This document shows, piece by piece, positions 1 to 64,000 of a stretch of 64,000 nt of DNA. The DNA lies in NCBI RefSeq assembly GCF_032062105.1, contig NW_026919405.1:62001-126000 (forward strand), read 5' to 3'. Made by a program: the position numbers and the translations under genes. A model generated the notes under the pieces. The model was not told where the DNA came from, ran no database searches, and was given only the letters and a program-made list of their open reading frames with translations. Origin of the DNA: Saccostrea cucullata (Eukaryota). Each line of letters opens with the position of its first letter. The stretch's first letter is position 1.

Positions 1-321
1 TATCAAAGACGGTGTAGAGAATTAACCCCTGGGAGCAGAGCTTTTATAATCTATTTATTAGACAGAGAAGAAAAGAAAGGAAAAACAAACGTTTCATTGT
101 GGAGGTAATCCTATTGTTTCCATAAAAACGTTACAAAAAGAGTAAAACTTACAGATGCTTTCGGTGTTTTTATAAAAGCGTTTTTCAGTTATTACTTACT
201 AGTAATTGGCAAGGAAAATCAAACTCGATCGAGAGATTTGCTGATGTTTTTGCAGTTTGTAATAACCTTCAACCTGCTGTATACTTAACCGTATCGTTCA
301 ACTTTCGAAAATAAACAGACG

Positions 322-380
322 TCTCCATATCAGTGAAATATTCTGGAGAGGGACGTTAAACAATATTCAATCAATCAATC
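322..380 (+). mobile_element. 3' fragment of tRNA-derived SINE with (AATC)n tail
   Basis: 'gagagggacgttaaacaatattcaatcaatcaatc' matches the 3' ends of the copies at ~3290-3328 and ~23225-23260. Confidence 0.7.
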
Positions 381-3140
381 GAAAATAAACGAACAGTTGC
401 TATAAATCGCGATCGCACGATGTACATGTAATAAGGACCTAATTCTCAGTTCTTTGAAGTAAGGGTTCTAAGTATTGTCAATGGTTTAGTAAATACTAAT
501 AAGAATTCGATATAATCGTTATACCACTCTTGTTCATACACAGCATATTGTCAGTCTCTCACCAGGGGTCATATTACGCCAACAGTGTACAAATCATAGG
601 AAGCGCTTTGCTGAAGTTACCGTTGTCGATAGGCAGCGCCTTGTGGAAGTTTCCGGTTTTGGTTGCAGAAGGATAAGGTTACGTGCGATAAAGCGATGTC
701 GATAGGTAGCGCCTTATGGAAGTTTTTTGAAGCCCATGCCATGAAGCGGTTAGCTAGCTAACCGCTTAAAAAGGGTGGATATTTTAAAATAAGGGTAATG
801 ATGCAGTTCGATAAACTGCCTTGTGTATTTTCTCCATGTAAAAACAAAATACTTAGAAATGAATGAAGACGAAGGGTTTGTGTGTTTGAAAATAAAAGGT
901 CAAATGCTGTTACATGTTATGTGTTTCTATACAAGTAAACACAAAGCGATCATTCTCTATGGTTGATTTCCAGCTCTATTGAACCTGAAGCCCCTGTTAC
1001 AAATCCGATCTCTTACAGGGATAAATCAGAAGCAGCAATCGAGCGCATGAAAGCGTTCCAATACCCCCTACCTTTGATTCTTTGAATTGTTCTTTAGATG
1101 GTTAATATAAAATTATGGGTACAAGAAATAAATCAATATTCAATTAAAATAGTCAAAAGGAAAAGCTCAAATGAAAGCTAATCGCAAATTATAATGTTTT
1201 ATTTTGCATTCATTCGTAAAATCCAATACAAACCTAGTGATAAAATACTGAAACTTATTTAAGATTCTTGTCCTATTTTCTAATAAAGTGATAATTTCTA
1301 ATCACTGTTGATGGATTAATCTGTCTTTCAGTATGAGCTTATGTTATGTTTTGCTACAAACATTTTTCCATCACATTGTAAGTTGTTACCAATGTCAAAG
1401 ACATCCTCCGATAAGAATTGTTTTTGTAAATTATGAATAAGATTAAGTAATTCGAATGTTGACTTAATATATCCTAGTGAACTCGAAATAACAGACACCA
1501 CACAGTCTACAACATCTTTTTTATATTCCAATGTTTAACAATGGTTTAGACCAAATACATGTGTATAACTGCCAAGTAACAAGTTAACTAATTTACAAAT
1601 TCGATGATTTCAGCATTACCCTCTTTTAAAACTTCTCCTATTTATGTAAAGTGCACTATTACTGCATCATGTGTTTTAAGTCTCGAAGCTTATTTGGTAC
1701 GCAAGAGCAGGTTCTCGGGTACAATTAATTTTTAAGTTGAAGTACATGTAGTTTTACAGACAAATAAGTTGATGAGTACAAGTTCGTTTAAAGGCTGCAA
1801 AACGTATGGTCGAATTAATGGCCTTATTTGCAAATACAAATACAATCTATCGTTGGATCGTTTTGTACTTGTATAAATACTCAGTATATGTACACATAAA
1901 TCCTTCACACCGATTGTTTTGCTGTCATTTTTTAATTGTTTGATTTGTTTCCTATTATTTTGACAAGGAATTTCCCTAATTTGACTGATACAAAGGATTG
2001 TGGCTTGCCCAATCTTGATCTTGAATGCTGTTCGTTATCTCCATACGTTTCATACAGGATTCAATCCTTGCGCGACACAGGATTTAATAATAAAAAAACA
2101 GTGTTCACTTTTATCCCTTCTACGGCAAATTTGGTGAGCTTATTTATATAATGATCTGGTGAAAATAATAACCTTGAGTTACAAGTCATGATATCCTTTT
2201 CATCTTCCAAAATTCATTAATAATCATCGTAAGATACAGTTTAACAGAGAAATCCTAATGGTCAAATTTACTGAGCGGAAAGACTTCCAAGAGAAGAATG
2301 AATTATAGAAACTATATATCATCCTCTGACATAATAATAATTATAGAGAACATTACTTTAAATTGAACAGTTTTAAGATACTGTAGTTCAGGCTTGTAAT
2401 TAACTTGTGACAATAATGATAGTAATCTATAACCTCAGTTTGACGGTGAGTTTCATTTATATCTGTATACATGTATTAGCATCCGTAACACACTGTCGGT
2501 TAAATATTACTTCCCAACATGCTAGACTGGTATTCTTCATAGGGTGTTCCAGTCACTGAGCAGGCATATTGAAATTGGATATTAAGCCCAACATAAAAGA
2601 TATCAATAATTTTTAACCTTTTTCATCATTGATATGTGAAATGCAAACAATTTCAAAAACCCAGTTAAACCTAGACCTAATTACAATTTCCGTGGAAGCA
2701 CAAGATGAACAAAGTGTAAACATGCATAACAACAAGTCATCATTTGCCATTGTTATTTGCCTCACGCTAAACCTCTCCATTAAAATAACGTTTTCCTGCA
2801 AAACAATTATTTCAGAGACCAACTCATTCATAATTTAGTCCTCAAAACATTGGCATTTTCAAACGCTGATACGAAATACGGAAGATGTTCCTGAATAAGT
2901 GACAATGTTTGTAAAGTTGAAAATGAAGACTAAAATCAAGCATCATAAAAGGTCCTAAATACTGGGAGCGACAATCTTTCAACGGCCGAAAAAAAATCAT
3001 TTTATTATGAATTCTTTCAAAGATTTTGTCAGACGAAAACAGGGACTTGCTTATACAACAATACCAAGGTACAAGTTTATAACTTTATCACCTGCATACG
3101 GATTTTACATCTCATAGTTGATTCCACTGATGAGGGACGT

Positions 3141-3328
3141 GGAGACTGGTCCTTCGGATGAGACCGTATAAACCGAGACCCTGTGTCGCAGTAAGTGCTG
3201 GTACGAAAAAGACCCCACCCTGCTCGATGACTCTGATAACATTTGCAGCTCTCCAGCGGCAAGTGGTGGCGTCTCCATGTGAGTGAAAAATTCTCGATGG
3301 GGACGTTAAACAACATATAATCAATCAT
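3141..3328 (+). mobile_element. SINE, 5'-truncated, with Deu/Nin-like central domain
   Basis: Same 3' end as the 23053-23258 copy. Internal 'tccttcggatgagaccgtataaaccgagacc' resembles the conserved Deu/Nin SINE domain (recalled, not searched). Confidence 0.65.
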
Positions 3329-3369
3329 CTATTGTTGATTCGATAAACAAGGGCATGCCTCTACATATA

Positions 3370-3545
3370 AACATTTTCTAAAAAGATGCAAGTTTTTGAC
3401 AAGCAAGTTGATGAAACAGATGACGAAACACATGAAAGGATAGCAGCAGTCTCGTTAAAAGTCGTCCTTTCGTAAGTTCTATGGTCGATACAATAACCTT
3501 CACTTTAAGCCAAATGCTGACTGAGTTTTTCATACTAATTATTAT
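3370..3545 (+). mobile_element. Penelope-like retroelement remnant (RT C-terminus)
   Basis: Decayed reading FLKRCKFLTSKLMKQ...SR*KSSFRKFYGRYN. Related sequence occurs at 13437-13720 (+) and ~47110-47350 (-); the downstream motif recurs at 3900-3990. Confidence 0.5.
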
Positions 3546-4124
3546 GTAATATTTCCACTTCTAGTTTTGTTCTCTGTAATAACTCTTTGAAAGTAAGCAG
3601 AGTTGATTTCTTGATAATTCTACCGGAATGTAAATTAGGCAGGTCCATAGGCCAGGAGCTAAGGAGGCCTAATATGCATGAAAATCTCGTGCGGCTGCCT
3701 TTGTGTTTGACGTCAGTGGGCGAGGACTGTTGAAATAAGCATAGGAGTCCTTGTATAATTTAAATCTATGTCTACATTTTTAAAGTCTAAATCTACAATT
3801 TTATTTCACAATGAAATGGAAATATAAGGAATCACTGTCTAGTTAGTATAGTATGGCAGGGACATCAACAATAGTGGGAAACATGGGATAATTTACGCAT
3901 AACCGGTTGGCAGGGGATACTCACTCTTCCATGGCACCTTATCCCACCTCTGATGTTTAAGAGGTCTGTGTTTGCTCTGCTCCTGATTTGGTTTGTTAAA
4001 TGGACTTTAAATACTGTTCGATATCTCCATTTATTTCATTTTTTTCAGTGGATTAAGTGTTTTAGGAATATACTAAAGAATAGCAAAAGAACTTTGTTTG
4101 CTTGTTGTTTATAAAAAGAAAAAG

Positions 4125-4275
4125 TCACTCTCGCGAATTTTTCACCCTTATGAAGACGTCACCACTTGCCGGTGGAGGGCTGCAAATTTAGTCTTATATA
4201 CTCAACATGCACACTCAGAGTCATTGAGTTGTGAGGGATCTTTTTGTTCCAGCACCTACTGCGACACGGGACAGT
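4125..4275 (-). mobile_element. Degenerate SINE copy (same family)
   Basis: 'gaatttttcacccttatgaagacgtcaccacttgccggtggagggctgcaaattt' is the reverse complement of the SINE 3' region. Confidence 0.6.
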
Positions 4276-4914
4276 GATTTATACCCGTCGCTCTTTTCCA
4301 TTGGACCGATCTCTGCGTCCTGCAGTGAAATACAAATCCACGACGTATTAGGATCAACTCCTTACTCAGCAACTCAAAGCACTGCGTCATGGCCATCCAG
4401 GCGTAGGAATTCGGGATTTGATATTAGGCAATATCGTTATTTTTACAATGCTCATTGCTCATTGTAATAACTGAATTGTAAAAGCAACTTTCTCTCTCTT
4501 TCTATAATGAAAAAATTACACCTTCTGCATTTGTTATTCATCATTTATTGTATTAAATAACAGAATGTGTAAAACAAAAATAAAGAATTATAAAAAAATA
4601 TATATTTACATTATACATATGTTTTTGCATATAAAGTGAATGGAAATCTATTTCATTCAAAACACCATAACACAGACAGGGTACCAAGACCTTAAAGCAT
4701 GCGTTTTAGTTTGACGACATAATCGTTGAACGCAGAGGAAGTGCGACGTCACGCCACAAGCGAAAATAAAAAAAAATCACGCTCAAATTGACCAGAAGCT
4801 TTTACGTTGCATGGCTGATCCATTATAAAAGTAGCTTACACGAAGGAAAATACATACGTTTTTAATTAGAAATCACATTTGCAGTTAAGGTAGACAGTTA
4901 AAAATGTAAATATA

Positions 4915-5063
4915 AGCAATGAGTCAGTCTTTTTTGAAAGATATATAGTCTCATAACTGCAACGGTGTGTGCAAATAAATTGAGTAACGCGCGTTACTCA
5001 GTTTGTTTGCACACACCGTAGCAGTTATGAGACTATCTTTCAAAAAAGAATGATTCATTGTTT
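4915..5063. mobile_element. Foldback/palindromic MITE
   Basis: Near-perfect ~150-bp inverted repeat centred on gagtaacgcgcgttactc (~4982-4999). Confidence 0.75.
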
Positions 5064-5767
5064 AATAATAATTAAATCCCTAAAATATCGTTTAATTTAG
5101 ACTTTAAACATATCAGATATGATAAAAAGAAGATACCCATACTTTATCCACATTGAATAAACGACGAATAAAAGACAGAGGACTTGGGTTTTATGGTCAC
5201 CATGCTCAATCTGGAAAAGGATATCATTATCCATCCAAACTATTGCCGAGATTTGGCCATTTCTGTCAAATGGACTGATTTTATGTTGTTAAAATAACGT
5301 GCATGGTAAGAAATATAAGAGTCGGAAAAATCTTTAAACTTCTATGACAGAAGTGACAAAACTCTATAAGGAGCTTGACACGTGACTGCCTATATCACGT
5401 GATCCGCGCATGGACAGAACGGTTGCAGATGCGCATTAGAATTGGAGTGGACTACTTTGAAAACTTTTCAAAACTGAAACCCTATATCATTTCTTTTTTT
5501 TTCCATAAAATTATCACGCATGCCAATCAATTGATCACCTTCATGAAATCGAAAAACAAGACAGTGGAAAGTACATCGTCGTATTCCTTATATTTACATG
5601 CTTTTGATTCCGCCAATGCACGTGCTACAAGCCCTGCTTCTGTCTAGCTATTCGTCCGTGCCTATTGATGAACCAGTACATTCATATACAAATAAAGTAC
5701 ATTAACTATATATTTGTAATTCTATCTCGGACAAAGACACTGGAAGTGTAAATATTGTAACACAAAC

Positions 5768-6345
5768 AGATTTCAACAGCCAAATGCGGTTTCAAAAGGA
5801 GATAGTAGTATCTATCAATCAGAGACCAGATTTTGTTATTTGGTCTCCCACATCCCAGCTTGTTATTATGCTGGAACTTACAGTACCGTGGTAGTGCAAA
5901 ATCGAAGAAGCCCATGAGCGGAAAATGAATAAGTACCAGGATCTAGTTGCAGATTGACAACAACGGGCCGGAGGGTGTGGTGTCTCCTGGTGGAGTTGGA
6001 TGCCGTGTATTTGTAGGGCAATCTATATGTGGAGGGCCTTGCGGATTGTCGGTGTAATAGGCACCGAGAGACGATTAACCACTGGACGCCTGGACAGAGA
6101 GGCAGAAATGGCATCCATGTGGATATGGAAGAAGAGAGAGGAGCAGTGGAAAGTGCAACACTAAGACTCAGTGTGTTTGCTTGTGAATGAACATTTATTA
6201 AGTAAATGTGTTGCGCTGTAGGCGGAGAGATGAGTGGTTCCGGGCTTGGACTTGATCACTCCAGTCAGCATACCTCTGGAGATTGTAGAGGACAACGCCG
6301 AAACAACCAATGAAGGAGGATCCACCTGAGGACGGGACCATATGA
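5768..6345 (+). mobile_element. Decayed 3' end of an RLE-type non-LTR retrotransposon (HERO/NeSL/R2-like): endonuclease domain plus 3' UTR
   Basis: Manual translation: RPDFVIWSPTSQLVIMLELTVPW*CKIEEAHERKMNKYQDLVAD*QQR..(frameshifts)..GCRVFVGQS..WRALRIVGV..REAEMASMWIWKKREEQWK*. RPD..ELTVPW..K..KY is the restriction-like endonuclease signature. Stops at 5892 and 5955; missed by the ORF track. Confidence 0.85.
6273..6338 (+). ncRNA. Degenerate non-circularly permuted hammerhead ribozyme-like motif
   Basis: GUA 6285-6287, GAAA 6300-6303, CUGAGGA 6326-6332. Stem III ttgt/acaa; stem I gagga/tccac (1 mismatch); stem II only cc/gg; extra helix cctct 6273-6277 with ggagg 6315-6319. Confidence 0.5.
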
Positions 6346-6352
6346 CGCATCA

Positions 6353-6579
6353 TACATACACTATGATGGTTCCACGATAGGTTGTTGGAGATGTTGACCC
6401 CTAGGTACTTGGCCTTGGTGGTAGTGGCTAGCTCCTTCCCATGGATGTAATATGGGGTTATGCGTTGCTTCCGTTTGGTGGTGATACGGATAACCTCGCA
6501 CTTGCCTGGGTTGAAATGCATTAGCCAGTCTGTTTCCCAATCTTGGAGGTTGTCAAGGTCCATCTGGAGTTGTCTGGCA
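6353..6579 (-). repeat. Duplicated internal fragment of the adjacent LINE RT ORF
   Basis: Matches 7368-7600 apart from a 6-nt deletion (tcaata); encodes MDLDNLQDWETDWLMHFNPGKCEV... Confidence 0.95.
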
Positions 6580-6705
6580 AAAGAGAAACTTTAGTATATG
6601 TTGCTACAATTAACAAAGTCCACAAGTGATGTTCAAATCCGCTTAAAGTACAACCTTTAAAAATGATCATTCCAATCATTTAGTGAGCTCGGTGCTCACA
6701 GTACC

Positions 6706-9095
6706 TCTTCTTCTTCTTCCGGTAAAGTGAAGGGCCGCTGCTGCGGCATATTCTCACTATGTTTAAAAACGTGTATGTGAGGGGGAGTCCACGCATCTAT
6801 TTACAATATTAAAAACTGATAAAAACATGTCCTGCATGATTTATGGTGTTTTATATCCCTGAATCCTGGTCTTAAAGGACTCCAGGGACATGGCCGTGAT
6901 GGTGTTTTCTGGCAGCTGGTTCCATATCCTGATGGTAGTAGGAAAGAACGATTCCTTGTAGACGTTGGTACGGCAGAATGGGATCCTGTACCGGTGTTGG
7001 TGTCCCCTGGTGGCTGCTCCTGTTTGGCAGAATTGGGGAGGCAGGTCTATGGCAACAAGGGAATGGACAACACGGTACATCATAATAGCCTTTGCTTTAA
7101 TTCTGCGTTGTTGTAGACTTTCCCATTCTAGCCTGTCGATCATCGTTGTGACACTACTGGTGGTGTTGTAGTTATTGGTCACGAACCTAGCTGCCCTTCT
7201 TTGCACAGCTTCTAGTTTGTCGATGTTTTTCTTTGTGTGAGGGTCCCAGACAGTGGATGCATATTCTACCTGGGGTCTGACCAATGTCTTGTAACACTTG
7301 TCCTTGATGTTGCTGGGACAGGACGAAAGGTTCCTCCTTAAAAAGGCAGTGGTGTTGTTTGCCTTCTTACATACACTATCAATATGATGGTTCCACGATA
7401 GGTTGTTGGAGATGTTGACCCCTAGGTACTTGGCCTTGGTGGTAGTGGCTAGCTCCTTCCCATGGATGTAATATGGGGTTATGCGTTGCTTCCGTTTGGT
7501 GGTGATACGGATAACCTCGCACTTGCCTGGGTTGAAATGCATTAGCCAGTCTGTTTCCCAATCTTGGAGGTTGTCAAGGTCCATCTGGAGTTGTCTGGCA
7601 TTCGCCTCTGTAGTGACGGTCCTATACAGAAGGCAGTCGTCCGCGAATAACCTGGCCTTGGACCTCACTCTGGAGGGTAAATCATTTATGTATGTCAGGA
7701 ATAGCAGTGGGCCGAGGACTGTTCCTTGGGGCACTCCAGATGTTACCGGTGCGGTTGGTGAAAAATGGCCCTCGACCAATACCTTTTGTGTTCGTCCGGA
7801 CAAGAAACTCCTGATCCAATTGAGTACGTTGCCTCGTACCCCGTAGTGGTCTAGTTTGGCTAGCAATCTCTCATGTGGGACCTTGTCAAATGCTTTGGAA
7901 AAGTCCAGTAGCACTGCATCGACCTGGGTGTTGTTTTCAATACTCATGGCGAGGTCCTGGATTGTTGTTATTAGTTGGGACTCACAGGATCGCTTCTTCC
8001 TGAACCCATGCTGGTAGTCTGTTAGGATACTGTGATGCTCGAAGAAATTCATCAGGTGGCTGTGGATGATGTGCTCTATTACCTTGCAACACACAGAAGT
8101 CAGGGACACAGGACGATAGTTTGCAAGCTTGATCTTATCACCCTTCTTGAATATAGGAGAGACATTCGCGGTTTTCCAGTCCTCAGGTGTTTGACCTTGG
8201 TCAATGGATGCCTGGAAAATCTTGGTGAGTGCTGGTGTAACAGGGTGAGCCATCTCTTTCAGAAATCTAGTGGAGATCTCATCCGGTCCAGTCGCCTTAT
8301 TGGGGTTGAGTCCTTGCAGGAGCTTCAATACGCCCTTCTCTGTGACTCTAATGTCAGGTGCCGATGGGGTGGAACTAGTGCCTAGGGATGGAATATCGGA
8401 TGTATCCTCTGTGGTGAACACTGACGAAAATTGTTGGTTCAGGAGAGAGGCTTTTGTTTGTGGATCTCCATGAAGGTTCCCGTCAGATCGAAGTGGAGCG
8501 ATCCCATCACTGTCACACTTCTTACCCTTAATGAAGGAGTAGAGTTTCTTACTGTTGGAATCCTCCTGCACCATGTCTGATACGTACGAGTTATAGGCAC
8601 TTTTGCATTCATGTTGGGTTGATTTCTGCAGGCGCCTGTATCTCTGTCGATCCTTATCCTTGCCTGATCTTTTATATGTGTTGTAAGCTCTTCGTTTTCG
8701 TCTTGACAGTTGCTTGATCTTTCTGTTACACCATGGCTGGTTAAATCTACTTGAAGTCCACTTTGTTGGTACGTGCTTCCTGATTGTGTTGAGGCAGACT
8801 GTCTTGAAGGTGATCCAAAGGTCATTTATGGGGGTGTCATGTGTAGAGCCATCAAGGAGGTGTGCCAGGTCGCTGTCAAGGTCTTCTGCCATCTTCGCTG
8901 TGTTTGCTTTCTTCCATAAGTGGATGAGGCGTCTGACCGGTTTCTGTCTGGAAGGCACTATGTTTGTGTCATGACCATGTCATGGTCACTAAGGCCCGGG
9001 CAAGGTATGCACCTGTTTAATAAGGAGGGGCGATTTGTGATGAAGACATCTAAGGTGTTGGTACCTCTGGTAGGAAAGTCTACCATCTGGTTCTG
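6706..9095 (-). mobile_element. 5'-truncated CR1/L2-group LINE
   Basis: APE endonuclease C-terminus (QMVDFPTRGTNTLDVFITNRP..GLSDHD) at ~9090-8975, frameshift near 8970, RT ORF, short 3' UTR and (GAA)n tail at ~6707-6719. No clear TSD. Confidence 0.9.
6841..8958 (-). CDS. LINE ORF2 reverse transcriptase (705 aa open, N-terminally truncated)
   Basis: Motifs KATGPDEI, NYRPVSLTS, QHGFR, LDFSKAFDKV, SGVPQGTVLGPLLF, LFADD, YLGV, TRGH..SFFPTTIRIWNQLP. Confidence 0.95.
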   Translation of the reverse strand: MPSRQKPVRRLIHLWKKANTAKMAEDLDSDLAHLLDGSTHDTPINDLWITFKTVCLNTIRKHVPTKWTSSRFNQPWCNRKIKQLSRRKRRAYNTYKRSGKDKDRQRYRRLQKSTQHECKSAYNSYVSDMVQEDSNSKKLYSFIKGKKCDSDGIAPLRSDGNLHGDPQTKASLLNQQFSSVFTTEDTSDIPSLGTSSTPSAPDIRVTEKGVLKLLQGLNPNKATGPDEISTRFLKEMAHPVTPALTKIFQASIDQGQTPEDWKTANVSPIFKKGDKIKLANYRPVSLTSVCCKVIEHIIHSHLMNFFEHHSILTDYQHGFRKKRSCESQLITTIQDLAMSIENNTQVDAVLLDFSKAFDKVPHERLLAKLDHYGVRGNVLNWIRSFLSGRTQKVLVEGHFSPTAPVTSGVPQGTVLGPLLFLTYINDLPSRVRSKARLFADDCLLYRTVTTEANARQLQMDLDNLQDWETDWLMHFNPGKCEVIRITTKRKQRITPYYIHGKELATTTKAKYLGVNISNNLSWNHHIDSVCKKANNTTAFLRRNLSSCPSNIKDKCYKTLVRPQVEYASTVWDPHTKKNIDKLEAVQRRAARFVTNNYNTTSSVTTMIDRLEWESLQQRRIKAKAIMMYRVVHSLVAIDLPPQFCQTGAATRGHQHRYRIPFCRTNVYKESFFPTTIRIWNQLPENTITAMSLESFKTRIQGYKTP

Positions 9096-9364
9096 GTATT
9101 ACTTCCTGAACTGTATCAGGGCGACCAGGATGTAGAGTTTTCAAATTTCCCGCGGAAAAAACTGAAAGGCTAATTTAACATTCCGATGAAACTCTTTTTA
9201 TTAATAATATTTGTTAAGCACGTTCATAAATTTTTATTTATTTATTTTATTCCCATGCTTTTATTCAAAAGCACACATGATTAATGAATTCAAATTTTTT
9301 TGATCAAAAATTTCAATCTTTTGTGCAAAGAAGGTAAAATTGGTCTGTTACTAGTAAAAACAAC

Positions 9365-12401
<3,037 letters not shown>

Positions 12402-13436
12402 TCAAATTATTCATAGGCCAAAGGTCAACTTCCAAGTCATGTGATCTCAGAAAATCTGTGATGCATAACAACTGCTGATGAAGGAAATAATCTGAAAAAA
12501 AACTAAGGACTGTTTCGGATGATTTACTCCAGTAAGAAAAATGACAGCTGACCTGTCAAACTCATTAGAATTGCAGGCCAAGATTAATGCAAAAAAAGGT
12601 TGAATATTTATTGATGCATTTTGTTTTTGTTAATGGTCTATTTATTCCATGTCTATATATTTTTATTTTTTTAGAACTGTCAATTCATTAAAATTTTGAA
12701 CTAATTCATCTTTGCAGAATGCAAGGACATTTGCATGTACTTTGTCTTAAGTGCTTCTGAGAAGAGAAAAAATAAAATGTTAAATCTCCCAACTCCTAAG
12801 GAATTGTGTGTTGTATTGGAAAGTAGCATCACCAGCATTGTTTGTGAAATTATAAAAGGTGATGATAATGAAGTACAGTTATCGATCTCAAAAAATATAT
12901 ATAAACAATACTAATATGTAAAGAGCGCACAAAACATAGACCCCTTGAAATTTAATTCCAGAATTGGGATGAAGTGCCTAGCAGGAGAAAGCATCCCCTG
13001 TTGACCATTTTGAGCCCTATGTATTGAACAGGTAGACTTACCTTACCCTAGTCAAATTCCACTTTATTTCTGCTCTTCCTTGATGACAAAGGTGTTCCAA
13101 TGTATGTTCAATCATATGTTGATAGTTCATTAAGAACTAGTACAATATTAAATATACTTAGATTCTTATTGTAGAATATAGTATCCCGCATGGTCCTGAT
13201 ATACAGGCAATGTTTCAGTGTTTGTGAGGCAGTATGATGCAATACTGTGAAATTACCCATTTTTGTAAGAGGGAGGGTTGATTTTAGTTGTTTTCGAGGC
13301 ATGGAGAGACCGACAAATTTAATACCACCACCAAATTTTAAATTTCATATGCATTACACCGAAACATTCTCTCTCCAACCATAAAATCAAGTCTACAAAA
13401 TTCAATATATATATTTCCTTAAACCTCCAAACAAAA

Positions 13437-13720
13437 TACAATGACCTTTTCAGCAAATACAATTTACCATTGAGTCAAATGCTGACTGACGTCTTTCATA
13501 CTAATTGTTAGTCTATTATATTTACACTTAATTGACGATGGATTTTTGTCATTTCCCAATCATGACAAGGAGCACACAGCGGATGTGACCGGTCAGCAGG
13601 GGATGCTCACTCCTCCATGGCACCTGATCCCACCTCTGATGTTTTGGAGGTCCATGTTTGCTCGACTCCTATTTTGTATTGTTTTATTAACCTTGAATAT
13701 TGTTGGTTATCTCTATATGT
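13437..13720 (+). mobile_element. Penelope-like retroelement 3' remnant
   Basis: YNDLFSKYNLPLSQMLTDVFHTNC* followed by the motif 'gtgaccggtcagcaggggatgctcactcctccatggcacctgatcccacctctg', seen also reversed at ~12900-13030, ~32610-32730 and ~47110-47190. Confidence 0.5.
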
Positions 13721-13786
13721 TTCATGTAACTTGTTTACCCAACTGTGCCACTCCCACAAGCCCAGCAGACCATAATCTAAACAAAG

Positions 13787-14561
13787 TAGTGTTGGCAACG
13801 AGTACCCGGTTAACCGGTTAACCGTCGAACGATGCGAGTATCGGTTAGTAAAACTGCTATTCGGTTACTCGCATGAAAAAAAAAATCTACAAAGAAATGC
13901 ATATAAAATGATTGTTTTATAATTTATAAATGTATATACTTACACATTTCCCTAATTTTAGTTACCGTTAGACTTGATCTAATACATGGTTGCAGTAAAT
14001 CAAATTGTTTTGATTAGTTTTCACAGTTTATATAATAGCTTTGATTGCTTGGGGGTATACAACTTTTGAAGGCCTGAGTTATGATTACCTCATTTGATAA
14101 TTTAATGAGATGCCGCCTCAGACAAATTAATTATTGGAGTGTAACTGTAAGAAAGAACAGTTGATTCAAAATCTCAACAAATTAAGTATTAATTACGGAG
14201 TATGTAGATAATTATTATTCTCCTTGATAGCGACATATTTCGGGGGCTGAAAAGGAAAGCATAAGGAAAGCAATAGTGAGACCGTGATTGACGATGTCTT
14301 TATTTGTCTTCTTCATGTGTCAAATTTCTTATTTTCTTTAATCTAAAATCAAAATTCGTTGACAATATCGCATGTGTTTATTGTAAATATAATGCCCATA
14401 TATATACAGTTTTTTTGTATATTACTACTACCGATAAGTAAAGCATAAGATGAATAAAAGATGTGGTTGCTTTTACGAAAAATCATCCGAGTAACCGGGT
14501 ACTCGATCGGAAGATGAAGCGAGTAACCGGTTACTAAAAATCGTCCGATTTGCCAACACTA
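13787..14561. mobile_element. hAT-type non-autonomous element
   Basis: TIR tagtgttggcaa / ttgccaacacta; 8-bp TSD aaacaaag at 13779-13786 and 14562-14569; subterminal cgagta/cggtta repeats. Confidence 0.9.
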
Positions 14562-14786
14562 AAACAAAGTTGAATATGCATAATGTGGGAATGGCTGAAT
14601 TTACGTCTCCATGTGCTTCTGTGGGAAAACTTTTTTGCAGACACCAGCATATCTGTTAATAAAATTGTCATGTTCATATAAAAAAAAAATCAAGAGGAGG
14701 TTCAGATGAAGAACAAACAAGGGCACCGCAAAGTGGAGTGTACACTCACAAAGAGCATGTCTACATTTCACAGACATCTGACCAAT

Positions 14787-14949
14787 CACAGGAGTCTGAA
14801 GTTTTTATCACACAAAAAAAAAAAAATCTGGAAAAAAAAATTCCCACCCCCAACTAACAAAAACACATGTTTTTTTTTAGTTGAGGGTGGGAATTTTTTT
14901 TCTGCATTTTTTTTTTTTTTTTTGACGATAAAAACTTCAGACTCCTGTG
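14787..14949. mobile_element. Palindromic foldback MITE with 7-bp TSD
   Basis: cacaggagtctgaagtttttatc ... gataaaaacttcagactcctgtg; the whole element folds back; TSD gaccaat at 14780-14786 and 14950-14956. Confidence 0.85.
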
Positions 14950-15168
14950 GACCAATGCATAATATTAAATTAATAGATAAATCTCTAATTATTTATGACA
15001 AAATTTTACAAAATTAAAATATTTATTGTTTTAACATACAAGTAACGATGTATCAAAATCTTGCAATAAAAAGCAGTACATCACTGTAAAACCAATAACT
15101 CAGCAACAGCAGGAAAAAATAAGTAAATAATATCATATTATGCCAATATGTCTAGGAATATAGTAACA

Positions 15169-16443
15169 TCAGTTTGAATTACTTCTATGTTTGATGTGGG
15201 AAAAGTCTGTTAGGTATTCTAAAGACAGGAATGAGTAAACAACTGTGTTTGTGAGGCTTGGTATAACGTCAATTACAGCCTCATTGTGAATAAATCCATA
15301 CATCAGCTGAACGGGACGCGCCACCAAGATCCCAACACCCATGTAAAACAGGACTATCTGAACAGTGTAATTCATTTTATGGCAGCGATTGCAGAATGAG
15401 TTGGAATTAGCACAGGATTTTAGAATGTTTATGTTCCAGAATGAGATTCCTGAAAAAGAAAACAGCCATTTTTATGCATACATATATGTTCAAAATACTT
15501 AATTTTTGAAGGTTGTATTCTAAGGGAAACAATCCTTCTGCTCTCTATATACATGTAGACATGAGGAGGATGGTTTCAACAAGGTTGAAGATAAAAAAAA
15601 TTAGGCAAATTGTTTTAGTTTACAATGCTGAGCAAAATTAGAAGATGCACTTCAAATTTAAATTTATCAACTTAAACTCAAGGTCCACAGACCTCTAACA
15701 AGGGAGATGACTTTTACAATGAAATAACTGTCAAATAACCATCACTTACAACTCTTGGAAAATTAAAAGCAATAAAGTATGGAATGATAAACCTTAAAGT
15801 ATTGTCTGTCATTGCTTGGTCATTTTATTTTATGTATGTGAGCAAATAATGAGTGTATACCTGTGTCACTGGTAGCATTTATTACAGCAATCCAGAAATA
15901 AAACAATGCAATTGGAAGATAAAACACTGCATACTCCATCACAGTGTATAAACAATTTATAACCACGTCATTCCTACATACAGTAAAATAAACTTGTACA
16001 TCAGTTGTCAAGTTCATGGATGCCGTCTGTTGCAGAGATTTTTCAGGATTTTGCCATATAAGAAGAGAAACAGATAACAGTGAATATAAAATCACAGCCC
16101 TTTTGATGAGCTTTTTATATGGTATTAAGGTTCCAGTGGAGATGACATATTTTGTAATGATGGTAAAAAATATAGCGTTGGCAATTAACGTTGGTACATA
16201 AAAGTCCCGACATCCATCGTCCTTGGGTCGAAGGCTCGAGATCTGCATCAAACGCTTGAAGTACCCTAACACAGAGGCGCAGTACAGTTCGTGTACAAGA
16301 CCAGTTGTGACAATGACTACAGTTATCACAGTGTGTTTACAATCATCCAGCATCAGGAACAACAACACCAGGAAACCCGCCGAGAGAGTCCCGAACAGCA
16401 CCAAAGACTGCAGAATCTCCACCACAAAAAATGTCAGCTCCAT
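15169..16443 (-). CDS. Divergent 7-TM rhodopsin-like (class A GPCR-like) orphan protein, 2 coding exons, 287 aa
   Basis: Exons 16443-15861 (donor acacag|gtatac) and 15449-15169 (acceptor ttttcag|gaatc) join in frame (864 nt), linking two ORFs of the track. Seven hydrophobic segments; Cys before TM3 and in ECL2; TM5 FYLP; TM6 Pro (VARP); TM7 NTVVYSFLS resembling NPxxY. Confidence 0.75.
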
Positions 16444-16622
16444 GTTTGATGTTTACTCTTCCTCCTCATACCATTAATTTGATTTTTTTTCAGGGGTTGT
16501 CTGGTCTTCTGCTAAAGAAAGGAATACGGAAAAGCATAAACAATATGTATAAGGTGATTGGAGTTTTCTCTAGTTTTATGGACTTGTAAAATTCTGTGGT
16601 GATTAAAAATAAAGATACTTTA

Positions 16623-18401
16623 GGCCATATAAAATTAATCTTTAGATTCTCATCCCCGCCCGCCCCTCTCAAAATGTCCCGCCCCGATGTTTTTTATTTT
16701 GATTTTTTGGGTATTTTTATTCAGTAAGAATTTGGGTCAAAGTTTAAGAGTTATCTCCTGTCTGTATTAACTCTTTACAACTTACTGAACTGTTATGCAA
16801 CATACACTTAATGTTCACGTCATAGAAAAAGAAATTTACCATTTCCCCGCAAGCACCTTATAGCGTGGTGCAAGTTTCTCTAAAATTTAGCGTAAATTAT
16901 GTTATGACGTAGAGTTTTAATACAAATATGACTTTTCTTATTTTATAAGATTTTTGCAAGAATAAAATAGAATGAAATTAGCATTAAATTAAAGCTTATA
17001 TGAACTTTTTAAAGTGCGTGAAAAATGCGTGATTGCGGGGAAACGGTATATGCGTGATTTTGCGTTAGAAATAGGAAATGGTATATGCGTTAAAATGCGT
17101 GACTGCGGGGAAGGGGGTTAAAAGTCGTGTGCCGCTATTTATAGCAAAAACGCCATGTGAAGAATGGAGAAAAATCGGCAATAAAAGCAGTTTAAATGTG
17201 TAAGGAAAAGATAATTTGTCAGTATAGAGAAGACAGAGAAGAAAAAATAGCATAAACACATATAGATACCATCACTGGCAGGAGCAAGTATGTAGAGAGA
17301 TTGTAACTACCTAAGTAAAAATAGACGAGGAAAATGACACCTGGTCAAGTTCTATATGAATAACGATCTCCAGCTGTGTGACTTAGCTTTGAAATAAAAA
17401 AAAATCTACAACATCGTACAGGGTTCGACACTAACGCTAGCCCGCTGGCCCGGGACAACTGAATATTGAGGTCGGGCTACCAAACATGTCTTTAAACTAG
17501 CCCTGCAGGGCTACAGTAAATTTTAACAATTACTAAGAGCAAGAAAATAATTATAATTTACACACAACATACCTGATAATTGTTAAATTTATTTTCAAAC
17601 ATGTTTTATCATCATAATTATTATTTTTGTAAGTCAAAATGTAAACTTAAAGGGTGAATCGAAATACCCTAAATGATTATAAATATTGAATTTTTTGAAT
17701 AGAAAAATGTCTTAGGTACAATCATAGAGTGACATATAATTTTTACCCAAAATACAGCCAGCATGCAGGATATTGCATCTCTATTTTCAAAATTTCCCGG
17801 GGGAGGCCCCCCGTACCCCCACCAGCAGGAGGGGGAAACCCCCTCCCGCACCTACCCCCTCGTCGCTTCGCGACTCGGCCACCAGCCTTCGGCTTTTGGA
17901 CAAGTAATACATGAACAGGGCTAGTAGAAATTAGAAATGGCTAGCCCTGCTGACAACTATGGTTTTAAAGTTAGTGTCGATCCCTGTCTTAGACAGACTT
18001 AAGAGAAGGCCTATATTTTTCAGTAGAATAATTATTAGAACATTTATATAGATTTTGCAAAATAAGAAGTCACGCATACACAATTTATTGGTATCCCCAC
18101 CTCATTTTGTTCAGGGTGTGCCGTATAATGTGTACTTGATAATTTGTTAATTAACAATAAACATTTAACTTTTAAAGCAAAAATTTTCTTTAAATATTTA
18201 AAAGAATATGAAAAGAATTAAATCTATTCATATTTGCATTAAGGTAATGAAAAAAATGTGTACGGGGCGTCCATTGTTTTGTTGATACTTAGCCTATATA
18301 TATAAATTAACAATTATAAAAAATAAAAAATAAAATCCGCCCACCCGCCCCAATTTTTTTGCAAATTAGGATGAGAATCTAAAGATTAATTTTACCTGGC
18401 C
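16623..18401. mobile_element. TTAA-targeting (Kolobok-like) non-autonomous DNA transposon
   Basis: TIR ggccatataaaattaatctttagattctcatcc / ggatgagaatctaaagattaattttacctggcc; flanks ttta / ttaa. Confidence 0.8.
17419..17986. mobile_element. Nested hAT-like MITE
   Basis: TIR cagggttcgacactaac / gttagtgtcgatccctg; subterminal ctagccc/gggcta repeats; no matching TSD. Confidence 0.7.
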
Positions 18402-18699
18402 TTAAGGACCTTCAGTTCATACAAAATTTTAAATGCACTGATATCAACATGATCAACGTTAAAAAAAAGAATATATCCAACTTATTCAAATTTTTGAGCT
18501 AACAAATGCTAACAACTGAATCATTTTTATTGATACCAAATGTAAAACATGCATCTCTAGCAACAACTCGATCAATGTCATTAAAGTTTTCGCCTTCCAC
18601 TGATCGTCCATAACATCTATCATATCTACAATATGCCAGGATAATAAAAAAGTTTATAAAAATACAGAGAAACTTCATTACAATACACAAAGCAAATAC

Positions 18700-18996
18700 C
18701 TGTGAGTCCACATGAATCTACTTTCATTTTCAAAGAGCGGTTGTGAGGTAACTTTTAGATACATGTATTTCGGTCCGTACTTTTTTTGAGTTGTCCTAAT
18801 TGTCAATTTCGTTTATGTTGTCAACATGCTTATTTGATGACATGTGAAAAAATATAGTGGGAGATCTTTTATTAATTTTAGCAACAAATTACATTTAAAA
18901 ATGTGATGGGTCCGAAATTAAAGAGAGACTATACCAAAGAGAGACCCGCAAAAAACTGGTTCTTCAATCAAAAAAAGAGAACCAAATTTTTGCACA
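18700..18996. promoter_or_regulatory. Probable bidirectional promoter between the 7-TM gene and ZNHIT1
   Basis: Minus-strand donor ctcacag|gtattt at ~18700 (putative 5' UTR exon, pairing with the acceptor ctttctttag at ~16512) lies under 300 bp from the ZNHIT1 ATG. Confidence 0.4.
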
Positions 18997-21900
18997 ATGG
19001 AGAAAAAAGAATCAAGTAAGTATTTTACGATTCTTCAAAACTTAACTCACCAGAGTCTCTCAAAAAATATTTTTTTTTAATTAATAATGTGTGATTTAAG
19101 TTATTGACCAAGTGAAACACATCATTAAAATTAATATACTATGAAAATCAAGATTTAAAACTCCATCAAATCGAGGAAATTCGAAAGTGGTATGGTTTTA
19201 TTGATGTGTAAAGTATTATTTTATAGATTATGAGTTTTAAAATAGTAGATTAATTTATTTTCCTATAAATAATTAGAATCTTGTAATATACTGAATCTGA
19301 AAACCCACTGGCTACATTTATACCACCAGTAAGATGACGAAATAAATACATAATTATTATTTGTGTGCATGTGTTTTTCATCAAATTTAAGCTGGATAAT
19401 TCAACCTGATTAAGGTGCATCTCTGCAGTTGAATCAAGAGGCAGTAGCATAATCATTGCAAATATAAGTGACATCACAATGTTTTTAGAACACCGGATTA
19501 CATGCACAAATTTTGTTAGGGCATTGACCAAATAAAGCTTTCAAATAGGTTTATTAGGTAACCTTTATTGGGTCAACATGGTCAATGCAAGAGGTAGCTG
19601 CAGGATAAATAAAATTTCACATTATTATTAAATTAATCCACGATTCCACATTGACATATTTTGTATAAAGGTAGAATTAAGGACCTCCAACAGAAGCGAG
19701 TGCTGGATGACGCGGCCCGCAGGAGAAGACAGAGGAAGGCGCTCGAGGCCCTGGAGCAGGATAATTTTCAGGACGACCCTCACGCTGACCTCAAAATGAG
19801 TAAAAAGGCTCCCAAGTTTGAGGAGTCGATGGAATCACCAGGTAAACAATGGCCGAGGCCAAAAATGTGACTTCACAATGTCCGATACCATTCATGATGA
19901 GGTCAGTAATCCACTAAGGATAATTAAGAAATACTTTTCAAGAGTTTTGAAAAATTGATAAATTTAACTCATGCAGGGAGAATCGGACGTATTAGTGTTG
20001 GATAATCGGGAAAATTTCATAATCGATAATCGGTCAAAATCGGAGAAGCTTAATCGATCAATGATCGACTTAATTGGTAATCAAGTACAAAATTCCATTT
20101 CTTTATAGCATTTATCATTTATAGAACAAACTAAAAATAAAATTTTATCAAGTTTATTCTAAAGACAACTTTTTGTTGTATAAGTAACAAAGAAATAGAA
20201 AAAAAATCAAATATTTACTCATAAAAACGAAAAATGTTTGTCATGACATCAGACTTTGCATTCCGCAGTTAGAATAATCTAACTGTGTCTCGGTACAAGT
20301 CCTCACCACAGTTAAAATACGTCCCATATATGTACTTGCAATGTAGCAAATCGGAGCGAATCAAGCTCCGAAACGATTTTGAAGAATATGAAAGGATTTG
20401 CACTGGAAATAACTTCCAAATTAATCAAAAAAACCTTTTTGAGATTGCTAATTCCTTTTATCCCAAAAAAAAATCCATCTAAAGACGAAAATCCAATGAA
20501 TGTTCTCAACGTTTTTCTCTCACTTCAAATTTACCTGCCATGTTTACATTCGGAACTCTCTAGTTTGTCCGTAGTAAATGCACTGAGAACGAGTTATTGC
20601 CCGTGTTTCTTTTGCTACATTACGAATGGATAGAATAATCTGAATTTTATCGTTAAACCGGGTCCGTAGGACAATATTATTTTAATGATAGAACGTTCTA
20701 TCTATGCATTCACTGGATATGGGTAAATTTCTAATTGATTGTTGTTAATTTCGTCTTCGGACGCCATTTTTGTTGACCACCTTTCGTTTTACATGTATTT
20801 TTAATGTGTACGTATTTGTTTTGTTCAAATAGTACAAGTTTATTTAGGCGAGTTTATTTGGGCGACAATCGATTATGAAAAACGTAATCGATAATCTGAA
20901 TCGAACACCCAAAAACGATCGACAATCGATCGTCGGCGACAGTCGTTTCATCACTAGGACGTATTGTTTTAGTTATATAATTTTAGTTATATAACTAGGC
21001 TAGACTGAGTGCAACACCTGAGTGAAATACAAAATATACAATAATCATTTAGTTGTTGAATAAATACTATGCTTTTTCAGTAGAATAAGTGTCCTAGGAT
21101 AAGGATACATAAATTTTCTTTGTTCAATATGTTTGTCTACTCGTCTAAATTATTTTTTTATATCTGTAGCACCAACAGGAAAGAAAAAGCGTAAAAGTAA
21201 AGCAGACAACTTCAAATTTCGATACAAGAAAAGTTTTGCTGCATTACTTGAAGAGGAGGTAATTTCAAAAGAGATTTAAAAATTCTCTTTGATTTTTTGG
21301 CCAGGAAATTCGTAAATACATGTATTATATTGTTTTGGTTAGTAGAAAATAATTCTTATAAAAATATTTGAGTCCAAATTTCAAGAGAATAAAATATGGA
21401 ATTATTATTCATGAGGGATCAATGTTTGTGGATTTCATTGGTTCATGTCCAAATATGTTTATTATGTTTATTTTGAAAACATATTAATTCATTAAGTGTA
21501 TAAAGAAGTTATACACAAAATAACTTCCCCACTAACAAGTAAAAATTTTGCTTGACCATAAAAATTGACCCCCACAAACTAAAATGGTTCCACATTATTT
21601 TAATGCATTTTACATTTCTTGTGAAACTGATATTTTTAAGGAATGTCTGATATTTAATTTTGTAATCTTCATGATTTTATCATTTCAGCACATGTTGAAC
21701 AAAGATCCTCCAAACTACAACACAGCAGGGGTTCCCCCCTCGCGATTCCCCGACAGAAAGTTCTGTGCCGTTTGTGGATATCCTTTTTTATTTATCTGTG
21801 TTATGTATTAAGGTTCATAAACCCTCTGCTACATGTGTAACTTGTATAAATGTTGATTTAACCTTAATGATTTTCTGAGAAATAAATTTTATAAGTAAAT

Positions 21901-23365
21901 TGCAAACAATTATTGCATAGCTTGTGGGGTAAAATTGGACATAAAAAAACTTCAACTTGGCAAATTTATAAACGAATAATAGACATTTGTGTCATCAAGA
22001 GTTATCTCTCTTATCAGAGTATCAATGAACCTTAAATGCTTTAAGCATCTGAATCAGTACCAAAAGAATAAGGTATTGCATGAAGAATGTAATCATAATA
22101 CATTTCATCCACATGAATTTCACATGAAAAGAACAGATGAAATATATGTGAATTTTTTTTTTTACATGAAATTCTCTTTAAAGGTTAGGGATGTTTGATG
22201 CTTGTTATTATGACAATCTTTTAGTGACAAATATGCAATGAAAAATAATGCATCTAAGTCAGTTCTGAAAAGTAAAATTTTAATAAATGACATAGTTAAT
22301 TAATTTTAAATTAAAGTACAATGAATATTTTTACAGTTTTTACCTGTCCAGACATATTGATAACAATATGAAGGATATTTTGTTTGAATTTTTCTTTGAA
22401 AAAAAAAGTAGCTTTTCAATCTTATAAGGTAGCTTTTATATTTTTATATTACTGTACAAAGTTTTTTCAGTTGCAAATAGATTAGCGATTTACAAATTAC
22501 AATATACAGTTGTGTTTTCCTTAATGGTCTAACTTTTCCCTCTAATTACATGTGTGTACAGTGTACAGTTGTCTTTTCCTTAACAGTCTAACATTCCCCT
22601 CTAATTACACGTGTGTACAGTGTGGGGCCAGGTACTGTTGTGTGAGGTGTCTCGGCACACATCAGGATACAAGGTAGGAAGCTTCATTATATGTTGTTTG
22701 TAATTTCTTAATCGCCTTAAAAAACATCAGCATGTCCGGACATTTTAGCTATAGAACTGTAGCACTCTGGTTGACAAAAAAGGACATTCTGAATTTTCTC
22801 AACAGTCTGCAGAGCTAAATTAAGTTCTGCAGCCAAGAGGTCTTTTAGGATAAAGTCAGAGTTCATAAAGTAGATGTGCCATGATTTTTAATGCTAGATC
22901 TCTGGAAGTTCAAACTCTCAAACTCGGTACCCCTGGTATGTGGGTTTCATATAGGGGTTATAACCTTTTGTTTTAACAAGGCTACAAAGTTTAATTTGTA
23001 GCATAATTTTTTGCTAGATGGCAAAGTTTTTTAAAGGCTATTTCATATGTGCGTGGTGCAATGGTTCGAGCATCTGCTCGAAATTCGCGAAGTAAGGAGT
23101 TGATCCTTACTTAACGGGTTCAAATCCCCAATGGCCCTGAGTACGTACATATGTACAAGCATATGACAAAATTTGCAGCTTTCCACTGGGAAGTGGTAGC
23201 ATCTCCATATGAATGAAAAATTCTCGAGAGGGACGTTAAACAATATACAATCAATCAATCATATGTGCTCTTTCTATTGGCATTAACATCAGATTTGATT
23301 GTAAAATTTAATATATCAGTGTACATTTTTTTTTTATTTTAAGGTGCCTGAAGTGGACGGCCTGA
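18997..23365 (+). CDS. ZNHIT1: Zinc finger HIT domain-containing protein 1 (SRCAP/SWR1 subunit Vps71), 6 exons, 156 aa
   Basis: Exons 18997-19015, 19671-19841, 21170-21258, 21689-21777, 22593-22673, 23344-23365 (471 nt). Protein contains RVLDDAARRRRQRKALEALEQDNFQDDPHA and the HIT finger FCAVCGFPSNYTCVQCGARYCCVRCLGTHQDTRCLKWTA. Confidence 0.95.
19993..20956. mobile_element. hAT-type non-autonomous element in ZNHIT1 intron 2
   Basis: Ends tagtgttgga / tttcatcacta; 8-bp TSD ggacgtat at 19985-19992 and 20957-20964; subterminal aatcga repeats. Confidence 0.85.
21778..22592 (+). other. U12-type (minor spliceosome) AT-AC intron of ZNHIT1
   Basis: 5' site ATATCCTTTT at 21778; branch site TTTTCCTTAAC at ~22574-22584; terminal AC at 22591-22592. 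Removing it restores CAVCG|FPSNYTC. Confidence 0.92.
22505..22622 (+). repeat. 59-bp tandem duplication of U12 branch point, AC acceptor and exon start
   Basis: tacagttgtgttttccttaatggtctaac|ttttccctctaattacatgtgtgtacagtg followed by tacagttgtcttttccttaacagtctaac|attcccctctaattacacgtgtgtacagtg. Confidence 0.92.
23053..23258 (+). mobile_element. tRNA-derived SINE with TSD in ZNHIT1 intron 5
   Basis: A-box-like gtggtgcaatggtt, B-box gggttcaaatccc, (AATC)n tail; TSD tcatatgtgc at 23043-23052 and 23259-23268. Confidence 0.85.
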
Positions 23366-24408
23366 TGATCTCTTTCTTTCTATAAGGAAACTGTGCCCTC
23401 ATGGAATCAGTTGACTGAAAATATAAATGGATGGCAAAACACTGCTGTGATAGACAAGACATGTGCTTCACAAAATCAATCCTTGGAGACCTATCGTCAC
23501 AGAAAGAAAGCCATTTGGTGAAGCATGTACAAACTGAGAGCTGTTCACATCTTGGACAGAGTCAGAAGTGGGGCAGTTGTTTTTCTCATTATAATATAGT
23601 GTGTCTATATGCCCTTAACTGAAAGTGAAAATCAAAAGATAAATTATTGTAATTGATTACTTTAGCTGACAGTTTATTTTTATGTAGGTCACTTTCAAAG
23701 ACCCATTGGCTACTGTGCTCACCTTAATCATGATGAAAAATAAAAATGTAATGTTGTGACTAAGCATATGCCAAGATATGTAAAATTGTCATGTTTTGAA
23801 TAATAATTTTTGCATATAAATGTTGCAAATCACAAATTTAAAGGTCATAGTGTTTTTTTAAAACAATAATAACATCCCTAAATATCTGTATGTGTGTGAT
23901 TTATTTCCACGGGGGGGGGGGGGGGGGGGGGCATGCTTTATGCACTCTTCTCATTTTTGTTTTGTTTACAGAATGTTTTATATCAACCACTTGTAAATTT
24001 TACCTTTTGCATTCTTCTCATGTAGAAGCTTCTAATGAACTCTGCTTCATGAATGTACAAACAGGTAGGCAAGTAAGTTAGCACAACTAGTGCACATTGG
24101 GATTGAATCCAACAGTTTGGTTTCTTTAAAAAGCCAAGTGCCTGTGATTCACCTATGAAAGCCTTCCTTTGAGAAATATATTTTGTGTAGGCTACATTAC
24201 AATAATATAAACTTAGATGAACATTTTGTTTTAAAGGCTGTGCTATTGTTACTTTGTTGTTACAGCTTCATGGTGAACAATTTACATGAAATCTATTTTA
24301 AATTACACATTTTTCCAATACAGCCAAGAAACTTCTCTTCAGGTATTTCTTTTGTATTTTTATTAGAACACATGCATATTGCTTTTTCCATATTCTGATA
24401 TTGATAAC

Positions 24409-25392
24409 TTTTGAGCTCACCTGAGCCTTTGGCTCAAGTGAGCTTATCTGATCAAAACATATCCATTAACTGTTGTCATCATTGTTGTCATCTTCATTGT
24501 CATAAACTTTTGAAATTTCCTCTTTTCCTCAAGAACCACTGGGTCACTTTCAACCAAACTTGCCACAAAGTATCTTTGGATAAAGGGGATTCAAGTGTGT
24601 GCAAAAGAAGGGCCACACCCTCTTCCAAGGGGAGATAATTATGAATTAATGAAAAAATAATGGCACAATTTCTAAAATTTTTCTCAAGAAACACCGGGCC
24701 AGAAAAGATGAAACTCATGTGGAATCATCCTCTGGTAGTGTAAATTCAAGTTTGTTCAAATCATGAACCCTGGAAATTGGATGGGGCCACAATGGACGAT
24801 CAAAGTTTAAAATTGGAATATATAGGAAAAATCTCAAGAACAGCAAAGCCATGATTGGTGATATTATTATGGAAGCATCCTAAGGTAATGTTGATTCAAC
24901 TTTATGATATTATTATGGAAACATCCTAAGGTAATGTTGGTTCAACTTTATTCAAATCATGACCCCCAGGGGTAGGGTGGGGCCACAATTGATGATCAAA
25001 GTTTAATATAGGAATTTATAGGAAAAATCTGAAGAAAAGCCATGATTGGTGATATTTAAATGGAAGCATCCTCAGGTAGTGAAGATTCAAGATTGTTCAA
25101 ACCAGAACTCCATTGGGGTAGGGTGCATCTGCATGTAGTTAAGATTCTTATTTTTCAAATCGTGACCCTCGGGGGAGGGGCCACAATGGGAGATCAATTT
25201 TTAGAAAGTAATATGTAGGGAAAAAAATCTTTTCAATATTTGTATGCTATTCATGTATTGATATGGTGGCATTTTCAAGTAGTATCCCCCCTTCCTCTCC
25301 TATAGCTTTTAAACTTTTCAATACTGAACTGATTTGCGCTTTACAAGCCCATGTGCTCAGGTGAGCGATGTGGCCCATGGACCTTTTTGTTT
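24409..25392 (+). mobile_element. Helentron-associated non-autonomous element (HINE/Helitron-N2 type) with internal satellite-like repeats
   Basis: 5' gctcacctgagc sub-TIR and 3' gctcaggtgagc followed by a short hairpin; inserted in a T-run; internal repeated units (ggaagcatcct..tagtg..attcaag..tgttcaaatcatgaccc..ggggccacaat). Confidence 0.8.
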
Positions 25393-27423
25393 TAATATCT
25401 GCATATACATGGATGTTAAAAGACGTAAAAGATTTTTTGAATGAAACTCTGGTCTGAGATTAGGACTAAGGGCGCTGTGTTTATATTCATATTATGGAAA
25501 TTAATATGCTGGCGGCAGATTAGGCACAGGCATGTAGACAAACAAAAAAAATAGGAAAATTGATTGCCCAACTCAAACATCCTGTTTGGAGGGCTTGGGT
25601 GCCCATCTTCTTTTGTAAGCAAACTTTATTCACACATTGCCACATTATCCTGATCCTGCTGTAACAAAAGGTGTAAGGGAGACCAGCCTTCCATAACAAA
25701 GTATTGCCCCACCCCCCCACCCCTTCACCCACTATACCCCCCCCTTCACCCACTATACCCCCCCCCCCCCCAATACTACATGGATGAAGGTTTTAGAAAA
25801 TGGCGGTTAGCAAGCTGTATATCTGCAGTGAATGGAAGAGATTAAATCAATCTAGGAAGAAAACAATATTGATGCTTTGTGTTGTATTATTTTCAAAATA
25901 ATGTAATGTAGATCAGATAAAACAAAATCTTCACCAGGATGTCACTTGTGCATTGATAGAGTCCGTCGGTACGCAAAAGAACAGCATATGTTTAGGGAGA
26001 AAATACAAAGCATTATTAAGGCTAATTATAATTCCTTACGGTTGACTATTGACAACCAATTTTATTTGATATTTTAGCATTCTGTCGACTGACATCTCTT
26101 TTCTCCTTTTTTCAATGAACGTGTTCTAGTTCTTTCTCGCTGTTTTTCTATTATTATTTTTTTTTTGGTTTGAGGGGTGGGGTAATCAATGATAAATAAT
26201 ATACAGGCACGTAGCAATTTTTTATATATTTTTTCCCTGAACATTACCTTATCTATTGAAAATGTTAATTTAATGGTTGGTTGCCCCACCTCCCCCCCCC
26301 CCCTACTTTTTACCACAGTAAAGTGATATCAAGGAAATGTAGTATTAAATGTTAAAAAGAAATTGGAGGTGAAAGGAAGTTGGCATTGAAAAAAGTTTGC
26401 TTGTCAACTTTTACATGTACGTAAAAAAAATTCTTTGGCTGCCCCCCCCCCCCCCCCCCTTTCAAGAACGTTGCCACGTGCCTGGTATACACATGTAAAT
26501 GACTGTTAGTATTTTTTTTTTAAATTTCATTGAAAATTTAAACAGAAATCATCCTATTTTTATTAATTTCGAAATATGCCTTGGGAAACACGTATCAATA
26601 TCCTCACGGTTACATAGGTTATTGAGGGGAGGATATTGACCTTGTGGAAAATAACAATTAAATTTGTTTAAAACTAGATCTTTGTATATTTTTTCCTCAA
26701 AAGATATGTAGTACAAAGTTGGGTTTTTTTTCAAATGGGAAGGGCATTGCTTAACAAGGAAAAAAGATCAGTCAAAAAAAGCCAGAAAATTAATGTTTGA
26801 ACCAAAGAAAAAAAAGAAAGAAAAAATTAATTAAAAACTTAAAATGCATGGAAAACCCAATTTATTGGCAGGAAAAATAATCCTTTAAGTGTTTTCCTAT
26901 GGTATTATGTTACATGGTGTAGTGATATGATGTGTGATACATGTATATGTTTTCTAATACTTAAGAAATTATTGGCGATTCATTACTACCAAATTTGGAT
27001 ATGATATGACGTATAGTAAAGAGTTATATATGACAGCGATTTTTCCGAACAACCCTCGTTTTTATATATAATAAAATGGAATTACATGTTAAAAAAAAAA
27101 GATATGCCTCTAAGTTTCACAGATTTTACAATCTTATTGATCAACCAATCACGTGATGACAAAAACAAAGTCAGCGAAAAAGGATACGCGTATATATATA
27201 TAGTGATAAATTAATACTCCTATAGAAGCTAACGAGAAGACAGAGCGTGGTAAGGGTATAAGGTAAGGATTTTATTAGTCTCACGTGAAATTACAAGTTC
27301 ATTTTTTCCCCTAATTGTATACCGGTACTGAGAATCGAATAGCCTTAATATTATATTTGCAGAATCATGTTACCTGTAAGATTTTTCAAAAATAAAAAAA
27401 GTCATTTAATAGGTATGATGTAT

Positions 27424-28236
27424 ATGCGAGGGGTTGTCCCAGAAAAACGCGAACATTTTCAACATCTTTTGCTTCTTTAAGACTATCAAGGTAAATATTG
27501 GCATTTAGAAAAAAAATTGAATGTTGCCTGAAAATTTCAATGAAATATCTCTATATAAACATAGGCCTATGACGTCCTGCTCCAGTCTTTTCAGTTAGTC
27601 TTCATTTTAGTGGTCTATTCTCTTCTATCGGAAACCAGTCAAATCAACTTAAAACCCTTTTAACTAGATATAAATCTGTTTCCCATACTTATGTTTTTTT
27701 TATCGTTAACATCTTATTTCCTTTTTTTTTATTTCCCTTTTTATTTATTATGTACAGGAGTCATATCCCGCTCTGACAATATGATGTTGTTTGATAGTTT
27801 GGTGCTCCACATTACCACCAAACGTCACCATTTTTGACAATGTCTAACTTAAAATGCTTTGGTACATATCGATATCGTTATATATTTTGTCATTAATAAT
27901 GTCATATGACAAATAAATGAATTTTTAAACACAAGTACACCAAATTGTAGAATACTTTTGTCGATAAATTTTGTGACATTATATTTCCGTAAAGCCTGAT
28001 AACAAAGAAAACTTCATGAATTGACAATGCTATTTGTAAAGTTCAAAAAATTGTCATGCGCCGACCACCGATATTCAACACCCTTTAAATGTTGTGCATA
28101 TGACATCACAGACCCATATAGTATTTTGTCAAAATAACAAAAAGACCATTTTCAAACAACATGCTAAAAATTATGTTTTTGTTGAATGGTATTTGATATA
28201 TTCAAAAAGTTCGCGTTTTTCTGGGACAACACCCCC
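27424..28236. mobile_element. Mariner-like non-autonomous element
   Basis: TIR gttgtcccagaaaaacgcgaac / gttcgcgtttttctgggacaac; cgagggg-type left terminus. Confidence 0.7.
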
Positions 28237-30236
28237 CCTCCTCCCGATATGTATCATTAATAGTAATTTAGGTCCTTAATGATCAAAATTCGAGGAAAGC
28301 TAGGTCATCGAAACGCACACACATCTATTCAATCTCAAAGTCGTGGTTAATGCTCTCTCTCTCTCTCTCTCATTCAAACGCTTTCTCTCCACCGTCCAAG
28401 TTACGAGGCCGCGGTTGAATTGCTGGAGAAGTAATATGTAATTTGTTCGGAAAGTTTGCAGACCATGTTATTTTTTGATACATCATGTACTAGTATACGC
28501 GGTTTTGAAGAAATTTAAAATGAGCACATTATCATGATATTATGTAAAAATATTTTTTGTGTGTAAAATGTGTATGTTTTCATTCCTTGTAATTTGATAG
28601 AAGGTCAAAAAAAAAAATCCCTAATACATTTCATTCAAAATGGACCAATATCCACACATCATGCATGGACAGATAGTAATCGCAACTTCACGGGCCTTTC
28701 CGTCTAGCGGAAAAGCAATTTTTTTTCCGACCTCTGACGGAAAGACCCAAGATGATGCGACATTGGAACACATAGGTGACCTGCAATAATGTTTGCCAGG
28801 CATAAAGTGGGAACTTTTTGGCGTCTACTAAAATCCCTTATTTGTCCAGATAACTTCTCCAGCAGCTTTATATATCCGAAATGTTCATCTTACTTGAGTT
28901 TATTTTTTTTGGACAAAATATGAAAAAAAAAATTAATACCCATTCGGCAATCCCCATGACAAAAATTCCAGCAAGTTTACGAACTTTGTTATTTTTAGGC
29001 AAAATATTGCAAATAGTGTACCCCATCGTCGCAAGCCACGAGTTCTGTGTCCATTCTATTCCTACAAGTAATAGCTTGTCAGTTGCAATTCTGTTTACAT
29101 TGGGAGGAGGGGGGGTTAAATTATTTCACAAGAGTGAATTATGTATATAGATATTGCACAAAACATCATGCATTCATTTTAAGTTGTATGCTATATACTC
29201 AACAGAGCAAATGGAAAAAGGACAACTTCTAGGAATTCGTGCAAGTTCTAAGTCACCGATAGAAAAGGATAAAACCCTTGTCTGGACTATATTTTTATGA
29301 TTTGCGTTAAATAAAAACTTTCTCTAGCTGATCTACTGCACAAAAAATCTGAAATCTATTCATTATTATTTTTTTGTTTTTGAAAAATCTGTTCAATTCT
29401 TATATGCTCATGCACAGTTTTGGTCTTTGTGTATAGTTGGAATTGTCGAGGTAATGCAAAATACATTTTCATTGATTTCTAATTTGTTTTCTGTTTCCTC
29501 TTTTCTCGTTAAAGGTAATAGATTTTAATATTTTAATTATTCAGACCACTTTGCAAATATAGAACGTCAAATACTGTTTTTTTTTCTTCTCTCCATTCTT
29601 TTCAATTGTAATGTACCATATCACTTTCAGATACCAGTACTATACGTTTTGAAAACAGACATTACAGAACAAAATTTTACAAAATATAGCCAATTATCAC
29701 TCCCTTGAGCACAGTAATTTTTATATTTCAAAAGACAAGTTACATGTGGTATTCAGCAAGCAAGAATACACTGTAGCTATTTTATGAAATATTTTACATG
29801 TAATGCACATCAATAGAAGCAAATTCGGAAGGTAAACAAACTCAGTGTCGGGGGAAATCCCAGCCCCTTATCAATGAGATCTTGCGGCTCTCACAAGCAG
29901 CAAAAGAGATTAAGTTTCTCTGACTGGAGTGTGGTATCTGCATCATGCATTGAAATTTGGTTATATTCATTTGAAAGAACCAGGGATGAAAAATGTAGTC
30001 TGACATTTTGGAATCTGTCGCATAACCAATATGTGTTTTTTCTGTGTGTATGTGTAAAAAACCACTAATTAGCATGGAAATACGAAAAGGTGGGTTCAGA
30101 ATACAGATGACAGGTTGACAAAGTCAGAACGAAATGTGATAATAGAAAGGATGGTGTCAAACTTATTGATTCAGTTCCTGGAACCAAACTGACGTTTTGA
30201 AACGTAATGCTAAGATTCTATGTGTTAGAACAGATA

Positions 30237-33200
30237 ATGGCGGCTGAAAAGGCAAAGAAATTCCAGCAGGAGGGAAACCAGAGGGATGTAGCAGCGTACG
30301 CCCAGAATTATGGGGCCCACAGAGAGGGAATCTCGATGAAGGAAGTAGCCGATTACTACACAGAATGGGCCAACTCTAATAAATATGACGTGGTAATTGT
30401 TATTTCAAAAGTCTGTTCATTTTGGGTACATTTTATTGAATTACATATGTAAAAACATTCTGTGTATAAAGTGTAATGCAATACTCAAATATTGTTTCGA
30501 AAATATTTATCTTAATATAATGTATTTAAATTATATGTATAAAAGGGGTATCATTATTATCTTATTCATTAATGTACATGAGTATGATTTTTCTTAGAAT
30601 TTAGCGAAGTGTAAAATTAAAAGAAACCTTTCATGAAGGGCTTTGACCCCATAATTCCGTCATACATGCATTCATAAGAGTTTTGGTTGTGCATAGAAAA
30701 ATTATTCAGATAAAAAATGAGCATTTGGTTTTTCCTTTTGTAAAAATTTCAAGAATAATAAAAATTTCTTCAGATCATAACTTTGGTAAAATTTGATCGT
30801 ACATGCAGCTGTACAAGAATAACTAAAGTTCGAAATATCGAAATATCTGACGTTTCCCTGGCTTTTTTGAACGATTTTGATATTTAACGTGCGAGACACA
30901 GACACTTGTTTCGTATATGGGGCACCCCCTACTTCTTTGTGGAAAAAATAAGGTGGGGGTACCCCGGAAACGAAACAAGTGCCCATGGTACAAAACCCTC
31001 CATGTAAAAATCCAGGGAAAGTTAAGATATTTCGGATACAGAATGATCTGTATGCCTTTAATTGTGTATAAGTATCTAGGACCAGACCGGTATACCAGTA
31101 TGACCTGTATGACTTTTATTGTGTATATAGGATCTGGGACCAGACCGGTATCAAGGACCAAAGCTGGCCGCTGAAAGTCTCTGTGACCTGATTTCTGAAC
31201 ATCGTGAGAGTGTTAGAATTCTAGACATTGCTTCTGGAACTGGATTTCTTGGACAAGAGGTTAAGCACAGATCTAATTTTGTTTTCATTCCTAACCAAGT
31301 TATTTTTCGAAATCTGTGTGTTTTGGCATGGTATCAAATTTAACAAGTTTGAAGGGGATAGAAATTAACTTTTTCTATTCGAGATTTTCTGCAAGAAATC
31401 GTATTGTTTATCAAAATTATTTTGCAAGTAAATATATCTTATTTTTTTATATTGAAATAAATTTTATTTCATTTTATTAAAACATGGTGGGTGCATTATG
31501 CTTCTCAAAAGAGAATAATGGTGTTGTCCTTTACTTAGAGCATCTTTTGCTTTATAGCTCTGGGACAGAGGGTTTCGCCTAATTGACGGCTTAGACCCTT
31601 CAGAAGGAATGATTGAGGCGTCCAGGAAAAGAAACGTATATTCCAAGCTCATCTGTGATTTCATGAGTGACAAAATGCTCAATGTTCAAACAGGTATTCA
31701 TAAAATATCACGGAAAGTATACCTTAATACATGTATGTTTATGATAATTTTGGATATTCTTGAATTTGACGAAAAAAATAGTACATTTCTCGGATTACCT
31801 TGGACTTTCAGGAGGGCGTGGCTTTCTCGACACTGCGTAATTAGTGTCTCTCAAATGGCGAAAAGATTCTCATTGGTTTAGAAATTAATAACATCAACAA
31901 CTTTAAATTGCTGTTGACAACGATGAGAAGACTTAAGCCCCGCCTCTTTGTCATACGAAAAACTATCATTGGATCATTTCTACAGTCGTTGACATTCGCC
32001 GAAATGTATATTTAGACCGTGAGTGTAAGGCTATTTAATTTCAGACGCTAATTAGGTAACGTCGAGAATACCACGCCTTACTAAAAGTCCAAGGTTGATT
32101 GAGATTTGTACTATAATTAGTTTTTATCTTAAAATGAAGCATTTCCCCTCCTGTAGATACTTATGATGCAGCTGCCATTGCAGGCGGTATGGGGGAGGGA
32201 CACATTCCATGCAATGCTCTGTACGAGATGATTCGTATTGTAAAACCTGGTAAGTCGTTCTTCCTGGTTCAAAGCAAAGTCCAGTTGGTAAGATGCAATC
32301 ATTGGTTTATTAAATATAGTAAATTCACTCCATTTGCAATCACTGGTTCAAAGTTAAACCGGTGAAAGATTCTTCATGGAAAAGTTTGGAAAAGGTGTCT
32401 TTTTTAGTTCATGTTGAAATATGATATTTTGCTCTTTATGAAAATCTGATAGGTTGCTTTTTTGTGGTGAATTCTGGAGAGCATATTACTAGTTTATTAT
32501 GAAAAACTGCTTTTTCTAATTGCACGTAATAATCAATTGAATGGGTTATATTTGTAAAGTTTTTAAAAATAAAATATGGAGTTAAAGAACGAAAATTAAG
32601 CTCTAAAGTCCTTTGAAATACAAGAAATTTGGATGAGAGCAAACACGGATCTCTAGAAACACCAGAAATGGGATCAGGTGCCATGAAGGAGAGAGAGTCC
32701 CCTGTGGACTGGTCTCACCCGCCGTGAATTCCTAATCAAAGCAAATCTGTAGACAATGCAGTGTGTAAACAATGGCCTAGGATAACGAACAGTATAAAAA
32801 AAGATGTTTTCTTCAGCTTACTATTGTTTGCAGCTGACTGTAAAGTTTCACGTTACGTCACGATCTAGTTGACAGCTGCACTCAAGGTAAATTGTACACG
32901 CCTCCTAACCGCAAGCTTTACGACTGGAACTTTCTTTTTGATTGGTTGCTCGTGCAACAGACTATTTCCCTATCAATGTTGATAATTTGAGTTGACCAAT
33001 CACGTGAATTGTTTACGCTGGATGCATCTGATAAAAAAGATCGTGACGAAACGTGAAACTTTACAGTCAGCTGCAAACAATTGTAAATTGTAAACAGAGT
33101 GCCTTTTTGTTTTTTACGATATTTTACTGATTTTTGACATTTTCTGTATTGGTGGAATTGTAACTGTAAAAGCTTTATTTGGTTTGTGACATTTCTAAGT

Positions 33201-34304
33201 GCTTACCTTCTTTCTAACTTTGTAATCTTTGATATTTTCAGGTAGTTACAATATAACTGTAATCTTTGATATTTTCAGATTGATTTATTGTAACTTTAAT
33301 GTCTGATATCTCTACGTGGATACATTGTAATTGTAATCTTTGATTTTTTTTCAGGTGGTTACATTGTAATTGATATTTCTGTGTGGTTACATTGTAATTG
33401 TTATCTTTGATTTTTCCAGGTGGTTACATTGTAATTGATATTTCTATGTGATTACATTGTAATTGTTATCTTTGATTTTTCCAGGTGGTTACATTGTATA
33501 TTGATATTTCTATGTGGTTACATTGTAATTGTAATCTCTGATATTTTTATTTGATTACATTGTAATTGTAATCTTTGATTTTTCCAGGTGGTTACATTGT
33601 ATTTGTAATCTCTGATATTTCTAGTTACATTGTAATTGTAATCGTTGACATTTCTATGTGGTTACATTGTAATTGTAATCTTTGATTTTTCCAGATGGTT
33701 ACATTGTAAATGTAATCTCTGTGTGATTACATTGTAATTGTGAATGGTTACATTGTATTTGTAATCTCTGATATTTCTAGTTACATTGTAATTGTAATCG
33801 TTGACATTTCTGTGTGATTACATTGTAATTGTTATCTTTGATTTTTCCAGGTGGTTACATTGTATTTGTAATCTCTGATATTTCTAGTTACATTGTATGT
33901 GGTTACATTGTAATTGTAATCTTTGATTTTTCCAGATGGTTACATTGTAAATGTAATCTCTGAAATTTCTATGTGGTTACATTGTATTTGTAATCTTTGA
34001 TTTTTCCAGGTGGTTACATTGTAATTGTAATCATTGATTTTTACAGGTGGTTACATTGTAATTGTAATCTTTGATTTTCCCAGATGGTTACATTGTAATT
34101 GTATTCTTTGATTTTCCAGGTGGTTACATTGTAATTGTGATGAGAGAAGAATATCTAGAACACGTGCAGGACTACAAAGACAAACTAGAACCATTAATGA
34201 AGGAACTTGAAATTTCCGGAAAATGGAGTAAACTATCCAGAAAAGTCGTACCAAATTACTCATTCCAAAATAATGGTGTCATTTTTATATTTCAAAAATG
34301 CTAA
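30237..34304 (+). CDS. METTL27: METTL27/WBSCR27-like SAM-dependent methyltransferase, 5 coding exons, 232 aa
   Basis: Exons 30237-30392, 31131-31259, 31558-31693, 32157-32249, 34120-34304 (699 nt). Motifs YYTEWA..YD, RILDIASGTGFLG (motif I), IDGLDPSEGM, GEGHIP, EMIRIVKPGGYIVIVMREEYL. Family is clear; orthology versus paralogy is not. Confidence 0.88.
31043..31154 (+). repeat. ~58-bp tandem duplication of the METTL27 exon 2 acceptor plus exon start
   Basis: atgatctgtatgcctttaattgtgtataag|tatctaggaccagaccggtat followed by atgacctgtatgacttttattgtgtatatag|gatctgggaccagaccggtat. Confidence 0.9.
31778..32114. mobile_element. MITE in METTL27 intron 3
   Basis: ~70-bp imperfect TIR: atagtacatttctcggattaccttggactttc.. 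/ ..aaaagtccaaggttgattgagatttgtactat. Confidence 0.75.
32821..33083. mobile_element. TA-flanked MITE in METTL27 intron 4
   Basis: ~46-bp TIR ctattgtttgcagctgactgtaaagtttcacgttacgtcacgatct / agatcgtgacgaaacgtgaaactttacagtcagctgcaaacaattg; TA on both sides. Confidence 0.85.
33220..34137 (+). repeat. ~27-unit, ~37-bp minisatellite built from the METTL27 last-exon acceptor plus the first ~20 exon nt
   Basis: Unit tctttgatttttccag|gtggttacattgtaattgtaa; 25 copies of tacattgta plus 2 decayed ones; the last unit runs into the coding exon. Confidence 0.95.
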
Positions 34305-35607
34305 TTTAAAATCAAAAAGATGGTAAATATCAAAAGTTTATATATTTGGAGGTATATTATTAAATATTTTTCGTTTGTGTTCAAAAATTTTGAGTAAAGA
34401 CTTTCATTACAAAGTATATGTTTTATTGTATAACATGTATCAACGGTATATATTTTACTGGTTTATATATCAATAAATGGTTGAATACGAGTATTTGTCT
34501 TATATCCACACTATTGTGTTGCAAAATAATATTAGTGATCTCAGGATCTGTTGCCTTGACAACGGAAGCGACTGCATGCTGATTGATAATTACATCTTTT
34601 CTTTGTTACCTTCTATGTACCTTATAAACGATAAGAACACGTGTAATCTCCCAGTAAAATTGATTCAAACGACAAAGTACTGCAATGCTCTTGTATTGAA
34701 CACGTGGAAACTAAAATAGGGATTTTATTTTTTTTTTTTTAGTTTTCAGCGATATTGAGAGGTCAATTAGAGGTCTTTTGTGACGAAGAGTATTTTTTCC
34801 CTGTTTTTCACATGATATACGTCAATTTCTTTTTTTTTTATATAGTAATAGTCTGTCATATCGACTAACAGTTATTTTTCCTTCATTATTTCATACACAA
34901 GTTGAAGTTTTGTCATATCGACTAGCAATTATTCTTTTCTATACTGATTATTTTATGAACAATGTCAGGTGGTAGTTTTGGTAACATACAGTACAGTAGT
35001 TTATCTAATTTCTTTTAATTTCCCACAAGAAAATCGAGATAATTATATTTGTATTGAGCTGATCAACATCATTAGTACATGAACAATGATATCATGACAA
35101 GGAGTGTCGAATTTCAAGCTAATTCTGAGGTTTTATATATACAACGGTTTTCTTACAGAAGAAACTGTCTCGTGAACAAAAAAATTAAAACAACGGCTGT
35201 ACATATGTTAGATAAGGTTCGATAAAAAATAATTATGTTGACTTTTACCAGCATCTGTCAGCTACGTATTACGTAATACATCGCGTGATTTCAAACGAAG
35301 GAAACTGCTGAGCATCGAATAACAATAATTTGCATTAAGAAACCAGGAGGCATGATAGACATTCTGTCAAAAGAAGTAATAGATATTTTAAAACTTTTTT
35401 TAAAAATTGGTGTTGTCATCTGTTACATAATCCCATCTTTGATAAGTTCAACATTTTTTACTTCTGATAACCTTTGAACTGAAACCCGTCATCTGCTATG
35501 CTATATAGTTTCATATCTTCGATTATAAGGATTTTCTTATCATGCACATACGAGTAGTTTTTTTTTTTTTTTTAAAAAACTTAAAATATTTGAAGGAATA
35601 TAGTTTA

Positions 35608-35713
35608 GCTCAATCTGATTAAAATCCTTTGATCCGCTCACAATGATCGCAACCTTGTGTACTAGTGATCTACATGCGGGTGGATCAAAGGATCTGATTT
35701 TAATCAGACTGAG
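35608..35713. mobile_element. Small (~105 bp) MITE
   Basis: TIR ctcaatctgattaaaatc..cctttgatcc / ggatcaaagg..gattttaatcagactgag. Confidence 0.65.
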
Positions 35714-37469
35714 TTCAACTGGGACTAGCTTTGTAGATTTCTGAGTTTTTTTCTGTTAATTCAGGCACAGTCTGCTCTACAGGTTTATGTTTCAACCAGG
35801 CACTTGATTCGCGGAAATTATACATGCCAGATTAAAACTTTCATTACAAAAACAAGTGCGCCGGTGACTGCAACTCATATAGCTGTGTAGAAAAATCACA
35901 CACAACCACACACACATGCACACCCTCTTTAATAATAGAGATTTATTTTGATAATTATGATTTCAAGAAATTTAAATTGCTTGTTTTATTTACTTGTATT
36001 TTTATTATTATTAAACGAATTCATTATTTTTTCTTACTTAGTAAAGATTTTTTTAATGTAACTAAAATCATCCATATATGCTTGACATTTGAAAAATTAA
36101 TAATTATAAAAACCTTATGTTTACTATATTTTTGTTCGTCATTTAAAAAAAAAGAAATATTAAAGCTGACTTTTGGAGAGAAAAAATATACCACGTATCA
36201 GGGTGAAATTATGTAGTATCTGATTGCCCAGTTTTAAGCTTACATGGAGTTCTTGATCTTTGAAATACCAAAAACTCTAGTTTATTTTAATTCGATTCAG
36301 AAGTAACCCGAAAGGGTACCATCGTCACACCCTCACAAAGGCTTGGAATTAAAAGACTGGGTACTTTTTGGCAATATTGCATGCGCGGATCTAACGGGGA
36401 ACCGGACACCACCTCCCTCTCGAATTTGCAGAATTATTAAATGTATATAATAAACCAACCGAAAGTGACCTTGGATCCCCTAGGTAACGCAGACCTCACC
36501 TCGAAAACACAGATCTGTTGGTATAAATATGAAGCTTTAAATGACAATGAATTAATTCTCATAAACTGACAGAAGTACAGTGTTCAGAAAGATTACAAGT
36601 ATAGTTAAACATATGTGAAAAAGAAAAAAGAGTACAAAGTAACAAAACTAACAATGAGCTAACCAGGAGAGCCAACTCTCTCAAAAATAATTTTTATAAA
36701 TTTACACAGTTTTGTAAATTTAACTGAATTTTTTGTAAAAGTCAATGACAAACCTCCCACCCCAACCCTGACAAACCTCCCACCCCAACCCTGGAAATAG
36801 GTTTTTAACTACTGGAAAAGGAGTTAACTTTTTTGTTGCTACTCTAAGATGTATAAGGTGACCTTCAAGACTTTGATTTCAGAATCAGGTCGCGTACGCG
36901 TCGTAAGACAACAGTGCACTTCATTCTAAATGGTTATCAAGTTAAACCCATAAACCCAAACACAATCTCATTTTTTTCCAATTCATTTTGTCATTGCAGA
37001 TTTTTTCCTTGGCTGTGTGATATTCCGTTTTTACATTTTTCATTGAAAGTTTATAAGTGACGTTAACTGAAAAAAGGGAAAATTAATTCAAATAATGAGT
37101 ACACAATTCGAGAATTTTGTAACTCCAAAAGAGTTATTCTTCTTTACCTATGAGCAGATGTTTTAAGGATGTAGACCGCTTGTGGGGATCGATTTTATTA
37201 CAAACAGATTGGGTATTTAAAGATAATAGCGACTACGGTTACAATTCAGGACCTCCTTGCTTTAAAAAGTTTCTTTTTTCCTTGATTCATTGAACTCTGA
37301 ATAAAACTGCAAAACAGCACCCACATAGCTACAATAGTTACAGAGTAATTTTCATGAAGCCACTATAGCGATGCTTAAATCAACCCAACCCCTTAATAAC
37401 GAATAAAATTTTCTTTTTTAAGTAATAATTTGAGGACCAATTTATTTGGCCCTAATTAAAATAAAAAGA

Positions 37470-37750
37470 AACACAAGATTTGTTTGCATAAAGGGCGATG
37501 CCACCGTATGGCAACAGTGGCAACTCATTGCCAAGGTCAAAGTTTTTCAAATGAAGGTCAACCTCCAAGGTCAAGAGGTCAAAATGTCGATACCAACAGA
37601 AAAGTCTTGTCACAAGAAATGCACACGTAAAATATAATAGCCAGTGTAACAACTTGGAAAATATGAGCAAGGTTAACGATTTTCAAAAAACATCAGCTAT
37701 GAAAAACATAAAGGTACCAAAGGAAAGGAATTGTCACAAGGAATGTCTAT
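37470..37750 (-). mobile_element. Degenerate Helentron/HINE-like fragment
   Basis: Repeated aaggtcaa / ttgtcacaag satellite-like units typical of these elements; a similar decayed tract lies at ~50610-51130. Confidence 0.4.
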
Positions 37751-39791
37751 AGGTGATTACTGAAACACGAATCAGTGAAGGCCCTGCCACCATCCAATCA
37801 AACAATATAGGTAAGATTAAATTAAGATACATGTCTCTCCTTTTCACCTTCTTGAAATTCAAGTTATATTTATAGTGAGGAAAAGAAATAAAGTATTTGA
37901 TACCAGCAGCAGTTAAATCTAAAGATATCTTTAAATTAAATACATATAATAAAAAGTAGACATTCACATGATTTTTTTCTGCTAAAGTGCAATAAGCTTA
38001 TAATGGGTGTCAATATTTTTTTAACACCTGCGTGTTTGTTATTCAAATAATTATTTTAAAAATATTTTAATCTATCAATATTTGGGGGGCTTGTCGGTCC
38101 GATAACATCAACAACTTCGAATCCGACTTTGACATGAAAAAAAAAACGTTGACGCGAAGCAGAGAATGCAAGTGACAAAATCTCGATAATTAAACACACA
38201 ATCTTTTTTAAAAGCTCTCCATTTTTTAATGATCAAGTGTTCTTGAATGTCGAGCTTTGTACATTCCACGTTTCTATTGAGAAAACACCGGGTGATCGGC
38301 GTGTGTGAATGCAACTGTTTACAATTAAAATTTCCGTCTTTCATCCCTTTTGAGCCTCTATTGAACTTTTCCCCATTCAAACTGGAGAGAAATTTTGTTT
38401 CTTCATCCGTGAACACTTCCCTCACACTCTCGATGTGTTAATGCTTTTTGTCGTCAAATGTCAATAAGATTGGAATAAAAACGCCAATCCGGTCTTCTTA
38501 ATCATGGAGGATTTCTGAAATGAAATTTGGAAACGCCGCGCAACATTCTCAATAAAAGCATTGACAAAAAAGGGGTTAACTGCATTCTTTGAATGTAGTG
38601 ACTGCATTTGGGATCGAAAACCGATATTTAACCCATTGGAATAACTTTAATGGCTTCCGAAGACGTGTTATCCGAATTATCCCTATCCAAAGCAACGGTT
38701 TTGTAAGTATACTGACATTTAACATTCTCTTTAATTTGTATCGTGTCCTTCTTGTTCTTCTGAGGAAGATTTTTTTATTTTTTATATTTAATATTTTGAG
38801 AAAAAAAATGTAAACTGTGATAAACATCTTTTCTTCTTTTGATAATTTTTCTGTATCAATTTGTTTCCAGCTCAGGGAAGCAGAAAATTAAAACTACCTT
38901 AATCTAAATTCTGAACAGCATATTAAATTTTACTCAAATATTTAATATCCATGTACCATATATTGACAAAAATTGATCCCCATGTTATTGTGAGGTTCTC
39001 TTCGTATGAATAATACATGAGATTTTAATTGTATTGACCATACTAATTCAGGGATTGAAAAATGTTTTGCCATTTAAAGAGATGTAATACTTTTGACTTT
39101 TCAACCGTTATGTAACAGTGTTTTCCATTAAACATCCCCTTTTTGATGTGAGCATCTACTTCTTTAAAAGATTGTATAAAAAGGAAATGATCGGTGTGTT
39201 TGGATACATTAACTTCATGAAAAGTTTTCTCCGGTGGTAAATATTTTGTATAAAGAATTCTAAAGTCGGCATTATACTTTTGCTGTGTCCAATTCATCAA
39301 TTTTTCAATATATCATTGATGTCAAAACTTCTCCCAATCTTAATTCCTTTTTTCCTGATATGCTTTTAGGTTGGCGAAAAGAGAGTAACTGTTTCTACTA
39401 ACAGGAAGCCATTCCAACAGAGTCTAAAGGTAGCGCCATGGTTCAGCGAAAAATAACTCAATTTCCTGTCGGTTCACATTAGGCACTTTGTAGATAATCA
39501 GCCCGAAGAACAAAGAATGGTAAAAGACTAACTGTCAAATAGAGGGCCTTGTCCGTAGAAGTTTAGCGCTACAAAGGAAAAGAATATTGTGAAAGCTGAC
39601 GGGGCGAGCGCGAGCTAGACAAATTTGATTTATAAAGCGGGGGAAGTTAACTGCAACTCCCCACGTGCAGTATAACACAAACCATCTGAATGCGCGTTAC
39701 CGAAACTGCAGCAACGAGAATGGCGGAGCATTGGCATATCAGAAGTCAACTCAAACTGCGTCTTTGAGTAGCGTGGAAATAAGTTGTCAAC

Positions 39792-42700
39792 ATGGTAGTG
39801 CTAAAACCTAAAAGTAGCAGCTTCAATTCCTTGTGGTGTATCGTGTACTGTGTCATTGCCGTGGGAGTGCAGTGTTTTATTTCCTACAGGAACATTTCCG
39901 ATTATCAGGAATCTCTCCGGAACCAGTGGAATCGTGACACTCCGTCAGGGGTCGGGGTAAAACTAGGACTAACTATTGTGTCTTTCATTATCCTTCCGTT
40001 TTTCATTTTATCCTCTGTGTTTAGGACGGGTAACTATGGAAATGACGGGTTTAAACTTGGCCGGGATCATGCCATCTGTCCGGCCTCTGTGGGTATATTG
40101 GAACACATAGGGTCTGATTTGGGGCGTCGTCTGTGGAAATACGCCCCACCCTTCTCTCCGACCCTACACGTGTTATCAGCATTTTGTCTTCTGTTTCCTG
40201 ACGTTTTGATAACAGCAAAGGAAATCCAACTCTATATTCAATCAACAGGTATGTACTCTCTCTCTCTCTTTCCGACAGTTTCTGTATAACCTGTCTAAAG
40301 CAATCAACTACCTAGAAGCGATATCAGATAATTTGATAATAACATAATCAAATTTTGGTCATAAACTAGATCGTGTAATCCTGTTGTGAATTTATCTTTT
40401 AAATATACATTGATGCTGTATCAAAGATCTTGATAACAATTCAAAAATCACGAATGATAATGATGTATTTTCTGTTCGTGATCAAATGTTTTATGCCATG
40501 TATCCCTTAGTTCGGATCACCGTGAATTGGGAATTACGATCTCCTGAATAGTACAGAAACTTTATACATCTGAAGCACAGGTATAAAAAAAATTGTGTGT
40601 GTTTTTTTCACTGGGTACCTAGTTTCGCTAATAAAATATTTTTTATTCGAATAAAATTTATTTCATAAACTATGTTAATGTCAAAGCTCATTCCGAAATT
40701 CCATATATTTCTTGAGATATTCTGAAATCAATTTCAAAAATGACCTACTTTCTTTTACTCGACAATTTGGCCATTCACATGTAAACAGACGGTGTTTGAA
40801 GTGCGGCGAAGAAAGTATTTGCAAAATCTTTCAACAATTTAAAGTTGATTTCTTACTACAGATTGTAACGTTAAGTCCGTAATAATATTCCATTCACGAA
40901 AAATTAATTTGAAAACGTCTACATCAACAACTACCGCCATGTTGATTACGAATGTAAATGAAGCCATGGTAGAACGAATTTTTCCCGGAATGCATTATAT
41001 ACCTTTCGATTTTCAAAACAATTAGACCACTAAAATGTTGTTTATGACTTAGTCACACTATATGTTCAAATTAAAGAAAAACCTTGTAAAGCTTGAATGC
41101 AAATGAGCAAATATTCATTGAGTTTAGATAAATTGGGGTCAGCTTTACAATTAGTGAAGGCCCAAGCTGATGTCGAGTAAAAAAATTATTGTCAATTTGG
41201 GAATTGATTTCAGAATATCTCGAGAAGTATAAGGAATTACGGAATGGACTTTGGTAGTAATGAAGATTGTTTAGTTTTGAATAGATATGGATAGAAAGTA
41301 AAATTGTAAAGCATTTGATTTAAAAGAATTTTATTGGCGAAAGGCTCCCATGAAAAGAGTTCCATACCTTTATTTTTTTTTTTCAACACCTCAACAGAAA
41401 ATCTAAAGTATAATTTTATCACCCGACGTGCAGATCAGTTTTATTTCACTATGTCAAGGCATTCAATGTACATGTATAATGAACAGGTTTTGAATGATTT
41501 TAAATAAATTAGTTGCATAATTTAATAAAGAGAGGGTTTATGCATATTTTCACCAAGAGATTTGTTTGCTATTCAAATTACTTTTACAATATTTGGTATG
41601 TGCTTATATTCAATGTGTTGCAAATAATCAAAATTTTGTAAATTCCTTTGGTGGAGCATTTTTATTTGATAACATCTTCAAAATGCTACCATGATTAAAG
41701 ATATCGGATCATTCATTTATTAGATACAAAATATGGTTGTTATACATTGAATACCTTAATGTAAATACAAGTATCACGCCTGTTCAAATGCTGGTATACA
41801 ATCTCCATAGAGATAAAAAGTTTTTTTTAAATTTTTTTTTCATCAGCCGCGACCAAGGATCAATACCCTATGATATCTACCAAGCTTGTCTTACAAATCT
41901 ATACATCTCGGGCGTACTTAATCAGATTTGGGGTCAGGATTTCTCGCACCTGCTTGTCTTCAGTCAGTGACCAGTGGTCAGACTGACCAGACACAGAAAA
42001 TAAACAAGTGGTTCTCCTTGATGGCAATCTCCTGGAAGTCGTACATTTCAAACAATGTGGGATATGATATTTTGTGTTTGCATCTTTGCATTATATTCTT
42101 TGTTGCAAATATTCTTTTTTCCCCCTATTTTGAGAGGAAATAATAATTTTATAAAATCATTTTTATTCGATTTTTTATTCCATTAGATTATAAAGAATGT
42201 ATCACTGTCACCCAGTTTTAGCGCCCCTATATGCTTTTGTAGATTTAACATCATAATCCCATTTTGCAAGTTTTATAATGTTTTTCGCCAATTGCAATGT
42301 ATGACAAGAGAGCACAATATGAAATCTAAGACCATCTTTCAAATTATACATTGTATCATATGACGAAGGACTCTTGGTCTCTCACAAGTTACAAATTAAG
42401 AAGATTTCATTCGATAAAATAATTAAAGAAAAGTCTTCAGAAGATTTTCAACATTTTAAAGGTGTTTTGAAGTTAACGACAAAAACTTTTTATCAGGAGC
42501 TATTAGAAGCAATTAAGCAATATTTCCTTTATCTAAATCATCAGTAAAATATTTAAATATGTGACATTTTTTGTTACGGGGTTAACTTTTAAATTAAAGG
42601 TATGCCATGTGTGCGTCATTTACTTGTTAAACCTGTCTGAAATTTGATTTTAAAAACCCACACTTTTTATTTTGAAATCTAAATGTGAGGTGTTTTTTTA

Positions 42701-45700
42701 TATAAATAATTTTCTTTCTTCATTTCTTTCTTATTACTAGAATGTACATACTACATGCACTGGGGTATCTAAATTGGAGGTGTTTCTTATTTGTTGAACA
42801 AAATAAATACATGGGACGGAACATCTAAGTTTTATCAATTGATGTCCCAATTCAGATCAAACCCAAAACACACAGAAAAAATTACACCTTTGATTCATTT
42901 GTGTTAGGTTTTCTTAGTCTTGTTCCTCTTTCTTTAAGGATTCGGTTGCGGAGAATTAATCAATAATCAAAATACGCCTTTAATATTTACCTGTCCCCTA
43001 ACCTTTTTTCCCTCTGCGTTTATTTTTTAATTAGCGAGTACACCTTATTCACAGTGTTTTCTATTCTGAATGAAAAGAGATTATTGTTCCATGTTTGCTT
43101 TTTGAAATGCACATGATAAGGTAAAGGCTGGTTGAAACACAGCCATTACAGAGTAAATATAATATTTCTTCATGAATATATTCCTGTCAGCAAATATTTC
43201 TGCCTCATAAATAAAACTCAGATAACGAAAATAGTTTTGAATAGAAGCAGTTGTAATCAGCATTGAGAACATGTGATCTTTCTCAGTTTTTTTGCCGATG
43301 TTAGCTCCAAGAATTCCAGAGCGTCGGATTGTTCTCTTATTTCTGTAATCACAAAAGATATAGATATGTATACAATAGAACAAGGTGTATTTTCGCAGCC
43401 CATCACCTGCCTTGGTGAGAAAACACAAACTGCTTCTTCTTCTGAAAGCAAACCCTGGGGTAATATAAACGTTTATGGGAGCCTGACCCTAAAGATCGCG
43501 AACATGTTTGTAAGACTTGGCACGGTAGAACACAAGCCAAGGTCTATACGGATTTGGAATTTTATCATTTTCTGTATCTTTAATGATTACATGACACATG
43601 TTTTTTACCCTTCCCATGCTGCTAATTTTACAATTTCTGATTTGCATCAACAGCTTTTAATTTCGTGAAGTTATTAAAAGGTAACAGACCCTTACAAGAT
43701 TTTGGGTTTTATGGGTTCATTCATCTCTTTGTAGTTTTATTTTCGTTTTAATCTTAGAAAATCTTATTACTTCAAGAAATCAGGAATAAGCCTCTGAAAT
43801 TGGTGTTTATACATATGTATATAATTGGAAAAGAATGATTTTTCCGACTGTAAATAAATTCTGTTCTGGTATAGAAAATGATTTACTAAAATACAATGCC
43901 GGGCACTGTAACTTCTTTCTTGGCTTAAAATTGACTTTTTGAATTTATCAGCATGCCCTTTTGTCTCGTTTATTTCTCTAGAACCTCCATTTCCAGATAA
44001 TTTGACTGATCTATGGCCTTTTCTTGATACACTTCGTTGACCTTAAACTGTTCTGGCAGCTATTTTGTTGCGATAAATAACTCTATCACTGATATGTAAC
44101 GTCCTGGAACTTGAAGCTGGAAAACGGAACAGAAAAAAATATTACTGTACAATTTTATTAGTGTTCATGCAAAATGTTCTAAAACTGATTAAGTATAATA
44201 TACAGCGATTTTTATCCTTAGCTGACTCCGCTTGCATATGATAATGTTTAATTTTGATGTTTCTCTTGTATTACGGTCTTGTTATAGAGAAAAATATTCC
44301 GTAAATAAAAGCAAAAACAAACAAACAAAAAATGCTTCTCATGTATCATTTGTAAAATTTTAGATTCATTGGTAAAATTTAAATTCACTTCGTGAAAAAG
44401 ACATTTGTCAATTTCATATTTATACTTTGTTCAATAACGTGAAAATTCAAAGTTCACAACATGATCGGTTCATTTTTAGGTGAAATTGCCTGGAATCATT
44501 GAAAAACAGTAAAAAAAAAACTTTACTGCACTATAAAACAGAAACTGGCGTTACGTAAGGTGTTTATTTATCCGCTAAAATCTCGTGAAATGGGAGATAG
44601 GTTATGTATATCTTGAAGAAAATAGATAACATGCTTCATCCATGCCATTCAAGAGAAGAGCGATCTACTGTGTGTTAATCAGCCAAAGATTCCTACACGT
44701 GGCCTGATGAACCGCTAAGACATATTAATTGTTTAGTCACAAATTTTGCGTTCTTGCAGGTATTTATAGATAAATAAAACAGATCATAGAAAGTATTTTT
44801 GACATATCTTCACAAACCAGTCTAAACTAAAGTTTTAAAAGTGCCTCGCCAGGGTTGTAATGTTAGTTAAATGTTGGCTCCTCGGAAAATTTTAAGAATA
44901 TGCTTTTTCTTCAATGAGATACTCAGACTGACACATCGATGGGTCTCGCCAGATCACATTAAATAGGCATGATAAGAATGTTAAAACAAGGAAAAATCAC
45001 TAATGTATGAAGTATAAAGAAACGCAATCTTGCATCTTGTGGTTAACAAGAGGGAACCGATTGGCAGGTATCCATTTCTTTACGAGGATTCTTGTAGCAA
45101 ATATAACTTTCTTCGGAAATATAAGTAGTGTGAGGAGGATATACATATACATGTATCTGAAATTTAACGAAAATACTTTTATGGTCATTTATTCCTCGAA
45201 TGGAAGTCTTAGTTATAGTATATATAGAAATAACTTTTGCGATATATTTCAGATACTTTCAAAATATTCTTTAAAGGGATACAGTGAAATATGGATAATC
45301 CGGATATAGTGTATTTCGAAAATTTTGGCTAATACGATTTAAATATCAGTTCCCTTTCAATTAATTCAATAATTATTTAAAATGTTTTCTAAACCGAATG
45401 TTCGGTCTGCAATCTGACCAATTTCTTTGGAATCAGTGCCGTCCAATTTAGTCAATTTTCATTGTATTTCTTTCCAACGTTTTACTCAGCAAATTCAGAA
45501 GAAAGATCACACACGACTTTGAAAATAGATAAACGCTTTATATATTTATCAGCAAAGACGGCACACTAAATGTACCAAAACAAAAACTGAAAGCTTTTAA
45601 ACACGATCCGGTTGCTTTGCTATGTGATGCTCTGCTTATATTTGTTGAGTAAATACAAACATATAGTGGTAGATATTGATTACTAAAGGGTGTTTTGAAA

Positions 45701-48700
45701 ACTTGTTAAACGATATCTTCATTGTTTGAACAAGGACTCGTTCATCCCTGAAAACAACCATTTACAAAGAATCGGGCGCGGAAAGAGGATTTCGTAGCAT
45801 GGCGCCTTTCCTCAGCATTCCTTGCAATAAATATGCAGTGGATTGCATACAGAGATGTTTATCGCTCGACGGAATTCCATGTTGCTCTGTAATATTCTAT
45901 TGTAAATTTTCTACTTCTGGTTTTACTTTCAACGCTTGAGGAATAAAAAGATTCATCTCGCCACAAGAGTAACATATGATAAATGGAGAAGTTTGATGTT
46001 TCTTTTGACAATTAAATATCGATCATTGACTTTTTCCCTTTTTTGGCTTCAATTTTGTCTGAAGTTTGTCATGAATTTCAAAAAAGACCAACTTGGATTT
46101 ACTTTCTTTCGATGTTCTTTCATCTCATATAAATACATGTAGACGCATGGTTCAAATAAACGAACAAAGGACACGTGCATACATCATGCTTAGTTCACTA
46201 TGACACGTGACAAACGTTTGTTACCATCACAGCTGCCGTATTACGTAATAATGTCATCATTTACAATTCCTAGAATTCTATAGTGACTGCAGTCAACGTT
46301 TACTATGTAATGATATTTTCGACGAAAATGATACTAAATGTACATATTCACTGATGCAAATGCTCCTGCAAGTTACTATCTACAATGTGCAAAATATTAT
46401 AGATTCAGAAAAATAATAGAACAGTACATGTTTAAAAAAGTGTACATGTATTCGCTTGTAAATTGAGTAATGAAATATTCGTAAAGGGATAATAAATTCG
46501 AATACGATATTTTGTCATAGCAAATAACCTCCACATGCCATCTTCCAGTAGTACAGTACCTATTACTTAGCAGCGAAACGCTATTCGCAGCGACCAAAAC
46601 CAAATTACATCCTAGAATTACAGCCTTGTACTTTTTGGCACAGGAAACAATAAGATATACATGTAGTGGTGTTTTTCTTCTTCTTGCTCATATTTTATGT
46701 ACAGTTACGTTCGGCTGCAAGCATGCATGCATTGATGAATATAATATAACTACCGCTAAATTTATCATTTTTTGTATAAAGAATATAGACAAAGTCTAGT
46801 CACTTCTTGAAAGAGAGCAGGGATTTATAAAGAACCATGATTCAATAATAAAATAACTAGACGTTTTACCAAAGAACGTCTTCCATTTGTCACAATTAAC
46901 AAATGAATCGAACATCGTTAACATATAATTAATACATGTACTTCGAAAAGATCAAAGTCAATCTGACCATAAACTTATTCCTTTATTTTAAAATTGATAA
47001 GAGTTTCAAAATTTAACTTTTGATACGATTTAAAATTGTATGTAAGCTTTAAAAGGAAATATGGAACCTATATTCAACTCAGAAGTAAAAGTACTTGTCG
47101 TTTGACCTAAACAAATCCGCAGCTGACCAAACAAGTATCTCTGAAAATTCGGTGTCAAGGAGGAGTGAGCATCCCCTGCCCACTGTCATGATCGGGAAAG
47201 AAAGGAAATCCGTAAACAATTTAGTGTGTAAATGGCCTAACAATAGTCTGAAAAAGTCCATCAGCATTTGACTCAGTGATACATTGTATTTTCTGACAAG
47301 GGCATCATGTCGACCATAGAACTTGCAAAATGATACCTTGAACGAGATTGTTGATATTCTTGTTAAAAACTCATATTTTTCGAGTTAATTTAAAAATAAA
47401 CTTTTACCACTCTAACCAGATAACAATATGATGAGCTTTTCGTGTATTTTATAACTGTAAAGGGCTGTGAAGCCTCGGGAATCTTAGACAGGTTCAAATA
47501 CACGCGTTACGTACAAACAAAACATTTCCTGTGATTCTTCGCTATCTTAAGGAAAACAACGGGTTATTCTGGTTATTAAATTAAGGTTTTTCCCCTGAAG
47601 TTTGTTATACAATATTATCAAGTTCAACTAAGATAGTTCAAAGTATTTAAATTTAAAGACATTAAAATCTCCATAGGATGTAAAATGTTCAGACATTTTG
47701 ATACCTGCTCAAGTGCTTTCAATTTCGTTTGTAAATTTGTTAAAAAGTTTTTTCGTCGCTTTGAGATAGGGTGGTGTGTAAATCAAAATTTAACAAAGTT
47801 AGTGGTTCCAATTTGTCGTGGCTCACGTAATGTGTATCGCAGTAAAGCTCTACAACTAATCGTAATAAATGGAGCATTCACAACTGATCTACAAGAAACA
47901 ATCCAGACCTCATTTAACAGAAATCAAAATAGAAAGTTTAACTTCGTCGTGTGTCTTAAGTTATCTGATTGACACGTTCTAATGTAATCGGTTATTTAAA
48001 TTCAAACAAATCTGTTCCAGTGTACTGACATACACTTTGTTGTAGATGCACTTTCCAAAATAGTTAGGGAAAACTTTAAGTTTTTACCCCTGTCGTCCTG
48101 TATACTAACTTTTTCCTTAAACTTTTTTTACAGTAAGTTCCATCAGTTTAATCTTTGGCAGTATATTTTATGGTGTCCTTAACATGCACAATAAAGGTTT
48201 TGAGCTCATGTGTCCAGTTCTTTTACCGCTGAAATCAATTGGTGTTTGAAAACAAATGTTTTCAATTTGTACCAAAAAATCAGGTTCTCGGAACTCCATA
48301 CATTTCACATAGAAGCCAAAGTAGCCTTTGGAAATGTGATTGATGATTTCCTGTAGGTATATGCTATACGGTTTTTGGAATTTTTATACAGGAGCTTGAT
48401 CGGGGGCCGAAAAGGACGTTTTTCTTCAAAACCCCATTCATGGAGAACTTCTATACATTTCGCACAGAAACAAACTTTACTTTTCATATATTACAATATA
48501 ATTGATGTGTTCTCGCAGATGTGCAGTAAGTTTAGGAATTTAATTTTCATATTCATCTGGGAGACCAATATTAACCGAAAACAACGTTTTCCTACCCCAG
48601 AAAATGGCCACGATTGATTATATGGACTTTTGTCCATTTTGTACGAGGTCCAAGATCCACATGCTCACCTGAACATTTTGTATTCAATTTTCACATGTAC

Positions 48701-51700
48701 ATGATATAATTTCTATTGTGGCTTCTTTGTTATAGCTTAGCTAGCTTAGATGGTCCACCTAATCGCTGGTATTAGTGACAGCTTCTAAGTCCTACGGAGT
48801 TTATAACTATTGTGCCGCAATATGAATCTACACTTAAATATTTAAGTGCCAAATCCTGTCTTCTTGAAATATGAAGCTATTTGGAAGGGAAAAGAAGTCT
48901 TTGAGACACCTGTTCTTTCTGAGTGCCTTACTCCAGACAGGTGTTTTCAATGACTTTGTTCCGATGATGTGTGCATGTATGTACGGATGTTTGCTTTTAC
49001 AAACCTGTTGATCTGTGAAACTGAGAGAAACTGTTTAGAATAAGCAAAGTTTATCTGATCACCGTAAAAGAATCTGTTTGATCTGAAAAAACTTGTTATG
49101 TAATGCCAACATAAATATCCCGACCACTATGAAGTTCTATCCATTCCCATTTGTTTAATGAGTAGGTACATGACTTTTCTTGTTTGTTTAAAACTCGTGT
49201 CTAATCTTCAATTAAACAAAAAAAGATTTCAAATGTCAAATTGCCTAGAACTTTTCAAAACAGCTAAATTACTTGCCGTATATTGGAATATTGAAAGTTA
49301 CTTTAAAAAATAATAAATTATGCTGAGTTGCCCATTTCCTTTATTTTTCATTCTCTCTTTTTATTTTGCAATATTTCTAACCAAACATATAAACACCGTT
49401 AAAAAGGGTGAAGCCTTGGCACAAATTCGGAACACCCACTCAGAGGGACCATGTGTTCTATTGTTTTTAATTGATTTTTCTCACGTTTGTTTCACGGTTC
49501 GTTAAAATCCTGACGATCCGTCACATGACTGTTCAGCGTAACCAGAGGGGCTTCTCTTTCTGGGTCTTCCCCCCATTGTCTTCATGTATCTTTGGCAGAT
49601 TCCCATTCCTTATTAACGAAAATGTTCGTCGTCAAAACAAATCTGCAGATTTTGCAGTACGCTCGGCTTGTTTGAGTGGATATCGACAAAATACAATACA
49701 GACGGATTGGTCTTAATGAATTTGTAACCTACCGTATCAGAGCCTATCACGATCTCTGCTGATGGACAAGCAATCATTTCCAATCATAGTTTCAAGGGGG
49801 TTAAACTATATTCATACTTTCTAGTGCTTTTGTATCGCATGTTGGAAGTTTTTGTACATTCATTTTCTCCAAAAATCAATTTAATTTACTCTCTAATTAG
49901 TATTTAGAACAAACACCCATCAGAATTGAAAAATGAAATTTGCAACCTATCTCTTTATATTTTCGTTCCTGCTATTTGCGAGGTGAGGAGAAGACATAAT
50001 TTATTTGTGTTGCATGTGGTCCTGGTGCCTTTCATTAGAATGAAAGTCATCGTGTTGGAATTCGGTTTATTTTGGCCAAGTGTTTTTTAAACAAATTAAT
50101 GTAACAGGTGATATGTTGTTTAAAGGCAGTCTGCTTGAATTTCTAAGTAACATTATTAACAATTTTATTCTTTAAAACGGGTTTCTATATCTATAAATGA
50201 CTGGGCTGTTTAGAATTATGCAAAATTGTGGCTATAGTATCTAGTTAACCTTATATTCAGATAAACATTGTGTTTCTTTGAACCATTATTTCTATCTGGG
50301 TCTCCGTAGAAAGTGTTCAAAATTGCTTAAATTGCCGAAATACCGGTAAATAAGATTCAATTCACGAGCTTTAATTAAGAAATGGTTCTTTCACTTTACC
50401 CATTCAACCTTTTCAATTAAGGACGACCAGGAAATTTAGATTTAAGCTTCATCAGCTGTTCATTCATTTGCTTGTAATGGTACTGTATCACTGCAGATGT
50501 TGCTCCACTGATGCTGAGTTTGTCAATCGTGACGATATCTGAGCTTTCGCAATAATAACGTTTTATTCTTCATAACTACCCAATGGCTAAAAAAACCATA
50601 TAAATTATTGATTTTGAGGTCAAAGGTCATCACAAATCCATACATTTTGTATGTTTGTATCGCTTTCATTTCAAACATTAAAGATATTTTTTTAAAACTT
50701 AATTTTAATATCATGAAATAACTTTTTTTTACCTCAAGGAGAGCCCATATTTATTTTGTGTAAAAATAGCAAAGGTCAAGGTCAGAGTTCATATATAAGA
50801 TCAAGCTTTCAAAGTTCATATATACATTCTGTCAATGTGTAACAATTGTTTCCGGAAAGCCATCCTTAAAAGCCTTTGAGGTTTTTGCAATGAAATTTGG
50901 AATTTTTAGTAAATACTAGTACATATTTGAAATTTGGAATGTTTAAAATGACATATATCTGTTAATTTTAATTTTTAGGTCAAAAAGTTAAAAAAAAAAA
51001 AAAACAGGTCAAAAATTTGTATTTTGCATATAAACACTTCATATTCCTTCTCGTTCAAAGCTTTTGCAATGAAACATAAGGTCATGAATTTCTTTAACCT
51101 AAAAGATTTTTTTCCTGGACCGTGGATGGTGCAGAAATTTTCTGAATTAGCTTGTATTTTATTGATTTTTTTAACATTATAAAAAAAAATTGCACATTAA
51201 ATATTTGTGGCATCACAATTGGTATCGGAACTCTCATTTGTTATGAACAAACGTCTTGTGACCGATATAAAGGGATAAACAAAATTATGAAACGATATAC
51301 ATATTTAGGTAAATATATACACAGATGGCTTTATTCAATATCTACTCCAAAGTTTTGAGAACCTGTCCTTTGTAACAGAAATAACTTGTATTATTCATCT
51401 TATTTTCAGAGTCAATATGGAGGACAGAAATTGACTTCCTGTATTCTGACGTCAGATCATTAACCAGTGATTTCCTCGCAAAAAATATCAGCGCCGTGGG
51501 ATTGGCCAACTTCACGGGTTATTCTCCAGAAACTGCTTACATCACTCCGAATTTCCTCAACTTTGTGTTCGCGTTTGTGACGTTCGCAATGCGTTACTCT
51601 GCAGTTTTCTGGTATACAAACAAAACTCTCTCATTTATTTTCGCCATTGAGCTTCTTTTCATGACCTTTGATTCAATTTTTATGTATGCAGGATTTTCTA

Positions 51701-53244
51701 TTTTGTACAAATTAAGTTCATCATCAAACCGATTCGAACACCCCCTTGACCTTATTTTGAATTCAAATGGAATTCTGGGATTGTATATTGTGAGCGGTGT
51801 CGTTGTGTTTTTCTCGTCGTATGTTGTGTTTGAATACAGTGCTTATCATTTCATGGAAAAATTCAGGAAAGTGGACAGAAAACACAATCCAGATAATTAC
51901 AAAAACGAATCTGTGATTTCAAAAGGAACCTGTAATGGGTATTTCTCACATTCGAGTGCTGTTGTGATTTTTATTTTACTGGCGGTCTTCCGTGGTCCTA
52001 TTTATTATGACGTTATAGCAGTTTACCGTCTGACGTCAGACGGCTGTCTTTTGGCATGCCTGGTAGTGGGTGTCTGCTACTTAGTCACGTGGATTTTCTT
52101 GTGGACTTTATTAACAATCAAGCAGGAATGGATGTTCCGAATTCTTGACTACGCCAACGTTGGTCAGCCGATATTTGTGATAAAGAGCGACCGACTTTCA
52201 AAAACGAACTCCATCTCGATAGGTTCGGTTGAGCTTAAAGACATGAGTCTGGACAGAAGGCGAGGACCAGGGTCTGTGCCGAGTATTGACATCACGCCGA
52301 GTGAGAGTGGATTTGATGAATGTGAGGTAGGATTATCATCAGAGGACGATCGCTACGGAACAGCGTTATCTCCCGTAAATGAGGACAGTATTGAAAATGT
52401 CTTCCCTAATGACGTTATAGTGCGCAGAAATCGACACAGACGAAGCGGACCGCGTTGCGTCACATTCCACGACCCAGTGCGTCATTCTCTTGGAAGTTTG
52501 TGTGACAGAGATACTGGGCGGAGTCGATCACCGGTTCAGGGCGATAATAAAGTTAACGTGGTGGCGGATGTTCACCGCCTCGGGCCTCGGTCTCAGTTTC
52601 AGAGGCGGAGCTCGGATCCGGAAATGAAACAAGTATCCAAAAGACGCCATAACAACATAATGCTAGCTGCCATGAGAAACAGCACAATAAATTCTGAAAA
52701 TAAGACTAATGCTGACTATTTGACAAATATAAATGACTTGTCTACCAGTTCAGATGATATTAGAAGTAATGCATCAGAGCCTCTTTTAAGTCGGCCAATG
52801 AGATCGTCCGAAAGTCGAAGGTGCGCTAGTCAAATTGGCAATAAAGCGCCATCTGGTGAACTATCTCCTTACAAACCTTCAAATATAGTTACAGCGGAAG
52901 AACTCACTTCGCCAAAGAGGATATCACAGAGTAATGAAACGTCGATGGACACGTCGCTATCACTGACAGAGAGTGGGATGGCGCAGTCAAATGTAACAGA
53001 CATTACAGCAGTATTGTCGGAAGACGAGTATGAAAACTTTAAAGGTGCTAAGCAGCCTGATATAGTGCCAAACCAACATTCTGGGTCACCCCACAGGGTT
53101 TACCCTAAACCTCAGACTTTCATATCGAACACGAAGGGAGTGTCGAGACGCGATTCGGCGAACTACTCGATGACGTCATCACAAGATACGTCTTCCAACG
53201 ATTCTGACCCCGTGCGACAGCCCGCTTTGTGCAGCCAAGTATGA
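39792..53244 (+). CDS. tinc: Tincar-like multipass membrane protein, 2 coding exons, 763 aa
   Basis: Exons 39792-40248 (donor caacag|gtatgt) and 51410-53244 (acceptor ttttcag|agtc) join in frame (2292 nt). NSLW..Y, GNYGNDGFKLG, LW..APP, CLLFP and IWRTEIDF match Drosophila tincar as recalled. Long disordered Ser-rich tail ending SQV. Confidence 0.85.
40579..41369. mobile_element. Long-TIR (Kolobok-like) non-autonomous element in the tinc intron
   Basis: ~190-bp imperfect inverted ends including ttgagatattctgaaatcaattt..ttttactcgaca / tgtcgagtaaaa..aattgatttcagaatatctcga. Confidence 0.65.
47110..47350 (-). mobile_element. Penelope-like remnant (same family as 13437-13720)
   Basis: Reverse complement reads ..gcaagttctatggtcgacatgat..aaatacaatgtatcactgagtcaaatgctga..ggcaggggatgctcactcct. 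Confidence 0.5.
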
Positions 53245-56200
53245 CAATTTTTTTCTGCATGGTGGTGTGAGCATTGCGATCATAGCTGTGTTATTTATAT
53301 AGAACTGTAGTGAAGCAATTCGCGAGCATGAACAAAAATTATTGTTTATTGATTGTTTTATTTATATATAACTATTGCAATAGTTTTTGCATATTCAATT
53401 TGTAAATAAGTTTTGAGTCTGAGTAATGTAGTGTTTTGTTTTATTTTCAGTGACTGAGAACAAACATGAAATTTTACGTTGTGTGACTTTCGTTCACAAA
53501 ATGTGAAAGTAGAAAAAATATATATCTATAGTTTCTTTTTTATATGAATACATAAAAGTAACTTCATTAATGATATGATAAGTTCTTGTTTTTTTTCAAA
53601 GAGTTAGCGTTTTTGATACGTTGCTTGTAAAGTTTTTGTGGATTGCGCATGTGTAGCGTAGTTTGGAGTGACATGCTGCATTTTGCACGGAAGGATAGTT
53701 TTCATTATGAAATATTTCATAAATTGAAAATAAGCCGAAAAGGTATTTTTATATAGAAGAACGTATATGTCATTCCAGTGTGGATGATATACCGGGATAT
53801 GACATTTCCAGCAATGGTTGGACTTTCAAGTATTGCTGTCAGAACATTGAAATGAGGTCAGACATCTCTTAATCGTAGAAAATTGACGATGCACAGATAG
53901 AACTAAAGAAAGGTTACCATATGATACTTTTTATTGTATGCTACCACTGTTTGCCGGTGTTTGGCTATAAAGAATGACGTTGATAAAAGAAGAATGTCTC
54001 TGACAAACCAGTGAAATAAGAAAGACTTTGCACTCACCATTTTTAAGTTATACTAAAGATTTTCAAAAGCAGGTCAAACTCAAAGGTCTTGGATCAAAAC
54101 TGGTGGTTTTCAAATTTGTTTGTTTGTTACAAAGTACATAACATATTTGTACACAGGCGCGTAGCATCGTTTTTGAAAGTGGGAGGCCAGCCAGAGAAAA
54201 TTTTCTTTTTTACTAACCTGAAAAAGTTGAGAAGCAACAAAAAAAAAAAAATTCAAAATCTTAGGTCACGGAGCATAAAAATAACCACTCTTCTGTATCA
54301 GTTACTACTTTTACTCTGTGTTTTACTTTAAAAATAAGAATCGTCTTTTAGTGAAAGGAGGAGGGTGTTAAAGAGTACATAAAGATATGGTCTATATATA
54401 TGATAACATAGATATCAAAATGGTAACAAAGAAATAAGGTAGAACGCCATTGTTACGGTATAGTTTCAATTTTCGTTTATAAAACATCTTTAAAAAATTC
54501 CTTATTACAGTATATATTCTTATGATCGCAGATTCCGACGGTTGTAGTTAGCAATTTTCTCCAGAATATTGAGAATACTTATTCTTCTTCTAGATCAAAG
54601 CGTACAAGGTTTTCAGTGCGATTAGAAAACTTGTTGAATGACGAAAACCGCAGAATGAGAGACTATTTAACCACTAGATTGATAGCATCACAGAACCGAC
54701 ATTACATGCTGCATTGAGTTACACCCAGAGCAAGCTAGGATACACTGTAATTGGTCCTTAATCAAAGAGACGTAACCCAGATTCCACCATAAAACACAAC
54801 AAAGCTAATTTCTGGAGTAATGTTTTGTGACAAACAAAATTAGACGCAATTTGTATTGACGTTTATAACCTAAGAATAATCCTGTTTTCTTTCATAATTC
54901 CAAAAGAAAAAACGGAAATCGGTGACCTCGTGTCTGACATAATAACTCGGGACTTTTTTGTTACGCCATCTTTGTAACATCCGAAGTCTGATTGAGATGG
55001 CGGTATTATATGACAGTGATGGATACATTGATATGATAGTAATTTGTTCGTGTTCATTGTAAGCCAAACAATTAAATATAAGGAATCACACCGTCTGGAA
55101 GAAAGTTGTATTTTTCGAGACGAGACAACTTCGAGTTATCGACATTCATTTTCGTTAATCTGATTTATGACAGGAACTGCTCATCGTATCTCGGATAGTT
55201 ATGCTGTTATTGATTGGGAAGTGTGTGTCATAACATTTTATACTTAGACTAATTTGACACAGAGGATACTTATGTTTTAGGGCGGAATTATGATCGACTT
55301 CACTACTTTGGTCCACTCTTACTACAGTACAATGTACTCTTTTTCAATGTAATATTGACTGTTTCAATTTACTAAGGAGAGGGTTTAATAATAATGTGGA
55401 ATAGTTGATAATCTCTTACATTGTTTGTTTCTTTTATAATACGAAAACTATTTTTTAAAACTTGACATAAAAAGGAGTAGATCGTTATTTTTTTTTTAAA
55501 TGTCCCTCGTAAAAGATTAAGGATGCTCTCTCTCTCTGTCTCTCTGAAAAAAAAAAACAAAATGTATGATTAGCTATGGATATGTATACTCACCGTCAAT
55601 GGAAACGCAACACCCTAAATTTAGGATGAAAATTATATACAGGTTATAACTATGTACCAAAAAAGTTAGGACATCTTTTACTTTGCCAAATCAGTAATTT
55701 AACGCTTGAATGAATTTCTTTCCATTACCGGAAGTTGCTTTTTAGCCCTCTTAACAGAATTCAAAATTTTCCATTTTTAATAAAATTTTTAACAATATTT
55801 TGGGTTTTCAAGGCTTTGAAACTGTTAATCATAAGTATTGTTCTAAAAGGCCAGGAAAAAAATCTTTCTTTCTTTACCAAATGTGATGCCTTCATTTCCT
55901 CAAAATGACTGATTTTCATTGCTAATGCTAGAAATTCTCAAAATAAAGAAAAAAAGAGATGTAGATGCAAATATACACTATATAACAACTCATCAGGTTC
56001 ATGTGTTTCAATAGCATAAATGGCAGTTTCTTGACCGGAAGTCAAAAAGTTGCTACACTACGCAAGGTTAGAGAAAATTCGACCGCAATATCTGAAAAAC
56101 TTGTATTTAAAAATGCCCAAGAATATTAATTTCGCTTAGATTAAGACATTAATAAACTTAATGCATGGTAGAAATCGGGCTGCATTTGTTGTATATGGCG

Positions 56201-59126
56201 GTGAGTATATATTCTTTTAAATTTTCTTTGTTTAGCCCAATGGAGAATGTTACATACTTTTGACTTGGCTTGCTGGTTTGTATCCATCTAGTAGACTAAA
56301 CTTTGGAGCAAGTGATGAAGTTAAAAAAAAGGTCGGAGACCGCATCGATTTGAATTTCTCATTTTTAACAAAACATCTTACTAACCTACTCGTTGTTTAT
56401 GTGTTCTGTGTGTTTGTTTGCCTCGTTAGTTTTTTGTTTGTGTGTGAGGGTGAAGGAGTAAGGGTGTGTTGCTGTGTGTCTTAAGTTCTGTGTTGTAACT
56501 TATATAAATGATATTGGTGATGTTACACATATGACAAATAAAGTGCAAATTAAGATATAGAAGTGTGACCTGCACCCTCTAATGAGGGACGAGAATACAT
56601 TTCTTGCAAAAGTGAAAAAAAAAATTTAATTCATATATAAATTCGCGAAAAAGATTAAAATGAAAATAGCCATTAAACCTCTCTCTCTCTCTCTCAGCTC
56701 ACACACACACACAATACTATATAGTATATTGACATCCATGAATTTACAGCATGAATTATTCAATTAGAATGAAACTTTTTTTCCTTAGTCCCTGCTTTGT
56801 AGATATCGATAAGTTCATGTATCGATTAGTAAATAAGGTGTACTGTACTTGAGAATGACCCCTCTTCTTCATTTTTTCTAGGCTCCAAAAACATCGGAAT
56901 CTTGACAGGGAAAACGACTAGGTATTTTGTTATCCAGTGAAGATTGAGAGAAGAGGCAAAGATTTCTACAAATAATTATACCTCAAAAAAAATCATTACT
57001 TGTATCGTGACATAATATTACTCATTCAATAGCGCGTCGCATAATTGACTGACTTTTATACAGAGTTGATGAGAACGGAACACGCCCTTTTCGTGTTTTT
57101 TTAGGACCCCCCCCCCCCTGATGTGGGGTCACGTCACTTTCAATTTATAATTCCTAAAAATCGTTGAAATATTCATACATTCAATCAGGAATCTTATCGA
57201 ATTTACGATGAGTTTAATGTGGCTAAAAAATGCAGTTTTAAAAATTGGGAGAATGAAGTTTTTAATTTGAACATTGCATTTACTGGACTACAATTAGAGT
57301 CCGAAAAAAGTTTACTATTCATTGTTTGAAAATTGAGTCCTTGTGTTACAGATGTTTATATATTTCTTAAAATAAGAAACATAATTTATCTTACTTTCAT
57401 TTCATTTTTTTTTTTTCTTTTCTCCCTTCTATTTTCAACTGACATCTTATATTTTTCTCCGAGTTTTATGTATTATGGTGACTTTTAGTAAGATTTTTAT
57501 AATGAGACAATTCCATGTGAACTAATTTACACTTCGATTTTTTAATTCAAGGTTGTTACGCGTGTAAAATAATAACGCACCTGCAACTAAGTATGGAGTT
57601 TTTCAGTCTCTGACAAGAGAATCGATTATTATAGTTTTAAAAGAAAAATCTGCAATAAATATAGATAAAATACTTCTTTGTGTTTGGTTATTTTTACGAT
57701 GACAATGTGTTTTTCTAGAATAAAATTTCAGAAAAATCTTTGTACATATGTGTGTGTAACAGAGGTTCACTCAATGATCATCTCAGACGTGTCATTTTAA
57801 TTAGGAAAAATCAGTTAATCACTCCGTCTGTCGCCTGTTCTCATTAATGCTCTTGGGGTGTCAATCCCATTAACAGAACGTCACCGACTAAATTTTATAT
57901 ACACAGACAAAAGAAATCATATGAGGTCTGTTTGAAATAATCTCTGTTACAAGTAGAATTCACAGTATTCATGAAAAAAAAAATGTAGAATTTACCCAGA
58001 TTAAAAATTTACACTATGTTTTATTTAATATATGTTTTGTATCCAATGTTCGCCCATAACATAAGTTGAATGTTTGCAATTTCGTTGTTCTTGGTTTCCC
58101 ATCGTTTTATACTTTGAATGACTTTGTTTATATATAATTGAATTAAATGAATTGCGAAGAATTTTTATTTGGAATATTTTTTTAAAAAATATTATATACA
58201 TGTATGTATCCCAAACATTTTTTTAATGATTTTGTCTTTTTTTTCAACTGAACTAAAGTTAAGTTTTTCTTTTTAAGTTTGAATATTACGATTTCCTCAT
58301 CTATTGTTTTTCAAAAGAAATATTTAGCTTAGAGACATTATTTATTGGGAGTACAATGTATGTTTAACATAATATTCTTATATAAATAAATTTGCACAAA
58401 CTATTTTAAGAAATCGGTTTGGTTCAATTATGTTGAACAACATTTAAACAAGTCATCCATAATCCTGTATTGTAACAAAATAGTGGCAATTTCACATCTT
58501 TCATAAATCGGCCATTGTTCGAACTCCGTGGTCGATCGGTCTCGCTTCAGAAGCGAGGTCGTCGGTGAGTTACCAACGATGTAAATCTTGATGCACTTCT
58601 TGGAGAATGTTCGACAACTCTACGAGAGAAAAATGGCATGCTTTCACTTTTAATATGAATAAAATTTGTATACATTCATACATTATACAAAAGAAATCGA
58701 TTATTCATTTTAACAATTATCGTGTCTTTTTGGACCATCATTGTTTTGCAATAGTTAGACTTTTGAAATTAAATATTTATATATATATACATCTTGTACA
58801 TGTAGAAATTTTGATTAGTTTTCTTTGTACACCTTCTTTCTGCAATTTTTCATATTACTGTAAAACTAAGCCTAGTCCTAAAACTCGTCTTCTTTCATTA
58901 AGATTTGTTCTGTATTTGAAATTACAAATAGTTATGCTTGAAGTAAATAAAATAAAGGAAGTAAAACCACAACATATTTCAGATTTTTATAAAATATATT
59001 TATTCACATTTGGCACATAAAACACGCTTGTGATTAGCAAATATCACACATAAGTTCTCTCAACAGAGTTCAGAAATTAGCAAATATCACACACAAGTAA
59101 TGTTCAGAAATAAATAAATTAAATGT

Positions 59127-59910
59127 TCAAACACCACTCTTCTCCTGCCCTCGTGGGATCTGTCCTAGTTTTGGTGATGGAAGATTTGGCGAGAGGCTCA
59201 TGTACGGGACCGGATGTGGATACGACTGTCTCTGTAAGTAGGCAGGGCTGACAGGAAATGACGCGTGGTGAGGAAGCACTGCTGGAAAATGTCCCGGAGA
59301 TGACGTCATAGGATACTGAGGGGAATGATGTGTGAATCCAGGAAGTTGTGCGAAGTTTGTGGCACTCATGTTGTATGGTGGCGGGCAGGGCAGGCCAAGA
59401 GCGGTCAGTTGGGAGACATCCACGCCACCTGTTGGCAAGCTGAATGTCCGTGCGTGTTCGTCGTCCCTCTTCTGTCTCTTTTCCTTCATACGTCTGTTCT
59501 GGAACCAAGTCTTGACCTAAAAGCATAATAAAAATATAAATACTATATCATATGAATAAAAAATTAATTATTATGTTTTTTTATGATCAAAATATTTTTA
59601 AATGTTATACTAGTATTTTTTTTTATGTAATATTATGAATTTTGTAGAGAAAATGAACTTTTGAAATAATCAGAACATTTTGGTTCATTCATTATAAGAG
59701 AATACGTTACCTGCTGATCTGAGAGGCCTAGTTTCTCTGCTAAGGCTTGGCGCTCGTTGGCGGGTAGGTATTTCTGAAACTGGTATCTCTTTTCAAGGTC
59801 GTTAATCTGTTCTGTAGAAAATGCTGTGCGGGCTTTCTTCCTTTTGTGCAGATCGTCACTATCATCGAGATCTAAAATAAATATAGAAAATTATTTTTAA
59901 AATGCAAAAA

Positions 59911-59944
<34 letters not shown>

Positions 59945-60466
59945 TAATTTTAAAAAAAAATTTTCTAAAAAAAAATTTGTAACAAAATTTTATAATATTA
60001 TCAAATTAAATAATCTTATACTCAATAGTATGGGTTCATTTTAATGTATAGTTTCCAAAGGTTTTTGTTTTATACCTGAAATATAGGAACAGTTGCTGGA
60101 TGAGTTGCTAGCCTCGCTGATGTGACGAAATCGATCTGGGGAGGGACTCTCTACCCCGGAGTCGCACGAATCCTCCCGCTTCCTCTTTACAGATGAATTT
60201 GTTGGCGAGATCAGAGGCAACTTTAGAGGATAACCGTTTCCCATGGTATGTGGCGACACAGTTTTTGTATTTGTAAACCTCTCTGGAGTTAAAAAAGGTG
60301 AACCAATCAAGTCCGATCTCTTTATAGGCTGAAAAACAACATCTGAAACAATCTTTGGGGACACGAATTGTTGAACTTTCACCTCCTCTTTCTCCTCATC
60401 ATGACTGCTTCTGGCCAGGAACTCAATCGAAAACGAGGCCCTCTTCGGTTTGGATTCGGACAACAT
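59127..60466 (-). CDS. ANTP-class NK-like (Vent/BarH-type) homeobox transcription factor with EH1 motif, 3 exons, 313 aa
   Basis: Exons 60466-60076, 59871-59711, 59516-59127 (942 nt). EH1 SFSIEFL; homeodomain RKKARTAFSTEQINDLEKRYQFQKYLPANERQALAEKLGLSDQQ|VKTWFQNRRMKEKRQ; Pro-rich C-terminus. Confidence 0.92.
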
Positions 60467-63021
60467 TGTTCGATTTGTATTTCTTGTAAATCCCAAATAT
60501 ATTTTTAAATGTGTGCTTTTCAATGTTAGCTCAGTGAATGACAGTGAAGGAATGATCTGCTCTTGGTCTGAGATGTTATTAAATACCCGGGATTTTAATT
60601 TGTTTAATTACTTCCGTAACTTCGTTCATCCCCCAATTGACACTTAATCCTATTGTTAATCTTCAATGCTGTCTTAATGAGTGGAAAGTATCACCCTTTG
60701 TTTAATTTGGCTTGGCTAAAAGGCTGCTTAAACAAACACAAGCCGTGTTTGTCCTATAATGGATAATTACCACGGCCCGTTGATTTTGGCCTTTTTCTGC
60801 AATTGACGGTGATTAAGCTAATTTTTCTACACTGTTGTTGTGTAAACAACTTGCTAATCGGTGTTACAATGGGTTCACACTTCTCGTCTTCGATTCCGTT
60901 TGAAGTAGCTGATCACGGATTGTTAAGCAAGCCACAAGATTTCAATTATAACTGCTTCATACAATAGATATAATTTACAGGTTTTGAACCATTAGAGCAA
61001 AATTATCACATTTTTTCTTAAATCCATAAGAAATTTGTCAAATCTTGTAAAAACTATGTTTATCGAGGTCTATCGATTATTGACTTCACATTCCAAAAAT
61101 AAAAAGGAAGAACTATAATTTAACAGATAGACGATAAATATTTTCAAATTAAAAAAAGGTTTAGTTAAAAAAAAGCTTATCAGTGGCATTTGTTAGCTCA
61201 TTTAAAAAAAAAAATTAAATTGGATTTTTCTCAAAGCTTGTGAGACATATTAAATGTTAGATAATTCATTTTCATACAGATCAAATTTTTATTTTTAAAT
61301 GAATAAAATTAATTTTATTTTCTTCAATTTCAAAATTTAAACTTACAAAGGAAAATTATGAAATCAAAGAAAATATACATACATTTAGTTCCTATTTTAA
61401 CCCCTCTCCCCCTCTCGATCATTTTAGTAATAAGTATCATGCACATTAAGCATTATTTTCAAAATTAGATTTTTTGCAAAGAATTGAAATTCTTTACTTT
61501 TTTTATTTTTAAATTTATTTTACTTAAATATTTTATTGATTTTGAAAATATTCTTTTATCTTAAAATAACAGTTTTTCAACATTATATACTCTGAAAATA
61601 ATTAGTTGAATTTGGTATTCAAATATATGCATAGTTTGAATAACACACGGTAAGTATATAAATTCATATATTTTCTCTATAAGTAAGTAAGTAATCATTT
61701 ATTGTAGTGACATTGTGCATTATGGACATTTCAATATACATTGTAAACAAAATACGTCAAACAGAATCTGTACCCGGTCCACTGGATCGATAAGTCACTT
61801 TTTTCATTAATAACATTTATATCAATTTACAGAATATCAATTCTTTGTCTCTAGCTACAAATGTACATGTATACACAAAAATAACTCAAAGATTTAATTA
61901 ATGTGTTTGATGCTTATACATCTGATGGTATAGATTTTGCATTGTATTTTTTTCTTTTAGATATTTTATTAATTTTTTGATTTTTTAAATTCGTTTTACG
62001 CTGTAATATACGTATTTTTAATTAGTTTTTTGAGGTAGATTTCAAGAAATCCCTGAATTATAATCATTGCTTCAAAGAAATCTTAATTAAAATAATTCAG
62101 TTAATTCCTCAACTGTCTTCATACCTTGTTTATCGGATGATAAATTCTTTAATGAGTTTAAAATTACACTTGATTAAACACCCAACAAGATTATAAAACA
62201 TCAAAGAAGCTAAGCCAATTGTGCTAATGTCTTTACGCGGAGTTAACAATCGTGTCAATTAGTTGCTAATCATATGTCAATTATTCAACAAAAATTTCTC
62301 ACCTTTCACCTTAATAAAGTGATAAAACAGCTTTTTAAAAAACCTTAAACCAATAGCACGTAAACTTGAAAATAAATAAAATGTAGCGCAACCATTCAAC
62401 ACATAGAATGTCAGATAAAGGGGGATAATCTGTAACAAAGGGGAGACAATTAGTCTAAATCTGATAGGAACCTGTTTATTGATTTAGTTCTGAAAATATT
62501 AAATCACGTTAGTCAATAAACTTGAGTAAAACCTCCAGTATGCGACTTTGACCCGCGAGTAGAAGTGTGAGAAACAAACAGTAGGTGTATTATTGTAATA
62601 AAAACACGATCAAGTGACATCAGATGTTTTATTGTTGACTCTGATTATATATTGGCTTGTGTGTGTGAAGAAGAGGGGGTGAGGGAGGGAGGGGGCATGA
62701 TTCAATCACTGTCATTCTCTTTTAAAAACAACACAGTTTATTTGACAAAAATATTCTCATTTAGAAAAAATAGACAGAATTCTTCAAATATTAATTACTG
62801 CATAACAGCGATGATTTTTATAAATAAATCCGATAGCAATAATCAAATCGACTGTTCAAAAAACAATAATAGCATATTGTTTTTTATTGTCAGTTGATTG
62901 CCAAATTATTAGGGTTTATCTCATTAAACCGGAACCCTGTGTTTAGGATTTCATATGGGAAAAAATATTAAATTTTCTTCGGATAAATCAGATTCTAGTT
63001 GTTAATGGGGTTTTCCCCCTT

Positions 63022-63590
63022 AAATTTGGCTGCATTTCATTTCCGGAAATTTAGGTAATTATCAATTTTTCATTTCCGACATTTTTTTGTTTTCATTTCC
63101 GACATTTTTTTGTTTTCATTTCCGACATTTTTCATATACCGGTACATATGTAGTACCTATAGATTTAATAGCTTTACTTATGAAAAATTTAAAGGAATAA
63201 ATCATAAATAAATCATTTAATTCTAATTTTGTAAATTAATCTGTCAGTGACTTGGACATAAGTATGATGCTGTCACTGACATTTAATTTAGTGCACATTA
63301 AACGTGTTGAAAATTATTTATACTCATTGAACTCTTTTACCTAGACTTGGTGCTACATGTATGCATATATTATGCATAGATGATTTTATTATTTTTATTA
63401 ATATTTTGGTATAAATACTTTCAAAATTCCATTTTCTTTTACTTAGAAAACATTGAATTGTCGCACGGGTAAATTCCGGAAATGAAAAAGAAATTATGTC
63501 GGAAATGAAAACAAAAAATGTCGGAAATGAAATAAAAAAAAATGTCGGAAATGCTATGCATATTTCCGGAAATGAAATGCAGCGAAATTT
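63022..63590. mobile_element. MITE with subterminal tandem repeats
   Basis: TIR aaatttggctgcatttcatttccggaaat / atttccggaaatgaaatgcagcgaaattt; (tttcatttccgaca)x3 mirrored by (tgtcggaaatg)x3. Confidence 0.8.
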
Positions 63591-64000
63591 GTCCATGCCG
63601 AACTTGCGTCTGTGGGTGGGGCGGGGGAAGGTTTTTTGTTTTGTTTTGTTTTTTTGTTAATAATTTTGTTTGAAAAAAAAAAACGGCTTAAGTAAAATAA
63701 GTCTAGATAAAATTTATAAATTTTTTCGCCTGAAAATCACATATTTTGACCAATAATTTAAAACCTTTTCTTTCGTTTTTTTTTTAAAGTACTCAATAAT
63801 TGTTACTGATTAGCACTTAAGTCGTTAAAATCTTGATTTAAGGAAAGGTTTTTATTGCTTACTAAGTATTTATTTTTTTTACACCCCCGAATATGTTACT
63901 TTTTAGTGCAAAAAGGTCACGCAATAACCTATGCGCATTGATTTGCAGGATTTGTTCAATGATAAATATTATTCAAACTATATTTATCACCATGGTAACA

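Follow-up and report, generated by a model that had tools for sequence, protein, structure and literature searches.

Judging from sequence comparison, a clade of RLE retrotransposons carries in its terminal repeats a real, strongly covarying hammerhead-like fold whose wiring appears to be undescribed. This fold likely cuts read-through RNA to unit lengths, which would be end-joined or circular and would be reverse-transcribed for more than one round. One copy of it lies in the window, i.e. the whole analysed stretch of 64,000 nucleotides from Saccostrea cucullata. The remnant of its host element, a neighbouring fragment and the parts of the fold are the following.

5757..6352, + strand: 5'-truncated remnant of an RLE-type, HERO-like non-LTR retrotransposon, delimited by matches to genomic copies
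5757..6164, + strand: broken C-terminal endonuclease coding stretch (RPD...ELTVPW...ERK..KY) with in-frame stops and frameshifts, the last stop at 6162-6164
6351..6579, - strand: unrelated LINE fragment, 98.7% identical to 7370-7600, standing in place of the last 20-30 nt of the element
6234..6341, + strand: whole split-core permuted hammerhead-like fold, from pairing and covariation
6234..6242, + strand: 5' strand of P0, pairing with 6333-6341 (9 of 9 pairs here) and closing the fold directly after A9
6243..6266, + strand: hairpin Pa (6243-6249 with 6260-6266, mismatch at 6247), joined to P0 and stem II without linker
6267..6271, + strand: 5' strand of stem II (10.1-10.5); 6267 is the G10.1 position, and a second mismatch is at 6270
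6273..6277, + strand: 5' strand of P4, pairing with 6315-6319 (family pairing)
6278..6287, + strand: GA of the kink-turn-like loop, 5' strand of stem III (6281-6286, mismatch at 6282) and N17 (A6287)
6288..6292, + strand: 5' strand of stem I, with A at 6289
6295..6308, + strand: block G, i.e. 3' strand of stem II (6295-6299), G12-A13-A14 and 3' strand of stem III (6303-6308)
6309..6320, + strand: three-base bulge and GA of the kink-turn-like loop, 3' strand of P4 (6315-6319) and one-base link
6321..6332, + strand: 3' strand of stem I (6321-6325) and CUGANGA (6326-6332)
6333..6341, + strand: 3' strand of P0, pairing with 6234-6242 and containing the gg that had first been assigned to stem II

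By analogy, the cut site is predicted between 6287 and 6288.

Many genomic copies match the remnant at 79-84%, starting at 5757-5767 and ending at 6352; the analysed element stretch has at least 41 matches in its own genome (the best 40 of 96 candidates being scored). In the 243 columns of 6100-6352 the remnant shows 17 differences (~7%) from its older subfamily's majority. Its endonuclease stretch, which we take to be of RLE type from motifs read by eye, contains two stops and shares 50% identity with the last 150 aa of a full-length relative. The younger subfamily is complete, with open frames of 1180 and 1182 codons in L081 and L082, respectively. The family has the features of RLE non-LTR elements, namely a single ORF with reverse transcriptase (RT), CCHC finger and C-terminal restriction-like nuclease, the latter as a motif read by eye. 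In the relative L033, Pfam RVT_1 scores above and zf-RVT just below cutoff. Pfam gave no GIY-YIG family match in relatives of the element, which sets them apart from Penelope-like elements as defined by that nuclease and a telomerase-like RT. Named relatives occur in molluscs, lancelets and fish; the viral contigs searched held none. L081 protein is 50% identical over 1097 aa to Tetraodon polyprotein Q7T1J8 / AAN12398. This match constitutes the link to HERO, the Tetraodon protein being presumably of that clade; we take it to be Zebulon and BAC82599 to be HEROTn. Zebulon reportedly occurs in tandem arrays, and the paper on it may discuss the tandem ends.

Further mobile DNA surrounds the remnant. 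Positions 6841-8979 of the minus strand belong to another LINE, whose RT frame (Pfam RVT_1) is open over 712 codons. A second copy of a 221-231-bp piece of this LINE lies 1021 bp away, at 6351-6579, and truncates the end of the studied element. A long inverted repeat at 4904-5077 (87-nt arms, 76%) is likely a small non-autonomous DNA transposon; its miRNA matches are weak and far below gathering scores.

The sequence-only reading had located a permuted hammerhead core here, and its letters are in place: GUA (6285-6287), GAAA (6300-6303) and CUGAGGA (6326-6332), in the order S, G, C. This order lies outside the circular types I, II and III, as had been said. Stem III (ttgt 6283-6286 with acaa 6303-6306), stem I (gagga 6288-6292 with tccac 6321-6325, one A.A mismatch) and the extra helix (cctct 6273-6277 with ggagg 6315-6319), which is P4, all pair as proposed. 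The spacing of ~110 nt from the endonuclease stop is likewise accurate, 6273 being 109 nt after 6162-6164; the core strands stand in S-G-C order 123 nt past the stop. The extent of 6273..6338 was too small, since P0 and Pa widen the fold to 6234-6341. Rfam search detected no hammerhead or other ribozyme family in the window stretch or in the loci of six relatives, because CUGANGA and its stem II strand are separated here.

The window copy is decayed, as had been suspected. Against the majority of 29 other copies it has changes at 6247, 6260, 6267, 6270, 6282, 6289 and 6310, as well as a two-base insertion near 6340. Position 6267 holds A, so that G10.1 is lost, and at 6289 A stands against T in 29 of 29 other copies. 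Four mismatches, that at the G10.1 position included, are spread over stems I, II and III, at least one in each. Owing to the loss of G10.1 and the three further stem mismatches the copy is predicted to be inactive, and it is likely a dead, ordinary relic. Single-strand folding recovered P0 with an unremarkable z of -1.43. A descriptor made of the core letters and stems I and III matched on average 0.67 times per simulated 64-kb window (30 windows, both strands); thus the single window copy is not significant alone. The descriptor of the full architecture had 0 matches in 30 simulated windows, and because of its lesions the window copy fails it as well. The significance of the fold comes from family evidence, not from the window copy.

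At least 73 loci were obtained in a metagenome scan (the best 80 of 535), 41 of them with an ORF end. The search required U16.1-A15.1, GAAA and CUGANGA, with G10.1-C11.1 left free. The core lies 38-203 nt past the ORF end in 29 of the 41 relatives; the other 12 comprise four with the core elsewhere in the unit, five that are cut short and three lacking it. An RNA model built from 26 sequences recovered one of these three (L148, decayed), matched L149 and L173 in part at their contig ends, and detected paired copies at six further genome loci. In L137 and L171 neither descriptor nor RNA model found the fold, although 465 and 275 nt, respectively, follow their ORFs. Family copy numbers are lower bounds, as they do not include a genome-wide RNA-model count. 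Core matches number 31 in the 16,127 bases after ORF ends versus 11 in 531,733 other bases, and nine of these 11 also adjoin element ends. The core letters NUH, GAAA and CUGANGA as well as G10.1-C11.1 are kept across proteins 33-60% alike, whereas all stems turn over.

Several peculiarities of single families were recorded. A CUGAUGA is present in L137:3504-3969, 80 nt after the ORF. L125 and L126 have a unit of ~6 kb, in which 1.6 kb instead of 40-200 nt separate the ORF end from the fold. Several fish proteins (P0028, P0035, P0036, P0041 and others) end in ...RLGRPGEGV; their frame thus seems to enter the fold and stop near the cut site. At L033:5300-5416 and in its copies, an AUG in the III'-P4' loop of the ribozyme opens a short frame, which is in frame with the main ORF and stops just before it (two copies translated). 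L108:85-7266 contains two head-to-tail units only 68% alike. Behind each of them lies a separate version of the fold; this reflects either a chimeric assembly or a switch of template from one family to another.

The strands of the fold follow each other in the order P0, Pa, II, P4, III, cut site, I, II', GAAA, III', P4', I', CUGANGA, P0'. The strand before GAAA pairs upstream and the strand right after CUGANGA pairs farther upstream, forming P0. P0 and Pa make a perfect four-way junction between A9 and G10.1. This wiring was examined in 32 loci under 80% alike, which retain two likely chance core-only matches inside ORFs (L109 2649 and L110 1432); three matches too close to contig ends had been removed. 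Stem II of at least five, P0 of at least four and Pa of at least four pairs occur together in 21 of 32 loci, as opposed to 9 of 992 cross-locus pairings. Pa, which has no free parameter, averages 5.0 pairs within its own locus versus 1.0 cross-locus. Stem II opens with G-C (G10.1-C11.1) in 29 of the 32 loci, and a sixth pair is found in only four.

Covariation was assessed on a sequence-only alignment (A2) of 26 sequences, hand-picked from ~50 matches; the divergent L109, L116, L120, L125, L129, L133 and L161 stand outside A2 and inside the 32-locus test. In A2, 90.3% of 796 cells are paired, slid controls giving 34-43%, and double changes occur in 29 of 31 pairs. P0 is paired in 84.6% of cells with double changes in six of six pairs, upstream stem II in 93.8%, and P4 in 96.1% with double changes in five of five. 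Pair-to-pair double changes were also counted on a tree, the window row excluded, and compared with 2000 null draws: P0 has 18, Pa 12, II 8, P4 15, III 13 and I 6, and for each of the six helices 0 of 2000 draws were as high. Covariation among relatives had been named beforehand as a check, and with six covarying helices, a kept core and the cross-locus result the non-circularly permuted, pseudoknotted, hammerhead-like fold proposed for the intact family is supported.

Two other descriptions of the region were tried. A minimal stem II of one pair was rejected, the upstream strand 6267-6271 with 6295-6299 being the real stem II. P0 as an inhibitory alternative fold was dropped because it is compatible, and does not compete, with the real stem II. 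Between stem III and P4 the fold bends. A kink-turn has a three-base bulge followed by tandem G.A / A.G pairs beside a canonical stem; 16 of 30 loci show a loop like this (bulge plus GA pattern, counted without control), and most of the remaining ones have a one-sided bulge. Rfam yielded no kink-turn match.

Further, we examined the position of the fold in the elements, counting nucleotides past (+) or before (-) the predicted cut site. In full-length copies it is present twice, in direct repeats, which at six loci show 0-2 differences in 142 nt around the site. The unit from repeat to repeat measures 3814-3826 bp, a complete fold stands at each end of the two copies whose frames are open (1180-1182 codons), and L083 is an array of three ribozymes in a row. 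Among the metagenome loci, direct repeats spaced by 3.6-6.2 kb are present in 15 of 73, part of these being assembly overlaps. Of 30 loci found by protein, 22 have their 3' end at +76 to +93, five continue head-to-tail and three break off elsewhere; none ends at the cut site. The nearest end past the site among the 41 DNA matches listed is at 11 nt. All 15 loci picked by a motif reaching +82 have a 3' flank sharing 1-5 nt with the continuing head-to-tail sequence.

A 5' part is present in 30 loci, of which 11 are readable independent insertions, the rest being duplicates, internal joints or too diverged. Their 5' ends map to -95, -143, -145, -244, -401, -495, -554, -847, -864, +65 and +82, i.e. 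nine upstream of the site, two downstream and none at it. The last one, L184, starts exactly at the head-to-tail joint. No scar is visible at the cut site in seven repeat pairs, and no target-site duplications are evident at the junctions of four full-length copies. The sequence-only reading had the fold define the 3' end of the RNA; this does not agree with copies ending ~83 nt past the cut and with the fold being also at the 5' end of full-length copies. Rather than a simple terminator in the 3' UTR, the fold is an element of the terminal repeats.

Distant families (L081, L101, L103, L104, L106, L108, L114, L115, L132, L147, L157 and L116) have all kept a short imperfect repeat array with GAAA-type loops ~90-190 nt beyond the cut site. 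Its role may be to signal where priming occurs or to promote translation of uncapped RNA.

A course of events can be proposed from this arrangement. By analogy to hammerheads, the family fold very probably cleaves, which would happen after N17, and two cuts would free a 3.8-kb unit RNA. Since the cut is bridged by P0, II, P4 and III, which in L081 amount to 9+5+5+6 = 25 bp, the cut ends would re-form the ribozyme and be ligated or read across; a circle or end-joined template is in our estimation rather probable. R2-type enzymes are capable of internal priming. The element protein would prime internally near +83 on nicked DNA and run round, beyond one turn, until stopping. The result would be a partial or full tandem copy, so that a new insertion again carries two ribozymes. 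Replication of an R2-like non-LTR clade via circular RNA, formed by an end-joining hammerhead of novel architecture, with terminal repeats as the trace of rolling-circle reverse transcription, is given an even chance as a whole. A unit RNA with joined ends fits the observed ends: a cut at the last ribozyme would remove the final 83 nt of a linear RNA, yet copies keep them, and a cut at the first would put 5' ends at the site, where none is seen. DNA at the cut site is compatible alike with a ligated circle, an uncut multimer and a clean template jump. RNA reads are uninformative either way: oligo-dT libraries give only 78-104 per raw run on L081 (4.7-kb stretch), too few, and 2-10 on the window stretch, with neither end pile-ups nor informative joints, and none of the runs contains half the words of the intact copy.

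Four other readings were weighed against this one. The fold might cleave only to make the 5' end of a linear RNA, the downstream copy staying uncut and tandems arising when RT jumps to a second cut RNA. Synthesis across non-continuous templates has reportedly been described in a study of R2 RT, and a real RNA 3' end at +83 would be available for priming. Ribozyme processing of 5' ends is also known for R2, L1Tc and RTE elements, according to the accessible text of PMC6765202. We nevertheless hold this to be unlikely, as two identical copies would have to behave differently, the 11 insertions include none with its 5' end at the cut, and the seven repeat pairs are scarless. The strict conservation of NUH, GAAA, CUGANGA and G10.1-C11.1 amid changing stems argues in turn against a fold that stays uncut in the cell or serves as a non-catalytic, protein-binding structure for 3' priming. 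RNA would then extend from +82 to +82 and arrays would come from end-to-end template jumps, but nothing was found to make both ends there. Such a reading, distinctly unlikely in our view, accommodates the fixed 3' ends near +83, a split core for which no precedent was found, and the conserved array just past +83, which could be a 5' structure. It is also suited by the start of L184 at +82, which counts against joined ends and would be expected if RNA ends lay at that point.

A third reading, the original supposition, takes the fold for an ordinary hammerhead of type SGC, whose stem II is the local cc/gg pairing and which defines the 3' end of the element RNA. The S-G-C order is correct, the cc/gg pair is complementary in the window copy, and across loci local pairing slightly exceeds the cross-locus control (mean 1.16 vs 0.81 pairs, p ~0.005). 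In relatives, however, only 59.6% of cells are paired locally against the 93.8% of the upstream stem, and the tree-aware test gives no support (2 double changes, with 168 of 2000 null draws as high). The ends ~83 nt past the site and the fold at both ends of the element add to this, which leaves the idea a very slight chance. The active form could instead be a strand-swapped dimer of both copies in one transcript, which would cut only RNAs longer than a unit and relieve strain between P4 and III. Covariation is blind to cis versus trans, and P4 has to reach from the far end of stem II to that of stem III, the two being coaxial, a tight geometry that counts against a monomer fold. In the available text, Eckert et al. 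flag the same bridging as a difficulty for their short-linker cases (PMC10085705), and Penelope hammerheads are described as cleaving as dimers (PMC4209133, PMC6765202). Stem III is nonetheless long and non-palindromic, and the III-P4 bend that a monomer needs for folding back is present in every family; a dimer is thus highly unlikely in our judgement.

In the literature searched, with subscription papers and Repbase Reports standing outside, no hammerhead is reported in HERO or other RLE elements, nor any ribozyme for HERO. The accessible portions of this literature, PMC7650587, PMC13580325, PMC13725137 and PMC2684134 included, contain no core broken at A9/G10.1. The available text of the type-SGC paper (PMC10085705) shows no split-core case, and its alignments may include one. 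A keyword search of bioRxiv 10.64898/2026.07.22.740005, as far as accessible, returned neither HERO nor SGC. The fold would take non-circular hammerhead permutations from environmental RNA contigs into animal genomes and would break a stated rule against separating CUGANGA from its stem II strand. Published descriptors likely miss it due to this very split. For an R2-like element it offers a testable cause of tandem arrays and of direct repeats at the ends; it further suggests that a ribozyme-and-circle strategy was reached separately by Penelope and RLE elements. If true, a ribozyme clamping its products by ~25 bp would be useful for RNA circularisation tools, and an RLE protein possibly priming on circles for gene-insertion tools.

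The element resembles the HERO clade in its single ORF, the lack of a fixed target and the 50% identity to the Tetraodon protein. HERO insertion is described as mostly non-specific in the accessible part of PMC4640811. With R2, L1Tc and RTE elements, which have HDV-like ribozymes, it would share the release of a non-LTR element from a read-through transcript by self-cleaving RNA. As far as the available text of PMC6765202 goes, those elements differ in ribozyme class, in having one 5' copy and in a cut at the element boundary, while the cut predicted here is internal to the terminal repeat.

Similarity to Penelope-like elements and retrozymes concerns a hammerhead in each direct repeat, one ORF between them and head-to-tail arrays, as described in the accessible text on both groups (PMC4209133, PMC7229834). 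A circular template with more-than-unit reverse transcription has been proposed there too; for Penelope-like elements, with hammerheads in their terminal repeats, the circular-template model is that of Cervera and de la Pena 2014 (PMC4209133). On the contrary, those elements have, by the same texts, a GIY-YIG nuclease or no ORF, and type I hammerheads, often minimal or dimeric, in place of a large permuted fold. The present element has R2-like RT, CCHC finger and RLE, so likeness to Penelope-like elements is limited to the ends.

Among hammerheads, the pseudoknot hammerhead (Zhan et al. 2024, PMC11300833) likewise has a hammerhead core with rewired periphery and an A-rich linker. In its available description, G10.1-C11.1 is kept as a one-pair stem with the pseudoknot loop beside A9-G12, and connectivity is pistol-like, without four-way junction. 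A single unpaired base at the A9/G10.1 spot is known from other hammerheads (PMC4209133, text accessible in part), so the backbone has some freedom there.

The closest resemblance is to type-SGC hammerheads, i.e. HRIMA-1 and a variant, which were shown to cleave (Eckert et al. 2023, PMC10085705, on which, in its accessible text, this comparison is based). They come from metatranscriptome contigs, with none in genomes of known organisms. Both have the S-G-C core order and a short connection between stem I and stem II' (2-8 nt in most cases here, typically 3 nt there). In both, a further helix, here P4, connects stems I and II on their free sides. P4 comes after the 10.x and before the 2.x strand, as the type-SGC interaction helix does. 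Block C is intact in type SGC, the stem II strand coming 1-2 nt after CUGANGA, and Eckert et al. assumed this block to be uninterruptible. Here, in contrast, the 10.x strand comes first, A9 and G10.1 are separated by the four-way junction of P0 and Pa, and both strands of P4 continue via a bend into stem III. The host here is an autonomous retrotransposon, and cleavage is predicted, whereas it was demonstrated there. The present fold may be viewed as a circular permutation of SGC opened inside block C, with P0 and Pa inserted. It is not type SGC as defined but, by analogy, would work like one.
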